The position numbers were made by a program, and so were the translations under genes. A model generated the notes under the pieces. The model was given only the letters and a program-made list of their open reading frames with translations, did not search any database and was not told the origin of the DNA. A stretch of 64,000 nucleotides of DNA. It comes from Candidatus Rokuibacteriota bacterium (GTDB lineage Bacteria > Methylomirabilota > Methylomirabilia > Rokubacteriales > CSP1-6). Each line of letters begins with the position of its first letter. The stretch's first letter is position 1. The stretch lies in contig QHRW01000115.1 in the NCBI GenBank assembly GCA_003220265.1, positions 1,391 through 65,390 of the forward strand, given 5' to 3'. Shown here piece by piece: positions 1 to 64,000 of the stretch.

Positions 1-643
1 CGATGGCGGCCGCTTCGTAGAGGTCGGGCGAGATCGTCTGCAGGCCGGCCAGCAGCGTGATGCCGTAGAAGGGCGTGCCGCGCCACGTGTTGACGACGAT
101 CAGCGACCACATGGCCAGCGAGGCGTTGCCGAGCCAGGAGTAGCCGCTGCTGATGATCCCGCCGTGCACCAGCAGCCAGTTCACGACGCTGAAGGTGGGA
201 TCGAGGATCCACATCCAGGCCACCGTCGAGAGCGCCGTCGGCACGATGAACGGCAGCAGCAGGAAGGCCCGGGCCAGGTTGCGGCCGCGGAACTGCTGGT
301 TGATGACCAGCGCCATCGCCAGGCCGCCGGCCAGCTTCAAGATCGTGGTGACGCACACGTACATGAAGGTGTTGCGGACCACCTGCCAGAACACGGCGTC
401 GTTGGCCAGCGTGCGGAAGTTGGCGAGGCCGACGAACACGCCCTCGCTGGCGACCCGGCGGTCTTCCAGGCTCAGGAAGATGCCGTAGAAGAATGGATAG
501 GCGACGAACGCGAGCAGGAACAGCACGCCGGGCGCCAGCATGAGCCAGCTGAAAACGCCCTCGCGCTCGATGAGTCCGCGCATCGTCGCCGGCCGGCCCG
601 CGACGGGGGCCGGCCGGGCGATCGATGCGGGGCCGACAGCCAT
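1..643 (-). CDS. ABC transporter permease (MalF/UgpA-type sugar permease); C-terminal part lies beyond the window edge
   Basis: Own translation of the minus strand from ATG 643..641: MAVGPASIARP...MRGLIEREGVFSWLMLAPGVLFLLAFVAYPFFYGIFLSLEDRR..., a multi-TM hydrophobic pattern. It starts 5 nt after the binding-protein stop. It is absent from the ORF track because no stop falls in the window. Confidence 0.8.
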   Translation of the reverse strand, partial: MAVGPASIARPAPVAGRPATMRGLIEREGVFSWLMLAPGVLFLLAFVAYPFFYGIFLSLEDRRVASEGVFVGLANFRTLANDAVFWQVVRNTFMYVCVTTILKLAGGLAMALVINQQFRGRNLARAFLLLPFIVPTALSTVAWMWILDPTFSVVNWLLVHGGIISSGYSWLGNASLAMWSLIVVNTWRGTPFYGITLLAGLQTISPDLYEAAAI

Positions 644-648
644 GTCGC

Positions 649-1920
649 TTACTTGGCTTTGTAGATCTGCTTGAGCTGGGCGGCCGCGGTGGCGATGACG
701 TCCTTCGTCGCGTCGCCGCGGCAGGCCTTGGCGAACATGTCCACCAGCACGTACTTGGCCACGCTCTCCGAGGCCGCCGGTCCCTGCGGCCCCGGCCACG
801 TGTGCGGCCGCGTGGTCTTGAGCGACTCCTTGTAGGGCAGGTAGCGCGGCTCCGGCTTCCACATCGGGTGATCGTCGTAGCCGTGCAGGAACGGCGCATA
901 GTAGGCGTCGGCGGAGGTCAGCCAGCGCGAGAGCTGCTTGTCGTCGTAGAGCCACTTGAGGAACGCCTTGGCGGCCGCCTGGTCGGGCGCGTGCGTGAGC
1001 AGCGCGTGGGAGACCGCGTTCATGACGTGGAAGCGGCCCTTCGGTCCGGCCGGGTTCAGCGCGTGATCGGTCACCTTGGCGATCTCGGGGAAGTCACGCT
1101 TGCCGACGACGAGGATCGAGGAGGCATTGTTGGTGCACGAGATCTGCTCGCCGAAGAACGCCTTGTTGTTGTTGACGTCGGTCCAGCCCAGCACGTCCTC
1201 GAACATCGTCTCCTGGTAGAACTTCCGGCAGAAGTCGAGGGCCTTGGCCGTCTCCGCCGAGTCGATGACGACCGTCTTGCCGTCGCGGTCCACCTCGCGC
1301 CCGCCGTACGACCAGAACAGCGGGTAGAGCCAGCCGTGGTTGTCGCCGAAGCCGTGGCCGAGCTCGAAGCCGAACGGATGGCCCTTCTTCTTGAGCAGTC
1401 GGCCGGCGGCGAGCAGGTCCTCCCACGTCTCCGGGAACTTGGTCACGCCGACTTCCTTGAACCAGTCGGTGCGGTAGACCTCGAGCTGGCCGATGTTGCC
1501 CCACGGCAGCGCCTTCCACTTGCCCTTCGAGACGACGACTTCGAGGACGTTCTCGTGCCAGCCGCCGAGCTGCTTGCCGATGCCGTTGGCGACGTCGGTG
1601 ACGTCCACCAGGCTGTTGTCGAACAGGAGGGCCTGGTTGAGGCCGGTCATCGCGATCTCGGGCCCCGACTTCGTCTCGGCGATGGTGGTGAGGCGCGTCA
1701 GCATGCCGCCCACGCTGGTGGCCTCGTAGGACATCTTGATCCCGGTCAGCTTCTCGTATTCCGGCAGCAGCGTCTTGGAAAAGTAGTCGTCGAACGGCTT
1801 GATGAAGGAGCTCTCCCGGACGACGGACATCGCCTTGGGGGCGGCGCTGGCCCCCCGAGGGACGAGGGCGCCGGCCACGGCGCCGCCGGTCACTTTCAGA
1901 AAGTCGCGGCGCGTCGTCAT
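649..1920 (-). CDS. ABC transporter extracellular solute-binding protein (sugar type) with twin-arginine signal
   Basis: The real start is an internal Met of ORF 649..2772: MTTRRDFLKVTGGAVAGALVP (Tat motif RRDFLK). The upstream 284 aa of that ORF are read-through. Family 1 SBP-like sequence sits next to the permease. Confidence 0.85.
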   Translation of the reverse strand: MTTRRDFLKVTGGAVAGALVPRGASAAPKAMSVVRESSFIKPFDDYFSKTLLPEYEKLTGIKMSYEATSVGGMLTRLTTIAETKSGPEIAMTGLNQALLFDNSLVDVTDVANGIGKQLGGWHENVLEVVVSKGKWKALPWGNIGQLEVYRTDWFKEVGVTKFPETWEDLLAAGRLLKKKGHPFGFELGHGFGDNHGWLYPLFWSYGGREVDRDGKTVVIDSAETAKALDFCRKFYQETMFEDVLGWTDVNNNKAFFGEQISCTNNASSILVVGKRDFPEIAKVTDHALNPAGPKGRFHVMNAVSHALLTHAPDQAAAKAFLKWLYDDKQLSRWLTSADAYYAPFLHGYDDHPMWKPEPRYLPYKESLKTTRPHTWPGPQGPAASESVAKYVLVDMFAKACRGDATKDVIATAAAQLKQIYKAK

Positions 1921-2050
1921 GCCATCCTCCACGTTGGACGTGAGCTGCTGGACGAGGTTGCCGGACAGTAGGCCACCGATCCCGCGCGTGTCAAGGCCCG
2001 GCCGACGGTTGCGCGGCGTCCGCCCGGAGCATACCCTACGCGCACGACCG

Positions 2051-2494
2051 ATGAGCCTCACACTGTCGCAGGCGACGACGATCGTGGACGCCGCGCTGAA
2101 GAAGGGGCGCGAGCTGAGCCTGGCGCCGTTGACCGTCGCCGTGCTGGACGCGGGCGGCCATCTCAAGGCGCTCGCGCGCGAGGACGGCAGCGGCATCGTG
2201 CGGCCACAGATCGCCATCGGCAAGGCGTGGGGCGCGCTCGGCATGGGGCTCGGCTCGCGCACCCTGGCCAAGCGCGTGGCCGAGCAGGGACCCCAGCAGC
2301 AAGCCTTCTTCTCGGCGCTCAACGCCATGTCGGAAGGTCGCGTGGTGCCGGCGGCGGGCGGCGTGCTCATCAAGGACGGCGGCGGCGCGGTCATCGGCGC
2401 CGTCGGCATCTCGGGGGACGTCTCGGACAAGGACGAGGCGTGCGCGCTGGCGGGAATCGCCGCCGCCAAGCTCGTGGCCGATCCGGGCGCGTGA
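2051..2494 (+). CDS. GlcG/HbpS-like heme-binding protein (DUF336)
   Basis: MSLTLSQATTIVDAALKKGRELSLAPLTVAVLDAGGHLKAL...IGAVGISGDVSDKDEACA, the typical DUF336 pattern. Start taken at the internal ATG of ORF 1799..2494. Confidence 0.75.
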   Translation: MSLTLSQATTIVDAALKKGRELSLAPLTVAVLDAGGHLKALAREDGSGIVRPQIAIGKAWGALGMGLGSRTLAKRVAEQGPQQQAFFSALNAMSEGRVVPAAGGVLIKDGGGAVIGAVGISGDVSDKDEACALAGIAAAKLVADPGA

Positions 2495-2553
2495 TAGGCT
2501 GGGCGATCTCGGAGCCAACGGCGATGTTCCCACCGGCCGGGGAGGAGGAAGCC

Positions 2554-2715
2554 ATGCCTCTCTACGAGTTCTTCTGCGACACGTGTCAGAAGGAAGTCAG
2601 CGTGACCCAATCCATGAGCGAGCACGCCAACGGAGCGGCCTGTCCGGAGTGCGGCGGCCGGAACATGCGCCCGCTCGTCGGCCCGTTCTTCTCCAAGACC
2701 TCGCGCAAATCCTGA
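2554..2715 (+). CDS. FmdB-family zinc-ribbon putative regulatory protein
   Basis: MPLYEFFCDTCQ...CPECGG (CxxC...CxxC). GGAGGAGGA lies just upstream of ATG 2554. This is the tail of ORF 2227..2715. Confidence 0.8.
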   Translation: MPLYEFFCDTCQKEVSVTQSMSEHANGAACPECGGRNMRPLVGPFFSKTSRKS

Positions 2716-2728
2716 GAGGGAGGTGTTC

Positions 2729-3253
2729 ATGAAGCTGCAAGGCAAGCGGATCGCGATCCTCGCGGAGAACATGTACCAGGAGATGGAGCTGTGGGTTCCG
2801 TACTACCGCTTCAAGGAAGAGGGCGCCGAGGTGAAGGTGGTGGGCGCCGGCGGGGCCAAGTCCTACACGTCCAAGCATGGCTATCCGGTCAGCGTGGATG
2901 TCCAGGCCGACCAGGTGAAGGCCGTGGAGTTCGACGCGGTCATCGTCCCCGGCGGCTACGCGCCCGACATGATGCGGCGCCACGACGCCATGGTGGGCCT
3001 CGTGCGCGAGGCGGCGCAGCAGGGCAAGGTCGTGGCCGCCATCTGCCACGCCGGCTGGATGCTGGTCTCGGCCGGTATCCTGAAGGGCCGCAAGGCCACC
3101 TCGTTCTTCTCGATCAAGGACGACCTGAAGGCGGCCGGCGCCGACTGGCAGGACGCCGAGGTCGTCGTCGACGGCAACCTCATCACGTCGCGCAAGCCCG
3201 ACGATCTGCCCGCCTTCTGCCGGGCGATCATCACCTCGCTCTCCAAGTCATAA
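2729..3253 (+). CDS. DJ-1/PfpI family protein (type 1 glutamine amidotransferase-like)
   Basis: MKLQGKRIAILAE...VIVPGGYAP...AAICHAGW (nucleophile-elbow Cys-His). GAGGGAGG lies upstream of ATG 2729. Confidence 0.85.
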   Translation: MKLQGKRIAILAENMYQEMELWVPYYRFKEEGAEVKVVGAGGAKSYTSKHGYPVSVDVQADQVKAVEFDAVIVPGGYAPDMMRRHDAMVGLVREAAQQGKVVAAICHAGWMLVSAGILKGRKATSFFSIKDDLKAAGADWQDAEVVVDGNLITSRKPDDLPAFCRAIITSLSKS

Positions 3254-3269
3254 CTCGCAATCCGGAGGG

Positions 3270-3300
3270 GAAGGGGGAACCCTCCCAGGGTTCCCCCTTC
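3270..3300. repeat. 31-nt perfect GC-rich palindrome (14-bp stem, 3-nt loop), a possible terminator or REP-like element
   Basis: GAAGGGGGAACCCT-CCC-AGGGTTCCCCCTTC, paired position by position by hand. It sits 17 nt after the pfpI-like stop and 15 nt before the next ATG, with no T-tract. Confidence 0.6.
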
Positions 3301-3315
3301 AATCAGGACGCGCTG

Positions 3316-3584
3316 ATGCCCACCGCGCTGTTCACGGTCAAGGCCACGATCACGCCTGACCGCGAGAAGGCGTTCAACGAGTGGTACAACCATGAGCACA
3401 TCCCCGACGTCTTCAAGTTCAAGGGCGTCGTCAGCGCGCGGCGCTACAAGGCCACCCAGCCCGAGGATCGCTGCAGCGCTTTCTCGCCTCCGACCACATG
3501 ACCTTCCTGCGCCAGGAGTACGACAAGCACTTCGGCGGCGTCTCCGAGCGCCAGCGCGCCACCTACGTGCAGGTCTGGCCATAG
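3316..3584 (+). pseudogene. Small dimeric alpha/beta-barrel (EthD/ABM/DUF4286-like) protein gene disrupted by an internal deletion and frameshift
   Basis: Frame 1 reads MPTALFTVKATITPDREKAFNEWYNHEHIPDVFKFKGVVSARRYKATQPEDR and then runs into a stop at 3499-3501. The plausible C-terminus LQRFLASDHMTFLRQEYDKHFGGVSERQRATYVQVWP* continues in another frame from about 3471 to 3584. Confidence 0.6.
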
Positions 3585-3621
3585 CCGTCTCTGCGCGGTC
3601 GTCTGCTAAGATCGGTTTTCG

Positions 3622-5379
3622 ATGATCGTGCTCGGTATCTCGGAGACTCACTGCGCGACCGCCGCCATCCTGCGCGACGGCGCGATCGTCGGCTGCGCCT
3701 CGGAAGAGCGCTTCACCCGCCTGAAGAACGACGCGGGCTATCCCCGGCTGGCCGTCGAGGCGCTCCTGCGCGACGCGGGGCTCGAGGCCTCGCAGATCGA
3801 CCTGGTGGCGCTGGCCGGCCGGCGGGCCTACGCGCGCGAGTGGATGAATCGCGTGCTGCACGACGGCGAGTACGCGCGCCAGTACTACGGCGTGCGCCTC
3901 GACGAGCCGCGCGCCGGGCTCGGCCGGCGGGCACGAAAGCTGGGCGCGCGCCTGGGCCTCACCGACCCGGCGCAGGGCAAGTTCACGCTGAGCGAGAGCG
4001 AGCGGCTCGGCCTCGTGACGGACCACCTGCGGATCGGGACCGAGCGCATCGTGACGCTCGACCACCACGCCTGTCACGCCGCCGCCGCCTACTTCGGCGC
4101 GCCCTTCGACGGCGCCCCCGCGCTGGTGCTCACCAACGACAACTCCGGCGACGGCCTCTGCGCCACCGCCTCCAGCGCCGGCGGCACCGCGCTCGAGCGG
4201 CGCGAGGCGGCGCCGAGCGCGCCGGGGTCGCTGGGCTCCTTCTACTCGTTCGTCACGCTCCTGCTCGGCATGAAGTTCGGCGAGCACGAGTACAAGGTGA
4301 TGGGCCTGGCGCCCTACGCGCCGGCGCGCGCGGTCGAGCGCGCGGCCGCCGCGCTCGGAGACATCTTCGGGCTCGACGAGGCGACGCCCGCGCGCTTCGC
4401 CTGGCGCCGGCGAGGCGCGCGCTATCGCGTGCTGGCCGAGGCCACGCTGGGCGCGCGCTTCGACGCGATCGCCGGCGGCGCCCAGCAGGTCGTCGAGGAG
4501 ACGCTGCTGCGCTGGGCGCGCCTCATGCGCCAGCGCTACGGCGGCGATCGGCTGGCCCTGGGCGGCGGCGTCTTCATGAACGTCAAGGCCAACATGCTGC
4601 TGGCCGGCGAGGACTGGGTGCGCGAGCTGTTCGTCTTCCCGTCGTGCGGCGACGAGTCCAACGCGATCGGCGCCGCCTACCTCGCGTACGTCGACCTGTG
4701 CGCGCGGGCGGGGGTGCCGGCCAAGCCGGCGCCGCTGGGCCCCGCCTATCTCGGGCCGTCCATCGACGACGCCGAGGTGGAGGCGCTGATCCGCACGCGC
4801 GACCTCGCCGCGCGGCATCGCGTGAGCGAGCCCGGGCGCATCGAGGACCGCATCGCCGAGCTGCTCGTCTCCGACGGCGTGGTCGCGCGCTGCGCGGGCC
4901 GCATGGAGTTCGGCGCCCGCGCGCTCGGCAACCGCTCGATCCTCGCCAACCCGTCCGACCATCGCGTCGTGCGCGTGATCAACCACATGATCAAGAATCG
5001 CGACTTCTGGATGCCCTTCGCGCCCAGCGTGCTGGGCGAGCGGGAGGGGGAGTACCTGCAGAACCCCAAGGGGCTGGCGTCGCCCTATATGATGTTGGCC
5101 TTCCCGACGAATCCCAAGCGTCGTGACGAGATCGTGGCGGCCGTGCACCCTCAAGACTTCACCGCTCGCGCCCACATCGTGGACGAGGGGTGGAATCCGG
5201 GCTACCACCGGGTGATCCGCGAGTTCGAGGGCCGCACCGGCATCGGCGCGGTCCTCAACACGTCCTTCAACCTGCACGGCGAGCCGCTGGTCGGCTCGCC
5301 CGCCGACGCGGTCGATACCTTCGAGCGCTCCGGCTTGCCGCACCTGGCCCTCGGCCGCTTCCTCATCTCGAAGCGATAG
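3622..5379 (+). CDS. Carbamoyltransferase (NodU/CmcH family)
   Basis: 585 aa: MIVLGISETHCATAAIL..., HHACHAA, SCGDESNAIGAA, FWMPFAPS, LNTSFNLHGEP, which are typical family motifs. Confidence 0.85.
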   Translation: MIVLGISETHCATAAILRDGAIVGCASEERFTRLKNDAGYPRLAVEALLRDAGLEASQIDLVALAGRRAYAREWMNRVLHDGEYARQYYGVRLDEPRAGLGRRARKLGARLGLTDPAQGKFTLSESERLGLVTDHLRIGTERIVTLDHHACHAAAAYFGAPFDGAPALVLTNDNSGDGLCATASSAGGTALERREAAPSAPGSLGSFYSFVTLLLGMKFGEHEYKVMGLAPYAPARAVERAAAALGDIFGLDEATPARFAWRRRGARYRVLAEATLGARFDAIAGGAQQVVEETLLRWARLMRQRYGGDRLALGGGVFMNVKANMLLAGEDWVRELFVFPSCGDESNAIGAAYLAYVDLCARAGVPAKPAPLGPAYLGPSIDDAEVEALIRTRDLAARHRVSEPGRIEDRIAELLVSDGVVARCAGRMEFGARALGNRSILANPSDHRVVRVINHMIKNRDFWMPFAPSVLGEREGEYLQNPKGLASPYMMLAFPTNPKRRDEIVAAVHPQDFTARAHIVDEGWNPGYHRVIREFEGRTGIGAVLNTSFNLHGEPLVGSPADAVDTFERSGLPHLALGRFLISKR

Positions 5380-5390
5380 GCGGCAGAGCG

Positions 5391-5819
5391 ATGCTCCGCG
5401 AGTTCAAGGCCTTCGTGATCAGGGGCAACGTCGTCGAGCTCGCGGTGGCCGTCGTGCTGGGCGTCGCCTTCGGCGCCATCGTCACCTCGTTCGTGAACGA
5501 CCTGCTGATGCCGCCGGTCGGGCTGTTGCTCGGCCGCGTGAGCTTCAGCGACCTCTTCATCAGCCTCTCGGGGCGGTCGTATCCCACGCTGGCCGCCGCC
5601 AAGGCCGCGGGCGCGCCGACGCTGAACTACGGCGTGTTCCTCAACAGCGTCGTGAACTTCGTGATCGTGGCCTTCGCGGTCTTCCTCCTCGTGCGCCAGG
5701 TCAACCGCCTCAAGGCGCCGCTTGCGCCCGCGCGCGAGTGCCCGTACTGCGCAACGGCGATTCCGATGACCGCGCGGCGCTGTCCACACTGCACGTCGGA
5801 TCTCGCCGCGCGCCCGTAA
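5391..5819 (+). CDS. mscL: Large-conductance mechanosensitive channel MscL with C-terminal CxxC...CxxC zinc-ribbon tail
   Basis: MLREFKAFVIRGNVVELAVAVVLGVAFGAIVTSFVNDLLMPP..., a canonical MscL N-terminus and TM1/TM2. The tail is ECPYCATAIPMTARRCPHCTSDL. Confidence 0.9.
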   Translation: MLREFKAFVIRGNVVELAVAVVLGVAFGAIVTSFVNDLLMPPVGLLLGRVSFSDLFISLSGRSYPTLAAAKAAGAPTLNYGVFLNSVVNFVIVAFAVFLLVRQVNRLKAPLAPARECPYCATAIPMTARRCPHCTSDLAARP

Positions 5820-6031
5820 TTTCGACGACGTAATCTCTACACCCGACGTGCCACGCGGACTGCCATCGAGCGTCAGTCTGCGACGATCTGGCATGCCAGG
5901 CTGGATGGCACTGACCTAAAGGCCGAAGAATTAATGCTGCATTTTCGGCCCGCCTGTGGCATCGCCGTTGCTGCTTTTCGTCCCGCCGGGCCGCTCAGGA
6001 ACGCACGGGCCGCCCTTCAGGGGGACGATCG

Positions 6032-7063
6032 ATGCGTACGCTCCGTCGCGCCATCTGGCTTCTGCTGCCGCTGCTGGTCGTCGGCACCTCGCTGGTGCTG
6101 ACCGCATCATCCGAGGAGCTGCGCGCCGGCATCGTGACCGGCCTGCACGGAACCGCCAGCGTCAGCCGTGCGGCGCTCCGCGAACCGCAAGCGCTGCGCT
6201 TCAAGGACGACGTCTATCTGCGCGACCAGATCGTCACGGGCGACGCCTCGATGGCGCGCATTCTTCTCGGCGGCAAGGCCCTGCTGACCGTCCGCGAGCG
6301 GTCGATGGTGCGGATCACGGAAGCGCCGGGCGTGTCCACGGTGGCCGTGAGCAGCGGCCGCGCGGCCGTCAACGTGCTCAAGGAGCGGATGCAGCCCGGC
6401 GACTCGGTCGAGATCGTCACGCCCAACGCGACGGCCGCCATCCGCGGCACGATCGTCGTCGCCGAGGTGGAGAGCGACGACGCCGGCACGCGCTCGACGA
6501 TCACCGTGCTGCGGGGCCTCATCGACGTGACCCAGCACGACGCCTCCGGCCGGGCCTTCGGCCGGCCGGTGAGCGTCAGCGCGCTGCAGCAGGTGACCGC
6601 CAGCGGGCCGCGGCTGTCGCCGGTCCGCCCGATCACGCGGCAGGCGGCCGACCGCCTTGCGAACGACTTCACGATGGGCCTGCGCGCCGCGCCGGTCATG
6701 GCGCCGCCGGTGACCCAGGCGGAGGTGGATCGCGCGGTGCTGCAAGTCGCGCGCGAGACCGGCGGGAAAAACACTGGCGACAGGACCGCCGACAGCAAGG
6801 GCAACGACGACAAGGACAGCAAGGCCTCCGACAGCGGCAATGGCGGCGACAGCGCCAAGGGGGGCGACGCCAAGGGCGGGGACAAGACCGCCGGTGGCAG
6901 CAGGGACAACAACGGCGGTGGCAACGATCGCGTCGTGAGCGGCGGCAGTGGACCCGGTAACGGTAGCCCCGGCAGCAAGGGTGACCGCGGCGATCGCGGC
7001 GATCGGGGCGACCGGGGCGATCGCGGCGACCGCGGCAACAAGGGCGGCGGCAAGAAGCCCTAG
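6032..7063 (+). CDS. Secreted FecR-domain protein with disordered G/D/K/N-rich tail
   Basis: Signal peptide MRTLRRAIWLLLPLLVVGTSLVLTA. The motif G.V.G..G.A...R......L...D.V...D.I.TG..S.A.+.L is FecR-like. The C-terminal roughly 100 aa are low complexity. Confidence 0.7.
   Translation: MRTLRRAIWLLLPLLVVGTSLVLTASSEELRAGIVTGLHGTASVSRAALREPQALRFKDDVYLRDQIVTGDASMARILLGGKALLTVRERSMVRITEAPGVSTVAVSSGRAAVNVLKERMQPGDSVEIVTPNATAAIRGTIVVAEVESDDAGTRSTITVLRGLIDVTQHDASGRAFGRPVSVSALQQVTASGPRLSPVRPITRQAADRLANDFTMGLRAAPVMAPPVTQAEVDRAVLQVARETGGKNTGDRTADSKGNDDKDSKASDSGNGGDSAKGGDAKGGDKTAGGSRDNNGGGNDRVVSGGSGPGNGSPGSKGDRGDRGDRGDRGDRGDRGNKGGGKKP
6980..7033 (+). repeat. In-frame 9-nt tandem repeat encoding (Gly-Asp-Arg)n, six copies by my count of the DNA
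   Basis: ggtgaccgc ggcgatcgc ggcgatcgg ggcgaccgg ggcgatcgc ggcgaccgc, at the 3' end of the FecR-domain gene. Confidence 0.85.
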
Positions 7064-7085
7064 CCGCGCTCCAGGCTTCGCTAGA

Positions 7086-7838
7086 ATGCGCGTCGTGGAC
7101 ACCGTCCTCGACGCCATGGTGGCGGCGGCCCGCGCCGGCGGCGCCGTCGCGCTCGCGCATTTCCGACGCGGCGTCGACGTCACTCTCAAGGCCGATCGCT
7201 CACCCGTCACCATCGCGGATCGCGACGCCGAGCAGACCATCCTGACCTCGCTGGCGCGCGCCTGCCCCGACCACGGGATCCTCGCCGAGGAATCCGGCGG
7301 CAGCGGGCCCGGCGCGCGCCGCTTCATCGTGGATCCCATCGACGGCACGCGAAACTTCGCCCGCGGCATCCCGTACTGGGCCGTGCTCGTCGCGCAGGAA
7401 GAGGACGGCGTGATCCACCAGCCGGCGAGCGGCGAGGTCTATACGGCGCGCCGGGGACGGGGCGCGCAGCTCGACGGCGCGCCCATCCACGTCTCGCCGG
7501 TGGCGACGCTCGGCGAGGCCACCGTCGCACACGGCACGCTGCGCATCCTGCGCCGGCGCGGGCGGTGGGAGGGCTTCGAGCGGCTCGTGGACGCCACGCG
7601 CAGCCAGCGTGGCTTCGGCGACTTCCTCTGCTATGCGTGGCTGGCGGCCGGCCGCGTGGACGTGGCGCTCGGCCTCAACCTCAAGATCTGGGACGTGGCC
7701 GCCCCGAAGATCATCGTGGAAGAGGCGGGCGGCCGGCTGACGGACCTGGACGGCCACGACTCGCTGACCTCCGGCACCGCCCTCGCCAGCAACGGCCGCC
7801 TGCACGCGGCCGCGCTGAAGGCTCTCGCCGCCTCCTAG
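7086..7838 (+). CDS. Inositol monophosphatase family protein (IMPase / histidinol-phosphatase-like)
   Basis: MRVVDTVLDAMV...SPVTIADRDAE...DPIDGTRNF...WDVAAPKIIVEEAGG. Start is the internal ATG of ORF 6948..7838. Confidence 0.85.
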   Translation: MRVVDTVLDAMVAAARAGGAVALAHFRRGVDVTLKADRSPVTIADRDAEQTILTSLARACPDHGILAEESGGSGPGARRFIVDPIDGTRNFARGIPYWAVLVAQEEDGVIHQPASGEVYTARRGRGAQLDGAPIHVSPVATLGEATVAHGTLRILRRRGRWEGFERLVDATRSQRGFGDFLCYAWLAAGRVDVALGLNLKIWDVAAPKIIVEEAGGRLTDLDGHDSLTSGTALASNGRLHAAALKALAAS

Positions 7839-8791
7839 TAGCCCTTGCGCCGGTCGACGATGTGGTGGAGCGGCTGATCGGAGAGCCAGCGCGCGAGGTT
7901 GTCGTTGAAGATGGGGGCGATCTCCCCGGCGGTGCTCGGCCCCGCGACGTGCGGCGTGATCACAGCATTGTCGAGCCTCCACAGCGGATGCTCGGGCGGC
8001 AGCGGCTCGCTGGGGAAGACGTCGAGGATCGCGCCGGCGATCCGCCGCGCCCGCAGTGCCTCCACCAGGGCGGCGTCGTCCACCACCGCGCCGCGGCCGA
8101 TGTTGAGCAGCCACGCATCCGGCCGCATGGCTGCCAGCGCGGTGGCGTCGATGAGCCCGCGCGTGGCCGGCGTCAACGGCACCACGACGACGACGAAGTC
8201 GGCGGCGCTGAGCGCGCGGTGCAGGTGCACGGTGCGGTGCACGCGGTCGACGTGGGGCACGCGGCGCCCCGAGCGGCTGACGCCCACCACGCGCATGCCG
8301 ACGGCCCGCGCCACGCGCGCGATCTCGCCGCCGATGTCGCCGATGCCGACCAGCGTGAGCGTGCGGCCGCGCAGCCGCTCGGGCAGCACGTCGCCGATCC
8401 AGCGCCGCTCGCGCTGCGCCGCGCGGTACGTCTCCATCCGCTGGCTGACCCACGAGCACCAGCCGATGACGTACTCGCTCATCCACGAGCCGAACACGCC
8501 GGGCGCGCGCGTGACGATCACGCGGCGGCGCAGGTCCGGCACCAGCGCCCACTCCACGCCGGCGCCCATCGCCTGCAGCCAGCGCAACCGCCTGGCTTTA
8601 CCGTAAAGCGCCGGCGGCAACTTCCACGCGTAGATGACCTCGACCTCGCCGATGTGAGCCGCCGCGTCCGCCTCCGTCGCGGCGACGTGGATGGCCACGT
8701 CGCGCCCGCGCGGGACGTTGATCAGCCGCGCGTAGGCGTCCACCTCGTCGGGATGGTAGACGAGGATCCCGGGACGGCGGCGCTTCCTCAT
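7835..8791 (-). CDS. D-2-hydroxyacid dehydrogenase family (NAD-binding)
   Basis: 318 aa: GRTLTLVGIGDIGGEIA (GxGxxG), NIGRGAVVD, ITPHVAG. Confidence 0.8.
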   Translation of the reverse strand: MRKRRRPGILVYHPDEVDAYARLINVPRGRDVAIHVAATEADAAAHIGEVEVIYAWKLPPALYGKARRLRWLQAMGAGVEWALVPDLRRRVIVTRAPGVFGSWMSEYVIGWCSWVSQRMETYRAAQRERRWIGDVLPERLRGRTLTLVGIGDIGGEIARVARAVGMRVVGVSRSGRRVPHVDRVHRTVHLHRALSAADFVVVVVPLTPATRGLIDATALAAMRPDAWLLNIGRGAVVDDAALVEALRARRIAGAILDVFPSEPLPPEHPLWRLDNAVITPHVAGPSTAGEIAPIFNDNLARWLSDQPLHHIVDRRKGY

Positions 8792-9747
8792 CGCGCGCCG
8801 AGCGAGCGCAGCAGCGCGTCCTCGGCGCCGAAGTCCACGTCGCGCTTGTCGAGGCCCTCGCGCGTGTACCAGGCGAGCGTGTGGGCGAGGCCGGCGCCCA
8901 GCGTGTAGCGCGGGCGCAGCCCCAGCTCGGCGCGCACGCGCGTGGTCGTGTGCACGGCGTGGCAGTCGTAGGCGAGGTTCTGGCCGAACGGCGCCGCCTT
9001 GCCTCCGGCCGGAGTGGGCGCGGACACGACAGTGAGCGGCCGCTTCATGACCTCCGCGATGAGCTCGACGAAGCCCACCTGGGTGATCGTCTCCTCGCCC
9101 ATGACGTTGTAGGCGCGCCCGGAGGCGGCCGGGTTGCCGAGCATCGCCGCCATGGCGTCGGCCAGGTCCTCCACGTGGCCGAACTGGCGCAGCCAGCCGC
9201 CGGCGTCCGGCACCAGCACCGGGCGGCCGCGCGCCAGCCGGTCGAAGAAGAACGTCTCGTTGTTCCGCGTGTTCAGCGGGCCGTAGACGTGGGTGGGGCG
9301 CACGATCGTCACCGGCAGTCCGCGGTCGCGATGCCGCGCGAGCAGCACGTCCTCGCCCGCGATCTTGTGCTTCGCGTACTCGCCCCAGTAGAGGCTGCGC
9401 GGCGTGTCCTCGTCGTAGGGGATCGGCCGCGCGTGGTCGTACACGCGCGCAGTGGACACGAAGATCACGTGGCCGACCGCGGCGGGCGCGTCCAGCATCG
9501 CGGCCACGTCCTCGCCGGTGGTCGGCGCGTACGTCACGTCCACCAGCCCGTCGAAGCGCTGGCCGCCGAGCGCCGCGCGCAGCGCCGCCGGGTCCTTGCG
9601 GTCGGCGACCAGCCGCTCGACGCCGGAGGGCAAGCGCTCGGAGCGGCGCCCGCGGTTGAGCACGGCCACCCGGTGGCCGTCGCGCTGGAGCGCGCGCACC
9701 AGGTGCAGGCTGATGAACTCGGTGCCGCCGACGACGAGGACGCGCAC
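8788..9747 (-). CDS. NAD-dependent epimerase/dehydratase family protein
   Basis: MRVLVVGGTEFISLHLVRAL (Rossmann fold), Y..AK catalytic pair YAKHK. GTG start, with a 4-nt overlap onto the downstream gene. Confidence 0.8.
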   Translation of the reverse strand: MRVLVVGGTEFISLHLVRALQRDGHRVAVLNRGRRSERLPSGVERLVADRKDPAALRAALGGQRFDGLVDVTYAPTTGEDVAAMLDAPAAVGHVIFVSTARVYDHARPIPYDEDTPRSLYWGEYAKHKIAGEDVLLARHRDRGLPVTIVRPTHVYGPLNTRNNETFFFDRLARGRPVLVPDAGGWLRQFGHVEDLADAMAAMLGNPAASGRAYNVMGEETITQVGFVELIAEVMKRPLTVVSAPTPAGGKAAPFGQNLAYDCHAVHTTTRVRAELGLRPRYTLGAGLAHTLAWYTREGLDKRDVDFGAEDALLRSLGAR

Positions 9748-9748
9748 G

Positions 9749-10024
9749 TCAGCCGATGGCGACCGCGACGCACGTGGTGGTGCGCGTCACGCCGTCGATG
9801 GCGCCGATCTCGTCGGTGACCAGCCGCCCGATGGCGTCGAGGGTGGGCCCCTCGACCTGGGCGATGAAGTCGTACGGCCCGGTGACCGCGTCCAGGTGGG
9901 CCAGCGTGGAGTTGCTGCCGGTGATCCGGCTCAGCTCCTTCTTGACGTTCTTCGTCTTGCCGGGAGCCGTCTCGATGAGGACGTAGGCCTTCATGCCGCG
10001 GCGGGCGGCGGCCTTGGTAGGCAT
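9749..10024 (-). CDS. Small Lrp/AsnC ligand-binding (RAM) domain protein
   Basis: MKAYVLIETAPGKTKNVKKELSRI...VTGPYDFIAQVEGPTLDAIGRLVTDEI. AGGAGG lies 7 nt upstream of ATG 10024. Confidence 0.7.
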   Translation of the reverse strand: MPTKAAARRGMKAYVLIETAPGKTKNVKKELSRITGSNSTLAHLDAVTGPYDFIAQVEGPTLDAIGRLVTDEIGAIDGVTRTTTCVAVAIG

Positions 10025-10043
10025 GGTCAGCCTCCTGATCGGC

Positions 10044-10463
10044 TCAGCGCCGGCTGGTGGCGCCGAGGAAGTTGGCGAGCGTGGACCGGAACCAGGCCGG
10101 CCGCTCGACGACGCGGCCGCCCTCGAGATCGACGCGGGTGCCCCGCTCGTCGGTGTGGTTGGCGCGCTCGAAGCGGACGGTGAGCCGGGTGTTGAGGGGC
10201 CCCTGCCGCAGCGTCAGCGCCTCGCCCGCGCTCTCGTCGCCCAGCCGGGCCACCAGCACGAAGAAGCCGTCGGCGTCGGTCTCGGCGAGATAGGAGAAGC
10301 CCGTCTTGTTGCGGATCAGCTCGACCGTCTGGTTCGGCCGGGGCTTGCCGGTCGCGTCCTTCACGTAGCCCAGGACCGTGTAGCGGTAGTAGACCTCGTG
10401 CTCGGCTCGCGCGGGCGTCGCCGCCACCAGGACGAGCAGCGGCAGCAGCAGGACGGTGCGCAT
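10044..10463 (-). CDS. Secreted hypothetical protein (carboxypeptidase-regulatory-like beta domain?)
   Basis: Internal start of ORF 10044..10886: MRTVLLLPLLVLVAATPARA signal peptide, then GYVKDATGKPRPNQTVELI...TDADGFF. Confidence 0.6.
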   Translation of the reverse strand: MRTVLLLPLLVLVAATPARAEHEVYYRYTVLGYVKDATGKPRPNQTVELIRNKTGFSYLAETDADGFFVLVARLGDESAGEALTLRQGPLNTRLTVRFERANHTDERGTRVDLEGGRVVERPAWFRSTLANFLGATSRR

Positions 10464-10831
10464 CACTCGGCAGAGTCTAACAGATGCTTCCGCAGCAGCG
10501 TGCGGTGGCAGCGCCGTGGATCGGCGCACCCGCAGAGCAGGGTGACGGGCCCCTGCCGGGCCAGGGCCCGCAGCTCGGCCAGGGCCGCCTGCGCCTCGGG
10601 CCGGCGCAGACCTGCGAAGTACCGCGGGCGGTACTGCGCCCACGTGATGTCGCCGTCCAGGAAGGCGCGCAGCAGCGGGATCACGGGCGCCAGCTCGCGC
10701 AGCCACACGTCCACCCGCTCTTTCCGGATCCCCCTCGGCCAGTACCGCATGATGAGCACGCGGGTGCCGTCCTGGGGCGCGGCCGGCTCGTACACGCGCT
10801 TCGTGCTCACGGCTGTCCGGCGTCTCTTCAT
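10463..10831 (-). CDS. DUF488 family protein
   Basis: RVLIMRYWPRGIRKERVDVWLRELAP...LLCGCADPRRCHR. Confidence 0.75.
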   Translation of the reverse strand: MKRRRTAVSTKRVYEPAAPQDGTRVLIMRYWPRGIRKERVDVWLRELAPVIPLLRAFLDGDITWAQYRPRYFAGLRRPEAQAALAELRALARQGPVTLLCGCADPRRCHRTLLRKHLLDSAE

Positions 10832-10921
10832 CGCTCCGCATTTGACTACAGTGGCCGCGCGAAGTCATTCCGTGAGTCGCTGGCACGATCGGTGCTTTCC
10901 ACGCTCCGTGGAGGACTAGTC

Positions 10922-11488
10922 ATGAACGAGTCCAGCCGCGCCAATGTCTGGAAACTGACCGCGATCGGCGTCGTCGTCGCCGTGGCATCCGCCCTCGTCA
11001 CCGGCCTTGTCGTCGCCAATCGCGCATCAGCCCCCACGCAGGACGCGCGGGTCGAGGCCCCGTCGGCTGCGCCGACCGCCGTCGTGACGCCTCCCGCCGC
11101 GACGCCCCCCGCGGCCGTGGCGCAGGCACCGGCAACACCGCCGGCCGCCGCCGAGGCGACCAACCCTGGGGTGCCGACACGCGAGGCCATCAACGCCTGT
11201 AACCGGCATGCGGCCAACCAGGCCGGCAGCGCGCCGAAAGAAGGCAAGGACAAGTACATCGACATCGCCAAGGACGCCGGCATCGGCGCCGTCGGCGGTG
11301 CCGCGGTGGGCGCCCTGGGAGGTGCGGCGGTCAAGGGTGGCAAGGGCGCAGGCAAGGGAGCGTTGCTCGGTGGCGCACTGGGCGCCGGCGGCGGCACGCT
11401 CTATGGCATCTGGGACAACAAGAAGGACGACGAGCGGTACCGCGCGGCCTACGGCTCCTGCATGAAGTCACGCGGCTACACGGGATGA
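10922..11488 (+). CDS. Membrane-anchored glycine-zipper protein
   Basis: MNESSRANVWKLTAIGVVVAVASALVTGLVV (TM), an Ala/Pro linker, then GIGAVGGAAVGALGGAAVKGGKGAGKGALLGGALGAGGG. GGAGGA lies upstream of ATG 10922. Confidence 0.65.
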   Translation: MNESSRANVWKLTAIGVVVAVASALVTGLVVANRASAPTQDARVEAPSAAPTAVVTPPAATPPAAVAQAPATPPAAAEATNPGVPTREAINACNRHAANQAGSAPKEGKDKYIDIAKDAGIGAVGGAAVGALGGAAVKGGKGAGKGALLGGALGAGGGTLYGIWDNKKDDERYRAAYGSCMKSRGYTG

Positions 11489-11841
11489 GGACGATGCGAG
11501 CTTTCAGCACCTTCAGGATTTTTGTGGCGATGCTCCTGGTCGTGGCATTTCTGCCGGCGTGCCAGTCGATGAGCGGCCGGAGCGCCGGTCGGGTCATCGA
11601 TGACAAGGCGATCTCGGCTCAGGTCAAGACGAAGCTGGCCGCGGACAAGGCCTCGAGCCTCACGCGCATCGGCGTGACGACCGTCAACGGTGTCGTGCAC
11701 CTCGACGGCGTCGTCGACAACGTCGACGACAGGGCCCGCGCGGTGGACATCGCGCGGCGGGTGGCCGGTGCCAACAAGGTCGTGGACAACATCCAGGTCA
11801 ACCCGACACCGGCGGCGTCGCCGTCGGGGTCAACGAAGTAG
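11485..11841 (+). CDS. BON-domain lipoprotein (OsmY-like)
   Basis: Lipobox FLPAC, then DDKAISAQVKTKLAAD...VTTVNGVVHLDGVVDNVDDRARAVDIARRVAGANKVVDNIQV. Confidence 0.8.
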   Translation: MRTMRAFSTFRIFVAMLLVVAFLPACQSMSGRSAGRVIDDKAISAQVKTKLAADKASSLTRIGVTTVNGVVHLDGVVDNVDDRARAVDIARRVAGANKVVDNIQVNPTPAASPSGSTK

Positions 11842-14800
11842 CCGCGGGCCGGGATAGCCGTCCCAGGTCAGTCGCGCGCCGTCGGCGCTGAAGCCGGCCT
11901 CGATGAAGGCGGCGAACGCCTCGGTCTCGCGAATGGGACGGCTATCCCAGCCAACGATCTCCAGCCGGCGCACGGGCCGCAGCGTCAGCGGCCGCTCCAT
12001 CAGCGTCTGCAGTGCGCGCACCGTGCCCGGCAGATCCACCGGCTCGAATGCCGCCAGCGGCGTCAGCTCACGCCCGTAATTTTCGGCGACGACCACCGGT
12101 CGCCCCGCGCGCACGATCAGCCAGGCGTGCGGCAGCCGCGCCACGCCGAGCCGGCCACCGTCCCGCCGTGACAGCGGCCACGCGCGGCCCCAGAGGTTGG
12201 CCGGATCCGCGAGGTTGACGAGGACGTGTGGCTCAGCACGACGCGGACTTGCAGCCAGGTTGGTCAGGGAATCCTCGAGGGCGTATTGCTCGCCGGAGAG
12301 CCCCTCGACGAAGTAGCCGCGGACGACTTCGCCGCCGTATTCCATCCGCAGCAGCGTGTGGCGCAGGGTCGCCCAGTCGCCCCGCGCCAGCTCGCGGGTC
12401 ACCACTGCGTAGCGCGCCAGCAAGAGCTGAGCGCGGGCTTCTTCGCGTTCCTCGGGCGAGAGCCGCTCCTCTTCGGCGAGCGCACTCCACCGTCCGATCG
12501 GCGGCAGGTGAGCGAGCAAACCCCGGGCCTGACCGCGACGCGGCCGCCGCCGGCGCGCTGATCCGGTCTCCGCGCCACGCGGTGAGGCAGCGGCGGCCAC
12601 GATCGCGCTGAACGTGTCCGGCGTCGCCAGGCCGGCGCGGAACAGATCCCAGAGCGCCGCCTCGACCTGCGGCGGCTCGAGGCCGGCGCCGCGGGCGAGA
12701 TCGCGCGCGAACGAGGCACCGCGGAGCTGCAGGTGCAACAGGACGTTCTTGGTTTTCGGATCGAGCTCCGGCCGCTCGCCGGTCTCCCGCAGCCAGCCCA
12801 CGTTGTCGCGCAGGGCGACGCCGACGCGCCCCGCGGCGGGCTCGAAGACCGTCCACACGATCTCGCCGGCCAGCCCGAGGCGATCGAGCCACTCGCGCTG
12901 GTAGTCCTCCACGCGGGCGGACAGCAGGTCCTGCTCCCAGACCTTGACGGGAAAGTCCTCGCCCTGCAGCAGCTCGAGGGCGGCCAGTACGCCGGGCGGG
13001 CCGACCAGGCGGTGCTCGGGGTGCAGGTGATGACGGCGCAGCAGGAAGGCCGCGAACTGCTCGGCCGTGGCGACCGGGCGGGGCACGCGTCGCGCGTGCA
13101 CCTGGCGCCGCTGGATCTCGTCGAGCACTGCGATGTGGAGATACCTCTCCAGCTTGAGGGGGGCGCTGCCCCCCTCAAGCTCCTCCCGCATGAAGTCGCC
13201 ACGGCGCACGACCCCCCGGGCGACCAGCCGCTCCAGCGCCGGCTGGATATCGTCCGGGGTGAGCCCGTAGCGTTCGGCGAGTGACTGAGCGGTGACGGGG
13301 CCGCGGGTGCGGAGCGCGCGCAGGGCGATGCGCTCGAGCCCGGCCTCCGTGGCCAGCCCCGCGTAGAGCGGCGCGTCGGTGGCGGGAATCCAGGCGTGCC
13401 GCGCGCCGAACTCGACGAGCGTGATCCGGCGCTCGGCGAGCAGCGCGGCGATCAGCGCGTCGGCGTCGCTCACCACGCGCTCGCCGATCTCGGCGCGGGT
13501 GAGGTCGCCCAGGTCGTCGAGAATCGCGGCCAGCTCGTTGGCGTCGCGCGCGCGGCGCTCGGGCGTCGTCCGTTGCAGCTCGGCCTCGACGGCGGCGATG
13601 ATCTCCGGACGCAGCGGGCCGGGCGCCACGCTCCAGTTCTTGCGCATGGCCACCGTGTCGGAGCGCCGCTCCTCGGCGTGGCCGGTGTCGAGATACGCCC
13701 AGTCCCAGGCCAGCAGCAGCGGGTAGACGAACGGCGAGGGCACCGGCGTGTCCACGTGCCGCGTCCACATCTCGCCGTCGTGCAGCCGCTCCAGGACGCG
13801 CTTGAGCCGCGGGACGTCGTAGGCGTCGTTGAAGCACTCGCGCAGCGTCTCGGCGACCACGGGGAAATCGGGCTGGCCCTTGACGGCCTCCAGCAGCGCA
13901 TCCGCCTTCAGCCGCTGCAGGTAGGCGGGCGTGCGTTGCCCGCGCGTCATGCGGGGGATGAAGAGCGCGCGCACGGCGGCGTGGCGGAAGCGCGTGCCGA
14001 ACAACGGCGAGCCGATCAGCGCCTCGCCGAGCAGATTGTCGAGCTCCTCGGGCGCCACCAGCGTCACCAGGCGCTCGGGCGCCGGCGGCACCTGGCCCGG
14101 CGCGAACGACAGGAGGATGCCGTCGTCCACGTGGCTAACTTCGGCCTGCAGGCCGAAGCGGCGGCGCACCTGCTCGCGCAGCGCCATGCCCCAGGCGCCG
14201 TTGATGCGCATGCCGAAGACCGAGTGGATCATGGCGTGGCGGCCGCCCATCTCGTCGGAGAACGACTCGACGACGATGCCCTGGTCGTCCGCCACGCCCT
14301 GCAGCACCTCGCCGGCCTTCACGAGCCACGCGTGCATCGCGGCGGTGGCCCGCGCGTCCAGGCCGCACTCGCGGGCGGCCCAGGCGGCGAAGTCGGGGGC
14401 ATCCAGGCGCTCGGCCGCGTCGCGGCGCAGCCGGCCGACGGCGACGCCGAGGTCCCACGAGCGCGAGGGGTGCTCGCCCTTCCAGAACGGGATGGTCGGC
14501 GACATGCCCTGGGCGTCCTCTACCAGCACGCGGTCGGCGCGGACCTTGGCGATCTTCCACGCGTGCGAGCCCAGCAGGAACACGTCGCCCGGCAGGCTCT
14601 CGGTGACGAACTCCTCGTCGAGCGTGCCCACCTTGAGGTCCGTCTCGGCCACGTAGACGTCGTAGAGCCCGGCGTCGGGGATGGTGCCGCCCGCCGTCAG
14701 CGCCAGGAACCGGCTGCCGCGCCGCGCGTGCAGGCGATCGTTCACGCGGTCCCACAGGATCCGCGGCGCCACGCCTTTCACCTCGGCCGGCAGCGGCTCC

Positions 14801-16245
14801 GCCTCCGAGCGCACGACCTCGCGGAAGGTCTCGCGCGCCAGCGTGCGGTAGGGGAACGCGCTCACGAACCGCTCGTAGAGCGCATCCACGCCGATCGACT
14901 CGGCGGCCACGGCCGCGACGACCTGCTGGGCCAGCACGTCCAGCGGCGCCTCCGGCATCGCGATGCGATCGAGGCGATGCTCGCGGATCGTGCGCACGAC
15001 GGCCGCGGCCTCCAGCAGCTCCTCGCCTTTCGTGACGAGAATGCGCCCCTTCGAGGTGCGCGACAGCAGATGGCCGGCGCGCCCCACGCGCTGCAGCGCG
15101 GCCGCCACGTTGCGCGGCGACTGCACCTGGATCACGAGGTCGATCGCGCCCACGTCGATGCCGAGCTCGAGCGACGAGGTGGCGACGAGCGCCCGCAGCT
15201 CGCCCGCCTTGAGCCGGTTCTCGGCCTCCAGCCGCGCGCGCCGCGAGAGTGACCCATGATGGGCCGCCACTTTGTTGCCGAAGGGGGCTACGCCCCCCTC
15301 GCTCTCCCCTTTGTTGGCGAAGGGGGCTACGCCCCCCTCGCTCTCCCCCGGTCCATCGGGGATCCGATCGTTGAGGTCCCGCGCCAGCCGCTCGGCCGCC
15401 CGCCGGCTCTGCGCGAACACCAGCGTCGTGCGGTGGGCCAGCACCAGCTCGGCGATCTGCTGGAGCGCCGCGTCCCACACGGTGTCGCTGGTCGCCGTGA
15501 GGAAGTCGTCCACCGGCGAGACGACCTGCACGTCGAGGTCGCGCGAGAAGCCGGCGTCCACAACCAACGGTTCGCGCCCGGTGGCGCCCGTCAGAAAGGC
15601 CAGCGCATCCTCGATGGGGCTCACCGTCGCCGAGCAGCCGATGCGCTGCGGGCGCGCGCCCGGCTCACGCTCGGCCACCAGCGCCTGCAGCCGCTCCAGC
15701 GAGAGCGCGAGGTGAGAGCCGCGCTTGCTGCCCATGAGCGCGTGGACCTCGTCCACGATGACGAAGCGGGCCTGGGCCAGCGCCGGCCGGAAGCCCGCGC
15801 TCGTGAGCAGGATGTAGAGCGACTCGGGCGTGGTGATCAGCACGTGAGGCGGCCGTCGGGTCATCGCCTGGCGCGCGGCCGCCAGCGTGTCGCCGGTGCG
15901 GACGGCCACGCGGACCTCGGGGACGTCGAGGCCGTCGGCCTCGGCCGCGGCGCGGATGCCGGCCAGTGGCTCGCGCAGGTTCTTCTCGATGTCGTTGTTC
16001 AGCGCGCGCAGCGGCGAGACGTAGACCACGTAGACGCGGTCCTCGAGACGTCCCTCGAGCCCCAGCCGGTGCAGGTGGTCCAGCGCCCACAGAAACGACG
16101 CCAGCGTCTTGCCGGACCCCGTCGGCGCCACGATGAGCGTGTCGCGGCCGGAGGCGATCGCGTCCCAGCCCTCACGCTGCGGGCGGGTGGCCTCGGTGAA
16201 CGTCGCCTCGAACCAGCGACGGACGAAGGGGAGGAACTGCGGCAT
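11830..16245 (-). CDS. lhr: ATP-dependent helicase Lhr (large helicase-related, DEAD/DEAH superfamily 2)
   Basis: 1471 aa: APTGSGKT (Walker A), VIVDEVH, CSATV, HHGSLSRRAR, TSSLELGIDVG, QRVGRAGH, plus a long Lhr-type C-terminal domain. Confidence 0.9.
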   Translation of the reverse strand: MPQFLPFVRRWFEATFTEATRPQREGWDAIASGRDTLIVAPTGSGKTLASFLWALDHLHRLGLEGRLEDRVYVVYVSPLRALNNDIEKNLREPLAGIRAAAEADGLDVPEVRVAVRTGDTLAAARQAMTRRPPHVLITTPESLYILLTSAGFRPALAQARFVIVDEVHALMGSKRGSHLALSLERLQALVAEREPGARPQRIGCSATVSPIEDALAFLTGATGREPLVVDAGFSRDLDVQVVSPVDDFLTATSDTVWDAALQQIAELVLAHRTTLVFAQSRRAAERLARDLNDRIPDGPGESEGGVAPFANKGESEGGVAPFGNKVAAHHGSLSRRARLEAENRLKAGELRALVATSSLELGIDVGAIDLVIQVQSPRNVAAALQRVGRAGHLLSRTSKGRILVTKGEELLEAAAVVRTIREHRLDRIAMPEAPLDVLAQQVVAAVAAESIGVDALYERFVSAFPYRTLARETFREVVRSEAEPLPAEVKGVAPRILWDRVNDRLHARRGSRFLALTAGGTIPDAGLYDVYVAETDLKVGTLDEEFVTESLPGDVFLLGSHAWKIAKVRADRVLVEDAQGMSPTIPFWKGEHPSRSWDLGVAVGRLRRDAAERLDAPDFAAWAARECGLDARATAAMHAWLVKAGEVLQGVADDQGIVVESFSDEMGGRHAMIHSVFGMRINGAWGMALREQVRRRFGLQAEVSHVDDGILLSFAPGQVPPAPERLVTLVAPEELDNLLGEALIGSPLFGTRFRHAAVRALFIPRMTRGQRTPAYLQRLKADALLEAVKGQPDFPVVAETLRECFNDAYDVPRLKRVLERLHDGEMWTRHVDTPVPSPFVYPLLLAWDWAYLDTGHAEERRSDTVAMRKNWSVAPGPLRPEIIAAVEAELQRTTPERRARDANELAAILDDLGDLTRAEIGERVVSDADALIAALLAERRITLVEFGARHAWIPATDAPLYAGLATEAGLERIALRALRTRGPVTAQSLAERYGLTPDDIQPALERLVARGVVRRGDFMREELEGGSAPLKLERYLHIAVLDEIQRRQVHARRVPRPVATAEQFAAFLLRRHHLHPEHRLVGPPGVLAALELLQGEDFPVKVWEQDLLSARVEDYQREWLDRLGLAGEIVWTVFEPAAGRVGVALRDNVGWLRETGERPELDPKTKNVLLHLQLRGASFARDLARGAGLEPPQVEAALWDLFRAGLATPDTFSAIVAAAASPRGAETGSARRRRPRRGQARGLLAHLPPIGRWSALAEEERLSPEEREEARAQLLLARYAVVTRELARGDWATLRHTLLRMEYGGEVVRGYFVEGLSGEQYALEDSLTNLAASPRRAEPHVLVNLADPANLWGRAWPLSRRDGGRLGVARLPHAWLIVRAGRPVVVAENYGRELTPLAAFEPVDLPGTVRALQTLMERPLTLRPVRRLEIVGWDSRPIRETEAFAAFIEAGFSADGARLTWDGYPGPRLLR
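13151..13181. repeat. 31-nt palindrome (14-bp stem, 3-nt loop) embedded in frame in lhr
   Basis: AGCTTGAGGGGGGC-GCT-GCCCCCCTCAAGCT, paired by hand. On the gene strand it encodes ELEGGSAPLKL. Confidence 0.75.
15271..15348. repeat. 2 x 39-nt in-frame tandem duplication inside lhr, each copy carrying a GC hairpin
   Basis: 15271-15309 and 15310-15348 differ at 1 of 39 positions. The core is CGAAGGGGGC-TAC-GCCCCCCTCG. They encode GESEGGVAPFANK and GESEGGVAPFGNK. Confidence 0.85.
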
Positions 16246-16265
16246 ACCCGATCATTGTAACGACT

Positions 16266-17576
16266 ATGGCGAGAGCCGTCAGGCTGGCCGCCTGTTACTC
16301 TCGGGCGGTGAAGCGGGACGCGGACGTCATCGTGGTGGGCGGCGGACCGGCCGGTGCGCTGGCGGCGCTCGCGCTCGCCCGGCGCGGCGTGGACGTGCTC
16401 GTCCTCGACAAGAAGCGCTTTCCGCGCGACAAGCCCTGCGGCGGCGGCATCCGCCACGGCGTCTACGCGCGCTTTCCCGACCTGGCGGCCACGCTGCGGA
16501 ACAAGGTCGGCATCCACGAGATCCGTCGCGTGCTGATGGAGTCGCCCGGCGGGCACGCGGTTCTCGCCTCGCGGGACACGCCGCTCTACCTGACGATGCG
16601 CCGCACGGAGCTCGACGCCGCGCTCCTGGCCGAGGCGCGCGCGGCCGGCGCGCGGGTCGGCGAGAGCGCGCGAGTGACCGAGGTCGAGCGCGGGCACGAG
16701 GGCGTCGTCGTGCGCTGCGTGAACGGCGACGCGCTGACGGCGCGCCTGGTGATCGGCGCCGACGGCGTCAACAGCGTGGTCGCGCGCGCGGCCGGGCTCA
16801 CCCGCGGCTTCACCGACGACGCGCTGGCGATCGACACGATGGAAGAGACGCCGCTCGCCGAGCTCTCGATGGCCGATCCCGAGACGATGTACGTCGCGTA
16901 CGGCTACAAGGGCCGGCCCGGCTACGGCTACGTGTTCCCGAAGGCCGACTGCGTGGACTTCGGCGTGGGCTACATGCTGCCGTACTACAAGCGTGCGCTG
17001 GCGGGACCACCGTATCCGCACCACGCGCGCTTCCTCGAAGAGGTCGCCGCGCGCGGCATCGTGCGGGGGCGCTCGAATCCCGACAACTTCAAGGCCTACC
17101 GGCTGCCGCTCGGCGGCCCGCTGGCGCGCACGGTCGCCGACCGGGTGCTCGTGTGCGGCGACGCCGGCGGCTTCGTTAACGCGTACACGGGCGAAGGGAT
17201 CTACTACGCCATGGTGACCGGTCGCCACGCCGGCGAGGTGGCGGCCGCGGCGATCGCGTCCGGCGACGCCTCGGCGTCGCGGCTAGGGGAGTACGAGCAG
17301 CGCTGGCGCGCCGAGATCGGCGACGAGCTGGCCGACTCGGTGCGAATCCAGCGGCGGCTCTTCGCCAGCCCCGCGCTGGCGGATGCCATCATCCGCGCGG
17401 CGGCCCTCGACGCGCGGCTCTGCCGGCTCTTCGCGCTGGTCGCGCTCGGCGAGGCGAGCTTGCGACGCCACCGCTTCGAGATGGCGTGGCGGTTCTTCGC
17501 CGCGCGAGTGAAGGGACGCTGGCGTTGGGCGCGCTCGCTGGGTCAGCGCGGCCAGCCGGACAGTCCGCGGCCGTAG
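16266..17576 (+). CDS. Geranylgeranyl reductase family FAD-dependent oxidoreductase
   Basis: DVIVVGGGPAGALAALALARRG, PCGGGI, GADGVNSVVAR, CGDAGGFVN. Confidence 0.8.
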   Translation: MARAVRLAACYSRAVKRDADVIVVGGGPAGALAALALARRGVDVLVLDKKRFPRDKPCGGGIRHGVYARFPDLAATLRNKVGIHEIRRVLMESPGGHAVLASRDTPLYLTMRRTELDAALLAEARAAGARVGESARVTEVERGHEGVVVRCVNGDALTARLVIGADGVNSVVARAAGLTRGFTDDALAIDTMEETPLAELSMADPETMYVAYGYKGRPGYGYVFPKADCVDFGVGYMLPYYKRALAGPPYPHHARFLEEVAARGIVRGRSNPDNFKAYRLPLGGPLARTVADRVLVCGDAGGFVNAYTGEGIYYAMVTGRHAGEVAAAAIASGDASASRLGEYEQRWRAEIGDELADSVRIQRRLFASPALADAIIRAAALDARLCRLFALVALGEASLRRHRFEMAWRFFAARVKGRWRWARSLGQRGQPDSPRP

Positions 17577-17896
17577 CGGTCGGTGCCGGGCGCGCTGCGC
17601 CAGTCGCGCTGCGAATCGCGTGAGTCGTCGCGCCGCTGCTCCTGCCGCTTCGCCGTGGACTCCTCCGTCCCGCCGTCGGTGCCCTTCGCGCGGTAGTCGG
17701 CATGATAGTCGGCCTGGTAGTTCGCCTGGCCCGACGACGAGCCGGACCCGCTGACCGGCCCAGGCATCGCGTACGGCGAGTCGGCGGTGCCACCCGCACG
17801 CCGATCGGCCGCCGCGGCCCGCTCGGTTGAAGCCAGGGCGCCGAGCGACGCAAGCCACAGTGCAGCCAAGGTCACCCGCACGAACCTTCTCTTCAT
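17543..17896 (-). CDS. Secreted hypothetical protein (low complexity)
   Basis: MKRRFVRVTLAALWLASLGALAS signal peptide. GGAGGAG lies upstream of the ATG. Confidence 0.5.
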   Translation of the reverse strand: MKRRFVRVTLAALWLASLGALASTERAAAADRRAGGTADSPYAMPGPVSGSGSSSGQANYQADYHADYRAKGTDGGTEESTAKRQEQRRDDSRDSQRDWRSAPGTDRYGRGLSGWPR

Positions 17897-17994
17897 GGGT
17901 CTCCTCCACGGCCACCGCGATTCCGGCGGCTTCCCGGCTCAGCCGCCTCTGGACATGCACGTTTCGCACCGGCGACGTCCGGTAGAATGAACGC

Positions 17995-20250
17995 GTGAAG
18001 ATCGTCTCGGTCGGCGGCGGACCGGCGGGGTTGTACTTCGCGATCCTCATGAAGAAGGCCGACCCCGCGCACGAGATCACCGTGCTGGAGCGCAACCGGC
18101 CCGACGACACCTTCGGCTTCGGCGTGGTGTTCTCCGATGCCACGCTCGACAACTTCCGCGAGGCCGATCCCGAGACTCATGCGGCCATCACCCAGGCCTT
18201 CGCGCACTGGGACGACATCGACATCCATTACCAGGATCAGGTGCTGACCTCCACCGGCCACGGCTTTTCCGGCATGTCGCGCCAGGCCCTGCTCGACATC
18301 CTGCAGGCGCGGGCGAAGGATCTCGGGGTCGTCCTGCAGTTCTCCAGCGAGGTGACCGACCCCGCGGCGTGGGCCGGCGCCGATCTCGTCCTGGCCGCCG
18401 ACGGCGTGAACTCCGCGCTGCGCCTGCGCTACGCCGCGCACTTCCAGCCGGCCATCGACTGGCGGCGCAACCGCTTCGTGTGGCTCGGCACGACGTTTCC
18501 GTTTCCCGCCTTCACGTTCATGTTCAAGGAGAGCGAGCACGGGCTCTGGCGCGTGCACGCCTACCGCTACGACGCGCGCTCCTCGACCTTCATCCTGGAG
18601 GCGACGGAGGCCACGTGGCGCCGCGCGGGGCTCGACGAGGCCAGCGAGGACGAGACGGTCGCGTTCGTGGCGCGCCTGTTCGCGCGCGAGCTCGACGGCC
18701 ATCCGGTGCTCAAGAACCGCTCGCTCTGGCGCAGCTTCCCGACCGTGCGCAACGGGCGATGGCATCACGACAACATCGTCCTCGTCGGCGACGCCGCCCA
18801 CACCGCCCACTTCTCGATCGGCTCCGGCACCAAGCTCGCGATGGAAGACGCCATCGCGCTCTGCCGCGCGCTGGGCGAGCACCGCGACGTGACGCCGGCG
18901 CTGGCCGCCTACGAGGCGGAGCGGCGGCCCCAGGTGGAGACGCTCCAGCGGGCCGCGCAGACGAGCCTCGAATGGTTCGAGCACACCGAGCGCTATCACG
19001 GCCGGCTCGAGCCCGCACAGTTCGCCTTCAGCCTGCTCACGCGCAGCCTGCGCGTGACCCACGAGAACCTCAAGGCGCGCGACGCCAAGTTCGTGGCCAC
19101 CGTCGATGGCTGGCTCGCGGACAAGGCCTCGCGGCAGAGCGGTGTGGCCGTGCCGGCGGCCCCGCCGCCTCCGCCGATGTTCACGCCGTTCCGCCTGCGC
19201 GAGCTCGTGCTGTCCAATCGCGTCGTCGTCTCGCCGATGTGCCAATATTCGGCCGAGGACGGCACGCCGGGCGACTGGCACCTCGTCCACCTCGGCAGCC
19301 GCGCCGTCGGTGGCGCCGGCCTGGTGATGACCGAGATGACCGACGTGAGCCGCGAGGGCCGCATCAGCCCCGGCTGCACGGGCATGTACAAGCCTGAGCA
19401 CGTGACGGCGTGGAAGCGCATCGTCGATTTCGTCCACGCCACCAGCGCTGCGAAGATCGGGCTGCAGCTCGCGCACGCGGGCCGCAAGGGCTCGACGCGC
19501 CGGCTGTGGGAGGGCATCGACGAGCCGCTGCCGGAGGGGAACTGGCCGCTGATCTCGGCCTCGCCGCTGCCGTACTTTTCGCACAGCCAGACGCCGCGCG
19601 AGATGGACCGTCGCGACATGGACGGTGTGCGCGACGCGTTCGCGCGCGCCGCCGGGATGGCCGTGCGGGCAGGCTTCGATCTCATCGAGCTGCACTTCGC
19701 CCACGGCTACCTGCTGGCGTCTTTCATCTCGCCGCTGACCAACCAGCGCAAGGACGCCTACGGCGGCTCGCTGGCCAACCGCCTGCGCTTTCCGCTGGAA
19801 GTCTTCGACGCCGTGCGCGCGGTCTGGCCCGCGAGCAAGCCGATGTCCGTGCGCATCTCGGCCACGGACTGGAAAGAGAGCGGCCTCGAGCCGGCGGAGG
19901 CCGTGCAGCTCGCGCGCGAGCTGAAGGCCCACGGCTGCGACATCGTCGACGTGTCGGCGGGGAACACCGTGGCCGACCAGGAGCCCGCGCACGGCCGGCT
20001 CTTCCAGACGCCCTTCAGCGATCGCATCCGCCTCGAGGCCGACATCCCCACGATGACGGTCGGCGCCGTCGCCTCCTACGCCGACGTCAACTCCATCATC
20101 GCCGCGGGCCGCGCCGACCTCTGCGTCCTCGCCCGCGCGCATCTCTACGATCCGTACTGGACGCGCCACGCGGCGCAGGAGCAGGGGATCGAGCTGCCGT
20201 GGCCGCCTCAGTACGTGTCGGTCAAGACCTTCACGCCACGCGATCGCTGA
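17995..20250 (+). CDS. Bifunctional FAD monooxygenase / OYE-like FMN oxidoreductase (salicylyl-CoA 5-hydroxylase / 2-aminobenzoyl-CoA monooxygenase-reductase type)
   Basis: 751 aa, GTG start. The N-terminal half has [11 protein letters not shown]...[22 protein letters not shown]. The C-terminal half has SPMCQYSA..., [13 protein letters not shown]..., LAHAGRK..., HFAHGYLL (OYE motifs). Confidence 0.8.
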
Positions 20251-20335
20251 ATCACACGCCGTCCAAGCTGACCGGCACGGGCACAATCACGACGGATAAT
20301 GCCCGGGCGCACCCTGTCGTCCGAGCACTGGCGGG

Positions 20336-20509
20336 ATGTCGGCGACGGTTCCCACCCTGGGGAGCGCCGTCAAGGCGGCGGCCCGACCAACGGACCGCAC
20401 GGTGTCGCTGCGTAAGGCGGGCGACATTCGGATCACCATCGAGGACGAGGGGCAGATCACCTACGACCCCGCCAGCGTCGCGCAGCACTGGAAGCCGAAG
20501 AAAGACTGA
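20336..20509 (+). CDS. Possible small ORF (57 aa) in the low-GC islet
   Basis: Own translation: MSATVPTLGSAVKAAARPTDRTVSLRKAGDIRITIEDEGQITYDPASVAQHWKPKKD*. It is below the ORF-track size cutoff and no motif was recognised. Confidence 0.25.
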   Translation: MSATVPTLGSAVKAAARPTDRTVSLRKAGDIRITIEDEGQITYDPASVAQHWKPKKD

Positions 20510-20634
20510 GCGCCGGCGATTATCGGCTTCGTTATTGCCCGACCCGCTAGCGACGCCCAGGCCAGGGGCTGGACCATTATCGATTCCGATACGCGCTGGA
20601 CTCTGCGCCGGACGACCGCTGTAGCGGGTGATCC

Positions 20635-21093
20635 TCAGGCGGCTCGCGCGCGGTCGAGCAGCTCAGCGACCTGGCGGTCGCTCAGCGAAAAACGGATTAC
20701 GTGCCTGGAGCCGCCGGCCGCGTAGCAGAGCGCCACTGCTGACCAAGCGCCGAAACCGAAGCGCGTGCCTACGGCGACCTGCGCCGCGGCCGCCGCCGCC
20801 CAGTCCAGCCCACTGTGCTCAACGAGCCAGCGGCGGGCGGCGAGCTCGGCGTCCTCAGCGGTCGGGGTATCCGTTGGCTCGCTCCGTCTTGGGATGAGGT
20901 TCGCGGCTTGGCTGGCGGCCCGGCTGCGCTGTCCCTCAATCCGGTCCCAGCACCACGAGTGATAGACCCTACCGTTCAGCCCGATCCGGTCCTCGTAGCT
21001 GCCCACCTGAAGCCTGCAGTGCTGGCAGATGATCTCCTGCATGGAGCAAGTAAGGGCACGGGGCTTCCCTCGGCGCTGTTCAAAACGAGACAT
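20635..21093 (-). CDS. Hypothetical protein with N-terminal Cys/His cluster
   Basis: MSRFEQRRGKPRALTCSMQEIICQHCRLQVGSYEDRIGLNGRVYHSWCW... The start is uncertain (21093 or 21042). Local GC is lower than in the flanks. Confidence 0.45.
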   Translation of the reverse strand: MSRFEQRRGKPRALTCSMQEIICQHCRLQVGSYEDRIGLNGRVYHSWCWDRIEGQRSRAASQAANLIPRRSEPTDTPTAEDAELAARRWLVEHSGLDWAAAAAAQVAVGTRFGFGAWSAVALCYAAGGSRHVIRFSLSDRQVAELLDRARAA

Positions 21094-21108
21094 GGTCAAA
21101 ACGAGACA
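21081..21108. promoter_or_regulatory. Two exact 12-nt direct repeats (CAAAACGAGACA) with a 16-nt period in a divergent region
   Basis: 21081-21092 and 21097-21108 are identical. They lie between, or overlap, the 5' ends of the divergent ORFs 20635..21093(-) and 21167..21409(+). Confidence 0.35.
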
Positions 21109-21166
21109 CCTTGTGCACGCGGTTGCCGTCAGAATAGGAGGACAACCTTCGAATGAGGTGATGCAT

Positions 21167-21409
21167 ATGCCATGGCAAGTTGTCGCGGAACGCGAATGGG
21201 GCAGGACCGCGAGCTGGATCAAGGGCAACGGTCAATTTGCGGTTCTGCACCCGTGCGGTGGGGAGTTGACGGTGACCCTTTGTGCGACGCCTATGGAAGC
21301 GAAGACGGCGAAGGGGTATCGCTGCGGTGGTCGCTGTAGTCGGTCTCAGCACACGGTCACTGATCTCGATAAGGCATTCCCAGGGACAGCGCACGTCGAT
21401 TCGCACTGA
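21167..21409 (+). CDS. Hypothetical small protein (80 aa)
   Basis: MPWQVVAEREWGRTASWIKGNGQFAVLHPCGGELTVTLCATPMEAKTAKGYRCGGRCSRSQ... GAGGTG lies 6 nt upstream of ATG 21167. The region is low GC. Confidence 0.45.
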   Translation: MPWQVVAEREWGRTASWIKGNGQFAVLHPCGGELTVTLCATPMEAKTAKGYRCGGRCSRSQHTVTDLDKAFPGTAHVDSH

Positions 21410-21504
21410 GTCGTCGTAGGTCGTGCTTCCCGCTCCGTCTGTGAGTCAAGCGCCCGTGCCGTTCCCGACCGACGAGCGGGACGGCGCGTTTCGGCTGCGA
21501 GACG

Positions 21505-22866
21505 TCAGCGCGAAGGTGTCGGAGGCGGTGAGCTCGCCCCGCGGCCGGTGCGCAGCAGCCAGGCATGCAGGCGGGCGAGCAGGACGCTGGGCTTGAAGGG
21601 CTTCGTCAAGTAGTCGGTCACGCCGGCGTCGAAGCCGGCCGCCGTGTCGGTGGCGTCGCTGCGGCCGGTGATGAGGACCACGGGCACCTCGGCCAGGCGC
21701 GAATCGGGGTCGGCACGCAGCGCGCGGCAGACCTGCAGGCCGTCGAGGCCCGGCATCATCCAGTCCAGCACGATGACGTCGGGATGCTCGGTCCGGGCGA
21801 TGGCCAGCGCCGCGTCGCCGTTGTTGGCCGAGAGTACCCGGAAGCCCTCCGGCTCGAGCGTGTCGAGCAGCACGGCCATCACGTCGGGATCGTCGTCGGC
21901 CACCAGGATCGTCGCCTCGGGGCTCGACGTCATCGGATCGTCCGCGGTGGGACGCCCACTGCCCGCGAGACTGGGCGTCTCGGCGCCCGGCCGGACCACG
22001 ACGAGGTACTGGCCCTCGGCGGCGGCGAAGATCTCGGGCGGATCCGCCTGCGTCGCGGCGCGCTGGCGACAGCGCGTCAGCAGCGACTCGACGGCGCGGT
22101 CGGTACGGCTGGGATCGTGATGGTAGAGCGCCAGCCGCTTGGCCTTCGCCGCGACCGCGAAGTCGACGGCCCACTCCGCCGGGCAGTGGCCCCACGACAG
22201 GTGCTCGGGGTACTCCTCCAGCGTGTATTGCGCGTCGTGGATGACGAGGTCGGCGCCGGCCAGGAAGGCGATGTGGCGCTTGTCCTCGGCGTGCACCGGC
22301 GCGCCGTCGGCCGGGCGCTTCTCCGTGTGATGGCGCGAGTACGGCTCGTGATCGGTCGCGTACACGACCGACACGCCGCCCGCCTCGAGCCGGTAGCCGA
22401 GCACGGGCGCTGGGTGATTCAGGTAGCGCGTGGTCACCCGCACGTTGCCCAGCTCGAACTCGCCCTCCGTCAGCTCGTGATAGCGGATCGTGGCGGCCAG
22501 CTCGCCCAGCGGCACCGGGAAGTACGTGTAGTTCATCTGGCCGCCCAGGATCTCCTGCAGCGAGCGCCCACGCTGGCGGGGCGCGTACACGTCCCACTCG
22601 CTGCCCGCGCGGAAGAGCGGCGCGAAGAACGGAAAGCCCTGGATGTGGTCCCAGTGCGTGTGCGAGATCAGAAGGTGGCCGCGGACGGGCTCGGGGTTGG
22701 CGGCCACGATCTGCTGGCCGAGCTCGTGAGCGCCGGTGCCGCAGTCGAGCACGATGAGCGTGTCCTCCGCGCGCACCTCGACGCAGGAGGTGTTGCCGCC
22801 ATAGCGCACCGTGCTCGGGCCGGGCTTGGCGATCGAGCCGCGCGTGCCCCAGAACCGGATCCGCAT
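21505..22866 (-). CDS. MBL-fold metallo-hydrolase fused to a C-terminal response-regulator receiver domain
   Basis: The N-terminal part has LISHTHWDHIQG (HxHxDH). The C-terminal part has ILVADDDPDV...VIVLDWMMPGLDG...TKPF. Confidence 0.85.
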   Translation of the reverse strand: MRIRFWGTRGSIAKPGPSTVRYGGNTSCVEVRAEDTLIVLDCGTGAHELGQQIVAANPEPVRGHLLISHTHWDHIQGFPFFAPLFRAGSEWDVYAPRQRGRSLQEILGGQMNYTYFPVPLGELAATIRYHELTEGEFELGNVRVTTRYLNHPAPVLGYRLEAGGVSVVYATDHEPYSRHHTEKRPADGAPVHAEDKRHIAFLAGADLVIHDAQYTLEEYPEHLSWGHCPAEWAVDFAVAAKAKRLALYHHDPSRTDRAVESLLTRCRQRAATQADPPEIFAAAEGQYLVVVRPGAETPSLAGSGRPTADDPMTSSPEATILVADDDPDVMAVLLDTLEPEGFRVLSANNGDAALAIARTEHPDVIVLDWMMPGLDGLQVCRALRADPDSRLAEVPVVLITGRSDATDTAAGFDAGVTDYLTKPFKPSVLLARLHAWLLRTGRGASSPPPTPSR

Positions 22867-23004
22867 GTCGCCCCTCCCAAGGGCTGCCCGCCGTTGCGGT
22901 CCCTATGGTATGCCAGCCGCCCCGGGCCGTGCGCAGATTTGGGCCGCCGCCCGCTGGAGCCGGTGGCACATCGTCTGCACCCATCGCCCGAGGAGGCCTG
23001 CGCG

Positions 23005-24759
23005 ATGGCAGAGACGGCGGCCGACATTCTCATCGAGACCCTGCAGGACTGGGGCGTCGAGGTCGTGTTCGGAATCCCGGGCGACGGCATCAACGCGATC
23101 ATGGAGGCGCTGCGGCGGCGCCAGGACCGCATCCGGTTCGTCCAGGTCCGGCACGAGGAATCGGCGGCCTTCATGGCCTGCGGCTACGCGAAGTTCACCG
23201 GGCGCCTGGGCGTGTGCCTGGCCACCTCGGGACCGGGCGGCATCCACCTCCTGAACGGGCTCTACGACGCCAAGCTCGACGGCCAGCCGGTGCTGGCCAT
23301 CACCGGCATGGCCTACCACGACCTCGTCGGCACCCACACGCAGCAAGACGTCGAGCTCGACCGCCTCTTCGTGGACGTCGCCAAGTACAACGCGCGCGTG
23401 ATGGGGCCCACGCACGTCGAGAACGTCGTCGATCTCGCGTGTCGGACCGCGCTCGCCTATCGCGGCGTGGCCCACGTGACCATCCCGGTCGACGTCCAGG
23501 AGATGCCGGCCACGCGCCGGCAGCGCTCCAAGCGCAACATCCCCGGCCACACCTCCGACGTGATGGCCCGCAGCGCGCGGCTGCCGGCGGAGGACGACCT
23601 GCGCCGTGCCGCCGAGGTGCTCAACGCCGGGCGTCGCGTGGCGATCCTGGCCGGCGCCGGCGCGCTGGGCGCAGGCGAGGCGCTGGAGGCCGCCGCCGAC
23701 GCTCTGGCGGCGCCCGTCGTGAAGGCGCTGCTGGGCAAGGCCGCGGTGCCCGACGACAGCCCGTACACGACGGGCGCCATCGGGCTGCTCGGCACGCGCC
23801 CCTCGCAGGAGGCCCTGGAGACGTGCGACACGCTGCTCATCGTCGGCACGTCGTTCCCGTACATCGAGTACTACCCCAAGCCGGGCCAGGCGCGCGGCGT
23901 GCAGATCGAGCTCGATCCCATGCGCATCGGATTGCGCTATCCGGTCGAGGTCGGCCTCGTCGGCGACAGCCGCCGCACGCTGGAGGCGCTGCTGCCCCGG
24001 CTCGAGCGTCGCAAGGACCGTGAGTTTCTCGAGGCTGCCCAGCGCGGGATGCGCGAGTGGGACGACCTCATGCGCGAGCGCGCAGAGCGGCGCGACACGC
24101 CGATGAAGCCGCAGGTGATCGCGCACGAGCTGGGCCGGCGGCTGGCCGACGACGCGATCGTGGCGTGCGACAGCGGCACGATCACCACCTGGTGGGCGCG
24201 TCACATTCCGGCCCGCCGCGGCCAGATGCACTCGGTGTCCGGCAACCTGGCCAGCATGGCGTGCGCCGTGCCGTACGCCATCGCCGCCCAGCTCGCCTAT
24301 CCCGAGCGCCAGGTTGTGGCGTTCGTGGGCGACGGCGGCTTCGCGATGCTGATGGCCGAGCTGGCGACGTGCGTGAAGTACCGGCTGCCGGTCAAGATCT
24401 TCGTCGTCAAGAACAACACGCTCGGCCAGATCAAGTGGGAGCAGATGGTCTTCCTGGGCAACCCCGAGTACGGGTGCGAGCTGCAGCCGATCGACTTCGC
24501 GGCCGTCGCGCGCGCGTGCGGCGCGCAGGGCTTCACCGTGGAGGATCCCGCGCGCTGCGGCGCCGTCGTGGAGCAGGCGCTGGCGACGCCGGGGCCGGTG
24601 GTGGTGGAGGCGCTCGTGGATCCCTTCGAGCCGCCGCTGCCGGCCAAGATCACGCTGGACCAGGCCAGGAAATTCGCGACCTCGCTGGTGCGCGGCGAGC
24701 CCAATCGCGAGAAGATCGCGCTCACCGTCCTCGGTGACCGCGTCAGGGAGCTCGTGTGA
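23005..24759 (+). CDS. Thiamine-pyrophosphate enzyme, pyruvate oxidase / pyruvate dehydrogenase (quinone) PoxB-like
   Basis: MAETAADILIETLQDWGVEVVFGIPGDGIN...HEESAAFMACGYAK...GDGGFAMLMAEL. AGGAGG lies upstream of ATG 23005. The first roughly 480 aa of ORF 21565..24759 are an antisense shadow. Confidence 0.85.
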   Translation: MAETAADILIETLQDWGVEVVFGIPGDGINAIMEALRRRQDRIRFVQVRHEESAAFMACGYAKFTGRLGVCLATSGPGGIHLLNGLYDAKLDGQPVLAITGMAYHDLVGTHTQQDVELDRLFVDVAKYNARVMGPTHVENVVDLACRTALAYRGVAHVTIPVDVQEMPATRRQRSKRNIPGHTSDVMARSARLPAEDDLRRAAEVLNAGRRVAILAGAGALGAGEALEAAADALAAPVVKALLGKAAVPDDSPYTTGAIGLLGTRPSQEALETCDTLLIVGTSFPYIEYYPKPGQARGVQIELDPMRIGLRYPVEVGLVGDSRRTLEALLPRLERRKDREFLEAAQRGMREWDDLMRERAERRDTPMKPQVIAHELGRRLADDAIVACDSGTITTWWARHIPARRGQMHSVSGNLASMACAVPYAIAAQLAYPERQVVAFVGDGGFAMLMAELATCVKYRLPVKIFVVKNNTLGQIKWEQMVFLGNPEYGCELQPIDFAAVARACGAQGFTVEDPARCGAVVEQALATPGPVVVEALVDPFEPPLPAKITLDQARKFATSLVRGEPNREKIALTVLGDRVRELV

Positions 24760-25601
24760 TGCGGTGGACGGGTGGACGTCGCAGCGACAACATCGAGGAC
24801 CGGCGGGGGATGGGCGGCGGCACGCTGATCGCGGGTGGCGGCATCGGCAGCATCGTGCTGGTGCTGCTGGCACTCTTCTTCGGCTTCGACCCGGGCTCGA
24901 TCTTGCAGACCGACCAGCCGAGCGTGCCGAGCGCGCAGGCGCCGGCCGGCTCGCCCGCACAGGACGACCTGCGCGAGTTCGTCTCCGTCGTGCTCGCCGA
25001 CACGGAAGATACCTGGCGCGAACTGTTCGAGCGAATGGGCCGGCAGTACCGCGAGCCGAAGCTCGTGCTCTTCACCAGCGCGGTGGAGTCGGCGTGCGGC
25101 ATGGCGGGCGCCGCGGTGGGCCCCTTCTACTGCCCCTCCGACCAGAAGCTCTACCTCGACCTCAGCTTCTTCCGCGCGCTTCGCGATCGTTTCCGCGCGC
25201 CCGGTGACTTCGCGCAGGCCTACGTCATCGCCCACGAGGTCGGCCATCACGTGCAGACGCTGCTCGGCATCACCGAGAAGGTCGCGCCCTCGCGGCAGCG
25301 CGGCGGCGCGCAGGGCAACGCGGCGTCCGTCCGCGTCGAGCTGCAGGCCGACTGCCTGGCCGGCATCTGGGCGCACCACGCCAAGCAGGCGCGCGACATC
25401 CTCGAGGAGGGCGATCTGGAGGAGGCGCTCAACGCCGCCTCGGCGATCGGGGACGACCGGCTGCAGCGTCAGGCCCAGGGCCGCGTGGCGCCGGAGACCT
25501 TCACGCACGGCTCGTCCAGGCAGCGCGTGCACTGGTTCGGCCGGGGCTTCGAGACCGGCGAGCTGCGGCAGTGCGACACGTTCCGCGCGACCGAGCTCTG
25601 A
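24759..25601 (+). CDS. Neutral zinc metallopeptidase (YpfJ family)
   Basis: MRWTGGRRSDNIEDRRG, one TM segment, FYCPSDQKLYLD, AHEVGHHVQ (HExxH). The ATG overlaps the upstream TGA. Confidence 0.85.
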   Translation: MRWTGGRRSDNIEDRRGMGGGTLIAGGGIGSIVLVLLALFFGFDPGSILQTDQPSVPSAQAPAGSPAQDDLREFVSVVLADTEDTWRELFERMGRQYREPKLVLFTSAVESACGMAGAAVGPFYCPSDQKLYLDLSFFRALRDRFRAPGDFAQAYVIAHEVGHHVQTLLGITEKVAPSRQRGGAQGNAASVRVELQADCLAGIWAHHAKQARDILEEGDLEEALNAASAIGDDRLQRQAQGRVAPETFTHGSSRQRVHWFGRGFETGELRQCDTFRATEL

Positions 25602-25620
25602 GCGCCGCGGTCGCGCCGAC

Positions 25621-26001
25621 CTAGGCCGCTTCGGCCACCGCCCGCTGCAGCGTGCTGCAGACCTGGAAGATGTCGGTCGAGCCCAGCAGCCGCACGCGGC
25701 TCGCCCGCAGCCGGGCAGCCGCGCCCGCCGGGTCGTCGTGGCGAAACAGGAACGCCACCACCGGAATTTTCAATCGCTCGGCGCCCAGGGGCACCAGGTC
25801 GACCGCGTCGATCATCCCCACGTCGAGCAGCAGCACGTGCGGGTGCGGGTCGCGCTCCAGGCTGTGGAATGTCGCGGTCGCGGTGCTGGCCCGCTCCACG
25901 GACGCGCCGCACACGGTGACGATGGTGGTGAAGAGAGTCCCGACCTCGGCGTCGTCCGACGCCACCAGGACCCGCAAACCGGTGAGGCTCTCCCCAAACA
26001 T
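25621..26001 (-). CDS. Stand-alone receiver-like (CheY-like) domain protein
   Basis: MFGESLTGLRVLVASDDAEVGTLF...HVLLLDVGM... Internal start of ORF 25621..26328. Confidence 0.5.
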   Translation of the reverse strand: MFGESLTGLRVLVASDDAEVGTLFTTIVTVCGASVERASTATATFHSLERDPHPHVLLLDVGMIDAVDLVPLGAERLKIPVVAFLFRHDDPAGAAARLRASRVRLLGSTDIFQVCSTLQRAVAEAA

Positions 26002-26072
26002 CGTGGTTCGCGCGTGCAGCCGGGATGCCAGGGAGATGCCGAGCCGGCCGCGAAGGTCAGTCCACGGCGTGA

Positions 26073-27437
26073 CTATCCGCGCCGGGCGAGGAGCTCGATG
26101 ACCCGGCGAAGCGAGCCATCGCGATCGGGATCGCGGGCAACGGACTCTGCCCCGGCATCGCCGGTGAGGTCGATGTCGGGCTCGAGCCCCTCGTCCACCG
26201 AGCGGTCCTTCGAGGTGAGCCAGCGGCTCGTCGTGAGCTTCAGCGCCCCGCCGTTGGCCAGTGGAAAGATGCTCATGATCCTCGTGTGGCCCGCCGTCCG
26301 CGTGCCCACGATCGTGGCCCGTCCCCAATCCTGAAGCGCGCTCGCCACGATCTCCGAGCCCGCGGCAGTCCCGTCGTTGACGAGGACCGCCAGAGGCAAG
26401 TCGAGAATCGGCCAGCGACCCTGCGCGGAGGCCCGGGTGCGCAGGCGAACATTCTGCGCAGGCGATCGGCCCACCGTGGATGTGACGAGCCGGCCTTCGG
26501 GCAGAAAGAGCTCGCTGACCTCGACGGCCGCCGTGAGCAGTCCTCCCGGACTGTTGCGCAGGTCGAGGACGAGCGCCGTGGCGCCTTCCGCCCGCAGCAC
26601 GTCCACGGCGCTGCCGAGCTGTCGCGCCGTTTGCTCGCCGAGCGAGCTGATCCTGACGTAGCCGACACCACCAAACATTTTTCGCTGCAGCGTCGGAACG
26701 CGGATCCGCTCACGGATCAACACGATTTCCCGCGGCTGATCCCACTCCCGCCGGGCCACGAGCAGCGCGGCGCGGCTTCCCGCCGCGCCACGCAACAGTC
26801 GACCGGCGTCGGTGTTCTGCAGGGCGGCGCCGGAGACACCGTCGATGACAAGGATGCGGTCTCCGGCGCGAAGTCCAGCGCGCTCCGCCGGTCCACCTTC
26901 GATCGGCGAGAGGACCACGAGCGCCCCGTCACGCATACGAATCTCGAGTCCCACGCCCGCGGTCGCATCGCCCAGGTCCGCGGGTAGGTACGCGCCATTG
27001 ACGTCGACGCGTGCCAGGCCTCGCAGGAGCGTATCGGCGACGGACTCCGGGTTGGTCCCGAGACGCCCGATCACGAATCGCCCGGCCTCGGTGAGGGCAC
27101 GACCCACGTCGGCGGCCGTGGCGTCCGCCGGCCACGCCACGGTCACCGTGGCGGCGGCCGAGCCGGACTCGCCGTGCGTGAGGACAGCCTCGTTGTCGCG
27201 GACGAGCACGCGAATCGCGCCCGCTGGTGGCACGCTCTCCAATTCCCGCAGCGCGCGGTCAGCGAGCTGTGTGGCGCTCACCGGCTCGACGTGCTGTCGC
27301 TGGATCGTGGCGACAGCCCTGGTGAAGAACTCCGCCGGGGACATCGGTGCTCGAGCCGGCGTGGGCCGCGCACCCGCACAGGCGGCGAGCAACGGAGCGA
27401 CGAGGAGCCACGGGACTGGACGGAGTCGCTGGCGCAT
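26073..27437 (-). CDS. S41 family C-terminal processing peptidase with PDZ domain (lipoprotein)
   Basis: MRQRLRPVPWLLVAPLLAAC lipobox, PDZ (GLRAGDRILVIDG), LDLRNSPGG, VLVNDGTAAGSEIV. Confidence 0.85.
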   Translation of the reverse strand: MRQRLRPVPWLLVAPLLAACAGARPTPARAPMSPAEFFTRAVATIQRQHVEPVSATQLADRALRELESVPPAGAIRVLVRDNEAVLTHGESGSAAATVTVAWPADATAADVGRALTEAGRFVIGRLGTNPESVADTLLRGLARVDVNGAYLPADLGDATAGVGLEIRMRDGALVVLSPIEGGPAERAGLRAGDRILVIDGVSGAALQNTDAGRLLRGAAGSRAALLVARREWDQPREIVLIRERIRVPTLQRKMFGGVGYVRISSLGEQTARQLGSAVDVLRAEGATALVLDLRNSPGGLLTAAVEVSELFLPEGRLVTSTVGRSPAQNVRLRTRASAQGRWPILDLPLAVLVNDGTAAGSEIVASALQDWGRATIVGTRTAGHTRIMSIFPLANGGALKLTTSRWLTSKDRSVDEGLEPDIDLTGDAGAESVARDPDRDGSLRRVIELLARRG

Positions 27438-27442
27438 GGCGG

Positions 27443-28561
27443 TCACGGCCGTGAGCGCTTCACGCGGCGGCCGCCGGCTTCGCCCTCGAGCTCCACGCGT
27501 CGGAGGCCCGGCCGCGCGAAGGCGTCGAGGAAGGTGTCGACGTCCGGCTCGGCGGCGAATGTCAACCCTTCGAACTTGAGGCGCGCGCGGCCGGCGGAGT
27601 TGCGCTCGAGCTTGGCCTGGAATCGTCGCCCGTCCAGCGTGCCGTCGAGCTTCAGCTCCGACTCGCCGGGGCCGGTCATCGACTCGCGGAACAGGCGCTG
27701 AAGCGTCACGAGATCCGGATTGGTCAGCGCGAGCTCGCTGAAGCGGGCCTCGAACCGTCCGGCGGCGAGGCCGGGCGTCTCGCGGGTGCCGAGCATCACC
27801 GCTTCGATGTCGCCGAGGCTCTTCCCGGTCACCTTGACCTCGACCTTGCCCGGCTCGCGTGGCTCCGGTGCGGCCCGGCCCAGGAAACGCGCGGTGAGCT
27901 CGTCCGCGCAAACCTCCAGCGCGCGCGTGATGACGTCGCGTAGCCGCCCGTTGTTGTTGGCGCCGAGCTCGGCCAGCGTATGCAGCGGCGAGGTGGCGTG
28001 TTCCCGCCGTGTCTCGCACTCGCCGTGCCACAGTCGCTCACTGTCCTTGACCAGCGTCGCGGTCACGGCCACCACGGGTAAGAAGGCGTCGGAATCGCTC
28101 TTGTCCGCGCGCAGACCCCACTTGTCCAGCCTCAGCGTCAGAACGCGCCCCGGCGCCTCCTTGACCGGGGCACCGTCGATCCACCGCGCTCCCGCCAGCG
28201 TCGCTTCGGCTTCGAGGTTCCGGATGATTCTGGGCCGCAGCCACGCCAATGCGTCTTGGGGCGCAAGCGTCAACGCCCGATCGTTGTCCTTGTCCGTCGC
28301 CTTCGTGATGGCATAGACGACGCCCCACACGATGAGCCCGCCGATCACGCCGCCCACTGCGCCAGCTGCCGCGCCCGCGCCTCCTGCGACGGGGTCCGGT
28401 TTGGTGACCTTGAACTCCGGCGTTCCCTCACTGATCACGTAGACCAGGCCGTCGGTCCTGTCAGGGGCAATGCCGGCCTTGCCGGTCGTGGACGCGCACC
28501 CGGCGGTGAACAGGCACAGAAGAAGGGCCGCACTTGCGCGGCGTGGGCGATGCTGGAGCAT
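27443..28561 (-). CDS. Hypothetical lipoprotein
   Basis: MLQHRPRRASAALLLCLFTAGCAS lipobox. No family recognised. Confidence 0.6.
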   Translation of the reverse strand: MLQHRPRRASAALLLCLFTAGCASTTGKAGIAPDRTDGLVYVISEGTPEFKVTKPDPVAGGAGAAAGAVGGVIGGLIVWGVVYAITKATDKDNDRALTLAPQDALAWLRPRIIRNLEAEATLAGARWIDGAPVKEAPGRVLTLRLDKWGLRADKSDSDAFLPVVAVTATLVKDSERLWHGECETRREHATSPLHTLAELGANNNGRLRDVITRALEVCADELTARFLGRAAPEPREPGKVEVKVTGKSLGDIEAVMLGTRETPGLAAGRFEARFSELALTNPDLVTLQRLFRESMTGPGESELKLDGTLDGRRFQAKLERNSAGRARLKFEGLTFAAEPDVDTFLDAFARPGLRRVELEGEAGGRRVKRSRP

Positions 28562-28741
28562 GGCTGACTCCTTGCGGGCGTGTGGGTCGGGCGGCGAGTG
28601 ATCACCCTACAATCGGAATGCCATGGCTCCAAGGCGCGGCGAGGGCATGATCAGGCACTATGGGTGGGGCCCGCCCGCGGACCACGCAACGGGTTGTGAT
28701 GGGACTGTGAAACGCTCTTGCGCCGCTGCGAAGCAGCTGCG

Positions 28742-29494
28742 CTAGAGCGCGAGAAGCTCGTGCCGCAGCGCCTGGTCGTCGCGCAGGCGGGCGGCGGGGC
28801 CGCTGAAGCGAATCGAGCCCTTCTCCAGCACGTAGACGCGGTCGGCCAGGGCCAGCGAGAACTCGGTGTTCTGCTCGGCGAGCAGAATGGTCAGTCCCTC
28901 GTGCTTGAGCCGCGCGATCTGCTCGCGCAGGTGATCGACGACGAGCGGCGCCAGGCCTTCGGAGGGCTCGTCGAGGAGCAGCAGCTCGGGGTTGCCCATG
29001 AGCGTCCGCGCGATGGTCAGCATCTGCTGCTCGCCACCCGAGAGATAGCCGCCGTTGCGCCCGGTCAGCTCGCGCAGCTTGGGGAAGAGATCGAAGACTC
29101 GCTCCACGGTCCATTGGAGCGGGTGCCGGGAGTCCGGATCGCTCCGAGGGTGGCCTGGTCTAGATGCGGCGTGGCTCCGTTTACTGGCGACGTCCAGGTT
29201 CTCCCAGACCGTGAGGTCGGCGAAGATGCGCCGGTCTTCGGGGACGAAGCCGATGCCGGCCTGGGCGACTCGGTACGGCGGCCAGCCGGTGATGTCGACG
29301 GACTTCCACGTGATGCGGCCCGCCTGCGGCGGCGTGAGGCCCATGATCGAGCGCATCGTCGTCGACTTGCCCACACCGTTGCGGCCGAGCAGGCACACGC
29401 ACTCGCCGGCCGCCACCTCCAGCGACACGCCGAACAGCACGCGTGAGAGCCCGTAGGCCGTGTGCACGTCGTGCGCCTCCAGGACGACACTCAT
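28742..29494 (-). CDS. livF: Branched-chain amino acid ABC transporter ATP-binding protein LivF
   Basis: MSVVLEAHDVHTAYG...GRNGVGKSTT (Walker A), LSGGEQQML, LLLLDEPSEGL. The real start is ATG 29494; the 373-aa ORF extension reads through the repeats. Confidence 0.9.
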   Translation of the reverse strand: MSVVLEAHDVHTAYGLSRVLFGVSLEVAAGECVCLLGRNGVGKSTTMRSIMGLTPPQAGRITWKSVDITGWPPYRVAQAGIGFVPEDRRIFADLTVWENLDVASKRSHAASRPGHPRSDPDSRHPLQWTVERVFDLFPKLRELTGRNGGYLSGGEQQMLTIARTLMGNPELLLLDEPSEGLAPLVVDHLREQIARLKHEGLTILLAEQNTEFSLALADRVYVLEKGSIRFSGPAARLRDDQALRHELLAL

Positions 29495-29948
29495 CTCTCG
29501 ACGTGGGGGGCCCCGACATGGCCCCCCACACCCCCCAACGCTCGGAGTGCCCCGGGGAACCCGTGGCACTCCTCGATTTCCCGCGTGCTCATCTCTCGAC
29601 GTGGGGGGGCCCCGACATGGCCCCCCACACCCCCCAACGCTCGGAGTGCCCCGGGGAGCCCGTGGCACTCCTCGAGTTCCCGCGTGCTCATCCTCTCGAC
29701 GTGGGGGGCCCCGACATGGCCCCCCACACCCCCCAACGCTCGGAGTGCCCCGGGGAACCCGTCGCACTCCTCGAGTTCCCGCGTGCTCATCTCTCGACGG
29801 GGGGCCCCGACATGGCCCCCCACCCCCGCCAACGCTCGGAGTGCCCCGGGGAACCCGTGGCACTCCTCAAGTTCCCGCGTGCTCATCTCTCGACGGGGGG
29901 CCCCGACATGGCCCAACCCGTCGTACTCCTCGATTCCCCGCGTGCTCA
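29491..29948. repeat. Tandem array 1 of the two-hairpin GC-rich repeat family (5 units: 98, 99, 99, 96, 63 nt)
   Basis: On the plus strand, units start at 29491, 29589, 29688, 29787 and 29883, each beginning TCATC(C)TCTCGACG. Hairpin 1 is at 29503-29529 and hairpin 2 at 29544-29572. Confidence 0.9.
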
Positions 29949-30683
29949 TCGGCGCTCGCCCAGGTAGACGCGGCGGACCTCGGCGTCGGCGCGGACGTCG
30001 GCGGGCGCGCCCTCGGCGATCACGCGGCCCTGGTGGAGCACGGTGATCTTCTGCGCGATCGAGAAGACGACCTCCATGTCGTGCTCGGTGAACAGGAGCG
30101 TGAGGCCCCGCTCGCGCGCGATGCGCTCGACGAGACGGATCGTCTCGCGCGTCTCGGAGACGGACATGCCCGCCGTCGGCTCGTCGAGCAGGAGCAGCGA
30201 CGGCTCGCTGGCCAGCGCGATGCCGAGCTCGAGCTGCTTCTGGGCGCCGTGGGAGAGGAAGCCGCTCACCTCGCCGGCGCGCTCGCGCAGGCCCAGCGAC
30301 GCCAGCAGCGCCTCGGTCTCGCCCCGGTAGAGCTCGTCCACGCGGCTCCAGAGATCGAGCCCGCGCCCCCGGTGCGACAGGAACGCGGCCTGCACGTTCT
30401 GGTAGACCGTCAGCCGGGGAAAGATGTTCGTGCGCTGGAAGGAGCGCCCCATGCCGAGGCGGCAGACGTCGTGCGGGGGCAGCCCGGTGATGTCGCGGCC
30501 CTCGAGCACGACGGCGCCCGCCTCCGGCCGGAGGTGGCCGGTGATCAGGTTGAACAGCGTCGTCTTGCCGGCGCCGTTCGGGCCGATGATCGCCGCGATC
30601 TGCCCGCGGGCCACGCTGACGCTGGCGTCGTTGACGGCCACGAAGCCGTCGAACGACTTGCGCACGCCACGCACCTCGAGCAT
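29946..30683 (-). CDS. livG: Branched-chain amino acid ABC transporter ATP-binding protein LivG
   Basis: MLEVRGVRKSFDGFVAVNDASV...GPNGAGKTTLFN, LSHGAQKQLE, LLLLDEPTAGM. Internal start of ORF 29946..31283. Confidence 0.9.
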   Translation of the reverse strand: MLEVRGVRKSFDGFVAVNDASVSVARGQIAAIIGPNGAGKTTLFNLITGHLRPEAGAVVLEGRDITGLPPHDVCRLGMGRSFQRTNIFPRLTVYQNVQAAFLSHRGRGLDLWSRVDELYRGETEALLASLGLRERAGEVSGFLSHGAQKQLELGIALASEPSLLLLDEPTAGMSVSETRETIRLVERIARERGLTLLFTEHDMEVVFSIAQKITVLHQGRVIAEGAPADVRADAEVRRVYLGERR

Positions 30684-31636
30684 CAGGCGGGCCGCCGCAG
30701 CCAGCGCAGCGCGGTGCCGGCGGCGCCGGCGAGACCGCCGGGGAAGACGAACAGCAGCACGATCAAAATGGTGCCGAGCACGAACGGCCAGTACTCCGTG
30801 TACGAGACGATCTGCTGGTTGAGCAGGATCAGCGCGAGGGCGCCCAGCGCGGGGCCGTAGAACGTCCCCATGCCGCCCAGCAGCGTCATGATGAGCACCT
30901 CGGACGACTTCGTCCAGTAGGCGAAATCGGGAAAGACGCCGCGGTTGAAGATGCCGAAGAGACCGCCGGCGAGCCCCGCGAAGGCGCCGGCCAGCACGAA
31001 GGCGGCCAGCTCGTAGCGCCGCACGTTGACGCCGATGAACTCTGCGCGCTCGGCGTTCTCGCGGATCGTGGTCAGCATCCGCCCGAACGGCGAGCCGACC
31101 ACGCGCCGCAGCACCCACAGGCAGAGCGCCACCAGCACGACGGTGACCAGGTAGAAGTGGTCGCTCGTCCGGAGCCCACCCACCAGCGGCAGCCGGCCCA
31201 TCCAGTCCAGGCTCGGATAGGGGATCTCCGGCATGCCCTGCTCGCCGCCGGTCACCTCGTTCCACTTGAAGCAGATGGCCCACACGATCTGCGCGAAGGC
31301 CAGCGTGAGCATGGCGAAGTAGATGCGCGTGAGGCGCACGCAGAAGAAGCCGAAGAGCAGCGCGAACCCGCCGGCCAGCACGCCGGCGGCGGGGAAGGCG
31401 ATCAGGAACGGCAGCGAGAGCTTCTTCATGAGCAGGCCGGTCGTGTAGGCCCCGATGCCGAAGTAGGCGGCGTGGCCGAACGAGACGAGCCCGGTGTAGC
31501 CGACGAGCAGGTTGAGGCTGGTGGCGAAGAGCGCCCAGATCAGCACGTCGTTGGCCAGGAACGTGTAGAAGCGCGAGCCCAGCGCCGGCACCAGCAGCGC
31601 CGCCGCCAGCAGCGCGAGCTCCCAGGGCGCGCGCAT
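30683..31636 (-). CDS. livM: Branched-chain amino acid ABC transporter permease LivM
   Basis: MRAPWELALLAAALLVPAL...LLVGYTGLVSFGHAAYFGIGAY. Internal start of ORF 30683..32356. Confidence 0.85.
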   Translation of the reverse strand: MRAPWELALLAAALLVPALGSRFYTFLANDVLIWALFATSLNLLVGYTGLVSFGHAAYFGIGAYTTGLLMKKLSLPFLIAFPAAGVLAGGFALLFGFFCVRLTRIYFAMLTLAFAQIVWAICFKWNEVTGGEQGMPEIPYPSLDWMGRLPLVGGLRTSDHFYLVTVVLVALCLWVLRRVVGSPFGRMLTTIRENAERAEFIGVNVRRYELAAFVLAGAFAGLAGGLFGIFNRGVFPDFAYWTKSSEVLIMTLLGGMGTFYGPALGALALILLNQQIVSYTEYWPFVLGTILIVLLFVFPGGLAGAAGTALRWLRRPA

Positions 31637-31641
31637 CGACC

Positions 31642-32529
31642 TCACTTGAGCGGGCGCCCCAGCAGGCCCCACGGCCGCAGGATCAGCACCGCCGCCATGA
31701 GCGCGAAGACCGCGAAGATCGAGAAGCGCGGGAAGAACAGGATGCCGAACGACAGCACCTGACCGTAGATGAGCGCGCCGAAGAAGGTGCCCCAGAAGGA
31801 GCCGAGGCCGCCGATGACGACCACCACGAACGCCTCCACGATGATCTCGGTGTCCATGCCCGGCGTGGTGGCGCGCATGGGGCTGATGAGCGCGCCGCCC
31901 AGCCCGCCCAGGAAGGAGGCCAGCACGAACACCCACGTGTAGAGCGCGTCCACGTTGACGCCGAGGGCGCCGAGCGTCTCGCGGTCGAGCGCGGCCGCGC
32001 GGATGAAGCGCCCGGCGCGCGTGCGCTGCAGCGTGAGCCAGAAGCCCAGCGCGATGACGGGGCCGAGCAGGATGATGAACAGGTTGTAGTAGGGGATCGT
32101 GGCGCCGAACAGCGAGAGCGCCTTGCCGCCCAGCTCGGGCGGCGCGCTCACCGACTTCTGCTGCGTGCCCCACAGCATCTTGGCCGCGTCGCCCAGCACG
32201 AGCACGAGCGCGTAGGTGAACAGGAGCTGGTAGAGCTCCTCGGCGCCGTACAGATGGCGGAACAGGAAGCGCTCGACGAGGCCGCCCAGCAGCGCGATGG
32301 CGGCGGCGGCGCCGAGCGCGGCCAGCCAGAAGCGGCCGCGCCCGGGGCCGAGCCACTGCATGAACTGGAAGGCCGCGTACGCCCCCAGCATGTAGAAGGT
32401 GCCGTGGGCGAAATTGAGGACGCGCAGCACGCCGAAGATCAGCGACAACCCCGCGGCGATGAGGAACAGGAACATCGCCGCGGTGAGGCCGCTGATCGAC
32501 TGCGCGAAGATGAACGAAAAGTCGGGCAC
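31642..32529 (-). CDS. livH: Branched-chain amino acid ABC transporter permease LivH
   Basis: 295 aa: ...LRVLNFAHGTFYMLGAY... Confidence 0.85.
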   Translation of the reverse strand: MPDFSFIFAQSISGLTAAMFLFLIAAGLSLIFGVLRVLNFAHGTFYMLGAYAAFQFMQWLGPGRGRFWLAALGAAAAIALLGGLVERFLFRHLYGAEELYQLLFTYALVLVLGDAAKMLWGTQQKSVSAPPELGGKALSLFGATIPYYNLFIILLGPVIALGFWLTLQRTRAGRFIRAAALDRETLGALGVNVDALYTWVFVLASFLGGLGGALISPMRATTPGMDTEIIVEAFVVVVIGGLGSFWGTFFGALIYGQVLSFGILFFPRFSIFAVFALMAAVLILRPWGLLGRPLK

Positions 32530-33713
32530 TAATCCATGAACTTCGTCGGGTCCACGTACGTGACGGGCTTCATGATCGCGAATGGGTACTTCGCGTCCTT
32601 CACCGTCTTGCCGTAGAGCTGGCCGCGGTTGGCCTGGTGATCCTTCTCACGGATCGTCAGCGGCCCCACCGGCGTCTCCACGGTGAGGTTCAGGAGGGCC
32701 TTGGCCACCTTGTCCGAGTCGGTGCTGTTGGCCTTCTTGATGGCCTCGGCCAGGAACTGCATGCCGATGTAGCCCTGGATCGCCCACGACGAGGGGTACT
32801 CGTCCTTCAAGTACTTGGACAACCGCGCCACGTAGTCCTTGTGGGCCGCCGTCTCGCCCCAGTAGAAGGCGTCGTAGGAGTTGCCCCAGATCCCGACGGG
32901 ATAGTCGGCGCCCATCGACTTCGTCGTCTCCGGCGTGGCCGCCTCGCCCACGCCGATGAAGTGGTACTTGATCGCGTCGAAGACGCCGAGCGCCTTGGCC
33001 TGCTTGGAGTACGTCACGAAGAACCCGCCCCAGATCGAGGAGAAGATGGCTTCCGGCTTCTTGGCCATCTGGGCGTTGATGAACGGGTTGTAGTCCTGCT
33101 CGCCGAGCTTGGGCCACTGCTGGTCCACGATCTCCACGCCCGGCTTCACCTTCTTCAGGTGCTCGACGAACGCCTTGGTGACGTCCTGGCCGTAGGCGTA
33201 GTCGAAGCTCATGGTGGCCACGCGCGTCACCGGCCACTTGGCCACGATCTCGGCGGCGCTGCGCCCCTCGATCGTCGTGTTGGAGGCCACGCGGAAGATG
33301 TACGGATGCAGCTTGTCGGGCGCCGTGAGCTGATCGGTCTTCGGGATCGGCGCGATGAAGACGATCTTGTTCTCCTTGGCGACGACGGAGACGGCGGGGC
33401 CCTCGGCGGAGGTGAGCGTGCCGACGAGGAACTCGACGTTGTCCTTCAGGATGAGCTCGCGCGCCTGCCGCACGGCCTCGTTGGCGTCCGCCTTGGAGTC
33501 GCGCACCAGCAGCTCGAGCTTGCGGCCGAGGACGCCGCCCTTGGCGTTGATCTCCTCCACGTACATCTGGGCGCCCTTGGACGCCGGGTCGCCGAACAGC
33601 GCGGGCGGGCCGGACAGCGGCATCGGCATGCCGACCTTGATCGGCTTCTGGGCCTCGGCCGCCAGCGGCAGCAGCAGCACGAGGGCGAGGATCAGGAGCG
33701 TGCGACGGTGCAT
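32529..33713 (-). CDS. Branched-chain amino acid ABC transporter substrate-binding protein (LivK/LivJ-like)
   Basis: MHRRTLLILALVLLLPLAAEA signal peptide, then IKVGMPMPLSGPPALFGDPASKGAQMYVEEINAKGGVLGRKLELLVRD. GGAGGAG lies upstream. Confidence 0.85.
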   Translation of the reverse strand: MHRRTLLILALVLLLPLAAEAQKPIKVGMPMPLSGPPALFGDPASKGAQMYVEEINAKGGVLGRKLELLVRDSKADANEAVRQARELILKDNVEFLVGTLTSAEGPAVSVVAKENKIVFIAPIPKTDQLTAPDKLHPYIFRVASNTTIEGRSAAEIVAKWPVTRVATMSFDYAYGQDVTKAFVEHLKKVKPGVEIVDQQWPKLGEQDYNPFINAQMAKKPEAIFSSIWGGFFVTYSKQAKALGVFDAIKYHFIGVGEAATPETTKSMGADYPVGIWGNSYDAFYWGETAAHKDYVARLSKYLKDEYPSSWAIQGYIGMQFLAEAIKKANSTDSDKVAKALLNLTVETPVGPLTIREKDHQANRGQLYGKTVKDAKYPFAIMKPVTYVDPTKFMD

Positions 33714-33739
33714 GGAAATCTCCTCCTTGTCGGTGGGCC

Positions 33740-34582
33740 TCAGAACACCGGCAGCCCGGCCACGGGCCGGCGCAGCCGGTAGAGCGACGTCGAGGCGGTG
33801 ACGAACAGCGAGCGGAAATCGTCGTCGCCCCACGCGAAGTTGGCGGTGTACTCGGGCGTCTCGATGATCTCGAGCAGCCTCGCGTCGGGATCGAAGACGT
33901 GGATCCCGCCGGGACCGCAGCAGTAGACGTTGCCCGCCGAGTCGAGCTTCATGCCGTCGGGGGCGCCGGGCTTGTCCCCCTTCGTCTCCGCCCACACGCG
34001 GCCGCCGGCGAGGCCGCCGTCAGCCGTGACGTCGAACACGCGGATGTGCTTGCGCGCGGTGTCGTTGACAAAGAGCCGGCGCTCGTCGAGCGAGAAGCAG
34101 AGGCCGTTGGGACGCTCGAAATCGTCGACGAGCAAGCGAGGCGACTTCGGATCGGGCCCGACGCGAAACACGCCCTGAAAGCTCAGCTCCTGGGGCCGCT
34201 CGACGCCGTAGAACTTCGCGCGGCCGTACGGGGGATCGGAGAAATAGACGCCGCCGTCCGACTTGCAGACGATGTCGTTGGGGCTGTTGAGCTGCTTGCC
34301 GGCATGGTGCGTGGCGATCGGGACGATGCGGCCGTCGGTCTCGGTGCGCGTGACCTGGCTGGAGGCGTGCTCGCAGGCGAGCAGCCGGCCCTGGCGATCG
34401 TAGGTGAGGCCGTTGGACATGTTGCACGGCTTGCGGAACGTCGTCACGCCGTCGCGCGCCGACCACCGGCGCAGGTGATCGCCCGGCATGTCGCTCCAGA
34501 GCAGGAACTTGCCCGTCGGATGCCACAGCGGCCCCTCGGTGAAGAGGAAGCCGGTGCCGAGCTTCTCGAACGTCGCGCTCAC
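33740..34582 (-). CDS. SMP-30/gluconolactonase/LRE family protein
   Basis: The GTG start sits in a GTGA overlap with the upstream stop. Sequence: SATFEKLGTGFLFTEGPLWHP...NSPNDIVCKSDGGVYFSDP...PDGMKLDSAGNVY. Confidence 0.8.
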   Translation of the reverse strand: MSATFEKLGTGFLFTEGPLWHPTGKFLLWSDMPGDHLRRWSARDGVTTFRKPCNMSNGLTYDRQGRLLACEHASSQVTRTETDGRIVPIATHHAGKQLNSPNDIVCKSDGGVYFSDPPYGRAKFYGVERPQELSFQGVFRVGPDPKSPRLLVDDFERPNGLCFSLDERRLFVNDTARKHIRVFDVTADGGLAGGRVWAETKGDKPGAPDGMKLDSAGNVYCCGPGGIHVFDPDARLLEIIETPEYTANFAWGDDDFRSLFVTASTSLYRLRRPVAGLPVF

Positions 34583-34761
34583 TTCTTGCCGGGGTTGGCG
34601 CCCACGTACCAGTCCGGCGGCGTCACCTCGTTGAAGACCACCCAGATGGCCTCGCGCGGCACCTTGCACACGTCGGAGATCGCCTCGGTCACCCGCTTGG
34701 CCACCTCGTCCTTGCGCTGCTTGTCGTGGCCCTCGTAGATCGTGATGTTCACGAATGGCAT
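34579..34761 (-). CDS. 4-oxalocrotonate tautomerase family protein
   Basis: MPFVNITIYEGHDKQRKDEVAKRVTEAISDV (Pro-1 after Met). GGAGGAGG lies upstream. Confidence 0.8.
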   Translation of the reverse strand: MPFVNITIYEGHDKQRKDEVAKRVTEAISDVCKVPREAIWVVFNEVTPPDWYVGANPGKK

Positions 34762-34829
34762 GGATGCCTCCTCCGTCCTGCGGCCGGTCCCGTGGTCGCG
34801 GATTGTAACAGAAGGCCTCCGCGGCCGGC

Positions 34830-35690
34830 TCAGGCGAGCCCCATCTGGCGCTGGATGGCCCGCGCCAGCGGGCTGAACGGATTTTCGAGCTCGCTGACGA
34901 TCGAGAAGTGATCGTGGCCGGCCATGTCCATGACGTCGCCGGGCGTCACGCGCCAGGCCGTCGCCAGCTCGGCGGTCTGGCGATGGTACTCGGGGCCCTC
35001 CTCGCCGCCCACGGCCAGGACGAGCGCGCCCGCGCGCGGCGCCGGCAGCGTCACCGGGCTGTTGCGCCGGGCGCTCTCCGGGGTCAGCGCCAGCACGTCG
35101 TTGAGATAGCAGAGGCGGATCGGCTCCAGGTCGTAGAGCCCGCTGATGGCGACCCCGCCCTTCACGACGTCGGCGGGCCGGCCGAGCGTGGTCCAGTCGG
35201 TGGCCAGCAGCATCGCGGTCAGGTGCCCGCCGGCCGAGTGGCCGGAGACGAAGATGCGCGCCGGGTCGCCCCCGATCTCGGCCGCGTGCGCGTGCACCCA
35301 GGCGACGGCCGTGCGGCACTGGCGCACCAGCGTGTCCATGTCGATGGCGGGGATGAGGCCGTAGTTCACGACGACGGTGACGGCGCCCGCGGGCCGCAGC
35401 CCGCGCACGACGAAGCTGAAGTCGGCCTTGTCGAGCCGGTGCCAGTAGCCGCCGTGCACGAAGACGTGGATCGGCGCCGGCGCCGCGCCCGCCGCCGGGA
35501 AGACGTCGAGCCGCTCGGCGTGATGGGCGCCGTAGGGGACGTCGAAGCGCATCGGCAGCTCGGCCCGCGCGCGGGCGCTCTCGGCGCCGTAGCGCGCGAT
35601 CCAGTCCATCGCGTCCTTGACCTTCACGCGGTTGTTGTACTCGGCGTCGAGGGCCGCCCGATCGTACGTGCGAAAGACCGGTGTCGCCAT
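34830..35690 (-). CDS. Alpha/beta hydrolase (arylformamidase/esterase-like)
   Basis: MATPVFRTYDRAALDAEYNN..., HVFVHGGYW, VSGHSAGGHL (GxSxG). Confidence 0.75.
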   Translation of the reverse strand: MATPVFRTYDRAALDAEYNNRVKVKDAMDWIARYGAESARARAELPMRFDVPYGAHHAERLDVFPAAGAAPAPIHVFVHGGYWHRLDKADFSFVVRGLRPAGAVTVVVNYGLIPAIDMDTLVRQCRTAVAWVHAHAAEIGGDPARIFVSGHSAGGHLTAMLLATDWTTLGRPADVVKGGVAISGLYDLEPIRLCYLNDVLALTPESARRNSPVTLPAPRAGALVLAVGGEEGPEYHRQTAELATAWRVTPGDVMDMAGHDHFSIVSELENPFSPLARAIQRQMGLA

Positions 35691-36364
35691 CAGAGGAGCC
35701 TCCTCAAGAACTGCGCCTTGTCCATGCGCCGCCGCACCGCCTCGGCGTGGCGGCGGTAGGCCTTGCTCGTCGAGCCCGGATGCCAGGTGGAGGGCTTCGG
35801 CAGCGAGGCCGCCAGCAGCGCCGCCTCGTCGTCGCTGACCTCCGCGGCCGGCTTGCCGAAATAGCGCCGGCTGGCGCTCTCCACACCCCACACGCCCGGC
35901 CCGAATTCTACGACGTTCAGGTAGAGCTCGAGGATCCGCCGCTTGCCGAGCGTGCGCTCGAGCTGCCAGGTGAGCACGGCTTCGCGCAGCTTGCGCAGCG
36001 GGTCGCGCGAGGGCGAGAGCCAGAGATTCCGCGCGAGCTGCTGGCTGATGGTGGATGCGCCGCGCGGCAGCTCGCCCTCGCCGAGGGCCTTGCTCAGCGC
36101 CTCGCGGATCTCGCCGGTGTCGAAGCCGCGATGCGAGAAGAAGTTGACGTCCTCGGCCACGAGCACCGCCAGCTTGAGCGAGGGGGCGATGGCCGGGGCG
36201 GCGACCCACGCGCGGTCCACGCGGCCGCTGCGCCCGGCCGTGCGCTCGCGCGTGCGCCAGCGCTCGATGAAGGCGGTGGTCTGCGGCGGCCGGCGGCCCA
36301 CGGCCGCCACGTCGGGCCAGTGCCACGCCTCCCAGGCGATCCAGGCGGCGGCGGCCAGCAGCAC
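35690..36364 (-). CDS. mtgA: Monofunctional biosynthetic peptidoglycan transglycosylase
   Basis: LAVLVAEDVNFFSHRGFD, GASTISQQLARNL, RILELYLNVVEFG (GT51 motifs). The start (GTG 36364) is uncertain. Confidence 0.8.
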   Translation of the reverse strand: MLLAAAAWIAWEAWHWPDVAAVGRRPPQTTAFIERWRTRERTAGRSGRVDRAWVAAPAIAPSLKLAVLVAEDVNFFSHRGFDTGEIREALSKALGEGELPRGASTISQQLARNLWLSPSRDPLRKLREAVLTWQLERTLGKRRILELYLNVVEFGPGVWGVESASRRYFGKPAAEVSDDEAALLAASLPKPSTWHPGSTSKAYRRHAEAVRRRMDKAQFLRRLL

Positions 36365-36414
36365 GACGAGCGCGAGGCGCTTCAGTCCCGTTGACGTGCG
36401 GCGATTGTACCGGC

Positions 36415-36813
36415 TCAGCCTCCGGCGGCGAGCGCGAAGCTTGCCAGGAGCATCGCGAGCACGACCCCGGCGATCAAGGCATAGTCCCGGTCGCCCACCC
36501 GCAGGAAGCCGACGACGGCGGCGGCCACCCCGAGCACCGGCGTGACGAGGAGGCAGACGAGGCCCAGTGCGGTGACGGCGAGGGGATCGGGCGGCCGTTG
36601 CGCGAGGGCGCGGCGCACGTCGCCGAGCGACGTGAAGACGTCGACCGCGCGGCCCGCCTCCCGGTTGTGGATGACCCGAACGATCTCGCGCGCCTGGGGA
36701 TGCCCGTGCGCGGCGTAGATCAGGAGCCCGGCCAGCATGAGCGCGATGCTGACCAGGCCGCCGACCATGAGGATGCGTCCGATCCGGCGGTCGACGGTCC
36801 TCGTCGCCGTCAT
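36415..36813 (-). CDS. DUF1634 domain membrane protein
   Basis: MTATRTVDRRIGRILMVGGLVSIALMLAGLLIY... ATGA overlap with the upstream TauE-like gene. Confidence 0.65.
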   Translation of the reverse strand: MTATRTVDRRIGRILMVGGLVSIALMLAGLLIYAAHGHPQAREIVRVIHNREAGRAVDVFTSLGDVRRALAQRPPDPLAVTALGLVCLLVTPVLGVAAAVVGFLRVGDRDYALIAGVVLAMLLASFALAAGG

Positions 36814-37658
36814 GGCAGCCACAGCCCCAGGCCGCGCAGGATCATCGACACGGCCAGCCAGCCGAGGATCGGCAGGAACGCCTTGCGGATGGTGGTGTTG
36901 CGCAGCCGGGCCATCAGCCGCGTGCCGGCGGCGGCGCCGACGAGGACGCCGATGGCCACGGGCGCGGCCAGCAGCGGATGGATGTCGCCGCGCGCGAAAT
37001 AGATGCCGGCGCTGGCCGCCGACGTGATGCCGATCATGAAGTTGCTGGTGGCCGTGGAGACCTTCATGGGCAACCGCATGAAGTGGTCCATGGCCAGGAC
37101 CTTGAACGCGCCGCTGCCGATGCCGAGCAGCCCCGACAGCAATCCCGCCCCGAGCATGGCCGCGAAGCCCTGGGCCACGCGCATTGCGCGGTACTTCACG
37201 TCGCGATCGAGCACGGCGTCGTAGTAGACGCCCTCCAGGCCGAAGCGGAGGGCGAGCGGATCGGCCTCGGTGGGCTCCGGCAGCTCGATGCGAATCTGTC
37301 GCAGCGTCGCCACCGTCGAGTAGGCCAGCGCGACTCCGAGCAGCAATTGCAACAGCCGGGTCGGCACGACGCCGGCCAGGGCGGCGCCCACCAGCGCGCC
37401 CGCGACGGTGGCCAGCGCCAGGAACAGCCCGATGCGGACGTTGCTCAGGCTCGTCTTGAGGTACGCGGCGGCCGCCCCGCTGGACGTGGCGATCACCGAG
37501 ACGATGCTGGCGCCCATCGCGTAGTGCAGGTCCACGCCGAAGACGAGCGTGAGCACGGGGATCAGCAGGATGCCGCCGCCCAGGCCGAGGAGCGCGCCGG
37601 CGCCGCCGGCCAGCACCGAGGTCGCGAAGATCGCAGCCACGAACGCCAGTGGACTCAC
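36810..37658 (-). CDS. TauE/SafE family sulfite exporter-like membrane protein
   Basis: The GTG start sits in a GTGA overlap. Sequence: SPLAFVAAIFATSVLAGGAGALLGLGGGILLIPVL...GLLGIGSGAFKV. Confidence 0.75.
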   Translation of the reverse strand: MSPLAFVAAIFATSVLAGGAGALLGLGGGILLIPVLTLVFGVDLHYAMGASIVSVIATSSGAAAAYLKTSLSNVRIGLFLALATVAGALVGAALAGVVPTRLLQLLLGVALAYSTVATLRQIRIELPEPTEADPLALRFGLEGVYYDAVLDRDVKYRAMRVAQGFAAMLGAGLLSGLLGIGSGAFKVLAMDHFMRLPMKVSTATSNFMIGITSAASAGIYFARGDIHPLLAAPVAIGVLVGAAAGTRLMARLRNTTIRKAFLPILGWLAVSMILRGLGLWLP

Positions 37659-37966
37659 GAGGTGACCCCACCGCCGATGCGCAGCCGCGTGCCATCGAGT
37701 GCGGCCACGAGTGCGCGGGCGTGGGCCAGGTAGAACGGCTGGAAGAAACCGATGTCGGCGACGGCGCCGAGCGAGTCGAGATCGCGCCGGAACAGGCGCT
37801 CGCCGACACGGTCGACGAGCGCGGCATAGGTGGCGACGCCTTCGCGGGTGACCGTCTGCCAGACCATCCGCGCGTCTTCGTCGTCGGGCGGGCTGCCGAT
37901 CCACGTGATCGGCGCGTCCGCCGGCACAGGAGCACGGGGCGATGCGATCGCTGACTGTCGGTGCAT
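37655..37966 (-). CDS. Hypothetical protein
   Basis: 103-aa ORF coupled by a GTGA overlap to the TauE-like gene. No motif recognised and the start is uncertain. Confidence 0.4.
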   Translation of the reverse strand: MHRQSAIASPRAPVPADAPITWIGSPPDDEDARMVWQTVTREGVATYAALVDRVGERLFRRDLDSLGAVADIGFFQPFYLAHARALVAALDGTRLRIGGGVTS

Positions 37967-38035
37967 GCACGCCTCCCCTGGCGATGCGAGTGCGCTCCGC
38001 CGTCGTGACGGAGCGTGGGAGCGGACGGGAAGGCG

Positions 38036-38317
38036 CTAGCCGCGCGGAGGGACGAACGGCAGACGCACGAGCAGCGGAAGCGCGAGCGTCGTGTCGAGCA
38101 GGCCGAGGCGCGTGAGCGGGCGGACGGACGGGATGCTCGGCGGCGAGGGCAGCGCGCTGGGCGCCGTGCGCCAGCCGCGATCGGGTTGATGCTGCACACG
38201 GGCCGCGTGGTGCTTGCCGCTCGGTGTGGCCGACAGGTCGTCGGCGGCGAAGCCGAGCGCCGGCACGAGCGCCAGCGAAATGATCACCAGGGCGACGATC
38301 AGACGGCCCGCGTTCAT
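38036..38317 (-). CDS. Small secreted hypothetical protein
   Basis: MNAGRLIVALVIISLALVPALGFAA signal peptide. Confidence 0.45.
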   Translation of the reverse strand: MNAGRLIVALVIISLALVPALGFAADDLSATPSGKHHAARVQHQPDRGWRTAPSALPSPPSIPSVRPLTRLGLLDTTLALPLLVRLPFVPPRG

Positions 38318-38327
38318 CGCCTCCAGT

Positions 38328-39815
<1,488 letters not shown>

Positions 39816-39830
<15 letters not shown>

Positions 39831-40110
39831 CGCGCCGCTGATCGCGGAGCGCCACGGCCTGGCCGGGGCGCTCCGAGCGCGGGGGGGCGTGGGGGGCCAT
39901 TTCGGGGCCCCCCACGACGGGCGGTGAAGCGGGTCATCGCGCCGGTGATCGCGGAGCCCCCCGGCGTGGCCGGGGCGCTCCGAGCGCCGGGGGGCATGGG
40001 GGCCATTTCGGGGCCCCCCACGACGGGCGGTGAAGCGGGTCATCGCGCCGGTGATCGAGGAGCGCCGCGGCTTGGCCGGGGCGCTCCGAGGGCCGGGGGG
40101 GCGTGGGCAT
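39816..40110. repeat. Tandem array 2 of the two-hairpin repeat family (107 + 106 nt units plus one 5'-truncated unit), in opposite orientation to arrays 1 and 3
   Basis: On the plus strand, units start with GGTGAAGCGG(C/G)TCATCGCGCC at 39816, 39923 and 40029. Hairpin 2 is at 39846-39874. Hairpin 1 is GTGGGGGGCC-ATTTCGG-GGCCCCCCAC. Confidence 0.9.
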
Positions 40111-40326
40111 CTCGCCGCCGGCCGCGCTCATCACGGCCTGGATGTTGGCGCACACCTGGCGGAACTGGGCCACGACGTCGCCCTTGCCCACCACGACGTT
40201 GTTGCCGTCGCGCGCGACCTGGCCGGCGATGAACACGAGGCGGCCGTGCTTGACCTCGAAGCCGTACGAGAAGCCCTGCGGCTTCGGCAGCGTGCGGGGC
40301 AGCACCGACGAGATGTGGTCCTTCAT
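39934..40326 (-). pseudogene. ridA: RidA/YjgF family gene truncated after about residue 73 and fused in frame to repeat-derived sequence
   Basis: MKDHISSVLPRTLPKPQGFSYGFEVKHGRLVFIAGQVARDG...QFRQVCANIQAVMSAAGGEM is RidA-like. From 40107 downward the ORF reads through repeats as PTPPRPSERPGQAAALLDHRRDDPLHRPSWGAPKWPP... Confidence 0.7.
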
Positions 40327-40327
40327 G

Positions 40328-41125
40328 TCATGTTCCCCTCCATTGGGGCGAGCCGTCGAGCACGACGGTCTCGCCGTTGAGCGTGGCGTCGCGCAGCAGC
40401 CTCAGCGCGGCGTCGGCGACTTCCTGGGGCTCGATGAGCCGGCCGCCCGGGTTCATCTGCGCGAGCGAGGCCACCGCGTCGTCGAACGAGCGGCCCGTCT
40501 TGGCCACGATGTTGCGCGCGCCGTTCCACACCATGTCGGTCGCGACGAAGCCCGGACAGATCGCATTGACGGTGACGCCCTTGCCGCTGACCTCGGTGGC
40601 GAGCGCGCGCGTGAGGCCGACCAGCGCGTGCTTGGAGGCCGTGTAGGCCGCAACGTACGGCGAGCCGACGAGCCCGGCCAGCGAGGCCACGTTGATGACG
40701 CGCCCCCAGCCGCGCTCCAGCATGCCGCCGAGCACCGCACGCGTGGCCAGGTACGGCCCGGTGACGTTGACGCGCAGGTGCCGCTCCCACATCTCGGGCG
40801 TCGTCCGGGCGAAGGGCGCCGACTCCGCGACGCCGGCGTTGTTGACGAGCACGTCGATCGGCCCCAGCTTGGCCACCGCCTGGGCGACGCCGGCCTCCAG
40901 CGAGGCGGCGTCGGCGACGTCGAGCGCGACGGCGACCGCGGAGGCGCCGGCTCCGCGGATCTCTGCCGCCGCCGCCTCCGCCTCTTCGAGGCCGCGGGCC
41001 GCCACCGCGAGCGCGAGCCCCTCGCGGGCCAGGACGCGCGCGATGGCGCGGCCGATGCCCCGACTGCCGCCGGTCACGAGCGCGACGCGTGCCGTCACGG
41101 CCTCACGGTAACACGCGGCGCGCAC
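40328..41125 (-). CDS. SDR family oxidoreductase (FabG-like)
   Basis: ALVTGGSRGIGRAIA, NNAGV, YAAYTASKHAL (YxxxK). The start is either GTG 41125 or an internal GTG. Confidence 0.85.
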   Translation of the reverse strand: MRAACYREAVTARVALVTGGSRGIGRAIARVLAREGLALAVAARGLEEAEAAAAEIRGAGASAVAVALDVADAASLEAGVAQAVAKLGPIDVLVNNAGVAESAPFARTTPEMWERHLRVNVTGPYLATRAVLGGMLERGWGRVINVASLAGLVGSPYVAAYTASKHALVGLTRALATEVSGKGVTVNAICPGFVATDMVWNGARNIVAKTGRSFDDAVASLAQMNPGGRLIEPQEVADAALRLLRDATLNGETVVLDGSPQWRGT

Positions 41126-41126
41126 G

Positions 41127-41555
41127 TCACCTCCGCGTGAGGGTCACCGGCTGGCAAGGCGTCAGGCGGCTCGGCGGAACGCTCGGCGCCAGCGTCTCCC
41201 GCATCGCATCGCAGAGCGCCGCCGTCGGCATGACGACGCCCCAGGCGTCCTCCGCTTCCACGGCCCAGGCGTAGCCGCCGGCGGCCATGGCGGCCGCATA
41301 GCAGTCGGTCAGGACCCTGGTGCGCGTGAAGGGCTGGCGCTCGGGCGCCGTGGAGGTCTCGGCCGCGCGCTCGGCCGAGCGGCGCTCGCGGCACGTCGCT
41401 TCCGTCGTCGCGTAGACGAAGTAGCGCCGCCCGAGGTACGTCGCGACGTCGAAGGCGTACACCGAACGCGAGCCCGGCGGCAGCGGAGCGGGGGAGGCAC
41501 AGCCGACCAGCCACGCCAGCAGCGCGACGGCGGCGCCGCGCGCGGCGCGCGTCAG
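41127..41555 (-). CDS. Hypothetical lipoprotein, probably initiated at CTG
   Basis: The frame of ORF 41127..41462 stays open upstream and encodes (M)TRAARGAAVALLAWLVGCASP, a perfect lipoprotein signal. No ATG or GTG is available. CTG 41555 forms a CTGA overlap with the upstream stop. Confidence 0.5.
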   Translation of the reverse strand: MTRAARGAAVALLAWLVGCASPAPLPPGSRSVYAFDVATYLGRRYFVYATTEATCRERRSAERAAETSTAPERQPFTRTRVLTDCYAAAMAAGGYAWAVEAEDAWGVVMPTAALCDAMRETLAPSVPPSRLTPCQPVTLTRR

Positions 41556-41737
41556 GGACTCTCCACGCAGAAGAGGAAGAACAGCGGGCGCGTGCTGCCC
41601 TCGTTGGGATCGCTGAGACAGCGCGTGCGCGGCGCCCGGCTCTGGCGCGGCGGCGGTTGCAAGCCGCTCGCGCAGCCGGTGACGGCGGCGAGGAGGACCA
41701 GAAGGAGCAACCGCCGCGTCCAGCTCACGCGCGGCAT
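41552..41737 (-). CDS. Small lipoprotein (61 aa)
   Basis: MPRVSWTRRLLLLVLLAAVTGCAS lipobox. This is the tail of the spurious 487-aa ORF 41552..43015. Confidence 0.55.
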   Translation of the reverse strand: MPRVSWTRRLLLLVLLAAVTGCASGLQPPPRQSRAPRTRCLSDPNEGSTRPLFFLFCVESP

Positions 41738-41785
41738 TTTATCGCCCGCCGGGGCTGGTCGGAAGGTGTATATAGCGGGCCAGCC

Positions 41786-43063
41786 ATGGCGCGGGGATTC
41801 GTGACGACGTCGCCGAGCGAGGCCGTGCAGCGGCTCGCGCCGGGCATGAAGGTGCTGCTGCCACCCGGCTGCGGCGAGCCGCGCGCGCTCGTCGCCGAGG
41901 TGTGTCGGCAATCCGAGCGGCTGCGGGATCTCACGCTGATCGGCGGTATCCACCTCGGCGATTTTCCATGGGCGCGGCCCGAGCACGCCGCGCTCCGCTA
42001 CGCCACGTGGCACATGTCGCCGCGGCTCGAGGACGCGCGGCGCCGCGGGCGCGTCGACTTCGTGCCGCTGCGCTACTTCGATCTCGTCACCGAGTTCGCG
42101 CGCGGCGGCCGCTGGGCGCCCGACGCCGTCCTCGTGCAGACCGCGCCGCCCGACGCGCGCGGCTACCTGAGCCTGGGCGTGTCGGTGAGCGTCGCGCTGC
42201 CCGCCGCGCGCACGGCGCCGCTGGTGATCGCGCAGGTCAATCCGCGTATGCCCCGCGCGCGCGGCAACGGCGTCCTGCACACGAGCCAGGTGGACGTGTG
42301 CGTGGAGGTGGACGAGGCCCTCGCGGAGTATCCGCCGCCCGTCGTTGGCGACGTCGAGCGCGCCATCGGCGGCCACGTCGCCGCGCTCGTGCCCGACGGG
42401 GCCGTCGTCCAGGTCGGCGTCGGCGCCATCCCGCAGGCGGTGCTCGAAGGCCTGGGCGGTCACCGCGATCTCGCCCTGCACTCGCTGCTGGTGGACGCCG
42501 GCGTGGCGCTCGTCGAGCGCGGCGTGGTGACGGCGGCGCGCAAGAGATTCCATCGCGGCCGCCTGGACCTGGCCGAGGCCATGGGCACGCGGCGTACGTT
42601 CGACTTCCTGCACGACAACGTCGCCGTCAACATGGAGTCCTCGGCCTTCACCCACGATCCGGAGGTGGTGGCGCGACTCGACCGCTTCGTGGCGATCAAC
42701 TCCGCGCTGGAGATCGATCTCACGGGCCAGGTCACCGCGGAGAGCCTGGGCGCGCGGCAGGTGGCGGGCATCGGCGGCCAGTTCGACTTCGTCCTGGGCG
42801 CCTCGCGCTCGGCCGGCGGGGCCTCGATCATCGCGCTGCCCTCGACGGGTGGCCGCGACGGCGCGCTGTCGCGCATCGTTCCGCGCTTGACGACCGGCGC
42901 GGCGGTGACGACGCCGCGGTTCCTGGCGGACTGGGTGGTGACGGAGCACGGGGCGGCGCGGGTGCGGGGATTGTCGGATCGCGCGAGAGCCACGGCACTG
43001 ATCGCCGTGGCCCATCCGCGATTCCAGGGAGAGCTGGAGCGTGCGCTCGCTACTTCTTCTTAG
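41786..43063 (+). CDS. Acetyl-CoA hydrolase/transferase family protein (4-hydroxybutyrate CoA-transferase-like)
   Basis: MARGFVTTSPSEAVQRLAPGMKVLLPPGCGEP..., INSALEIDLTGQV, GIGGQFDF. Internal ATG of ORF 41657..43063. Confidence 0.8.
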   Translation: MARGFVTTSPSEAVQRLAPGMKVLLPPGCGEPRALVAEVCRQSERLRDLTLIGGIHLGDFPWARPEHAALRYATWHMSPRLEDARRRGRVDFVPLRYFDLVTEFARGGRWAPDAVLVQTAPPDARGYLSLGVSVSVALPAARTAPLVIAQVNPRMPRARGNGVLHTSQVDVCVEVDEALAEYPPPVVGDVERAIGGHVAALVPDGAVVQVGVGAIPQAVLEGLGGHRDLALHSLLVDAGVALVERGVVTAARKRFHRGRLDLAEAMGTRRTFDFLHDNVAVNMESSAFTHDPEVVARLDRFVAINSALEIDLTGQVTAESLGARQVAGIGGQFDFVLGASRSAGGASIIALPSTGGRDGALSRIVPRLTTGAAVTTPRFLADWVVTEHGAARVRGLSDRARATALIAVAHPRFQGELERALATSS

Positions 43064-43280
43064 CGAGGTCGATCTGCTCGAAGATCTCCTCGTCGGTCGG
43101 GAAGCGGTAGTTGTCCTTGTTCGTGTAGGCGGTCCGGCCGTCGATGAAGACCTCGAAGATCCCGCCCACGCCTTCCTTCAGGCGAGCGGTGATGCCGTAC
43201 TTGTCCTTGATGGAGGCCTGCAGACTGGAGGCCTGGGGGAGGTAGTTTCACTCCCCGCAATACAGGATCTCGATGTCCAT
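43050..43280 (-). CDS. SelW/Rdx-family selenoprotein (76 aa) with in-frame TGA (Sec) at 43248-43250
   Basis: Own translation: MDIEILYCGE-U-NYLPQASSLQASIKDKYGITARLKEGVGGIFEVFIDGRTAYTNKDNYRFPTDEEIFEQIDLAKKK*. It has a CxxU redox motif, and GGGAGGG lies 6 nt upstream of the ATG. The ORF track misses it because of the TGA. Confidence 0.75.
43215..43233 (-). other. Putative bacterial SECIS stem-loop downstream of the UGA
   Basis: The mRNA GGCCUCCAGUCUGCAGGCC starts 16 nt after the UGA. It forms GGCCU/AGGCC plus a C-G pair, with an apical loop containing GU. Confidence 0.4.
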
Positions 43281-43331
43281 GCTCAGCCCTCCCGCGGATG
43301 ATGTGGTAACGCCATTGTATATGACGGTTCC

Positions 43332-44197
43332 ATGACAAAAGGGGATTCCGTGCTCGCCCTGATCGACACCGACCCGGGCATCGACGACGCCCTGGCCCTG
43401 CTGTACGCCTGGGGCTCGCCCGGGTGCCGCCTGGCCGGCCTCACCACCGTGGCCGGCAACGTGGAGGTGGCCGACGCCACCCGTAACCTCTTTCGCCTGC
43501 TGGCGCTGCGGCGGCCGGCGCCCATCCCCGTGGTCGCCCAGGGTGCGGCCCGGCCGCTGGCGCGCGCGCTGGTGACGGCTAAGGGCTACCACGGCGACGA
43601 CGGCCTCGGCGGCCTCCTCGACTGGCCGCCGGTCGAGACGACGCTGTCGGACCTCGATGGCGCCGACTTCATCCTCGACGCCCTGCGTCGTGCGCGCGAG
43701 CCACTGACCCTCATTGCGCTGGGCCCGCTCACCAACGTCGCGCTCGCGCTGGCGCGCGACCGCGTCACGCTCGGGCGCGTCAGTCGCCTCGTCATCATGT
43801 CGATCCCGAGGCGGCGGCCCAGGTGCTGGAGGCCGGGCTTCCGATCGACCTCGTGTCGCTCGATGCCACGCGCCAGGCCCTGCTGCCGCGCGGGGACCTC
43901 GAGGCGACGCTGGCGCGGCGCCCCGGGCCGTTCGCGACCCGCTGCGCGGCCTTCACGCTGCGCGGCTTCAGCATGGACGCGGCGCGCGGCACGCCGGGCA
44001 TGGTGCTGCACGATCCGCTCGCCGTCGCCGTCGCGCTCGATCCGACGCTGGTCACGTGGGACGAGGCGCGCATCGCCGTCGCCGCCGACGGCACCAGCCG
44101 CCGCGCGCCGGGCGCCCCGAACTGTCGCGTGGCCGGCGTCGTCGACGTCAAGCGCGTGGTCGGCAATCTGCTGGAGCGCCTGTGCCCCGCGTCCTGA
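43332..44197 (+). pseudogene. Nucleoside hydrolase (IunH/RihA family) disrupted by an internal deletion and frameshift near 43799
   Basis: The N-terminal part reads LALIDTDPGIDDALALLYA...LTLIALGPLTNVALAL...RLVIM. The conserved GG...AEFN segment is missing. The sequence then continues in another frame as VDPEAAAQVLEAGLPIDLVSLDAT...VLHDPLAVA... to the stop at 44197. Confidence 0.7.
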
Positions 44198-45102
44198 TCG
44201 TCGGCTCGGCCAACGTGGATTTCACCGTCGCGCTGCCGCGGCTGCCACGGGCGGGCGAGACGGTCAGCGAGGGCACGCTGCTCGTCGCCCGCGGCGGCAA
44301 GGGCGCCAACCAGGCGGTGGCAGCGCGACGGCTCGGCGGCGAGGTGCGGCTGATCGCCTGCGTGGGTGACGACGCCTCCGGCCGCGAGGTGAAGACGGCG
44401 CTGGCCGGCGAGGGGATCGCCGTGGAGGCGATCGCCACGACGTCGAGCGCGGCCACCGGCACGGCGCTGATCGTGGTGGACGCCGAGGGCCGCAACCAGA
44501 TCGCCGTCGCCCCCGGCGCCAACCGCGCGCTGACGCCGGCCGACGTGGACGCGCGCGCCGCCGACTTCGCCTGGGCCGAGGTGGTCGTCTGCTCGCTCGA
44601 GGTGGAGCTGGGCTGCGCGCGGCGCGCGTTCGAGCACGCGCGCCGCCACGGCGCGCTCACGATCCTGAATCCGGCGCCGCTGCCCGACCGCGGTCTCGAC
44701 TTCCTCGATCTCGCCGACTACGTCACGCCCAACGAGAGCGAGGCCGCGCGGCTGACCAGCCTGCCCGTGCAGGACGCGGACAGCGCGGCGAAGGCCGCCG
44801 CGGCCATCCGCGCCCTCGGCGCCATGCGCGTGATCGTCACCCTCGGCGCGGCGGGCGCGCTTGCCGACGGACCCGAAGGTCGCGTGCACGCGCCGGCGCC
44901 GCGCGTCACCGCGGTGGACACCACGGGCGCCGGCGACGCGTTCAACGGCGCGCTGGCCGTGGCGCTGGCCGAGCGCCGCTCGCTGGGCGCCGCGCTCGCG
45001 TTCGCCAACACGGCGGCTGCGCTCGCCTGCACCAAGCGCGGCGCCCAGCCCTCGATGCCGGTGCGCGCGGAGGTCGAGCGGAGCCTCGCCCGCTCGTCCT
45101 GA
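44182..45102 (+). CDS. rbsK: Ribokinase
   Basis: GTG start. VPRVLIVGSANVDF...GGKGANQAVAA...PNESEA...DTTGAGDAFNGALA. Confidence 0.85.
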   Translation: MPRVLIVGSANVDFTVALPRLPRAGETVSEGTLLVARGGKGANQAVAARRLGGEVRLIACVGDDASGREVKTALAGEGIAVEAIATTSSAATGTALIVVDAEGRNQIAVAPGANRALTPADVDARAADFAWAEVVVCSLEVELGCARRAFEHARRHGALTILNPAPLPDRGLDFLDLADYVTPNESEAARLTSLPVQDADSAAKAAAAIRALGAMRVIVTLGAAGALADGPEGRVHAPAPRVTAVDTTGAGDAFNGALAVALAERRSLGAALAFANTAAALACTKRGAQPSMPVRAEVERSLARSS

Positions 45103-45111
45103 TTTTTCGGG

Positions 45112-46293
45112 TCAGCGGGTCGCGCGGGCGCGCAGCGCGTCGATCCGCGAGAGCGCGGCGTCGACCACGGCGGGCGACAGCCGGCCCTCTTCCAGTGCGC
45201 GGCGCAGCGCGTCCAGCGTCACGCGCGCGGCCGAGCGGCCGTCGGGCAAGCGGTCGTCGGCGATCAGCAGCACGTCCACGCCCGCCTCCAGCGCCAGTAC
45301 CGCGGCGTCGTCCAGGCCGTAGTGCTGCTCGATGGCGCCCATGCGCAGGTCGTCGCTGACGACCACGCCGCGCCAGCCCAGCTCGCCACGCAGGAGGCCG
45401 CCAATCGTCGCGCGCGACAGTGTGGCGGGATAGCGGCCGTCGAGGTGGCGATTGAAGACGTGCGCCGTCATCACGCTGTCGACCACGCCCTCGGCCATCA
45501 GCGCCTGGTACGGTGCCAGCTCGACGGCGGCATTGGCCGTGTCCGTCACATCCACGAATCCGAGATGCGAATCCGTGAAGCTGCCGCCGTGCCCGGGGAA
45601 ATGCTTGAGCGCGGTGAGGACGCCGGCGGCATGCATGCCGGCCAGGTAGGCGCGGGCGTGGGCGACGACGGCGGCCGCCTCGGCGCCGAAGCTGCGGTTG
45701 GCACCGACGATGACCGGGTTGGCCGCGTTGTAGCCGACGTCGACGACTGGCGCGAGATTCCACTGGATGCCCGCGCGACGCAGCCGGCCACCGATGCGGC
45801 GGGCTTCCAGCTCCGTCGCGACGAGGTCGCCGGCGTCGCCGAGCTCCCGGTGCGAGAGCGTGTCCGTGTAGCCGGCGCTCGTGCCCAGGCGCATCACGCG
45901 GCCGCCCTCGGCGTCGACGCCGATGAGCAGCGGCCGGCCGGCGCAGGCTTGCGCGCGCGCGGCCATCCAGCCGGTGAGGCCGGCCACCTGCTCGGGTGTG
46001 CGCACGTTCCGCCCGAAGAGCAGCACGCCGCCCGCGCGCGTCTCGCAGAGCAACCGCTCGAGCTCGGCGTCGCCTTCGCCGGCGGTGCCGTGGAATCCCA
46101 CGAGCAGCAGGTTGCCCAGGCGCGGGATCAGCGGCGCGACGGCGGCGGGCTCGGGCGGCGGCGCGAGCGTGCGGCAAGCGGCGGCGGCGAGGACGAGCGA
46201 GACGAGCAGCGCGCGGCAGGTCCGGCTAATTGCCCACCGCGGCGACGAGCCGGCGCACCCGGTCGGGATCGACCGGTGCGTTGACGTCGCCAT
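45112..46293 (-). CDS. nagZ: Beta-N-acetylhexosaminidase (GH3, NagZ-like), probably exported
   Basis: LLLVGFHG, IGVDAEGGRV, KHFPGHGGSFTDSH. The start is uncertain: there is no canonical start next to the hydrophobic segment RALLVSLVLAAAAC, and ATG 46293 overlaps the upstream gene by 68 nt. Confidence 0.75.
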   Translation of the reverse strand: MATSTHRSIPTGCAGSSPRWAISRTCRALLVSLVLAAAACRTLAPPPEPAAVAPLIPRLGNLLLVGFHGTAGEGDAELERLLCETRAGGVLLFGRNVRTPEQVAGLTGWMAARAQACAGRPLLIGVDAEGGRVMRLGTSAGYTDTLSHRELGDAGDLVATELEARRIGGRLRRAGIQWNLAPVVDVGYNAANPVIVGANRSFGAEAAAVVAHARAYLAGMHAAGVLTALKHFPGHGGSFTDSHLGFVDVTDTANAAVELAPYQALMAEGVVDSVMTAHVFNRHLDGRYPATLSRATIGGLLRGELGWRGVVVSDDLRMGAIEQHYGLDDAAVLALEAGVDVLLIADDRLPDGRSAARVTLDALRRALEEGRLSPAVVDAALSRIDALRARATR

Positions 46294-46993
46294 CCTTCTT
46301 GAGCGCGGTGCCGACGATGAGCCCATCGGCGACCGAGAGCAGCTCGGCGGCCGTCTCCGGTGTGGCACCGCTGCCGACGAGCAGCGGCACGTCGGGCACC
46401 GCGCCGCGCACGCGCTTGAGATCATCGATCGGGGTGGCGGCGCCGGTGGCCTGGCCGGAGACGACGAGGCCGTCGGCGAGGCCGCGGTGCCTCAAGTCGC
46501 GCGCGTGCTGCTCGAGATCGACGGGGGCCAACGGCACCGCGTGCTTGCCGCCCACGTCGGCGAAGATCTTGATGTCGACGCCGAGCAGCCGGCGATCGCG
46601 CAGCGTGTTGTAGGCGTCGGAGTGCACGAGGCCTTGATCGGCCAGCACGGTGCCGGCGTGGACATTGACGCGGATGAAGCGGGCGCCCACCGCGCACGCG
46701 ATGGCCAGCGCCGCGCGGGCGTCGTTCTTCAGGACATTGATGCCGAGCGTCGCCTGCGGCAGCGCGTGGCGGATCTCACGCGCGACCACGGCGAGGGCGG
46801 CCACCGTGGCCGGCTCCACGCGGCCGGGAGTGAACGGCGCGTCGCCGTAGTTCTCGACGAGGATCGCGTCCATGCCGTGCTCGACGAGGGCGCGCGCGTC
46901 GGCGACGGCGGCGGCGATGAGGCGCTCCATGGCGCCGTCCCAGCGCGGACTGCCGGGCAACGGCGCGACGTGGACCATGCCGATGAGGCGCAT
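46226..46993 (-). CDS. BtpA/SgcQ family TIM-barrel protein
   Basis: MRLIGMVHVAPLPGSPRW...ILVENYGDAPF...GINVLKNDARAALAIA. Confidence 0.8.
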   Translation of the reverse strand: MRLIGMVHVAPLPGSPRWDGAMERLIAAAVADARALVEHGMDAILVENYGDAPFTPGRVEPATVAALAVVAREIRHALPQATLGINVLKNDARAALAIACAVGARFIRVNVHAGTVLADQGLVHSDAYNTLRDRRLLGVDIKIFADVGGKHAVPLAPVDLEQHARDLRHRGLADGLVVSGQATGAATPIDDLKRVRGAVPDVPLLVGSGATPETAAELLSVADGLIVGTALKKDGDVNAPVDPDRVRRLVAAVGN

Positions 46994-47090
46994 GCGAGGC
47001 AGGATTGTAGCACGCGGCGATGGGTGGACAGCCTCACGACGGCACGGCTATAGTGCGCGCACGTTCGTTTCGCCACAGGGAGCCCAAGCG

Positions 47091-47876
47091 ATGGGATATG
47101 AAACGCTGATCGTCGAGCGCACCGGCGCGCTGGCCACCATCACCATGAACCGTCCGGAGGCGCGCAACGCGATCGATCTCGCGATGCGCCACGAGCTGCT
47201 GGCCGCGCTCGACGAGGTGGAGGCGGACGCGGCCGTGCGCGTGCTGATCCTCAGCGGCGCCGGCGAGCACTTCTGCGCGGGCGGCGACGTCAAGTCGATG
47301 CGCGCGCGGCGCTCCACCGCCGCCGAGGGCCGCGAGCGCGTGCAGATGCTCAACCGGATGGTGCTGCGCCTCGTCGACTTTCCGCGGCCGACCATCGCCA
47401 TGGTGGACGGCTTCGCCGTGGGCGCCGGCACCAACCTCGCGCTCTGCTGCGACCTCGTCGTCGCCTCCGACCGCGCGCGGTTCGGCGAGCTGTTCAACAA
47501 GATCGGCCTCGCGCCCGACGGCGGCGGCACCTGGCTCCTCTCGCGCCTCGTCGGCCTCGCCCGCGCCAAGGAGCTGATCTTCACGGGCGACGTGTTCGAC
47601 GCCGCCGAGGCGGCGCGGCTCGGCCTCGTCAACCGCGTCGTCCCGGCCGCCGAGCTGCGCGCGGTGACGCGCGCCCTGGCCGAGAAGATCGCGGCGGGCC
47701 CGCCCGGCGTCCTGCGCATGGCCAAGCACATGGTCAACCGCGCCGCCACCACCGACCTCGCCGCCGCCCTCGACCTCGAGGCCTACTCCCAGGGCCTCGC
47801 CATCGCCAGCGACGACCACCAGGAGGGCCTCGCCGCCTTCTTCGACAAGCGCCCCCCCAAGTTCACCGGCAGCTAA
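47091..47876 (+). CDS. Enoyl-CoA hydratase/isomerase family protein
   Basis: MGYETLIVERTGALATITMNRPEARNAI...FCAGGDV...VDGFAVGAG. Confidence 0.85.
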   Translation: MGYETLIVERTGALATITMNRPEARNAIDLAMRHELLAALDEVEADAAVRVLILSGAGEHFCAGGDVKSMRARRSTAAEGRERVQMLNRMVLRLVDFPRPTIAMVDGFAVGAGTNLALCCDLVVASDRARFGELFNKIGLAPDGGGTWLLSRLVGLARAKELIFTGDVFDAAEAARLGLVNRVVPAAELRAVTRALAEKIAAGPPGVLRMAKHMVNRAATTDLAAALDLEAYSQGLAIASDDHQEGLAAFFDKRPPKFTGS

Positions 47877-47879
47877 GAC

Positions 47880-47900
47880 GTAGCTCTGACGGAGAGCTAC
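47880..47900 (+). terminator. Stem-loop (8-bp stem, 5-nt loop) 4 nt after the enoyl-CoA hydratase stop
   Basis: GTAGCTCT-GACGG-AGAGCTAC. No T-tract follows. Confidence 0.4.
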
Positions 47901-47927
47901 GCACCAGGATCTCGGACAGGTTAACGA

Positions 47928-48010
47928 GGGCCGCCCCGGCTGCGCCGGGGCGGCCCGAGCGTCGGGGGGGTTGGGGCCATCTCGGGGGAACGTCCATAGG
48001 GACCCCCCAC
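47928..48010. repeat. Solo degenerate copy of the two-hairpin repeat (same orientation as array 2)
   Basis: A perfect 29-nt palindrome GGGCCGCCCCGGC-TGC-GCCGGGGCGGCCC lies at 47928-47956. It is followed by GAGCGTCGGGGGGGTTGGGGCCATCTCGGGGG...CCCCCCAC, which aligns with array 2 except for an insertion of about 13 nt in hairpin 1. Confidence 0.7.
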
Positions 48011-48084
48011 TGCCGCCCACGTTGAGCGACGCGCCACCCTCGCCCGTGCGTTGGCAGTTTATCCATCACGCGCTCGCTCCAACG

Positions 48085-49395
48085 CGTTGTTAGGCGCCGG
48101 GCAGGTACAAACCGGGTACATAGGTAACACATCAAACCGGGAACATGGGTGACACCACTAAGGTCGTCGGTCAACGGGAGGTTGGCCGATGGCCTGGCTG
48201 GAGACATCACCCGTGGAGCAGCGAGAGCGGTTCATCCGCGATCACCGAATCGGGTTGTACACGATGGCGGAACTCTGTGCCCGTTACGACGTCAGTCGGA
48301 AGACCGGCTACAAATGGCTCGCGCGCTTCGACGCCGCGGGTCGCGCCGGTCTCCAGGACCGCAGCCGCGCGCCGCACCACTGCCCGCACCGGATCACTCC
48401 GGATGTCGCCGCGGTGATCTGTGCCGCGCGCCGGCAGCATCCGAGCTGGGGACCCGCGAAGCTCTTGGCGTGGCTGGAGCGTCGGCAACCGGCGCTGGAG
48501 CTGCCCGCGATCAGCACCGCCGGCGATCTCTTGGCGCGCCGCGGGCTAGTGAAGACACGACGGCGCCGCCGCCACTACGAGCATCCTGGTGTCGTTCCGA
48601 TCAGGACGACGGCGCCCAACGATCTCTGGACCGCGGACTTCAAGGGCCATTTTCGAACACGTGATGGGCTCTATTGCTATCCGCTCACCGTCGCCGACCA
48701 GCACACGCGCTATCTCTTGGCGTGCCATGGCCTGCTCTCGACCAAAGGCGGCGGCGTGCGCCCGGTCTTCGATCGACTGTTCCGCGAGTATGGGCTCCCC
48801 CAGGCCATTCGGACCGACAACGGCGTGCCGTTCGCCACGACGGGCATTCACGGCCTCTCCCAGTTGAACGTGTGGTGGCTGCGTCTGGGCATTCAGCACC
48901 AGCGGATCCGCCCGGCCTCGCCGCAGGAGAACGCCGCCCACGAGCGCATGCACAAAACGCTCAAGGGCGAGGCGATTCGGCCGCCCCGGTCAACGTGCGT
49001 CACTCAGCAGCGCGCCTTTAACGGCTTTCGCCACCTGTACAACGACGAGCGACCCCACGAAGCGTTGCAGGGGCGCACGCCGGTGTCGCTCTACCGTCCC
49101 TCGCGGCGGGAGTACACCGGGGCGGTACCGCCCGTCGAGTACCCCGGACACTTCATCGTCAAGCGGGTGACCAATGCCGGCACGATCCGGCTGAACAAGC
49201 GCCTACTCTTCATTGCGAATGCGCTGAAGCAGCACCCGGTCGGGCTCGAGGAGGTCGACGACGGCATCTGGTCCATTCATTTCTGCCGCGTGCTATTGGG
49301 GCGCGTGGACGAACGGGACTACATCATCAGAACGTGAACGGTTACCCATGTTCCCGGTTTACGGTGTTACCTATCTTCCCGGTTGCTCAGCACAA
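48085..49395 (+). mobile_element. IS481-family insertion sequence (ends approximate)
   Basis: A single DDE transposase ORF is flanked by imperfect inverted ends: left ...AACCGGGTACATAGGTAACAC..AAACCGGGAACATGGGT, and the reverse complement on the right. Termini are near TGTTAGGC (48088) and GCTCAGCACA (49394). Confidence 0.75.
48189..49337 (+). CDS. IS481-family transposase (HTH + rve/DDE integrase core)
   Basis: 382 aa: MAWLETSPVEQRERFI..., LWTADFKG, IRTDNGVPF, PQENAAHERMHKTLK, YNDERPHEAL. Confidence 0.85.
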   Translation: MAWLETSPVEQRERFIRDHRIGLYTMAELCARYDVSRKTGYKWLARFDAAGRAGLQDRSRAPHHCPHRITPDVAAVICAARRQHPSWGPAKLLAWLERRQPALELPAISTAGDLLARRGLVKTRRRRRHYEHPGVVPIRTTAPNDLWTADFKGHFRTRDGLYCYPLTVADQHTRYLLACHGLLSTKGGGVRPVFDRLFREYGLPQAIRTDNGVPFATTGIHGLSQLNVWWLRLGIQHQRIRPASPQENAAHERMHKTLKGEAIRPPRSTCVTQQRAFNGFRHLYNDERPHEALQGRTPVSLYRPSRREYTGAVPPVEYPGHFIVKRVTNAGTIRLNKRLLFIANALKQHPVGLEEVDDGIWSIHFCRVLLGRVDERDYIIRT

Positions 49396-49930
49396 CGTTC
49401 AGTACAAGTACGTCTTCAGGACCATCCACTTCGTCCACATGTGCGCCCACGCGCACGAAACCCAATCCAGCCGCAAGCGCACGCGACGCCTCGTTGCCAG
49501 GGCTGATGGTCACGACAAAACTGCTGACTCCATGAGAGTCGCGAGCCCATTGCATCAGCGCCAACGACGCTTCCCGAGCGTAACCGTTGCGGCGATATGG
49601 CGGAAAGATTGTGAATCCAAATTCAACTCCGCCCGGGCTCCATCGCCGAAGGTAATCCGCTCCGGGCGAAGTGTGAAAACCGATATGGCCGACCATGTCG
49701 CGGGCGGCGCGAAGACCAATCGCGCGAAGCAACCACGGCTGTAGCGTCGAGCTCGACTCGAGCTGCTCAAGCCGAAGGGCGAGAACGGATCGAATGTCAG
49801 GCCATGTCGTGGGCAAGCTGAGACCGATATGTCCTTCGGCTTTGGCGATGTCGCCGCTGAGCGATGCGCGCAGAAAAGCTGGAGTCATCGGGATAAGGTC
49901 GAGTCGGTTGGTTTGAATGGTGGCTGCCAC
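49367..49930 (-). CDS. GNAT family N-acetyltransferase; the last ~8 codons and the stop are supplied by the IS end
   Basis: TNRLDLIPMTPAFL..., RRNGYAREASLALMQWA. The stop at 49367 lies inside the IS right end. GC is lower than in the surroundings. Confidence 0.7.
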   Translation of the reverse strand: MAATIQTNRLDLIPMTPAFLRASLSGDIAKAEGHIGLSLPTTWPDIRSVLALRLEQLESSSTLQPWLLRAIGLRAARDMVGHIGFHTSPGADYLRRWSPGGVEFGFTIFPPYRRNGYAREASLALMQWARDSHGVSSFVVTISPGNEASRALAAGLGFVRVGAHVDEVDGPEDVLVLNVVLSNREDR

Positions 49931-50022
49931 GGTGGCGCCTAACTAGTAGTCGCTCGAACGATCTATTTGGAGCGCGGTCTCAACGGCGCGGCTTCGAAGG
50001 CTCTCCCTCGGGGCCCCAATGT

Positions 50023-53010
50023 TCAATTGGGCGGAACGGCTGCCGGCGGCGGCGCGGACTCGTCAGGCCTCGGCGGCGGCGCGACCGGGGGCGGCGGCAC
50101 GAGCGGCGGACGCGGGCGGATCGGCGGTCCGATGCGCGGCGGACGCGCCGGCGCCGTCGGCCGCGCGGTATCCGGCGGTCCGGGCGGCGGCGCCGGAGCC
50201 ACGACTCCCGGACTCGGCGCGCTGTCGCTCGGCGACGTGACCCCGGGCGCCGGCGTAATCACGGGAGCCGGCGCGACGGCGGATGGTGGCGTGACGACCG
50301 CCGGCGGCGCAATGCTCGGCGCTGGTGCGAGGTCGGGAGCCGGTGTGATGACAGGTGCCGGCCCGATGACCGGCGCGGGTGCCGGCGTCTCGGGCGGAAC
50401 GGGCGGCACCACGGGGGTCGGCGGCAGGCCGCTCGAGGGACCGGGCGCCGTCGTCGGCGGCACCGACGGAATCGGCGGCACGCCGCTCGGCGCGGGCGTC
50501 AGGGGCGGCGGCGCGACCGGCGCGGGTGTGACCGGCACCGGCTCGATCGGCGGCGGCGCGACGGACGGCGTGACCGGCGCCACACCGACCGGCACCGCGG
50601 GCGTCATCTCCGGCGCGGGAAGCGGCAGTGGCACGTCCAGTGGCGGCACGCCCGAGCGCGGGCTGCGCGGCGCCGAGCGGATCGCCTCGTTCAGCTCGGG
50701 CGTCGTCTTGCGCATCTCGTCGGTGATGCGCGCGGCGTCGAGCGCGGTGCCGATCACGCGCGGCGTGATCACCAGCAGCAGCTCGGTCTTCTGCACCGAG
50801 ACGTCCTTGGACTTGAAGAACCAGCCGAGGATCGGAATATTCTTGAGGCCTGGAATCCCGGTCTCGCCACGGGTGATCTTGTCCTGGATGAGGCCGCCGA
50901 GCACCAGCGTCTGGTTGTTCAGGAGCACGACGGACGTCTCCGCCTCGCGCTTCGTGAACGACGGCGAGCCTGTCGGCGGCACCCCCGGCCCCACCGAGTT
51001 GACTTCCTGCTTGACGTCGAGCGCGACCGTGCCGCGCTCGCCGATGCGCGGCGTCACCGTGAGCACGACGCCGGCGTCCTTGTACTCGACGGTCTGGTTC
51101 AGGGTGCCCAGCACGTTGGCTTGATTGGTGGGGGTCACGGTGCCGTTGGTGGGCGTCGTCGAGGCGACGGTGGTGCCCGCCTGCTGGCCGGTCACGACGG
51201 GCACCGACGTGGAGACATTGATGACGGCTTTCTTGTTCTCGGACGTCATCACGTGGGGGTTCGAGATGATGTTGATGCGGCTCTCCGACGCCAGCACGTT
51301 GATCATGGCGAGGAACCGGTCCGTCTCGAACGCGATCGCCGTGAGCCCCGCGCCCACGGGGCCGAACAGCGTCGGCAGGCGGGAGATGTTGGGCCCCGAG
51401 AAGCTTCCTCCAGTGGCCGACGGCGCCCCCGGCAGCGCGGTGGTGCCGGCGGCGGTGTTGGCGGTGGCGTTGGCGATGCCGAACTTGCCGGCGCGCACGG
51501 CCCAGTCCAGCCCGAGCCGCGTGTCGTCGTTGAGCGTGATCTCGGCGACGAGCACCTCGATCAGCACCTGGCGCGGCATCCGGTCGAGCTGGCGGATGGT
51601 GACCTCGATGTCCGCCCACTGCCGCGGCGTCGTGGTCACGATGATGGCGTTCGTCGTCTCGTCGGCGATGAAGCGGATCTGGCCCTCGACCAGCGGCGCG
51701 TCGGCGGTGCCCGTCAGCGACGGCCCCGGCGCCACCGAGGGCGGGGGCGGCGTGGCCGGGGGCGTGAGGCCGGTCGGGCGCGCGGCCTGGCTGCCCCCGG
51801 TCTGCGTCGGCGTCGGGCTCGTCTGCACGGTCTCGCGGCCGGTGTAGATGGCGTTGAGCGTGGCGGCCAGGTCCTTGGATTTGGCGTTCTCCGCGTAGTA
51901 GATGAAGACACGCCGGCCGCCCGACACGTTGATGTCGAGCTTCTCGATCACTCGGCGAATCGTCTCCAGCTCGCCCCGGCGCGCGTTGACGATGAGCGAG
52001 TTCGAGCGGCGCTCGGCCACGATCAGCGGCGGACGATCGGCCCCGCCGGTGGCGCCGGCCGCCGCAGGCGCCCCGGGCGGGGCCGGGGCCGGCGGCGGTG
52101 CTCCGCCCACGCTGGTCGTGCGCAGCCGCCCGGCCTGAAAGAGCTGGTTCAGCAGATTGGCCATCTCGGCCGCGTCCGCGTACGAGAGCGGGATGATCTG
52201 CAGCTCGTCGAGGGAGACCTCGACGTCCACGAGCTTGATGATGTCGAGCAGCCGCGCGATGTTCGACGCCGAGTCCGTGATGATCAGCACGCCGGTCTCG
52301 CGGTTGGCGATCAGCGTGCCCCTGGCCGAGATGAGCGGCCGCAGCAGCGTGCCCAGCTCGGCCACGGCGGCGAAGCGGACGGGCACGATCTGGGTGACGA
52401 TCTCGTCACCCGTGCGCGTGGGATCGGGGGTGGCGCCGACGATGGTCGGCACCGCGCGCTCGCGGGCGCCCTCGACGGGGACGATCTTGTAGAGGTTCCC
52501 CGACCGCACCGCCGTCACCCCGTGCACCTCGAGGATGGCCAGCAGGACGCCGAAGACGTCTTCCTGCGGGATGCGACCCGACGTCTGCACGGTGACCTTC
52601 TTGCCCGACACGCCCGGTCCGATCACGTAGTTGAACCCGACGATCTCGCTGGCCGCGTGCACGACCGTCTCGATGTCGGCGTTGTCGAAGTTCAGCACGA
52701 TGAAACGCCCGCGCTGGCCCGGCGGCACCGGCGGCGCCGTCGGGGGCGCGGCGGGCACGAACGGCGGCGCCTGGGCGGCGATGCGCGGGGCCTCCGGCTT
52801 CGGAACGTCGGTGCGAGGGCCAACCGAGAGCGGCGGCGTGCTGGGACCTTGCGGCGGCGCGCCGGTGGCGGGCGGCGGCGCCACGAGCGGCGGCGGGACG
52901 GGGGGCATGGCGGCGGTGCGCGGCGGTTTCGATACGGGGGCGCACCCGCTCACGAGGGCGACCGCAACGACGACGGCGATGCTGCTCCTTACCCTACTGC
53001 TGCGGGGCAT
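50023..53010 (-). CDS. gspD: Type II secretion system secretin GspD with a roughly 230-aa Pro-rich C-terminal tail
   Basis: 995 aa with lipobox VSGC. N0/N1-type repeats (VLNFDNADIETVV..., IIPLSYADAAEMANLL), secretin core (VLIEVLVAEITL..., GIPGLKNIPILGWFF). Confidence 0.85.
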   Translation of the reverse strand: MPRSSRVRSSIAVVVAVALVSGCAPVSKPPRTAAMPPVPPPLVAPPPATGAPPQGPSTPPLSVGPRTDVPKPEAPRIAAQAPPFVPAAPPTAPPVPPGQRGRFIVLNFDNADIETVVHAASEIVGFNYVIGPGVSGKKVTVQTSGRIPQEDVFGVLLAILEVHGVTAVRSGNLYKIVPVEGARERAVPTIVGATPDPTRTGDEIVTQIVPVRFAAVAELGTLLRPLISARGTLIANRETGVLIITDSASNIARLLDIIKLVDVEVSLDELQIIPLSYADAAEMANLLNQLFQAGRLRTTSVGGAPPPAPAPPGAPAAAGATGGADRPPLIVAERRSNSLIVNARRGELETIRRVIEKLDINVSGGRRVFIYYAENAKSKDLAATLNAIYTGRETVQTSPTPTQTGGSQAARPTGLTPPATPPPPSVAPGPSLTGTADAPLVEGQIRFIADETTNAIIVTTTPRQWADIEVTIRQLDRMPRQVLIEVLVAEITLNDDTRLGLDWAVRAGKFGIANATANTAAGTTALPGAPSATGGSFSGPNISRLPTLFGPVGAGLTAIAFETDRFLAMINVLASESRINIISNPHVMTSENKKAVINVSTSVPVVTGQQAGTTVASTTPTNGTVTPTNQANVLGTLNQTVEYKDAGVVLTVTPRIGERGTVALDVKQEVNSVGPGVPPTGSPSFTKREAETSVVLLNNQTLVLGGLIQDKITRGETGIPGLKNIPILGWFFKSKDVSVQKTELLLVITPRVIGTALDAARITDEMRKTTPELNEAIRSAPRSPRSGVPPLDVPLPLPAPEMTPAVPVGVAPVTPSVAPPPIEPVPVTPAPVAPPPLTPAPSGVPPIPSVPPTTAPGPSSGLPPTPVVPPVPPETPAPAPVIGPAPVITPAPDLAPAPSIAPPAVVTPPSAVAPAPVITPAPGVTSPSDSAPSPGVVAPAPPPGPPDTARPTAPARPPRIGPPIRPRPPLVPPPPVAPPPRPDESAPPPAAVPPN

Positions 53011-53740
53011 CAGCAGGGGGCGCTTGCGGGAGGCGACGCAGAAGATTCGGTGGCAGCGGACGGCGCCCCGGAATGATCGGCGGTCCGACTTGCCCCGGCT
53101 GGGGAACGACGCCGGGTTGTCCGGCTACCGCGGGGGGTTGCGCGGGCGTGGGCAGCGCCGGCGCCGGGGTTGGCAGGGACGCGGCCGGTGGAATCACGCC
53201 GGGCAACGGCTGGTTGATGGCCGGCTGCGCGCCGGGTATCGCCGCCGCCGTCGGCTGGCTCACCGGGCGGGGCTTGTTGGGATCGCGCAGGCGCACGTCC
53301 ATCTTGCCGTCCGGCCGGTTGATCGACACGCCGTCGGCGGTGATAGCCTGCACGGTGCCGCCGGCCACGGCGTCGCCGATGCGATAGCCGGACACGCGCT
53401 TGGTCGCCGGGTCTTCCAGGTACGCGATCGGCGCGCCCTCGCGCAACACGACGCCGAAGAGATTCGGCTTCGGCAGGTTGGAGCCCACCGAGGCGCTGGC
53501 CGTCACCGGCGCCTCGGTACGGGTGGGGCTGAACAGGTTCTTGGCGGCGACGCTGCCATACGTGCCGGCGAGCGGGCGCGCGCTGTCCGGCTGCTGGCCG
53601 GCCGTCGTCCCGGCGGGCGCAGCGCGGCCGCGGGGCACCGGCATGGGCATCGGCGCCATCAGCTGGCGGACGATGAACACGACGCTGCCGGCGGCGATCG
53701 CCAGCAAGATCAGGTTGATGATCAGTAGCTTCTTCGGCAT
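52994..53740 (-). CDS. GspC/PilP-like T2SS inner-membrane component (TM + beta domain, no PDZ, Pro-rich tail)
   Basis: MPKKLLIINLILLAIAAGSVVFIV, NLFSPTR, YRIGDAVAGGTVQAITADGVSI. It sits between gspM and gspD. Confidence 0.5.
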   Translation of the reverse strand: MPKKLLIINLILLAIAAGSVVFIVRQLMAPMPMPVPRGRAAPAGTTAGQQPDSARPLAGTYGSVAAKNLFSPTRTEAPVTASASVGSNLPKPNLFGVVLREGAPIAYLEDPATKRVSGYRIGDAVAGGTVQAITADGVSINRPDGKMDVRLRDPNKPRPVSQPTAAAIPGAQPAINQPLPGVIPPAASLPTPAPALPTPAQPPAVAGQPGVVPQPGQVGPPIIPGRRPLPPNLLRRLPQAPPADAPQQ

Positions 53741-54309
53741 CAGGTCTTCGACTTCCCGGGCAGGATGTACCCGGAGATGGTCAGCGTCGCCAGCAACTCC
53801 TTGGGCTGGCTAACGTTGACTACTCTGACGCGTAAGTCCTGAACAGTCAAGAGTTTTTGCGCTCCGTCGAGCCTGGCGAGCAGGTCCACGAACTGGCGGA
53901 TCTCGCCGGAGACGGCAATCTCGACGGGGATCTCGAGCACCTCGCTCCGCTCCACGGGCGGCAGGATGCGCTCGCTGCGGACCTCGGTGCTGGCCTGCGC
54001 GGCCATGTCCTTGACGAGCTTCTGGAGCTCGGAGGCCGCCACCGCGGGCGCCGCCTCGGTCAGGAAACGGCCGGCAGCGCGCTCGATCTCGGTGTTCGTC
54101 GCTTTGAGCTCGTTGACAATCGCGTCCCTGCGGGCCAGCAGGTCGAGCCGCCGGGCGAGCACCTGCGAGCGGCTGGGCACGAGGTCGGCGGTATCGCGCA
54201 TGCGCTCCACGATGGGCTCGACCACGAAGATCCAGCCGAGGACGAGCACGAGCCCCACGCCGCCGATCAGGACGATCGTCCGCTCGCGCCGGGAGAGCAT
54301 GCTGAACAC
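53740..54309 (-). CDS. gspM: Type II secretion system protein M (GspM/PilO-like)
   Basis: 189 aa with a single TM (TIVLIGGVGLVLVLGWIFVV), a coiled coil and an operon position consistent with gspM. Confidence 0.6.
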   Translation of the reverse strand: MFSMLSRRERTIVLIGGVGLVLVLGWIFVVEPIVERMRDTADLVPSRSQVLARRLDLLARRDAIVNELKATNTEIERAAGRFLTEAAPAVAASELQKLVKDMAAQASTEVRSERILPPVERSEVLEIPVEIAVSGEIRQFVDLLARLDGAQKLLTVQDLRVRVVNVSQPKELLATLTISGYILPGKSKT

Positions 54310-54311
54310 GG

Positions 54312-55913
54312 CTAGTTCCCCGCTCGCGGCGGCATCGACGGATTGTGGAACGACGGCGGCCCCTCGATGGGCGCGGGCTGCGCGCCGCCCGGCGGGAGGG
54401 GCGCGGGCTGGACGGGCCGTGGAGGCTGAGCGCCCGACTGCGGGATCTGCGGGCGGCGCGGCGGCGTCAACGACGGCGGCGAGACGGGAGGCGGCGCGAC
54501 CGTCGGCGGCGGGGCCACGGACGGCGCCGGGGCGCTCCCGGTCGGCGTCCCCGTCGCCGAGGCGCCGTCGGCTTCCCAGGCCGCGCGGATGCGGAACTGC
54601 TCCTTGTCGCGCCCGCGCGTCACCGGCGACGAGAACTCGACGCGCTCGAGCCGCGGCGAGTTCTCGAGCAGGGGAATGAGCGCGCTGGCCGCGGCCGCCT
54701 GCCCGGTCAGCTCGACGCCCTTCGGATCGAGCGAGAGCGTCGTGAGCCAGGTGTCGCTCGGCAGCAGTTCGGTGAGGTCACGCAGCACGGGCAGCGGGCG
54801 GATCGAGTTCCGTTCCAGGTTGTTGATCGTGGCGAGCAGCTTGCGCTTGCGCTCGAGCTCGCGCAGCACGCGCTCCACCGACTTCACGTCGGGATCGATG
54901 CGCCCGATCTCGGTGTTGACGCGCCCGAGCTGGCGCTGCTCGCGCAGGCCGGGCACGAGCACGGCGGCCACGAGGAGGGCGACGGTGACGGTGGCCGTGC
55001 CGAGCGTGATCGCCTGTGCGCGGCTGAGCCGGCGCGGCCGCAGCGGCACCGGCAGCAGGTCGAGCGCGCGCCCCGCGCGCGCCATCGCCGTCGCCAGGGC
55101 CAGCGTGTGCGCGCCGCGCTCCTCGGGCGCCAGCGACTCCACGCGGCCCCGCGCGCGCGGACCGTAGTCCGGCTCGCTGACCGGCACGCCGATCGCGGCG
55201 AGCGCGGGCGAATCGGGATCGAGGTCGCCGGAGACCCACACGGCGTCGCAGGTGCGCCAGCGCACCGCCGCCATCGAGCGGCGGACCTCCTCGGCCAGCG
55301 TCGCCTCGTCGCCGCCCGGCACGGTGCGGCTCATCACGGGGATCGGCCCGTGCAGGCACAGCAGGTCGGCCGCGAGACCCGCGCGATGCACCCAGATCAC
55401 GCGCTCACCGCGGGCGGGGCGCGCGAGGGCGAGCAGGTCGTGGGCGGCGACCGTGAGCGAGACGGGACGCAGCCGCGCCTCCTCGGCGATGCGCAGGGCG
55501 GCCTCCACCACGCGCGGCTCGGCGGCGACGACCAGCACGCGGCGCAGCGTCTCGTCGCGCCGCGCGCCGTCGCCGTCGATGGGCAGGGGCGCCCAGTCGA
55601 AGGCGGCGTCGTCGGCGGCGAACGGCACGTGGCCGTCGAGGTTGAGGCGGACCATCTCGCGCATGTCGCCGCCGATCATCGGCAGCTCGATCGGCTTCAC
55701 GAAGGCGGCCGCGCGCGAGAGGCCGAGCGCCACCGAGCGCGGGGCGAGCTGCCGCGCGGCAAGCTCGTCGCGCAGCACGGCGGCCGGGTTCTCGGCCGCG
55801 ATGCTGAACGTCTCCACGCGCTCGCCGGAGACCGCGGCGACCGCGAGGCGGTCGCTCAGGAAGACCACGGCGAGCCGTACCGAGCTCAGCTTCAGCGGGT
55901 TCGTCAACTTCAT
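54312..55913 (-). CDS. gspL: GspL-like T2SS protein (PilM-like cytoplasmic domain + TM + PilN-like domain + Pro-rich tail)
   Basis: 533 aa with a central TM AITLGTATVTVALLVAAVLV. Call rests on its position between gspK and gspM. Confidence 0.6.
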   Translation of the reverse strand: MKLTNPLKLSSVRLAVVFLSDRLAVAAVSGERVETFSIAAENPAAVLRDELAARQLAPRSVALGLSRAAAFVKPIELPMIGGDMREMVRLNLDGHVPFAADDAAFDWAPLPIDGDGARRDETLRRVLVVAAEPRVVEAALRIAEEARLRPVSLTVAAHDLLALARPARGERVIWVHRAGLAADLLCLHGPIPVMSRTVPGGDEATLAEEVRRSMAAVRWRTCDAVWVSGDLDPDSPALAAIGVPVSEPDYGPRARGRVESLAPEERGAHTLALATAMARAGRALDLLPVPLRPRRLSRAQAITLGTATVTVALLVAAVLVPGLREQRQLGRVNTEIGRIDPDVKSVERVLRELERKRKLLATINNLERNSIRPLPVLRDLTELLPSDTWLTTLSLDPKGVELTGQAAAASALIPLLENSPRLERVEFSSPVTRGRDKEQFRIRAAWEADGASATGTPTGSAPAPSVAPPPTVAPPPVSPPSLTPPRRPQIPQSGAQPPRPVQPAPLPPGGAQPAPIEGPPSFHNPSMPPRAGN

Positions 55914-55963
55914 GAGACGAGATTAAACGCTACGCCTCGGGGGCAGCAGGGAAAAACCGCCGC

Positions 55964-56929
55964 TCAGCGGACGCCCGTCCACTCCAGCACGACGATTCCC
56001 TGGCCGTTCGCGTCCGTCCGCTTCTGGACGACCGCGGTCAGCCGGGCCCGGACCTGGCCGTCGATGATCCCCTGAGCCTCGATCCGGAAGATGTCGCTTC
56101 GCACCACGTTGATCCCCAGGCCACCGTACGGGCTGCTGAGGAGGGGCCCACCCCGGCGCCCCTGCTCGGTCGCCGAGAACTCGGCCTCCGAGACCTTCAG
56201 CCCGCGCGCGAGCAGCTTGCCGACCGTGTTGATGTTGATCTGGCCGGTCCCGGCCACGGTCACCAGCGAGAGCAGGCCGGGCCGACCCTCGGCGCCTTCG
56301 AGCAGCTTGGGCGTGATCCCCTTGATCTGGGCCAGCTCGCCCGTCGAGAAGAGGTTACCGTTCTTCGACCGGTAGGGGACGGCCAGCTTCAGGTACGTGT
56401 CCTCGCTCTCCGCGCCGTTGAGGCGGTGGTCCTCGTTCGCGTCGCGCCAGTCCTGCCAGCTGTCCACGATCACGTCGCGGTCGGACTTCTCGAGGCCGAG
56501 CGCCTGCAGGAGCCCATCGAAGCGGGCCGGCGTCGTGAAGTTCACGTTCAGCCGCGCCTGCTCGTCCGTGATGCAGTAGGAGAACTGCCCGGCGCCGAGC
56601 GGGACGTTCTTGTGGGGCAGCCGCTTGAGCGCGAGCTTGTCGCGGCCCCAGAACACCAGCGGGCAATCCGGCTCCTCCTCCTGCTCCTTGAGGTCCCCCA
56701 GCGTGACCCAGCCGTAGTCGGCGGCGATCTCGCGGATCGCCTGCTCGAGGCCCGCCTCGGCCAGGTGGCCGGCGATGAGGTTCTCCTTGTAGACGCGCGC
56801 GGCGGTGGCCTCGAGACGCATCGAGTACGCGAACTCGGCGCCGATGATGCCGACGAAGGCCAGCACCAGCAGCACCGCGACGAGGGCGAAGCCGCGCTGC
56901 GAGGACGGCGCGCGCTCGAGCCCGCTCAT
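55964..56929 (-). CDS. gspK: Type II secretion system minor pseudopilin GspK
   Basis: SSQRGFALVAVLLVLAFVGIIGAEFAYSMRLE..., DEQARLNVN, INTVGKLL. Confidence 0.75.
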   Translation of the reverse strand: MSGLERAPSSQRGFALVAVLLVLAFVGIIGAEFAYSMRLEATAARVYKENLIAGHLAEAGLEQAIREIAADYGWVTLGDLKEQEEEPDCPLVFWGRDKLALKRLPHKNVPLGAGQFSYCITDEQARLNVNFTTPARFDGLLQALGLEKSDRDVIVDSWQDWRDANEDHRLNGAESEDTYLKLAVPYRSKNGNLFSTGELAQIKGITPKLLEGAEGRPGLLSLVTVAGTGQININTVGKLLARGLKVSEAEFSATEQGRRGGPLLSSPYGGLGINVVRSDIFRIEAQGIIDGQVRARLTAVVQKRTDANGQGIVVLEWTGVR

Positions 56930-57537
56930 TGCGGCGGCGCGATCCGGAGCGACACCGTGATGGGCGGCAGCTCCTCGGTGCGCCCGTTGAGGCTCGTGCC
57001 GACGGTGATCTTCACCGCCTTCGGCGTGGCCTTGCTCTCGGCCCCGTCCCAGGTGTCCTTCCAGCCGCCGTCGTCGAGGTACCCGAACTTCAGCCCGACC
57101 ACGGTGGGATCGCGATAGACGATCTCCGCCTTGTCGAACGGGTCCTGGTTAGGGAGCGCGCGCTGGCGCACGACCAGGCCCGGCTCGCCGGCCTCGTCGA
57201 GCGAGAGGATCACGGCGGTGAACGCGATGGGGATCGCGAAGGCAAACGGCGGCGTCTGGCTCACGAACTCCACGCGCTTGTCGGTGCCGGCGAACAGCAC
57301 GACGGGATCCGGGCCCGAGCTGCGCGAGGCCCGGTACGGGTAGGCAGCGGAGACCGCGCGCGCCAGCGTGAGCGCGACGCTGCGCACGTGCTGGTGCGCC
57401 TCCGCGCGGTCCTCCCCGCGCTGCCAGGCGCTCACCGCCACGCGCAGGCCGCCGAAGGCGATGGCCAGGAGCGCGCCCACGATGGCCAGGGCCAGGAGCA
57501 GCTCGATGAGCGTGAAGCCGCGCTGGCGCCGGCTCAT
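56926..57537 (-). CDS. gspJ: Type II secretion system minor pseudopilin GspJ
   Basis: MSRRQRGFTLIELLLALAIVGALLAIAF. ATGA overlap with gspI. Confidence 0.7.
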   Translation of the reverse strand: MSRRQRGFTLIELLLALAIVGALLAIAFGGLRVAVSAWQRGEDRAEAHQHVRSVALTLARAVSAAYPYRASRSSGPDPVVLFAGTDKRVEFVSQTPPFAFAIPIAFTAVILSLDEAGEPGLVVRQRALPNQDPFDKAEIVYRDPTVVGLKFGYLDDGGWKDTWDGAESKATPKAVKITVGTSLNGRTEELPPITVSLRIAPPQ

Positions 57538-57938
57538 CGGCGGTTCTCCGCCGCCTTCTGATCGGCCTCCGACACGGTGCGCAGCGTGGTCACGCCGACG
57601 CCGCGCTTGCCCTCGCCCCACGCGACCTGCACGTTGATCTCGTACACGTGCCACTTGGGGACCTGGCCGCTCGGCGTCAGCTCGGGCGCCGGAATCTCCT
57701 TGATCACCCGCTCCCAGGTGAACGTGCCCTCGGTGCCGCCCTCGCGGCCCTCCTTGGGCAGCACGATCTCGCGCGTCTTCTGGTCGGCCAGGAGCGCGGC
57801 CTGCTGGTGATCGCCGGAGAGCTTCAGCAGCCGCAGGCCCTGGGCGAAGCCCTGCACGGCCACGACGATGGTGAGGCTGAGGATGGCGAACGCCACCAGC
57901 ACCTCGATCAGCGTGAAGCCGGCCTCGCGACGTCTCAC
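57534..57938 (-). CDS. gspI: Type II secretion system minor pseudopilin GspI
   Basis: The GTG start sits in a GTGA overlap. RRREAGFTLIEVLVAFAILSLTIVV. Confidence 0.7.
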   Translation of the reverse strand: MRRREAGFTLIEVLVAFAILSLTIVVAVQGFAQGLRLLKLSGDHQQAALLADQKTREIVLPKEGREGGTEGTFTWERVIKEIPAPELTPSGQVPKWHVYEINVQVAWGEGKRGVGVTTLRTVSEADQKAAENRR

Positions 57939-58390
57939 TGCCGCGCAGCCTTCACGCGTCCGGTGAGCGCATCCACCGTGACGCGGTAGGTGATGGCGCC
58001 CGAGGACAGCCGGAAGTCGCCGCCGCTCGAGCCGCCCTGGGGCTCGAACCGCACGGTGAGCGCGGGCGGCGGCGTCGCTTCCACGGTGAGCCGATCGGAC
58101 AGCGCGCGCGACTCGCGCACCTCGCCGTCCGGTCCTCCCACGCGCACGCTCACGCGCTGGGCGGCGACGTCGATGACGACCGCCTGCGGCTTCTGGCTCA
58201 CGATGGCCCGCTCGCGCGCGTGGCGCAGCAGCGCCGAGAAGCCGGCCACCTCCGCCCGCATGCGGACCGCCTCCGTCCCGCGCCCGATGGACGGCGTGAC
58301 GAGGGCCACCACCACGGCCAGGATGGCCAGCGTGACGATCAGCTCGAGCAGCGTGAAGCCGCCGGCGCGGAGGCCGGCGCCCCGCGTCAC
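57935..58390 (-). CDS. gspH: Type II secretion system minor pseudopilin GspH
   Basis: The GTG start sits in a GTGA overlap. TRGAGLRAGGFTLLELIVTLAILAVVVAL. Confidence 0.7.
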   Translation of the reverse strand: MTRGAGLRAGGFTLLELIVTLAILAVVVALVTPSIGRGTEAVRMRAEVAGFSALLRHARERAIVSQKPQAVVIDVAAQRVSVRVGGPDGEVRESRALSDRLTVEATPPPALTVRFEPQGGSSGGDFRLSSGAITYRVTVDALTGRVKAARQ

Positions 58391-58833
58391 TGCGTGCGCT
58401 TCTTGGCGAGTTCCCATGACGCGACGTCGGCGTTCTCCCCGTCGCCACCCGGCGCGCCATCCGCGCCCTCCGACCACAGGTCGTAATCGTCGTGCTGTCC
58501 CGGACAGCAGCTGTACTTGTAGGCGTGATCCCACGGATCGGCCGGGACGTCCTTCTTCTTGAGGTAGGGGCCGTTCCAGTTGGCCGCGCCCGGGTTCTTC
58601 ACCAGCGCGCTCAGGCCCTGCGACGTGTTGGGATAGGTGCCGACGTCGAGCCGGTAGGCGTCGAGCGCGCCACCGAAGATCTCGATCTGCGCGCGGGCGG
58701 CCGCCTGCTTGGACTTGCCGACGTGCCCGAACAGGCGCGGGCCGACCAGGCCCACAAGCAGGCTCAAGATGATGATGACCACGAGCAGCTCCACGAGGGT
58801 GAAGCCGGACTGGTCACGCAGCCGCCGCCTCAT
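58387..58833 (-). CDS. gspG: Type II secretion system major pseudopilin GspG
   Basis: MRRRLRDQSGFTLVELLVVIIILSLLVGLVGPR..., DPWDHAYKY. Confidence 0.85.
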   Translation of the reverse strand: MRRRLRDQSGFTLVELLVVIIILSLLVGLVGPRLFGHVGKSKQAAARAQIEIFGGALDAYRLDVGTYPNTSQGLSALVKNPGAANWNGPYLKKKDVPADPWDHAYKYSCCPGQHDDYDLWSEGADGAPGGDGENADVASWELAKKRTQ

Positions 58834-60044
58834 AGCGGCATCTCGTTGATCGAAAAGATCGCCAGTAGCATCGCCACGACGATGAACGCCACGATGACCC
58901 CCATGCCGAGAATGATGATCGGCTCCAGCATCCCGAGCACCCGCTTCATCTCCGTGCGGACGTCGGTCTCGAACGTGTCGGCCGTCTTCAACAACATCTC
59001 CTCCAGCCGCCCGGTTTCCTCACCCACGCGAACCATGTGCACAGCCAGCGCGGGGAAGGTCGTGTGCTCCTTCATGCCGGCCGCGATGGTGCCACCGCGC
59101 TTGACGCCCTCGGCCAGCCGCGTGACGGCGCCGCCGATGGCCTGGTTCGACATCATGTCGCCGACCACGGCCATGGCGCCCAGCACCGGCACGCCGCTCT
59201 TGAGCATCGTGCCCAGCGTGCGCGTGAAGCGCGCCGTCTCCACCTTGAGCGTGAGCTGCCCTACCAGCGGGAGGCGCAGGATGAGCTGGTCCCAGGACAG
59301 CCGCCCCTCGGCGCTGCTCGTCCACACCCGCCAGGCGAGGACGATGGCGAGACCGCCCAGCAGGCCGACCCACCAGTAGTCGTGCACGGCGCCGCTGATC
59401 TCCAGCAAGATCTGCGTCGGCAGCGGAATCGCCTGGCCCAGGTCCTTGAAGATGACGGCGAACCGCGGGATGACGAACGTCATCAAGAAGATGATGGCGC
59501 CGGTGCCCACGGTCAAGATGACGGCCGGGTAGGCCAAGGCTGACACCACGGCCTCGTTGAACGCGGCGCGCGCCTCCAGGAACTCGGCCAGCCGCCGCAG
59601 GGAGATCTCCAGCACGCCGCCCTTCTCGCCCGCCCGCACCATGTTGATGTACAGGCGCGAGAACGGCCGCGGGTGGTGCTTGGCCATCGCCTCGCTCAGC
59701 GAGGAGCCGCCGCGCACGCTGCGCAGCAGGTCGCTGATGATCGTGCGCACCCGCGCGCTCGGGGCCAGCTCCTCCAGGATGCCGAGCGCGCGGTCGAGCG
59801 GCAGGCCGGCCTCGAAGAGCGTGGCCAGCATCTGCGTCATGGCCATGAGGTCGCGCTGGCGGACGCGCGAGGAGCCGCCGCCCAGCGAGAGCAGGCTGGA
59901 GCGCTCGCTCTGCGGCGCGACCTTGATGGGAAAGTAGGAGTCCTTGCGCAGCTGCTCGGCCACCGCGCGCGCGTCCACCGCTTCCATGACACCGTCGATG
60001 GTCTGGCCGCGCCGGTCGGCCGCCCGGTAGGTGAAAACGGGCAT
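58830..60044 (-). CDS. gspF: Type II secretion system inner-membrane platform protein GspF
   Basis: MPVFTYRAADRRGQTIDGVMEA..., two T2SSF repeats (LATLFEAGLPLDRAL, LGTMLKSGVPVLGAM). Confidence 0.85.
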   Translation of the reverse strand: MPVFTYRAADRRGQTIDGVMEAVDARAVAEQLRKDSYFPIKVAPQSERSSLLSLGGGSSRVRQRDLMAMTQMLATLFEAGLPLDRALGILEELAPSARVRTIISDLLRSVRGGSSLSEAMAKHHPRPFSRLYINMVRAGEKGGVLEISLRRLAEFLEARAAFNEAVVSALAYPAVILTVGTGAIIFLMTFVIPRFAVIFKDLGQAIPLPTQILLEISGAVHDYWWVGLLGGLAIVLAWRVWTSSAEGRLSWDQLILRLPLVGQLTLKVETARFTRTLGTMLKSGVPVLGAMAVVGDMMSNQAIGGAVTRLAEGVKRGGTIAAGMKEHTTFPALAVHMVRVGEETGRLEEMLLKTADTFETDVRTEMKRVLGMLEPIIILGMGVIVAFIVVAMLLAIFSINEMPL

Positions 60045-60049
60045 AAGTG

Positions 60050-61762
60050 TCAGGCGTCTTCCTGCGTGACTCTCAGGATCTCCTCGACCGTGGTGGCCCC
60101 CTCGCACGCGCGCTTCCAGCCGTCCATGCGCAGGGTCGCCATGCCGCGCTGGATGGCGTGCTGGCGGATGTCGCGCGTGGAGGCGCGGCGCAGGATGAGG
60201 CTACGCGCGTCCTCATCGAGGACGAACAGCTCGTAGATGCCGGAGCGGCCGCGATAGCCGGTGCCGCGGCACTCCTCGCAGCCCTTGCCGCGGAAGAGCG
60301 TGACGTCGGGGGGAGCGTCGATGCCGAGCGCGTCGAGGTCGGCCTTGGACGGCGTATCGGGCACGCGGCAGCTCGGGCAGATGCGGCGGACGAGGCGCTG
60401 GGCCAGCACGGCCTCGAGCACCGAGGCGACCAGGTAGCCTTCCACGCCCATGTCTTGCAGGCGCGTGATGGCGCCGGGCGCGTCATTGGTGTGCAGCGTC
60501 GAGAAAACCAGGTGGCCGGTGAGAGAGGCCTGGATGGCCACCTCGGCCGTCTCCAGGTCGCGGATCTCGCCGACCAGGATGACGTCGGGGTCCTGCCGGA
60601 CGATGTGGCGCAGGCCGTTGGCGAAGCTGAGCCCGATCTTCGGCTTCACCGGGATCTGGTTCACACCCTTGAGCTGGTACTCGACGGGATCCTCGACCGT
60701 GATGATCTTCACGCCAGGCGAGTTGATCTTGTCGAGCGCGGCATAGAGTGTCGTCGTCTTGCCGGAGCCCGTGGGTCCGGTGACCAGCACGATGCCGTGC
60801 GGCCGCTTGATCAGCCCCTCGAACCGCTTGAGGGTGTCGGTCGGGAACCCGAGCTTTTCGAGCGGGTGGAAGACGCTCGAGCGCTGCAGCAGCCGCATGA
60901 CGATCGACTCGCCGTGGACGGTCGGGATGGTGGACACGCGGATGTCCACGCGCTGGCCGTGGAGCGTCACGCGGATGCGGCCGTCCTGGGGCAGCCGCCG
61001 CTCGGCGATGTTCAGCTCGGCCATGATCTTGATGCGCGAGGTGACGGCCGCCTGCAGCCGGCGCGGCGGCGCTTCCTGCTCGTACAGAATGCCGTCGATG
61101 CGGTACCGGATGCGCAGCGTGTCCTCGAACGGCTCGATGTGGATGTCGGAGGCCTCGCTGCTGATGGCGCCCTCGATGAGCAGGTTCACCAGCCGCACGA
61201 CGGGCGCCTCGAACGCCATGTCGCGCAGGTGATTGACGTCCTCGTCGTCGCCGGCGCCCCCCTCGTCGTCCATGCCCTCCACGATCCGCTGCAGCGGTGT
61301 GGCGGCGCCGTCGTAGGTGCGGTCGATCGCCTGGGTGATGGCGTCGGCCGGGCACACGACGATCTTGATGTTGAGCCCTGTCGACTGGCGCAGGTCGTCC
61401 ACGATGATCGGGTTCAGGGGATCGGCGGTGGCCACCGTCAGCAGGCCGCCCTCCACGCTCACCGGGCAGACCGCGTTCTGCCGGAGATACTTCGGCGAGA
61501 GGTTCTTGAGCACGGGCAGCGCCGAGGGCAGCTCGTCGGCCGTGACGAAGGCCAGGTTTTGCTGGCGAGCCAGCGCGCGCAGCACGTCCTCGGCGGTGAC
61601 AGCGCCGAGCGCGACCAGCGCTTCGCCGATCAGCTCACCGGTCGTCTGCGCGCGGGCGAGGCCCCGCTCGATGACGTCCGGGGTGGTGAGGCCCTCCTGG
61701 ACGAGAATCTCGCCCAGAAGGCGGGGGGAGGCGGCGATGACCATGTTATTCTTCCGCAACAT
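60050..61762 (-). CDS. gspE: Type II secretion system ATPase GspE
   Basis: N-terminal MshEN-type domain (LGEILVQEGLTTPDVIERGL), GPTGSGKTTT (Walker A), DPDVILVGEIRD, tetracysteine CPSC...CEEC. The start is ATG 61762 or 61744. Confidence 0.9.
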   Translation of the reverse strand: MLRKNNMVIAASPRLLGEILVQEGLTTPDVIERGLARAQTTGELIGEALVALGAVTAEDVLRALARQQNLAFVTADELPSALPVLKNLSPKYLRQNAVCPVSVEGGLLTVATADPLNPIIVDDLRQSTGLNIKIVVCPADAITQAIDRTYDGAATPLQRIVEGMDDEGGAGDDEDVNHLRDMAFEAPVVRLVNLLIEGAISSEASDIHIEPFEDTLRIRYRIDGILYEQEAPPRRLQAAVTSRIKIMAELNIAERRLPQDGRIRVTLHGQRVDIRVSTIPTVHGESIVMRLLQRSSVFHPLEKLGFPTDTLKRFEGLIKRPHGIVLVTGPTGSGKTTTLYAALDKINSPGVKIITVEDPVEYQLKGVNQIPVKPKIGLSFANGLRHIVRQDPDVILVGEIRDLETAEVAIQASLTGHLVFSTLHTNDAPGAITRLQDMGVEGYLVASVLEAVLAQRLVRRICPSCRVPDTPSKADLDALGIDAPPDVTLFRGKGCEECRGTGYRGRSGIYELFVLDEDARSLILRRASTRDIRQHAIQRGMATLRMDGWKRACEGATTVEEILRVTQEDA

Positions 61763-62492
61763 GCTAGCATACCTGGCTTTTGCGGCCGTCGCGGCTGTCG
61801 CGGACGTGGCCGGAGCCGTGATCGTCACGACCGCCCACAAGCGCCGCCACGCCCCCCTCAGGTACTTCGTCGCCGCCGGGGCCGGGTTCATGCTGGCCGC
61901 CGCCTTCGTGCGCATGCTGCCGGAGGCGACCCAGGTCCCCCACGCCTTTCTTTACGTGCTGATCGGCTACTTCGGGGTTCACCTGTTCGAGCACACCTTC
62001 GCGCCGCACTTCCACTTCGGCGAGGAGACCCACACGGACGCCATGCTCAAGCGCTCGTCGGGCTGGCTGGCGGCCATCGGTCTGGGCGTGCACACGCTCT
62101 TCGACGGGGTGGCCATCGCGGCCGGCTTCATGGTGAGTCCCACCCTGGGCGGCCTGCTGTTCCTGGCGGTTGTCATCCACAAGATTCCCGAGGGCTTCAC
62201 GATCGCCTCGATCATGCTGGCGGCCGGCTACGCGCGCGGCGCGGCCGTGGCCGCCGGCGGCGCGCTTGGTGTGCTGACGCTCGGCGGCGCGCTCCTCACC
62301 GGCCTGGTCGCGCATCAGCACGTGGGGGCGGCGCTCGCGCTCTCGGCCGGCGTCACGATCTACGTCGCCGCGTCCGACCTCATCCCCGAGGTCAATCGCG
62401 AGGGCGGGCCCGCCCTGGCGTGGACGGTCTTCGGGGGGCTCGTCTTCTTCATCGTGGCCGACTGGCTGCTCTCGGAGTTCGTCAGCCATTGA
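61761..62492 (+). CDS. ZIP family metal transporter (ZupT-like)
   Basis: MLAYLAFAAVAAVADVAGAVIV..., HTLFDGVAIAAGF, VVIHKIPEGFTIAS. The start is ATG 61761; alternatives are 61737 and 61743. Confidence 0.8.
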   Translation: MLAYLAFAAVAAVADVAGAVIVTTAHKRRHAPLRYFVAAGAGFMLAAAFVRMLPEATQVPHAFLYVLIGYFGVHLFEHTFAPHFHFGEETHTDAMLKRSSGWLAAIGLGVHTLFDGVAIAAGFMVSPTLGGLLFLAVVIHKIPEGFTIASIMLAAGYARGAAVAAGGALGVLTLGGALLTGLVAHQHVGAALALSAGVTIYVAASDLIPEVNREGGPALAWTVFGGLVFFIVADWLLSEFVSH

Positions 62493-62825
62493 TCATGGGG
62501 GCCACGAAATGGCCCCCAAACCCCCCGACGTTCGAAGCGCCCCGGCGGAGCCGTGGCGCTTCTCTGGAATGGTCCAGCGTCATGGGGGCCTCGACATGGC
62601 GCCCCCAAACCCCCCGACGTTCGAAGCGCCCCGGCGGAGCCGTGGCGCTTCTCTGGAATGGTCAGCGTCATGGGGGCCTCGACATGGCGCCCCCAAACCC
62701 CCCGACGTTCGAAGCGCCCCGGCGGAGCCGTGGCGCTTCTCTGGAATGGTCAGCGTCATGGGGGCCCCGAGATGGCCGCCAAGCCCCCACACGTTCGTCG
62801 CGCCCCGGCGCTTCTCTGGAAGCTG
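62493..62825. repeat. Tandem array 3 of the two-hairpin repeat family (87, 88, 88 nt plus one degenerate unit)
   Basis: Units start with TCATGGGGGCC at 62493, 62580, 62668 and 62756. Hairpin 2 of unit 1 is at 62534-62562. The last unit has lost the hairpin-2 loop. Confidence 0.9.
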
Positions 62826-62853
62826 TCGGGGCAGTGCTATCCTGAGCGCGATC

Positions 62854-63336
62854 ATGCGCGCCGCGCTCGTCCTGCACGGCCCTAATCTCAATCTGCTCGG
62901 CACTCGCGAGCCGGGAGTGTATGGCCGCGCGTCGCTGGCCGAGGTGGATCGCCTCGTGCAGGCGCAGGGCAAGCGGCGCGGGCTGCGCGTGGAGTGCCGC
63001 CAGTCGAACGTGGAGGGTGAGCTGATCAACTGGCTGCAGGGGGCGGCGCGCGAGGGCTTCGACGGCGTCGTGTTCAACCCGGGCGCGTTCACCCACTATT
63101 CGATCGCGCTGCGCGACGCGGTGGCGGCCATCACGCTGCCCGTGGTCGAGGTCCACCTCTCCAACATCCACGGCCGCGAGGAGTTCCGCCAACACTCGGT
63201 GATCGCCGCGGTAGCGCGCGGCCAGATCGCCGGCTTCGGCGCCCACAGCTACGTGCTCGCGCTCGACGCCTTGCTGGCGCTGCGCGACGGCCGCGCGCCC
63301 GCGCGCGTGAATTCCCGCCGTCGTCGCGGCGTCTAA
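62854..63336 (+). CDS. aroQ: Type II 3-dehydroquinate dehydratase
   Basis: MRAALVLHGPNLNLLGTREPGVYG..., NPGAFTHYSIALRDA, EVHLSNIHGREEFR. Internal ATG of ORF 62509..63336. Confidence 0.9.
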   Translation: MRAALVLHGPNLNLLGTREPGVYGRASLAEVDRLVQAQGKRRGLRVECRQSNVEGELINWLQGAAREGFDGVVFNPGAFTHYSIALRDAVAAITLPVVEVHLSNIHGREEFRQHSVIAAVARGQIAGFGAHSYVLALDALLALRDGRAPARVNSRRRRGV

Positions 63337-63339
63337 CCG

Positions 63340-64000
63340 GTGACGGGCGGGGAGTCTGCGTTCGTGGACATCGATGACGCTGCGCTCGTCGAGCGATGTC
63401 GCGCGGGGGACGTGGCGGCCTTCGAGCCCCTCGTCGAGAAGTACCGGCAACGGGTGTGGCGCCTGGCCTACAACATCCTGCGCGATCGCGAGGAGGCGTG
63501 GGACGTGGCGCAGGAAGCGTTCATCAAGGCCTTCCAGGCGTTGCCGTCTTTCCGGGGACAGTCAGCCTTCTACACGTGGCTGTACCGGATCGCCATGAAC
63601 GTCGCCGCCGATCGCGGGCGCTCGCGCGGCGCCCAGGGTCGCGCCTTCGGAACCGAGCGGGTGCCCGAGGAGGACTGGGAGCGCGTGCTGCCCGACCAGA
63701 ACCCTGGCGACGAGTCACCGGATGCCGCCGCCGCGCGGACGGAGGAGCGCGCCAAGATCATGAAGGCGCTCGACACGCTGTCCGAGGATCACCGCCGCAT
63801 CGTCATGCTGAGCGATCTCGAGGGCCTGTCGTACCGGGAGATCGCCGAAACGCTCGACATCCCGATGGGAACCGTCATGTCGCGTCTACACAATGCTCGC
63901 AAGCGGCTCCGCGACGCGCTGGGGCCACTACTGCTGATCCTGCTCGCCGTGGGCACGGCCTTCGCGCTGATGGCGGCGCCGTCGATCCACGCCCAGGCGC
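63340..64000 (+). CDS. ECF-type RNA polymerase sigma-70 factor, open to the window end
   Basis: Own translation from GTG 63340: ...LVERCRAGDVAAFEPLVEKYRQRVWRLAYNILRDREEAWDVAQEAFIKAF (region 2) ...LSYREIAETLDIPMGTVMSRLHNARKRLRDAL (region 4). It then continues GPLLLILLAVGTAFALMAAPSIHAQA with no stop before 64000. Confidence 0.8.
   Translation, partial: MTGGESAFVDIDDAALVERCRAGDVAAFEPLVEKYRQRVWRLAYNILRDREEAWDVAQEAFIKAFQALPSFRGQSAFYTWLYRIAMNVAADRGRSRGAQGRAFGTERVPEEDWERVLPDQNPGDESPDAAAARTEERAKIMKALDTLSEDHRRIVMLSDLEGLSYREIAETLDIPMGTVMSRLHNARKRLRDALGPLLLILLAVGTAFALMAAPSIHAQA

Follow-up and report, generated by a model that had tools for sequence, protein, structure and literature searches.

How two nearly identical, GC-rich palindromic units came to lie in frame within a helicase gene is the question raised by lhr in the window, i.e., the whole 64-kb stretch of DNA analyzed here. 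Judging from its sequence, the host ORF is a full-length Lhr helicase of a Rokubacteria (Methylomirabilota) genome: it possesses the SF2 DEAD/Helicase_C core, the Lhr WH and DEAD_assoc domains and the C-terminal WH modules (Pfam DEAD, Helicase_C, WH_Lhr, DEAD_assoc and WH2/3/4_Lhr, all above cut-offs), it matches PDB 7lhl with residues 3-1385 aligned (E = 2e-232), and its nearest homologs are Lhr proteins of Rokubacteria/Methylomirabilota, at 90% identity. Hereafter, Q designates the lhr allele of the window and P-numbers the ortholog alleles.

11830-16245, minus strand: lhr, 1471 aa, carrying both hairpin inserts (ORF and translation)
15313-15351, minus strand: module M, copy 1 (5' in the gene), CCGGGGGAGAGCGAGGGGGGCGTAGCCCCCTTCGCCAAC, encoding PGESEGGVAPFAN
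15274-15312, minus strand: module M, copy 2 (tandem duplicate), AAAGGGGAGAGCGAGGGGGGCGTAGCCCCCTTCGGCAAC, encoding KGESEGGVAPFGN (TRF)
15319-15339, minus strand: 21-nt hairpin core of copy 1, GAGGGGGGC-GTA-GCCCCCTTC
15280-15300, minus strand: 21-nt hairpin core of copy 2 (pattern counts and codon alignment)

An earlier note had described two 39-nt copies, identical at 38 of 39 nt and translated upstream of HHGSLS, and both TRF (15270-15348, period 39, 2.0 copies, 97% matches, score 151) and the translation, ...PGESEGGVAPFANKGESEGGVAPFGNK-VAAHHGSLS, bear this out, the register of the element being 15274-15351. The AAA codon (K) directly after copy 2 stands where the empty site has R/K/Q. Each copy contains an 11-bp hairpin including one G.T pair, GCGAGGGGGGC-GTA-GCCCCCTTCGC. 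The pattern GGGGGC-N3-GCCCCC occurs three times in the 64 kb, always within lhr (0.05 expected from shuffles), and the 21-nt core form is likewise confined to lhr in the window (0.02 expected). Inspection of the flanks of the insert revealed no direct repeat, target-site duplication or terminal inverted repeat; a microhomology or target-site signal at the left junction (CGATGG|CCGGGGG, resembling the A-M junctions described below) was considered and discarded, the roughly 3-6 nt in common being too short.

In an alignment of 120 orthologs the site-1 insert is absent from about 105, where the empty site reads DRIPDG-RVAAHHGS, and only the closest clade has the module PGESEGGVAPFGR(K), its copy number there ranging from 0 to 3. 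Codon-level alignments show that each unit adds exactly 39 nt with the reading frame intact, as had been anticipated from the insert lengths. Comparison with these orthologs and with the Mycobacterium smegmatis structures also confirmed, for both hairpin segments of lhr, that they are in-frame insertions specific to the lineage and located in surface loops: site 1 aligns to aa 301-326 of MsmLhr, a disordered surface loop (PMC5758891), and site 2 to the cryo-EM gap at aa 1046-1052 of M. smegmatis Lhr (PMC8053096). The argument for disorder is based on these solved structures, the AF2 model of residues 1-460 being poor (mean pLDDT 53) and of use for secondary-structure placement only; in the AF2 models loop 295-325 has a pLDDT of about 30 and site 2 falls at a wing tip. 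With metagenome assemblies as sources and a high-copy module, repeat-induced misassembly or misbinning could in principle have created an insert inside lhr; yet the frame runs unbroken through it, more than 10 independent assemblies (JGI, ENA, NCBI) have a filled site 1, with differing copy numbers and decay states, and P0121, a different Lhr allele from another assembly, carries the identical two-copy array. Because the array recurs in this second allele, we attach a negligible probability to an artefact.

The sequence inserted in lhr belongs to a dispersed repeat. Module M has a consensus of 34-41 nt, CCGGGGGAGnnCGAGGGGGGCGTAGCCCCCTTCG..., laid out as (GG)CCGGGGGAG-nn-CGAGGGGGGC-GTA-GCCCCCTTCG-nnnGA, and copy 1 departs from the dispersed consensus by 2 mismatches over 34 nt, with 0.00 such matches expected by chance. 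Two scans, of genomes and metagenomes, together yielded at least 127 non-lhr copies whose 21-nt core is identical to that of lhr; they fall in at least 85 distinct flank clusters and are essentially all intergenic. In the genome scan (GAGGGGGGC-N3-GCCCCCYTC), 29 of the 120 matches listed were from Rokubacteria/Methylomirabilota, several of them with the loop and left flank seen in lhr; the metagenome scan with the exact 21-mer gave at least 120 matches, none of those listed lying in lhr and nearly all being flanked by GGCCGGGGGAGTCC...GCTTGA, and one MAG, H1-B1, holds at least 4 copies among the matches listed. Over unrelated contexts the conservation of M spans about 39-41 nt, which is the size of the lhr insert, and both sequence types of lhr have intergenic likenesses: GGGGAGCGCGAG...TTCGCCAA (L189, L235) is similar to the Q/P0002 type and TTCGGTCG (L143, L190) to the P0007 type.

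These observations bear on a local origin, in which slippage or quasi-palindrome template switching followed by tandem duplication would have produced an ordinary in-frame VNTR unrelated to any dispersed element. Site 1 does have the properties of an in-frame VNTR, with a 39-nt unit (a multiple of 3) and a copy number that differs between relatives in whole units. However, the 34-35 nt shared by lhr and the intergenic copies include the asymmetric, non-palindromic left flank CCGGGGGAG and recur in at least 85 unrelated intergenic contexts, a match of which nothing is expected by chance; for site 1 this refutes a local origin, which as an account of the locus we hold to be very improbable.

In its sources, i.e., Rokubacteria genomes and soil metagenomes, M is placed between genes within larger mosaic repeats, usually lying between other hairpin modules or at their apex. 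Related loci contain A-M-C composites, which sit at operon junctions and overlap stop and start codons; in one of them (L243) neighbouring array units occur with and without M, and in some of the loci covarying direct repeats (CGATGAG, CCGGTGAG) flank the larger A-(M)-C composite. The window itself contains three arrays of this system:

29490-29914, minus strand: about 4.4 units of 99 nt, modules A and C, without M (TRF, module comparison); at an ATGA stop/start junction, GATGAG closing each unit
39809-40107, plus strand: A-C array of about 2.8 units of 106 nt, without M (TRF, module comparison)
62493-62810, minus strand: A-C array of about 3.6 units of 88 nt, without M (TRF, module comparison)

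The array hairpins had been likened to the lhr module, a kinship that does not hold, as they consist of modules A and C, part of the same mosaic system and distinct from M. The expectation that the module would occur elsewhere was borne out in related genomes and metagenomes and failed in the window, where blastn-short detected no M outside lhr; M may thus be rare or extinct in the window's own genome. Translated copies beyond lhr are few: a HisS/HisZ-like ORF (L110) ends in ...PGESEGGVAPFA, a translated M tail, an SDR (L004) carries the translated tail ...SEGGSAPLATAPRA past its complete domain, and there is one doubtful ORF fusion with M (L143). Internal in-frame copies were found in lhr alone, and since the remaining translated cases are C-terminal tails and the doubtful fusion, M does not appear to be a frequent invader of ORFs in the manner of RPEs. 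Representative proteins queried with the two-copy peptide (33-aa segment) gave only two Lhr fragments, single 13-aa copies being undetectable in this way. Four tandem copies of the module, run against a database of 5.8 billion proteins, produced 1444 word candidates of which none scored, probably an effect of compositional filtering. No transposase was linked to M in the loci examined, and phmmer retrieved no Y1-transposase-like ORF among 13,738 six-frame ORFs from about 2 Mb of loci, a search of low sensitivity with IS200 TnpA and E. coli RAYT queries that were approximate.

Among lhr alleles 84-91% identical, copy numbers of 0, 1, about 1.5, 2 and 3 were recorded, with a patchy distribution of 0-3 copies or decayed remnants in close relatives; P0002, the closest module-bearing relative, has a single copy. 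In the neighbour-joining tree the filled alleles appear in at least 7 separate places, beside empty sisters. A single old insertion basal to the clade of 84-90% identity, followed by purely vertical descent and many precise losses with neither recurrent insertion nor gene conversion, would explain why all filled alleles share the exact site and frame and why two sequence types, AGC...GCC AAx and TCC...GGT CGN, track the two main clades, and hairpin-flanked repeats are readily deleted. Such a history nonetheless calls for some 8 or more separate precise deletions, each restoring DG-R/Q-V, and fails to explain copies 0-1 changes from the genomic consensus beside copies of other lineages with about 7 substitutions in 39 nt and broken pairs, at similar divergence. 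We therefore consider it rather unlikely.

Conservation of the hairpin might also reflect selection at the nucleotide level, the insert serving mRNA stability or pausing, protein binding, or as a DNA structure for repair proteins, with the peptide as a by-product. The 21-nt core has the same nucleotides in both copies of Q, in P0002, in both copies of P0007, and in P0008 and P0010, and the identity of its 7 codons in these five lhr lineages, among them the rare GTA (4 of 122 Val codons), has P ~0.002 at the background synonymous divergence. Moreover, alleles with several copies always have a pristine 3'-most one, the two-copy region folds as RNA with -48.5 kcal/mol (z = -4.6), REPs are recurrent in repair genes of other phyla, and the G.T pair in the M stem gives the sense strand a better fold than its complement. 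A single M, however, folds no better than composition-matched shuffles (z = -0.4), and an Rfam scan at gathering thresholds over the window and 10 loci returned no family. The insert is wholly absent from most orthologs, sister lineages included, and the single-copy lineages P0013, P0024, P0027, P0030 and P0001 have let both stem and peptide decay with no compensation. A functional hairpin appears in this light quite improbable.

The second hairpin of lhr lies nearer the 3' end of the gene:

13151-13181, minus strand: perfect palindrome of site 2, a 14-bp stem closed by a 3-nt loop; its peptide, (E)LEGGSAPLKL, lies at the WH3 wing tip
13147-13179, minus strand: 33-nt indel when aligned with ortholog P0005 (CTTGAGGGGGGCAGCGCCCCCCTCAAGCTGGAG); GGAG...GGAG borders it and makes its placement ambiguous by up to 4 nt
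Site-2 sequence patterns: CGGGAGGAGCTTGAGGGGGGCAGCGCCCCCCTCAAG; CTTGAGGGGGGCAGCGCCCCCCTCAAG

The 14 perfect pairs and the peptide ELEGGSAPLKL reported for this palindrome were reproduced; it folds as RNA with -30.3 kcal/mol (z = -4.0) and is the longest perfect coding-frame hairpin in 1.28 Mb of Rokubacteria DNA. P0005 reads TTC ATG CGG GAG GAG GAA TAT at this position, P0001 has an imperfect palindrome (10 of 14 pairs), P0004 a right-arm duplication and P0003 a partial deletion. Site 2 is a second, independent, clade-specific 33-nt insert that lengthens the beta-hairpin wing of WH3. Its layout (G-rich leader, 3 nt, GAGGGGGGC-N3-GCCCCCCTC) is the same as that of M, and this layout is all that underlies the mutual homology claimed for the two lhr hairpins, which are identical at 24 of 39 nt, as well as any link of site 2 to the dispersed family. 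Among the 120 matches listed, none was an intergenic Rokubacteria copy sharing the loop or flanks of site 2. The RPE-like behaviour proposed for both inserts is essentially upheld at site 1, with its at least 85 intergenic places in Rokubacteria DNA, and is putative at site 2. Outside, the best matches come from Alphaproteobacteria (L060, 30 of 31 nt), a likeness that may be convergent. The site-2 loop (AGC/GCT) is also incompatible with a reading of C-GTA-G as a GNA-triloop mini-hairpin, which was dropped. A local origin draws further arguments from here: next to the missing dispersed counterpart, the palindrome is perfect in Q and imperfect in P0001, with one paired, complementary substitution between the two alleles (C-G versus T-A) of the kind expected from template switching, and GG-x-AP peptides arise from any GGN GGC nnn GCC NCC palindrome. 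Site 2 is probably a variant of the M superfamily, perfected or maintained by template switching, which is the weaker of the two assignments.

Overall, the 39-nt units of lhr are most likely copies of the dispersed REP-like module M. One M copy would have entered lhr between the G and R codons of ...PDG|RVAAHHGS, in the single orientation and frame that read PGESEGGVAPFG(R) and as a variant without the consensus TGA, and would have survived because RecA domain 2 has at this position a long, disordered surface loop that accepts extra residues. Slipped-strand or hairpin-promoted replication errors could then have changed the copy number and generated partial deletions, and point mutation would have let copies decay. 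The coexistence of pristine and decayed copies in a patchy phylogeny suggests that the lhr copy was re-inserted, or refreshed via gene conversion from the genomic M pool, more than once, a pattern that a single ancient event frozen by selection would fit poorly. Neutral passage is the most likely status of both inserts. A bolder version, in which M is a still-active minimal element (about 34-41 nt) that repeatedly re-enters or converts one lhr codon boundary and hairpin repeats favour DNA-repair/helicase genes, with uvrA, uvrB and recB of other phyla as instances, we regard as unlikely; such a preference might stem from contacts between these loci, or the proteins they encode, and single-stranded hairpin intermediates formed as the element propagates. 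If it were true, Rokubacteria lhr would constitute a natural reporter for the transposase-independent spread of REP-like modules. The lhr case alone reveals no new mechanism; taken together, its presence/absence alleles, decay series and donor copies document the passage of a very small intergenic hairpin repeat into protein sequence within a GC-rich, uncultured phylum of soils. The previously undescribed mosaic system of Rokubacteria (modules A, M and C, with no Rfam match and arrays at operon junctions) will disturb gene calling and assembly and is usable as a strain marker.

BIMEs of E. coli are mosaic elements, and MIRUs lie at operon junctions, overlapping stop and start codons and forming tandem arrays. 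M resembles the former in being one module of mosaics (A-M-C; a G6...C6 outer stem; a GGGCACGGGCACC outer stem), and its composites may be compared with the latter by analogy of position, with operon junctions, stop/start overlap and tandem arrays (88-106-nt units here); in sequence the modules are unrelated to either. To our knowledge, BIMEs and MIRUs are not typically translated within a conserved enzyme. Intragenic MITEs (ERIC, BOX, Correia; Delihas 2007; reviewed in PMC10969869) are small non-autonomous repeats that can make in-frame fusions with host ORFs, an ability shared by M; they exceed 100 bp and have terminal inverted repeats and target-site duplications, whereas M alone shows none. 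RPEs (Ogata et al. 2000 Science 290:347; 2002 Genome Res 12:808; cited via PMC10969869) are both intergenic and in frame within conserved genes, and like them M has translated palindromic copies at surface positions compatible with protein function. RPEs are AT-rich, measure about 100-150 bp, encode 30-50 aa and occupy dozens of unrelated ORFs; M, in contrast, is 34-41 nt long (the lhr unit 39 nt, 13 aa), extremely GC-rich and so far internal to one gene plus a few C-terminal tails, and the two have no sequence relationship.

The closest likeness is with intragenic REPs. The view that RPEs lack an equivalent in GC-rich lineages is outdated, since such REPs are described for Opitutus, Thauera, Thioalkalivibrio and Xanthomonas, among others, in PMC3733652. 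There, Di Nocera, De Gregorio and Rocco (2013) report GTAG- and CGTC-tagged REPs inside ORFs, with many genes of replication or repair among the hosts (uvrABCD, recBCD, dnaE2, ligase, helicases); some ORFs hold two inserts or grouped copies encoding 20-30 aa, and recB of Xanthomonas hosts different REPs at about one site in related species. They share with M a short (20-40 nt) stem-loop, a mostly extragenic position near ORF ends, occasional in-frame copies and, at times, the provision of a stop codon. M has the palindromic core (11 pairs including one G.T, in a conserved unit of 34-41 nt) and the many, predominantly extragenic copies of a REP. It differs in bearing an asymmetric G-rich leader, with flanks CCGGGGGAGnnC and Gnn(n)GA, and, against the REPs of PMC3733652, in lacking an unpaired terminal GTAG/CGTC tag, its GTAG being the loop plus the first stem base (GC-GTA-GCC); the low-sensitivity search of the loci examined found no RAYT. 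Neither Rokubacteria/Methylomirabilota nor lhr appears to be among the hosts in the intragenic-REP catalogue (PMC3733652). Site 1 is a further example of the known habit of REPs of sitting within repair genes, the RPE-like reading is essentially right for it, and Lhr joins the repair and replication genes with translated REPs.

The minus-strand ORF 11830-16245, in a window of 71% G+C, encodes a product in which each Lhr domain passes its Pfam cut-off (DEAD, Helicase_C, WH_Lhr, DEAD_assoc and WH2-4_Lhr), indicating the full Lhr architecture, and residues 3-1385 align to Mycobacterium smegmatis Lhr (MsmLhr, 7lhl, E = 2e-232). The nearest relatives, at most 90% identical, come without exception from MAGs of Rokubacteria/Methylomirabilota and from soil metagenomes, and an ENA soil-metagenome scaffold encodes a protein identical to that of the window. 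The earlier note had described tandem units and a palindrome inside this gene, and repeat finding, translation and pattern counting reproduced its description in every detail.

Features of the lhr gene
11830-16245, minus strand, lhr, ORF with a 1471-aa product
15270-15348, site 1, tandem repeat of period 39, 2.0 copies, 97% matches (Tandem Repeats Finder)
13151-13181, site 2, 31-nt palindrome with 14 perfect pairs, encoding ELEGGSAPLKL

On the gene strand the site-1 units read CCGGGGGAGAGCGAGGGGGGCGTAGCCCCCTTCGCCAAC then AAAGGGGAGAGCGAGGGGGGCGTAGCCCCCTTCGGCAAC, translated as PGESEGGVAPFANKGESEGGVAPFGNK immediately N-terminal to VAAHHGSLS. Within the 64 kb there are three occurrences of the pattern GGGGGC-N3-GCCCCC (0.05 expected), every one in lhr. 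Perfect hairpins with stems of at least 9 bp number 241 in 1.28 Mb of Rokubacteria DNA; 62 of them lie in coding-like frames, and the site-2 palindrome is the longest of these 62 and the sole member of the G-run/C-run class.

The sequence of the site-1 unit identifies it as one copy of a dispersed REP-like hairpin module, here called M, with a 21-nt hairpin core. Scanning one genome per species with GAGGGGGGC-N3-GCCCCCYTC gave at least 120 matches; 29 of the 120 listed belong to Rokubacteria/Methylomirabilota, several further MAGs carry the same repeat style, and several of the Rokubacteria matches listed have the GTA loop and, to its left, the same asymmetric flank as the lhr unit (ccgggggagtccGAGGGGGGCGTAGCCCCCTTCg on four contigs of one MAG, for instance). 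The exact 21-mer was present in at least 120 soil metagenome contigs, none of those listed being lhr and nearly all reading GGCCGGGGGAGTCC-core-GCTTGA. Clustered by distant flanks, the non-lhr copies of the core among the matches listed (at least 127) represent at least 85 distinct genomic contexts, across which conservation extends from 14 nt before the core to about 6 nt after it, a span of 39-41 nt that equals the lhr insert in size. M occurs in an intergenic composite of about 140 nt (hairpin A, M, hairpin C, where A and C are other modules of the same mosaic system), capping longer hairpins (GGTGGGGGGTGTCGGG...CGCTCCCCCCGACGTT or GGGCACGGGCACCCGG...CCGGGTGCCCGTGCCC), and 10-20 nt 5' of a Shine-Dalgarno sequence and start codon; within the window it is found in lhr only, and no Rfam family matched the M repeats.

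At locus L243, some 60-130 nt 5' of the M core, two consecutive array units are told apart by M, one reading ...GAGCGCTGG-GGGGTGT-GGGGGGCCATCTC and the next ...GAGCGCTGG-CCGGGGGAGTCC..GCTTGAAGAGGCT-GGGGGGCCATCTC, so that M is a separable indel inside a larger repeat. On soil metagenome contigs (L132, L135, L150, L175, L188, L225, L243 and others) direct repeats on either side of the composite vary together from locus to locus (CGATGAG...CGATGAG, CCGGTGAG...CCGGTGAG) and include the stop codon upstream and the start codon downstream; they look like 6-8-bp target-site or junction duplications at operon boundaries, and are absent from copies in convergent contexts.

In an alignment of the window's Lhr with 120 orthologs (P-numbers), site 1 is empty (DRIPDG-RVAAHHGS) in about 105 of the 120, and the 13-aa module is restricted to the closest clade (84-91% identity).

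Copy number at site 1
Three copies: P0007
Two copies: P0010 and the window's lhr
About 1.5 copies: P0008
One copy: P0002, P0009, P0011, P0012
Decayed single copy: P0013, P0024, P0027, P0030
Remnant: P0001

In codon-level alignments every unit lengthens the gene by exactly 39 nt, inserted between a G codon and an R/K/Q codon. On a neighbour-joining tree computed without the loops, filled alleles occupy at least seven separate places, each beside empty-site sisters, and all outgroups are empty. The site-2 wing loop is about 6 residues shorter in most orthologs, and since P0005 reads TTC ATG CGG GAG GAG GAA TAT, the window's gene holds a clean extra 33 nt, CTTGAGGGGGGCAGCGCCCCCCTCAAGCTGGAG, with GGAG at both ends. 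Among other close relatives the palindrome is imperfect in P0001 (10/14 pairs, one complementary C-G to T-A difference), the right arm is duplicated in P0004, and part is deleted in P0003. Both segments are thus lineage-specific insertions, as had been proposed.

Their predicted placement in surface loops also held, and would explain how the protein accommodates them. Site 1 aligns to MsmLhr residues ~302-339, and aa 301-326 lack density in the crystal structure and are described as a disordered loop on the surface of RecA domain 2 (PMC5758891); site 2 aligns at the segment ~aa 1046-1052, where the cryo-EM model of the C-terminal domain (PMC8053096) has one of its two disordered surface loops. 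An AF2 model, poor overall (mean pLDDT 53), renders residues 295-325 as coil (pLDDT ~30) that links helix 281-294 to the VAAH strand. The AF2 model for residues 860-1130 predicts the winged-helix module with confidence (pLDDT ~90) and makes the site-2 insert the tip of its beta-hairpin wing. M. smegmatis Lhr has its own Gly/Ala/Pro-rich insert of ~35 aa in the same loop (..PNPEVGGGAPAHLMGSGQANGAPP..; residues ~295-340 of the lhr orthologs), a position at which insertions recur across phyla.

Both copies of the window's gene, those of P0002 and P0008, two of the three copies of P0007 and one of the two of P0010 have the 21-nt core without a single nucleotide difference. GTA accounts for only 4 of the 122 Val codons of the window's lhr, two of these four lying within the modules, and identity of all seven core codons has a probability of ~0.002, estimated from how often the five genes all use one codon at conserved E, G, V, A, P and F positions. 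Other copies (the 5' copies of P0007 and P0010, the single copies of P0013, P0024 and P0030) carry substitutions at about 7 of 39 positions that break the stem without compensation, and for this reason neither the hairpin nor the peptide is likely to be under steady purifying selection in lhr. Pristine and decayed copies are mixed across the patchy tree, a pattern that would fit better with repeated re-insertion of M into lhr, or gene conversion from a conserved genomic pool of M, together with units gained and lost by slippage-type events; one old insertion followed by many precise losses seems less likely. The lhr copies fall into two sequence types, GAGAGC...TTCGCCAAx (the window's gene, P0002) and GAGTCC...TTCGGTCGN (the other clade), and intergenic look-alikes exist for both (L189, L235 and L143, L190).

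The earlier note had taken the two lhr hairpins as homologous. Their layouts are alike, CGGGAGGAG-CTT-GAGGGGGGC-AGC-GCCCCCCTC at site 2 and CCGGGGGAG-TCC-GAGGGGGGC-GTA-GCCCCCTTC in M, with 24/39 positions identical by our count. The leader CGGGAGGAG, however, is also present in the hairpin-less P0005, and no Rokubacteria intergenic copy with the site-2 loop is among the genome-scan matches listed; homology is therefore plausible but unproven, and site 2 could possibly be a quasi-palindrome perfected locally by template switching. The nearest outside match listed (30/31 nt) lies in a Rhodospirillales MAG (L060), where GGGGGAG-nnn-GAGGGGGGC-N3-GCCCCCCTC modules are also repeated. The reading first put forward for both loci, that a palindromic repeat element inserted into lhr in frame, is supported for site 1 and plausible for site 2. 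Repeats with the M layout, GGGGGGAG-nn(n)-GAGGGGGGC-N3-GCCCCCCTC, occur in alphaproteobacterial genomes of Rhodobacterales, Acetobacterales and Rhodospirillales (L010, L017, L020, L024, L046, L050, L060, L074, L080), often after AAATATCCCGGGGGGTGA or after a GGCCnTTCGGCC hairpin, and this likeness may reflect common descent, transfer or convergence.

M carries TAG in its loop in one of six reading frames, and its consensus in the lhr frame ends GCT TGA, the lhr copies being, on inspection, variants without the TGA. Among the matches listed, exact-core copies in frame with coding-like GC3 on both sides are confined to lhr, bar the doubtful L143 (3560-3700), where a metalloprotease-like ORF (HEVGHH) continues through an M copy in the lhr frame (..VPDDRGSSEGGVAPFGRRETP) into a DinB_2-family ORF with no stop; M may have fused two genes here, or the frame may be miscalled. 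At L110, and likewise at L185, a HisS/HisZ-like (histidyl-tRNA-synthetase-like) ORF upstream of purA has its last 12 codons and TGA stop from M, the L110 product ending PGESEGGVAPFA, and at L004 (14107-14151) an M-like hairpin with loop TCC forms the 17-aa tail of a short-chain dehydrogenase ending TTTSEGGSAPLATAPRA and a stop, whose SDR Pfam domain is complete by residue 254 of 271.

The lhr hairpins had further been likened in design to array hairpins and to the palindrome at 3270-3300. Neither link found support: the three arrays consist of modules A and C without M, and the palindrome has in common with M only the GAAGGGGG/CCCCCTTC ends.

Arrays and other hairpins in the window
29490-29914, minus strand, array 1, 99-nt units, modules A and C, M absent
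39809-40107, plus strand, array 2, 106-nt units, modules A and C, M absent
62493-62810, minus strand, array 3, 88-nt units, modules A and C, M absent
3270-3300, palindrome GAAGGGGGAACCC-TCC-CAGGGTTCCCCCTTC, 14-bp stem, intergenic, 17 nt past the stop of the ORF ending at 3253, terminator-like
47928-47956, perfect hairpin, 13-bp stem GGGCCGCCCCGGC-TGC-GCCGGGGCGGCCC, just past the ORF ending at 47876
44619-44646, perfect hairpin, 11-bp stem, within a coding-like frame

Module A reads GCCACGG..CCGGGGCGC and module C GGGGGGCCATnTCGGGGCCCCCC; nothing in Rfam matched the three arrays. The first unit of array 1 begins at the ATGA stop/start overlap of the upstream gene, and every unit ends GAGAGATGAG, which repeats the start codon of the downstream ABC-ATPase in each of them. 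By analogy, the tandem A-C arrays show MIRU/BIME-like behaviour, and the M system recalls BIMEs and MIRUs in its mosaic organisation and junction arrays. A second Rokubacteria hairpin class, GCCCCGCGTGTTCGCGGGGGAGTCGA-GAGGGGGGCGGAGCCCCCTTC-TCCCAAAGGAGA, lies directly 5' of start codons in several genomes (L023, L026, L037, L052, L094, L095; MAGs) and looks like a conserved 5'-leader element; a third, TCGGAGGGGGGC-N3-GCCCCCCTCCGA, follows stop codons, usually with CCTCCCCCC after it (L021, L029, L043, L058, L091, L093, L105, L107, L108, L121), and is terminator-like with no T-run.

According to Di Nocera et al. (PMC3733652), REPs are short, mainly extragenic stem-loop repeats that often give stop codons and are found within ORFs in several phyla, with genes for replication and repair strikingly over-represented (uvrABCD, recBCD, dnaE2, ligase, helicases), at times as two inserts per ORF and at times with the same site filled in related species. 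The behaviour of M in lhr matches that account, and the suggestion that GC-rich lineages have no equivalent of the Rickettsia palindromic elements (RPEs) does not stand beside it. With RPEs, insofar as PMC10969869 relays Ogata (2000, 2002), M shares the concept but differs in length (39 vs ~150 nt), in composition and in being rarely internal to ORFs. Unlike canonical REPs, M has no terminal GTAG or CGTC tag, and a low-sensitivity search of 13,738 six-frame ORFs of the scanned loci, with IS200 TnpA and E. coli RAYT queries, found no RAYT (REP-associated transposase); M is accordingly filed as REP-like, outside the GTAG/CGTC superfamilies. The finding thus adds Rokubacteria and Lhr to intragenic REP-like insertion, itself a known kind, and exposes a previously undescribed mosaic repeat family.

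Follow-up and report, generated by a model that had tools for sequence, protein, structure and literature searches.

How can two cistrons of one operon remain joined in translation when a highly structured tandem repeat fills the whole space between them? This question is raised by the livG/livF junction of a Candidatus Rokuibacteriota assembly, located in a window of 64 kb (the window being the whole stretch of DNA analysed). Both genes are encoded on the minus strand. The upstream cistron (29946-30683, stop TGA 29948-29946) was assigned as a livG-like ABC ATPase by gene call and by the Pfam domains ABC_tran and BCA_ABC_TP_C, and the downstream cistron (28742-29494, ATG 29494-29492 inside an ATGA overlap) as a livF-like ABC ATPase by its translation and a precomputed Pfam ABC_tran match. 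As a preliminary description of this DNA had reported, the junction is filled exactly by a repeat, here array 1 (29491-29949, minus strand); the gap between the livG and livF codons measures 451 nt (29495-29945) instead of the 452 nt given there. The five direct units of 98, 99, 99, 96 and 63 nt, in plus-strand order, were recovered both from ATGAG landmarks and by Tandem Repeats Finder (29490-29914, period 99, 4.4 copies, 95% matches, score 762).

The preliminary description had missed the minus-strand location of livG and livF and the ATGA present in each unit. On the gene strand, the units run 29949-29887 (63 nt), 29886-29791 (96 nt), 29790-29692 (99 nt), 29691-29593 (99 nt) and 29592-29495 (98 nt). 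On this coding (mRNA) strand, each of them opens with ATGA and is devoid of stop codons in the frame of its ATG, and the five units form an ORF of 152 codons. The ORF starts at an ATG (29949-29947) overlapping the livG stop and ends at a TGA (29493-29491) overlapping the livF ATG. Because of the ATGA in each unit, array 1 constitutes a chain of small ORFs with overlapping stops and starts, leading from livG to livF. Each AUG is preceded, at 9 nt, by the end of the stable hairpin 1, which folds with 8-10 bp. A spaced Shine-Dalgarno sequence is absent from the array, since only GAGAG directly adjoins the AUG. An intrinsic terminator was not found in the array either: downstream of the hairpins the mRNA strand continues with ACGUCGAGAGAUGA or GAGCGUUGGGG, and the U run is absent.

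Array 1 probably arose when a non-coding repeat with two hairpins, specific to Rokubacteria, was amplified in tandem at this site, and it would preserve the translational coupling of livG and livF on the principle described for MIRUs. The element would occupy the 4-nt ATGA stop/start overlap of the two genes. A ribosome ending at the livG UGA would restart at the overlapping AUG, read through the array and melt the hairpins in passing. It would then terminate at a UGA overlapping the next AUG, and finally at the livF AUG. Operon coupling could in this way survive a structured insert of 451 nt, with livF probably lacking a usable ribosome-binding site of its own. Re-initiation within array 1 is predicted here from the arrangement of starts and stops. 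Copy number would drift by slippage or unequal recombination, and only variants keeping the chain would persist.

The comparison of assemblies supplies the variation on which such a process may have acted. The LivF protein is identical on six metagenome contigs. Among the soil-metagenome assemblies with this LivF, the present one included, the livG/livF junction carries 3, 5, 5 and at least 6.5 units. Unit lengths in the other assemblies are 98/99/98 nt, 96/96/99/99/98 nt, and at least five units of 99 nt followed by one of 98 nt. In every assembly variant, the overlapping ATGA-coupled ORF chain reaches the livF ATG unbroken. Unit lengths of 1 modulo 3 are absent among the array-1 variants, and four separate indels have each brought the 98-nt unit to a length divisible by three. 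This frame pattern may be a product of selection. The array between the ZIP transporter gene and aroQ (described below) has 3 or 4 units depending on the assembly. Both arrays thus vary in copy number in the manner of a VNTR. Copy numbers from short reads are uncertain because many short contigs end within arrays, and on this ground the tandem copies could be regarded as an artefact of short-read metagenome assembly. Such an artefact is highly improbable. Independent samples and pipelines (ENA, JGI) give the same ordered unit variants at livG/livF and ZIP/aroQ, diagnostic indels distinguish the units, and an array of seven copies was found on a contig of 3.28 Mb from another genome bin (L057).

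Relatives without the element show what the junction looks like when it is empty. Their livG and livF genes meet in a bare ATGA (L131, L137), in GTGA (L127, L132, L136, L139) or in TGATG (L128, L142). In one relative (L130), a solo element forms a mini-ORF of about 34 codons from GTGA to TGATG. The comparison of empty and filled sites suggests that insertion took place at the stop or at the ATGA itself. At ZIP/aroQ, CAC TAG of the native sequence is replaced by CAT TGA beside the element. An unrelated 65-nt insert was observed at the livG/livF junction of a further relative (L129), likewise reaching from ATGA to ATGA.

The structure of the unit agrees with the preliminary description: both of its hairpins were recovered in the fold. 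In the leftmost unit, hairpin 1 (29503-29529) is GTGGGGGGCC-CCGACAT-GGCCCCCCAC, with a 10-bp stem and a 7-nt loop, supported by fold and compensatory changes, and hairpin 2 (29544-29572) folds into 12 bp (8+4) around a conserved C/T mismatch with a GAA loop. The minimum free energy of the RNA is -49 to -62 kcal/mol per unit; one array-1 unit gave -49 to -54 kcal/mol, with folding z-scores from -2.7 to -4.1. An invariant C-run separates the two unlike hairpins within a composite unit of 70-100 nt, and a conserved short motif precedes hairpin 1 on its 5' side. Compensatory base changes speak for both hairpins. In 95 copies, these changes affect the two outer base pairs of hairpin 1, and both-side changes occur in 8 of the 14 pairs of hairpin 2. 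Counting each sequence at each base pair as one cell, standard pairing was found in 91.8% of cells, compared to 41-56% with partners slid; 113 cells have changes on both sides versus 29 in shuffles, and none of 500 shuffles reached the observed value. RNAalifold proposed an alternative, in which the G-run pairs with the second C-run and not within hairpin 1; hairpin 1 was retained because its outer pairs covary.

These data also bear on the possibility that the array is a small gene, located between livG and livF, for a real repeat protein of 152 residues. The ORF, which is uninterrupted and overlaps its neighbours through ATGA on either side, would suit such a protein, and the gene caller of one metagenome assembly did call a 216-residue product. 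Its codon-usage score of -0.07 per codon is, however, far outside the 0.46 +/- 0.13 of the genes in the window. No Pfam family scored above its cutoff, and a search among 5.8 billion proteins gave only 14 weak, domain-less matches, all hypothetical. Moreover, the ORF is split into ORFs of 33 and 66 codons in one assembly (L003), its length changes with the 3 to at least 6.5 units, and the variation tracks hairpin base pairing and not codon positions. Most other sites have this DNA in a non-coding or antisense position. A functional protein is therefore very hard to reconcile with the data.

The repeat is not restricted to livG/livF. A strict 28-base core pattern matched six times in the window and not once in 100 shuffles, and the further loci named in the preliminary description were all found. 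Array 2 (39809-40114, minus strand) comprises two full copies and one truncated copy with a period of 106-107 nt; its three core copies (39846-40114) are inverted relative to those of array 1 and co-oriented with the genes. The reading frame of a truncated RidA/L-PSP gene (39934-40326, minus strand; Pfam profile positions 11-63 of 121 only) runs into the array, and a flavin oxidoreductase gene of the Old-yellow-enzyme type (38328-39830, minus strand), whose ATG lies within an ATGA, follows downstream. By eye, each array-2 unit appears to include about the first 22 nt of this gene. Exact records of the dehydrogenase and flavin-oxidoreductase proteins adjoining array 2 were not found. Array 3 (62493-62812, plus strand) has four copies, the last with an internal deletion, and a period of 87-88 nt. 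Its core is in the sense of the flanking genes, a ZIP metal transporter gene (61737-62492, plus strand; stop TGA 62490-62492, directly abutting the array) and aroQ, coding for a type II dehydroquinase (62854-63336, plus strand). It starts 2 nt after the ZIP stop and ends 41 nt before the aroQ ATG. A solo diverged copy (47933-47987, minus strand) is located downstream of an enoyl-CoA hydratase gene, 56 nt past a stop and about 225 nt short of the next gene; its hairpin 2 is a perfect 13-bp palindrome (47928-47956). It had been proposed that three of these four loci sit precisely between a stop and the next start. This applies to array 1 only, and arrays 2 and 3 are not cleanly translation-coupled.

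Beyond the window, the search for further copies was productive. Fetched DNA totalling 0.88 Mb contained a family with a 72-nt core, in 220 copies at 149 sites; 43 of these sites are direct arrays. The strict pattern occurs in at least 111 stretches, almost all from Rokubacteria/Methylomirabilota genome bins. About 36 extra sites per Mb exist beyond the seeded ones, and the density of the family is roughly 36-60 sites per Mb. The repeat family is genuine and, as first proposed, consists of a dispersed core with local direct tandem arrays; the core measures about 70 nt. The accompanying claim that linkers are conserved only within an array is valid in the window and fails outside it: the linker of array 1 is also present in a different genome bin, at an operon junction unrelated to livG/livF (L043), and two other loci (L033, L073) have one common linker, unlike that of array 1. 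No match at the gathering threshold was obtained with Rfam in the 64-kb window, nor by blastn of two units against 72,556 plasmids, and no description of the element was found in the searchable literature on Rokubacteria/Methylomirabilota repeats.

Most copies adjoin stop codons or sit between convergent genes. The end of hairpin 1 lies at a median of 3 nt from the co-oriented upstream stop, and at 10 nt or less in 82% of cases (n=76). For the other end of the element, the median distance is 26.5 nt to a convergent stop and 71.5 nt to a downstream start. Of 61 stops next to the element, 48 are directly preceded by a pyrimidine, whereas the background gives 306 of 698 (p=1.5e-7); the excess suggests a YTRA junction motif overlapping the stop codons. 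The same positions can be read in another way. The element could chiefly be a cis-acting RNA signal, a very stable hairpin 0-8 nt past the stop that stalls ribosomes or blocks 3' exonucleases and so tunes the yield of the upstream gene; the livG/livF array would then be a dosage regulator and not a tolerated parasite. The tight spacing to co-oriented stops and the compensatory changes keeping both hairpins speak for this reading. So does a report from E. coli that ribosomes stall, and translation falls, where a REP is located within less than 16 nt of a stop (Liang et al. 2015 via PMC12306157). Nevertheless, the polarity may equally reflect an insertion-site preference, given YTRA and the pyrimidine excess. 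Relative to transcription, 35 copies have the same and 29 the opposite orientation, the counts of G-U versus A-C mismatches indicate no clear functional RNA strand, and the array-1 hairpins are on the strand opposite to the stop-adjacent copies. A role as RNA signal is possible, but we consider it the less probable account of the family.

The likeness to REP elements also raises the question of mobility. The element is high-copy and extragenic, consists of G+C-rich imperfect palindromes and often lies within 15 nt of a stop; the REP-like part of the original comparison can be kept. The BIME part cannot, as only two neighbouring site pairs are inverted and the arrays are direct, not alternating or in inverted pairs. 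In addition, two unlike hairpins with an invariant C-run make up a unit of 70-100 nt, and stop adjacency is far tighter than that of E. coli REPs, of which 11-52% are within 15 nt of a stop (PMC12306157). A classical REP/REPIN mobilised on single-stranded DNA hairpins by a RAYT (HUH tyrosine transposase), with the arrays as by-products, is unlikely. Conservation of structure and not sequence in high-copy extragenic palindromes, and the motif 5' of hairpin 1, would fit. So would the lack of general target-site duplication expected from 'peel-and-paste' single-strand movement: direct repeats in the flanks average 5.27 nt versus 4.95 nt in permuted pairs. The near absence of inverted doublets, the two different hairpins and the length of the unit, about 70-100 nt, argue against it. 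No RAYT was found among the 902 ORFs of the fetched loci, where a scan for HUH-plus-tyrosine motifs gave one candidate, a DctQ transporter subunit.

Other candidates for a mobiliser were discarded. An IS481-family transposase gene is located some 120 nt away from the solo copy. The 44-nt repeats at its termini have only 'ACATGGG' in common with the element, and its terminal motif occurs in none of the 211 fetched loci. A gene between inverted copies (L044) is not a transposase and looks, by eye, of the YfiH type. Isolated flank repeats were seen at four loci: 11 nt (L082), 9 nt (L074) and CTCATC (L043, L033). Short non-autonomous structured repeats tolerated at gene ends, to which the present element may be compared, are known from other bacteria, e.g., Neisseria Correia elements, ERIC and Rickettsia palindromic elements. 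The latter are read in frame within genes, and REP elements are transcribed within operon mRNAs. The present element appears to differ from MITE-like repeats in that no terminal inverted repeats were seen by eye and no general target-site duplication was recognised. Furthermore, its arrays are direct tandems, and its putative YTRA junction overlaps stops.

Coupled mini-ORFs recur at other operon junctions. Element mini-ORFs bounded by ATGA, GTGA or TGATG, in one common frame (..GGVGGHVGAP..), were found at unrelated junctions: acyl-CoA dehydrogenase/CoA-transferase (L043), 3-hydroxyisobutyrate dehydrogenase/phosphoesterase (L033), atpD/atpC (L035) and EngA/DUF3047 (L073). These copies have the orientation opposite to that of the stop-adjacent co-oriented copies. 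For solo copies in short gaps, strict coupling was counted in 5 of 12 cases, compared to 3 of 24 controls with one- or two-nucleotide deletions (our own tally). Opposite-orientation sites overall have coupled chains in 12 of 28 cases versus 14 of 56 controls. Start codons at these other loci come from a crude codon-usage gene caller written for this analysis. Gene-co-oriented copies show no enrichment (16/31 versus 28/62), and coupled chains as a property of the whole family are unsupported for them. The G-rich strand of the element has no stops in any of its three frames, which makes long ORFs cheap at 71% G+C; the C-rich strand of array 3 is likewise free of stop codons. The deletion controls of two arrays (L002, L003) still pass, because the junction ATGAs make array chains self-correcting. 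The frame argument for selection is weaker than it first appears.

The closest parallel to array 1 is found in the MIRUs (mycobacterial interspersed repetitive units; MIRU-VNTR loci). They are direct tandem repeats of about 40-100 bp in the intercistronic gaps of operons, differ in copy number between strains, and contain small co-oriented ORFs that overlap the ends of the flanking genes with -4 nt (ATGA) coupling (PMC4473831, PMC12548453). Their insertion is assumed to take place at start codons and to leave expression largely unchanged (PMC4473831, PMC12548453). Compared by description, array 1 corresponds to them in its direct units of 63-99 nt inside the liv operon. ORF ends overlap the neighbouring genes at array 1, L043, L033, L035, L073 and L130, but not at arrays 2 and 3; copy number is variable at livG/livF and ZIP/aroQ. 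The statement that the repeat matches no known family therefore holds for the hairpins but not for the direct tandem layout and the unit size, both of which are MIRU-like. There are clear differences. MIRUs were described without dyad symmetry (PMC4473831), whereas the Rokubacteria element has two strong covarying hairpins. The host is not Mycobacterium, and most copies abut stop codons in either orientation, outside operon junctions. The family as a whole is not MIRU-like. By analogy, the element at livG/livF is best read as a REP/MITE-like structured repeat behaving as a MIRU, i.e., variable-number, translation-coupled and intercistronic.

As for the manner in which the element moves, which we infer, a wider proposal can be made tentatively. 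The family may represent an unrecognised mobile or copy-propagated class that homes to stops (YTRA, median 3 nt) and to ATGA overlaps. With no stop codon in any frame of the G-rich strand and an ATGA of its own at the end, it would be translation-transparent; it could colonise zero-length junctions and act as a hypervariable tuner of cistron stoichiometry, moved by an unknown enzyme recognising the two covarying hairpins. We regard this as speculative.

Rokubacteria are abundant soil bacteria with, to our knowledge, no cultured members. At roughly 36-60 sites per Mb, the family accounts for part of their non-coding DNA, and it would be a reason why their short-read assemblies break at arrays. 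Their genomes are unusually large, with 8-17% non-coding DNA (PMC5712423). Gene callers render the arrays as spurious 'hypothetical proteins'. The arrays themselves may serve as ready VNTR markers with which to follow Rokubacteria strains through soil metagenomes. The element unites structured, REP-like palindromes abutting stops with MIRU-like coupling mini-ORFs, hitherto found in separate families. It would thereby offer an independent, non-mycobacterial case for distinguishing repeats that are tolerated in operons from repeats that tune operon expression.

Array 1, at the livG/livF junction (29491-29949), is located by Tandem Repeats Finder at 29490-29914 (period 99, 4.4 copies, 95% matches). 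The same program recovers the other two arrays reported in the preliminary description, array 2 at 39809-40107 (period 106) and the ZIP/aroQ array at 62493-62810 (period 88). Each full unit contains a 72-nt core, the element, formed by hairpin 1, a C-run spacer and hairpin 2. A profile HMM of this core finds 12 copies in the window, all at the four places already described, i.e., the three arrays and a solo copy at 47933-47987. A 28-base core pattern matches six times in the window vs. never in 100 shuffles. The genes livH, livM, livG and livF all lie on the minus strand (Pfam and a codon-usage gene caller). Read on this strand, each unit of array 1 opens with ATGAG, and these landmarks delimit units of 63, 96, 99, 99 and 98 nt. 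The series 98, 99, 99, 96, 63 noted earlier is the plus-strand reading of these lengths; its unit anatomy was right, but the minus-strand genes and the chain of ATGAG-led ORFs had been overlooked. Upstream of the array, livG ends in ...CGCCGATGA. An ORF of 152 codons begins at the ATG in this end, continues as (MSTRELEECHGFPGALRALGGVGGHVGAPRRE)n and closes in ...GAGAGATGA, whose ATG starts livF. The upstream four units are multiples of three, which keeps ATG in frame and TGA out of it; the final unit has 98 nt, and its TGA enters the frame. A real protein was rejected as the identity of this ORF. Its codon score is -0.07 per codon vs. 0.46 +/- 0.13 for genes, no Pfam family passes, and a search among 5.8 billion proteins gave 14 weak, anonymous matches.

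The same locus was compared in contigs from other soil metagenomes with identical LivF. The units measure 98/99/98 nt in locus L003, 96/96/99/99/98 nt in L002, and at least five of 99 nt followed by one of 98 nt in L001. In all three, an unbroken series of overlapping ORFs still links the stop of livG to the ATG of livF; in L003, this series comprises two ORFs, the first of 33 and the second of 66 codons. An array corrects its own frame: reading that passes through a 98-nt unit in the third frame is in the ATG frame once it reaches the following unit. The possibility that the arrays are assembly artefacts, raised earlier, was rejected since other soil metagenomes carry the same livG/livF locus with differing unit series. 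The ZIP/aroQ array has three or four units among assemblies with identical AroQ, and in another genome bin a 3.28-Mb contig carries a 7-copy array (L057); short-read copy numbers are uncertain, as contig ends often fall inside arrays.

The element belongs to a dispersed family. In a scan of one genome per species, a strict pattern matched at least 111 stretches, and nearly all matches listed are in soil and groundwater bins labelled Rokubacteria, Rokuibacteriota or Methylomirabilota. The source names of ZIP homologues are consistent with this taxonomy. Two matches bear Acidobacteria labels (L008, a Candidatus Acidoferrum genome bin, and L016, an Acidobacteria genome bin); genome bins may include misassigned contigs, and these could be mis-binned Rokubacteria contigs or a real cross-phylum presence. 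A profile search of the window and 116 loci (0.88 Mb), the loci being chosen by the core pattern itself, gave 220 copies at 149 sites. Single copies occupy 106 of these sites, and the other 43 are direct arrays with 2-7 copies each; array periods span 41-186 nt and are mostly 77-136 nt. Outside seeded matches, the density is about 36 sites per Mb. Sub-families have common 3' extensions, which serve as linkers within arrays. For instance, at least 17 copies have GATTCGTTCACGGGCTC after hairpin 2. This sub-family-specific extension, 4-24 nt past hairpin 2 and often with TGAG after it, was seen in L006, L011, L017, L019, L022, L040, L049, L053, L064, L075, L096 and L102; CTGAG stands on both sides of copies in L075, L096 and L021. 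The earlier statement that linkers are conserved only within an array does not hold beyond the window, as the array 1 linker was found again in L043 and another is common to L033 and L073. A variant hairpin 1, CATGGGGGGACTATCGAAGCCCCCC, with another loop and inner stem (L011:1504-1580, L019:5627-5690, L049:~7490-7610, L053:22-84), is joined to the usual spacer and hairpin 2; the family is therefore modular.

The position of the element is strongly polar. The 144 non-liv sites comprise 35 between co-directional genes with the core in the same sense, 29 with the core in the opposite sense, 34 between convergent and 12 between divergent genes, 20 within a called ORF and 14 at a contig edge; outside the window, genes were called with a codon-usage caller built for this analysis, whose start codons are uncertain. 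The end of hairpin 1 lies a median of 3 nt from the stop of the co-oriented upstream gene (n=76, 82% within 10 nt) and 12 nt from the start of an opposite-strand gene (n=47, 49%). The end of hairpin 2 lies a median of 26.5 nt from a convergent stop (n=68, 15% within 10 nt) and 71.5 nt from a downstream start (n=50, 6%). The 12 nt ahead of the G-run are A+T-rich in a genome of 71% G+C, with a consensus of about GAYTRA.NACAT. A pyrimidine precedes element-adjacent stops in 48/61 cases vs. 306/698 in the background (p=1.5e-7), and T in 21/61 vs. 43/698 (p=1e-9).

The element is present at livG/livF in only one of 80 metagenome loci with a related LivF (52-81% identical). The other junctions that were read are a bare ATGA (L131, ...GAGCGCCGATGACCGCC; L137), GTGA (L127, L132, L136, L139) or TGATG (L128, L142). 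The junction in the window thus corresponds to the native ATGA with n x ~98 nt added, and each unit remakes ATGA. The exception, L130, holds a solo copy oriented as array 1; its mini-ORF of about 34 codons opens with a GTG that overlaps the TGA of livG, and it closes with TGATG at livF. An unrelated 65-nt insert in L129 likewise runs from ATGA to ATGA. At ZIP/aroQ, a relative with a ZIP 85% identical reads ...CAC TAG CGGCG ATG without the element, and filled alleles read ...CAT TGA T(T/C)ACATGGGGG...GCTATYC TGA/TGG (G)CG...ATG. The YTRA junction and these empty/filled comparisons suggest that the element inserts into stop codons and ATGA overlaps. No general target-site duplication was found at element flanks. 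Two solo copies are flanked by host direct repeats, of 11 nt at L082:6977-7100 (GCCCTCCTCAG) and 9 nt at L074:28-150 (CTCGTTGAA). In L082, the TGA beside the element now ends the gene two codons before the apparent original stop, which suggests that the element can supply a stop codon. Next to array 2, a RidA/L-PSP gene (39934-40326, minus strand) retains only profile positions 11-63 of 121, and its frame extends into the array, stopping at the ATGA of one unit; the 3' half was lost either through the array's arrival or by later deletion.

In the orientation of array 1, the element forms mini-ORFs bounded by overlapping stop and start codons at unrelated operon junctions in other bins: acyl-CoA dehydrogenase to CoA-transferase (L043, MSTRGIEERHGFPGAHRTWGGVGGHVGAPHMDG*), 3-hydroxyisobutyrate dehydrogenase to metallophosphoesterase (L033), atpD to atpC (L035) and EngA to DUF3047 (L073, two units). 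All of them read the core in an identical frame. The formal chain test of coupling is only moderately convincing. Opposite-orientation sites passed in 12/28 cases vs. 14/56 controls with a 1- or 2-nt deletion, and short-gap solos in 5/12 vs. 3/24 (hand tally); coupled chains were not enriched among co-oriented copies (16/31 vs. 28/62). At L095:3393-3470 and L042:2081-2147, the mini-ORF frame is fused in frame to the downstream gene, which would yield N-terminally extended proteins in place of coupled ORFs. The L095 protein begins MDLFDTHAHL and is presumably TatD-like.

Every unit folds into the two hairpins described earlier, on either strand. The RNA minimum free energy per unit is -49 to -62 kcal/mol. 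Array 1 and array 2 units lie below dinucleotide shuffles (z -2.7 to -4.1), the array 3 unit only marginally so (z -1.7). In an alignment of 95 distinct copies, 91.8% of cells (one sequence at one base pair) are standard pairs vs. 41-56% with slid partners. Changes on both sides affect 11 pairs and 113 cells vs. 29 +/- 5 in shuffles (0/500 reach the observed value). For instance, hairpin 1 has as its outermost pair A-U (21 copies), G-C (20), C-G (7) or U-A (5), and the loop of hairpin 2 is closed by C-G in 65 copies and by G-C in 28. Counts of G-U vs. A-C mismatches single out neither strand. The C-run between the hairpins is almost invariant, and in the fold preferred by RNAalifold its partner is the hairpin 1 G-run (columns 6-10 with 34-38 of alignment A2), so that a mutually exclusive alternative fold is possible. 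An intrinsic terminator was rejected, as no U run follows the hairpins, and the Rfam search proposed earlier matched no known RNA family in the 64-kb window. About 120 nt from the solo copy lies an IS481-family insertion sequence (48108-49386; transposase 48213-49337, plus strand; Pfam rve, rve_3 and LZ_Tnp_IS481). Its 44-nt terminal inverted repeats (48110-48153 and 49341-49384) each consist of two copies of AACCGGGNACATRGGTRAC, and the left one accounts for a "25-nt tandem repeat" called by Tandem Repeats Finder at 48108-48155. It was rejected as a relative of the element, its terminal motif being absent from 211/211 other loci. Elsewhere, an Lhr-type large helicase gene (ORF 11830-16245, minus strand) carries, between its DEAD and Helicase_C domains, an in-frame duplication of a 39-nt unit (15270-15348; GESEGGVAPF[A/G]NK twice). 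This unit holds a small hairpin in which a G5 run pairs with a C6 run, and it may represent a further short palindromic element that a gene tolerates within its coding sequence.

A translational role can be proposed for array 1. The element fills an ATGA junction, and each unit restores ATGA. The stable hairpin 1 (8-10 bp in the fold) stops 9 nt short of each AUG, leaving no spaced Shine-Dalgarno sequence. Ribosomes finishing livG would restart at the overlapping start codon, melt their way along the array and finally terminate at the AUG of livF, and livF translation would depend on them. Copy number differs between strains with the chain retained; units would be gained or lost by slippage or unequal exchange, and chain-breaking variants would be lost. 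Each stop-restart step may cost efficiency, and unit number could possibly set the LivG:LivF ratio. Copies that adjoin stops in the other orientation may behave like the stop-proximal REPs of E. coli.

The preliminary description could name no matching family. In function and layout, array 1 would resemble a MIRU locus of mycobacteria, but MIRUs lack dyad symmetry and the host belongs to another phylum. For these reasons, array 1 was not filed as MIRU, a class compared by its description. The element shares with REPs its palindromy, extragenic position and stop proximity, but it lacks their inverted-pair organisation. The search for a RAYT-type gene flanked by the hairpins, suggested earlier, found neither RAYT nor another transposase near copies in the fetched loci. 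To judge by the literature and the databases searched, Rfam among them, the family appears to be undescribed. Array 1 provides a second, clear and independent case of intercistronic repeats coupled to translation, from an uncultured phylum, and the unusually strict stop-codon polarity of the element deserves a mechanistic explanation.

Follow-up and report, generated by a model that had tools for sequence, protein, structure and literature searches.

In the livK-H-M-G-F operon of a Rokubacteria genome, a tandem array of a dispersed repeat lies between the co-directional genes livG and livF, in the same orientation as both. We consider it probable, at roughly 60%, that this array acts as a translational bridge of the MIRU kind, in a phylum new to such elements, with ribosomes carried from livG to livF by an ORF within the array. 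This reading is drawn from sequence comparison, where the evidence is strong, and is based on ancestral overlaps between the two genes, on a chain of ORFs that is unbroken in all alleles, and on double overlaps at other loci in excess of phase-shifted controls.

The window, that is the whole 64,000-nt stretch of DNA that was analysed, belongs to a 200-contig short-read MAG (G000). The features of the livG/livF junction are as follows.

28742..29494, minus strand: livF, ABC ATPase of 250 aa (Pfam ABC_tran), N-terminus aligning with orthologues
29946..30683, minus strand: livG, ABC ATPase of 245 aa (Pfam ABC_tran and BCA_ABC_TP_C), stop TGA at 29948-29946
29491..29949, minus strand: bridge ORF of 152 aa, its ATG overlapping the livG TGA and its TGA overlapping the livF ATG
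29887..29949, minus strand: unit 1, 63 nt, truncated and lacking hairpin 1 (the L137 allele has a full 96 nt here)
29791..29886, minus strand: unit 2, 96 nt, with a 2-nt AC deletion relative to the 98-nt form
29692..29790, minus strand: unit 3, 99 nt, the 98-nt form plus one terminal G
29593..29691, minus strand: unit 4, 99 nt, the 98-nt form plus one C within a C-run
29495..29592, minus strand: unit 5, 98 nt (2 mod 3), a length that brings the next TGA in frame
29490..29494, repeated at 29945-29949, minus strand: ATGAG, putative 5-nt target-site duplication of the original ATGA junction

The livG call is supported by the allelic contig L137, where a 245-aa gene is also predicted; livG overlaps livM through TGATG, the ATG of which is the livG start. 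An exact protein look-up found the identical LivF on six other contigs. As had been stated from the sequence alone, neighbouring liv genes elsewhere in the operon either overlap by 1 nt (TAGTG and TGATG) or lie 5 nt apart. livF itself lacks a usable Shine-Dalgarno sequence, and 8 nt separate its ATG from the end of a 13-bp GC hairpin upstream. A site scan found no promoter-like sites in or around the array and no terminator-like sites in 28600-30800; the array contains no GC hairpin followed by a T-run, the hairpin tails being ACGTCGAGAG. A promoter or terminator role of the array was rejected because no such sites were found, and their lack is consistent with co-transcription of the array and its flanking genes.

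The array consists of five tandem units of 63, 96, 99, 99 and 98 nt. Its ATGAGCACGCGG starts are spaced 63, 96, 99 and 99 nt apart, and with a last unit of 98 nt the TGA at 29493-29491 comes to overlap the livF ATG at 29494-29492; at the other end, the ATG at 29949-29947 overlaps the livG TGA at 29948-29946. The 152-aa ORF spanning the array is listed and translated as MSTRGIEEYDGLGHVGAPRRE followed by four units of 32-33 aa and a terminal HVER*. The sequence-only reading had described the ORF, both overlaps and the spacings in just these terms, and each was confirmed. The predicted peptides include ELEECHGFPGALR, and the amino-acid differences between units are mostly non-synonymous, as expected under the bridge model, with no positive coding signal.

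Stop codons on the gene strand of the array are limited to the five TGAs of the internal ATGA words, which all share a frame, a further TGA in the livF frame created by a C-to-T change in unit 2 (the CTT variant), and the terminal TGA in the ORF frame. With so few stops, openness is fixed almost wholly by unit length modulo 3, and the earlier caveat that an open frame comes cheaply here was right. GC content by codon position in the bridge ORF is 0.78/0.57/0.80, the most coding-like pattern of the three frames, with a GC3 of 0.80 against a genome mean of 0.90. A Pfam search of the ORF returned no family at its cut-off, a sub-threshold NB-ARC match being taken as noise, and an exact protein look-up found no record of the 152-aa protein elsewhere.

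The repeat unit, about 100 nt long, comprises two GC-rich hairpins and an AT-richer tail. In the last unit the hairpins are located as follows.

29544..29572, minus strand: hairpin 1, GGAGTGCC...GGCACTCC
29503..29529, minus strand: hairpin 2, GTGGGGGGCC ATGTCGG GGCCCCCCAC

Stem pairs of hairpin 1 covary over 164 copies (one pair, for example, is GC in 54, AU in 54 and CG in 29), which may reflect the needs of mobilisation and not a host function. The array as a whole has a predicted fold of -282.7 kcal/mol (z = -3.9 relative to shuffles). BLAST with one unit gave 190 matches in 159 loci of the 6.0-Mb genome and a hairpin-2 search gave 167 matches, so that the repeat is dispersed over about 140-160 loci; it is also present in many Rokubacteria/Methylomirabilota MAGs. 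The majority of genome copies form no bridge; they follow stop codons or occupy ordinary spacers. These non-bridged copies stand behind a TAA, TAG or TGA stop, in several cases at a distance, and some precede a canonical AGGAGG-type site, in contrast to livF. One copy (C162:82228-82298) forms codons 76-99 of a 245-aa His_Phos_1 gene, in frame and without a stop. No Rfam family was found at its gathering score, and an archaeal snoRNA model (24 bits against a gathering score of 60 bits) was dismissed as a chance match. A Y1/RAYT transposase was rejected as the mobiliser: PF01797 had no matches in this 92%-complete genome, while control genomes gave matches. A literature search for a described Rokubacteria repeat found nothing.

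Comparison with relatives indicates what the junction looked like before insertion. In the six sister-genus genomes that align, livG and livF overlap directly through ATGA, GTGA or TGATG, and in the remaining sister genomes the livG and livF flank matches are only 15-33 nt apart (for G007, G003 and G014 the junction was judged from BLAST coordinates, outside the junction alignment). No sister species examined has the array in this operon. Because sister species have a direct livG/livF overlap, coupling is the ancestral state; the insertion is lineage-specific, and the arrival of the array at this junction is recent. At three other bridged junctions the empty sites in relatives read TGATG, GTGA and TGATG, and comparison of empty with filled sites at other loci shows TGATG, ATGA or TGA duplicated. 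One of these three junctions is occupied in another species by an array of two units, 100 and 92 nt long, with a 63-aa ORF running from an ATGA overlap to TAG|ATG, in phase only as the sum of the two units. The copy of G012 at the C162b-orthologous junction was unusable, since in this long-read assembly the flanking gene is itself disrupted by homopolymer frameshifts.

Near-identical strains provide a natural allelic series. The allele set comprises this window and four other metagenome contigs encoding the identical 250-aa LivF, with the following unit lengths in nt.

63-96-99-99-98 (this window): one ORF of 152 aa
96-96-99-99-98 (L137): one ORF of 163 aa
98-99-98 (L138): two ORFs, 33 and 66 aa, linked through ATGA
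at least 5 x 99, then 98: ORF of at least 198 aa, contig beginning within the array
98-98: contig beginning within the array

In all five alleles the chain of stop/start-overlapping ORFs runs unbroken into the livF ATG, and the final array stop falls 1 nt after the A of that ATG; the whole chain was traced from the livG stop in three of them, this window and the two contigs that reach livG. None of 20 units at livG/livF is 1 mod 3, all being 0 or 2 mod 3, across at least four (four to five) separate array indels (+G, +C/+G, -AC and -33). The expectation that all indels would be multiples of 3 was contradicted, both by L138 (98-99-98) and by the 100 + 92-nt array of the other species. An in-frame stop in an orthologous array, which the sequence-only reading had set against the bridge, does occur in L138, yet this TGA doubles as an ATGA restart, so that the allele has two ORFs in series and the chain is kept. 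The conserved feature is thus the unbroken chain, and neither a single spanning ORF nor indels in multiples of 3. Unit numbers of 3, about 4.6, 5 and at least 6 were found on identical-LivF contigs, with the proviso that the copy number of 99-nt tandem repeats may be misjudged in short-read assemblies. The array is present in four independent metagenome assemblies, three of which share unit variants with this genome, including 1-nt indels. Contig L136, an apparent empty site in the gene table, was rejected as such since its "upstream gene" is the array ORF. The repeat is a mobile, Rokubacteria-specific element that forms a variable-number tandem array at livG/livF.

A phase census covered same-orientation copies between co-directional genes, with computational deletion of 1 or 2 nt in the repeat core as controls. 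In G000 a bridge was present at 12 of 21 loci, nine of them with a strict double overlap; the 1-nt deletion left six bridges (two strict) and the 2-nt deletion one (none strict). The 21 loci from other MAGs gave eight bridges (five strict), compared with three (one strict) after the 1-nt and two (one strict) after the 2-nt shift. Pooled strict double overlaps thus stand at 14:3:1 for native, 1-nt and 2-nt shifted sequences (chi-square p = 0.0003), and reverse-oriented copies from G000 and the other MAGs, used as a negative control, show no phase signal. Because the copies descend from master copies, their lengths are not independent, and eight of the 14 strict bridges are 101 nt; with distinct length classes only, 7 of 11 are in phase (p = 0.04). 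Bridge lengths are 86, 89, 95, 98 and 101 nt in G000, and bridge ORFs of 34, 36 and 69 codons occur in other MAGs, giving at least seven different bridge lengths, all in phase and using two different frames through the core. Openness of the GC-rich core was rejected as evidence: about 75-83% of copies are open in every one of the six frames, so that openness alone is uninformative. Under a broader definition of compatibility (0 or 2 mod 3, or later compensation), the phase pattern of the single array is weakly improbable, at roughly p = 0.02-0.06. The earlier proposal of an open ribosome path from livG to livF is partly supported: three independent lines, the chain, the sister overlaps and the census, favour it, and its details of a single ORF and multiples of 3 needed correction.

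The repeat inserted into the livG/livF ATGA overlap, with ATGAG as the putative duplication, and the array then grew by tandem duplication. At the first ATGA copy livG ends and a start codon is available in the context that was formerly that of livF; at the last ATGA a frame borne by the repeat ends on the livF start codon. We propose the following mechanism. Ribosomes finishing livG would re-initiate on the repeat ORF, read through the array, melting its hairpins (a predicted fold of about -283 kcal/mol), stop on the livF ATG and re-initiate there. Units of 0 mod 3 fuse into one ORF and units of 2 mod 3 add an ATGA hand-over, the chain being kept either way. The insertion would then be nearly neutral for LivF synthesis, and the array peptide would probably have no function of its own.

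The bridge ORF could instead be an unused by-product of a selfish element that targets TGA/ATGA and whose length happens to be 2 mod 3, with LivF made by independent initiation or in reduced amounts and the open frame reflecting GC richness and shared descent. We regard this as unlikely, given that the at least seven bridge lengths are all in phase through two core frames, that none of the four to five separate array indels gives 1 mod 3, that the 100 + 92-nt array is in phase only as a sum, and that no signal is seen in copies of these lengths that lie in reverse orientation. Independent initiation also fits poorly with a livF start that lacks a Shine-Dalgarno sequence and has the 13-bp GC hairpin ending 8 nt before its ATG. 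On its side are the six core frames that are usually open, the 101-nt length shared by many bridges and an array so recent, being absent in sister species, that selection has had little time. The duplications at filled sites also contain TGA; if this were always so and the master copy were 2 mod 3, bridges would need no selection.

A role at the RNA or DNA level, resembling that of REP/BIME elements (mRNA stabiliser, processing site, roadblock or protein-binding site), could tune livG:livF with the ORF being secondary. Such a role would account for the covariation of hairpin 1 over 164 copies, for the stable array fold and for the many genome copies that are not bridges; it leaves unexplained the phase statistics specific to operon junctions, the array is missing from the same operon in all sister species, neither a terminator-like T-run nor an Rfam family was found, and the covariation may reflect mobilisation, which makes it improbable. 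A functional repeat protein or peptide as the product of the ORF appears very improbable. The frame is long (152 to at least 198 aa) with the most coding-like GC pattern, yet identical-LivF strains have anywhere from 3 to at least 6 copies, one allele is split into two ORFs, unit differences are mostly non-synonymous and other copies use a different frame; the ORF is missing in sister species, matches no Pfam family at cut-off, and its exact protein has no record elsewhere. Finally, collapsed or expanded repeats and homopolymer errors could mimic the phase pattern, as this is a 200-contig short-read MAG, two allelic contigs begin within the array and the long-read relative G012 has homopolymer frameshifts at another locus. 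The same unit variants, including single-base +G and +C, recur in independent assemblies from different samples, and we consider an assembly or sequencing artefact extremely improbable.

A translational bridge has its closest precedent in the mycobacterial MIRUs (Supply et al., 1997). The passages on MIRU/MIRU-VNTR elements in PMC3184786 and PMC12548453 describe units 40-100 bp long that contain GC-rich inverted repeats, in tens of dispersed copies, often in tandem arrays of strain-variable copy number, which lie between operon genes and whose filled sites, relative to empty ones, are flanked by short direct repeats; MIRU ORFs overlap the flanking stop and start (-4 spacing), which is read there as keeping translational coupling. 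The present element likewise has a dispersed unit of 96-99 nt (190 BLAST matches in 159 loci), lies in the same orientation between co-directional operon genes with an ORF bearing ATGA at both ends (double overlaps at 14 loci), and shows ATGAG direct repeats, empty sites in relatives and strain-variable copy number. It differs in its phylum, Rokubacteria/Methylomirabilota being unrelated to Mycobacterium, in its larger number of loci (about 140-160), most of them outside operon junctions, in its two-hairpin architecture with covariation, and in having some copies within genes, in frame. Set beside MIRU by description, the repeat is best viewed as an analogue and not as a member of the MIRU family proper.

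Rickettsia palindromic elements (RPE; Ogata et al., 2000, cited in PMC3184786) are palindromic repeats, about 100 nt long, which translated sequence can accommodate because they keep its frame. The copy in frame inside the histidine-phosphatase gene resembles them, and the livG/livF array does not; RPEs are insertions inside genes, not stop/start-overlapping bridges or tandem arrays between operon genes. In proteobacteria, REP/BIME/REPIN elements are extragenic GC-rich hairpins of about 35 nt mobilised by RAYT (Y1) transposases. The shared features are GC-rich hairpins, often just after stop codons, sometimes clustered and also within operons, whereas REPs are only about 35 nt and are not coupled ORFs, and this genome has no Y1_Tnp gene. 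In leader-ORF termination-reinitiation, known from natural uORF coupling and from synthetic coupling cassettes, an ORF that is short or has no function ends on the start codon of a gene, so that ribosomes unfold the structure and start again with no need of a Shine-Dalgarno sequence (PMC12548453, PMC6728339). Unlike in those systems, the delivering ORF here comes from a mobile repeat and spans 33 to about 200 codons.

In practice, gene callers will list spurious "proteins" of 150-200 aa at these arrays, livF-type starts behind them are easily mis-annotated, and the loci could be used as VNTR markers to tell Rokubacteria strains apart in metagenomes. Translational coupling via ATGA or TGATG overlaps is very common; to our knowledge, the mycobacterial MIRUs are essentially the one case that shows how operons tolerate insertions at such overlaps. 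The livG/livF array would be a second, unrelated example from an uncultured soil phylum, and its natural allelic series and empty sites make the bridge-ORF idea testable statistically and by reporters. More tentatively, the repeat may be a selfish element adapted to stop/start overlaps, targeting TGA/ATGA with a hairpin-tolerant frame of 2 mod 3 such that insertions and duplications rebuild coupling. It might thus represent an independent invention of the MIRU strategy, in which the length of the array, from 3 to at least 6 fused or chained units, could be a fast-evolving dial of LivG:LivF in natural populations.

The array between livG and livF in the window is crossed by one open reading frame, as the sequence-only reading had proposed, and its coordinates, overlaps and unit series were all confirmed.

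29491-29949, minus strand: bridge ORF of 152 codons, read from the minus-strand sequence, the ORF list and the translation

At its start, the bridge ORF's ATG has TG in common with the upstream gene's TGA; at its end, its TGA has TG in common with the downstream gene's ATG. Cutting at ATGAGCACGCGG yields units of 63, 96, 99, 99 and 98 nt, and Tandem Repeats Finder reports a 99-nt unit (4.4 copies, 95% identity). The remaining liv-operon junctions also read as previously noted (TAGTG, a 5-nt gap and TGATG). Both flanking genes encode ABC ATPases and, because the upstream one has a branched-chain-amino-acid C-terminal domain, are assigned as livG and livF. On the gene strand, the array contains no stops other than TGAs inside ATGA words (one frame), a livF-frame TGA in unit 2 produced by a C-to-T variant, and the terminal TGA; the pattern is therefore a matter of unit length modulo 3. 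The predicted fold of one unit with the livF start reaches -61.7 kcal/mol and that of the entire array -282.7 kcal/mol (z = -3.9). No promoter-like or terminator-like sites were found on scanning the array and its surroundings.

BLAST with one array unit against the source genome (6.0 Mb, 70.6% GC, 200 contigs) gave 190 matches at 159 loci, about 20 of which carry tandem arrays with a period that differs by locus. The core common to the copies spans ~70-75 nt and contains two hairpins (GGAGyGCC...GGCrCTCC and TGGGGGGCC-ATnTCGG-GGCCCCCCA), preceded by a partly conserved 5' leader and followed by an AT-richer tail. Compensatory changes among 164 distinct copies uphold the pairing of hairpin 1 (one example pair is GC in 54, AU in 54 and CG in 29). 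An Rfam search gave no match, and in an exact scan of species-representative genomes the hairpin pattern was almost confined to Candidatus Rokubacteria/Methylomirabilota MAGs. Two more family arrays lie in the window (39809-40107 and 62493-62810); their periods, 106 and 88 nt, are not divisible by 3, and the census described below did not place either array between two co-directional called genes. At C86:5490-5650 of the same genome, ~35 nt of one gene's 3' end (GACGGCTTCGTGAAGCTGGTGCTGGAGAGCGTG) stands on both sides of a single copy, a duplication far longer than the 4-5 nt at operon junctions. The window also holds an unrelated 39-nt tandem duplication (15270-15348, 2.0 copies, 97% identical; CTTTGTTGCCGAAGGGGGCTACGCCCCCCTCGCTCTCCC).

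Comparison with relatives establishes that the array inserted recently, duplicating a few nucleotides, at what was ancestrally an overlapping stop and start. The livG and livF matches lie directly side by side in sister genomes from the source genome's genus and family, and the aligned junctions read ATGA (G004), GTGA (G002, G006, G010 and G012) or TGATG (G016). Excising the array in silico leaves ...GAGCGCCGATGAGTGTCG..., an ATGA overlap, and the ATGAG at both array ends indicates a 5-nt target duplication. At four other bridged junctions of the source genome relatives align through the site without the repeat, and the empty sites read at three of them are TGATG, GTGA and TGATG overlaps. The sequence-only reading had proposed checking relatives' junctions for indels in threes; the sisters show direct overlaps, and an array was found at another junction, in another species.

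L015 (G008, C2:75270-75570), minus strand: array of two units (100 + 92 nt) at the orthologue of the source-genome junction C162:81912

Neither length is a multiple of 3, and a single 63-codon ORF still spans the junction, beginning at an ATGA overlap and ending in TAG with the downstream ATG directly after. Unit 2 of this array opens with a copy of the downstream gene's first 13 nt (ATGAGACTCCTGC), which shows that arrays grow by joint duplication of repeat and gene start. In a long-read MAG, the orthologue of the C162:709-798 junction holds a degenerate copy (L014, G012:C4:240380-240580); because the flanking gene itself carries homopolymer frameshifts, frames read from this assembly are unreliable.

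Four other contigs, from different samples, bear the array; they were retrieved by scanning metagenomes with the 5' end of livF and by looking up exact matches to the 250-aa LivF.

Array alleles at livG/livF (unit lengths; reading frames)
Window: 63-96-99-99-98 nt; single 152-aa ORF
L013 = L137: 96-96-99-99-98 nt; single 163-aa ORF
L138: 98-99-98 nt; ORFs of 33 + 66 codons, linked by an internal ATGA
L136: at least five 99-nt units, then 98; ORF of at least 198 codons, contig beginning within the array
L140: 98-98 nt; contig beginning within the array

As judged from these contigs, the locus holds a mobile two-hairpin repeat, specific to the phylum, in a tandem array that varies between strains. 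No allele seen breaks the frame chain between livG and livF: it runs on from the first visible unit, and in each allele the final stop overlaps the ATG of livF. The 20 units represent 12 distinct sequences, which depart from the 98-nt form by an added G at the end, an added C or G next to the loop, loss of AC, and loss of 33 nt more. Sequencing error as the source of the single-base insertions was ruled out by their presence in independent assemblies. None of the 20 units has a length of 1 mod 3, the sole class that would carry ribosomes past an ATGA with neither a Met in frame nor a stop/restart overlap; this avoidance has p of roughly 0.02-0.06 if 4-5 independent events are assumed. Taken alone, the phase pattern of the alleles is suggestive. 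The proposal of a translated bridge is partly supported: comparative data back the bridge idea, but one ORF with indels in threes is not invariant, given the two ORFs of L138 and the 100 + 92 nt array.

The census covered every copy between two co-directional genes, with coding ORFs called by GC3/GC1/GC2 pattern (4543 ORFs, 88% of the source genome). A bridge was defined as an ORF starting no more than a few nt from the upstream stop, crossing the repeat and ending no more than a few nt from a start in the downstream frame, and a strict bridge as one with a double overlap (ATGA, GTGA or TGATG at each of the two ends).

Bridges (strict) at same-orientation loci: real; 1 nt deleted in core; 2 nt deleted
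Source genome, 21 loci: 12 (9); 6 (2); 1 (0)
Other Rokubacteria MAGs, 21 loci among 143 (L020-L135): 8 (5); 3 (1); 2 (1)

Pooled strict bridges stand at 14:3:1 (chi-square p = 0.0003), so across these genomes the arrangement recurs above the level allowed by phase-shifted controls. Reverse-oriented copies, analysed identically as a negative control, showed no phase preference toward the downstream gene; genome-wide they start ATGGGGGCCCCGA..., translated M-G-A-P-x-W-P-P, and several open ORFs near upstream stops. Upstream of non-bridged copies the stop is TAA, TAG or TGA, in several cases far away, and an AGGAGG-type ribosome-binding site follows some of these copies; bridged genes begin right after hairpin 2 and have no such site. 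Bridge spans in the source genome are 86, 89, 95, 98 and 101 nt, and bridge ORFs in the other MAGs have 34, 36 and 69 codons. One sub-family reads the core in one frame (...IEERHGFPGALRA.GGVGGH.GAPH...) and a second in another (...IPRRATA.PGRVRA.GVWGPCRGPQ...), so the peptide is not the conserved feature. When distinct length classes alone are counted, 7/11 are still in phase (p = 0.04).

In the source genome, a single copy at C179:18751-18819 separates a second livG/livF-like ABC ATPase gene pair; a 34-aa ORF there shares ATGA with the first gene and ATGGTGA with the second. On C44 (minus-strand coordinates 29825-30034), the N-terminus of a 70-aa ORF resembles that of a signal peptide or lipoprotein (MKRRRLLRRLALAVLLCGAAP...); the ORF begins at an ATGA overlap with the upstream gene and takes its last ~25 residues and stop from a copy.

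Our preferred reading, to which we give a probability of about 0.6, is that ribosomes ending livG would re-initiate at the ATGA, enter the repeat ORF path, unwind the hairpins as they cross, and be delivered to the livF start, which lacks its own ribosome-binding site; the frame may be kept through host selection, or because successful element lineages are so built. The main alternative, which we regard as rather unlikely, dispenses with translation: the phase pattern would be inherited from the length of a master copy inserted at TGA.

A literature search found no described Rokubacteria repeat family. The repeat differs from REP/RAYT by the transposase test, no Y1/RAYT gene being found in the source genome. 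It resembles Rickettsia RPEs in at least one place: the core at C162:82228-82298 lies in frame inside a 245-aa His_Phos_1 (histidine-phosphatase) gene (C162:81999-82736), where codons 76-99 (VIEDRDGSAGAVPRVWGSGGHVGAPS) are a repeat copy and the Pfam match ends at the repeat start. A second, bridging copy precedes this gene (C162:81912-81988).

As described in PMC3184786, MIRUs are units of 40-100 bp that occur in tens of copies between the genes of operons, where filled sites show tetranucleotide direct repeats; the ends of their ORFs overlap the neighbouring genes, and they serve as VNTR markers. This description fits the Rokubacteria repeat on every feature compared. By that analogy the repeat would work like a MIRU; coming from another phylum and likened by description, it is not filed in the mycobacterial family.
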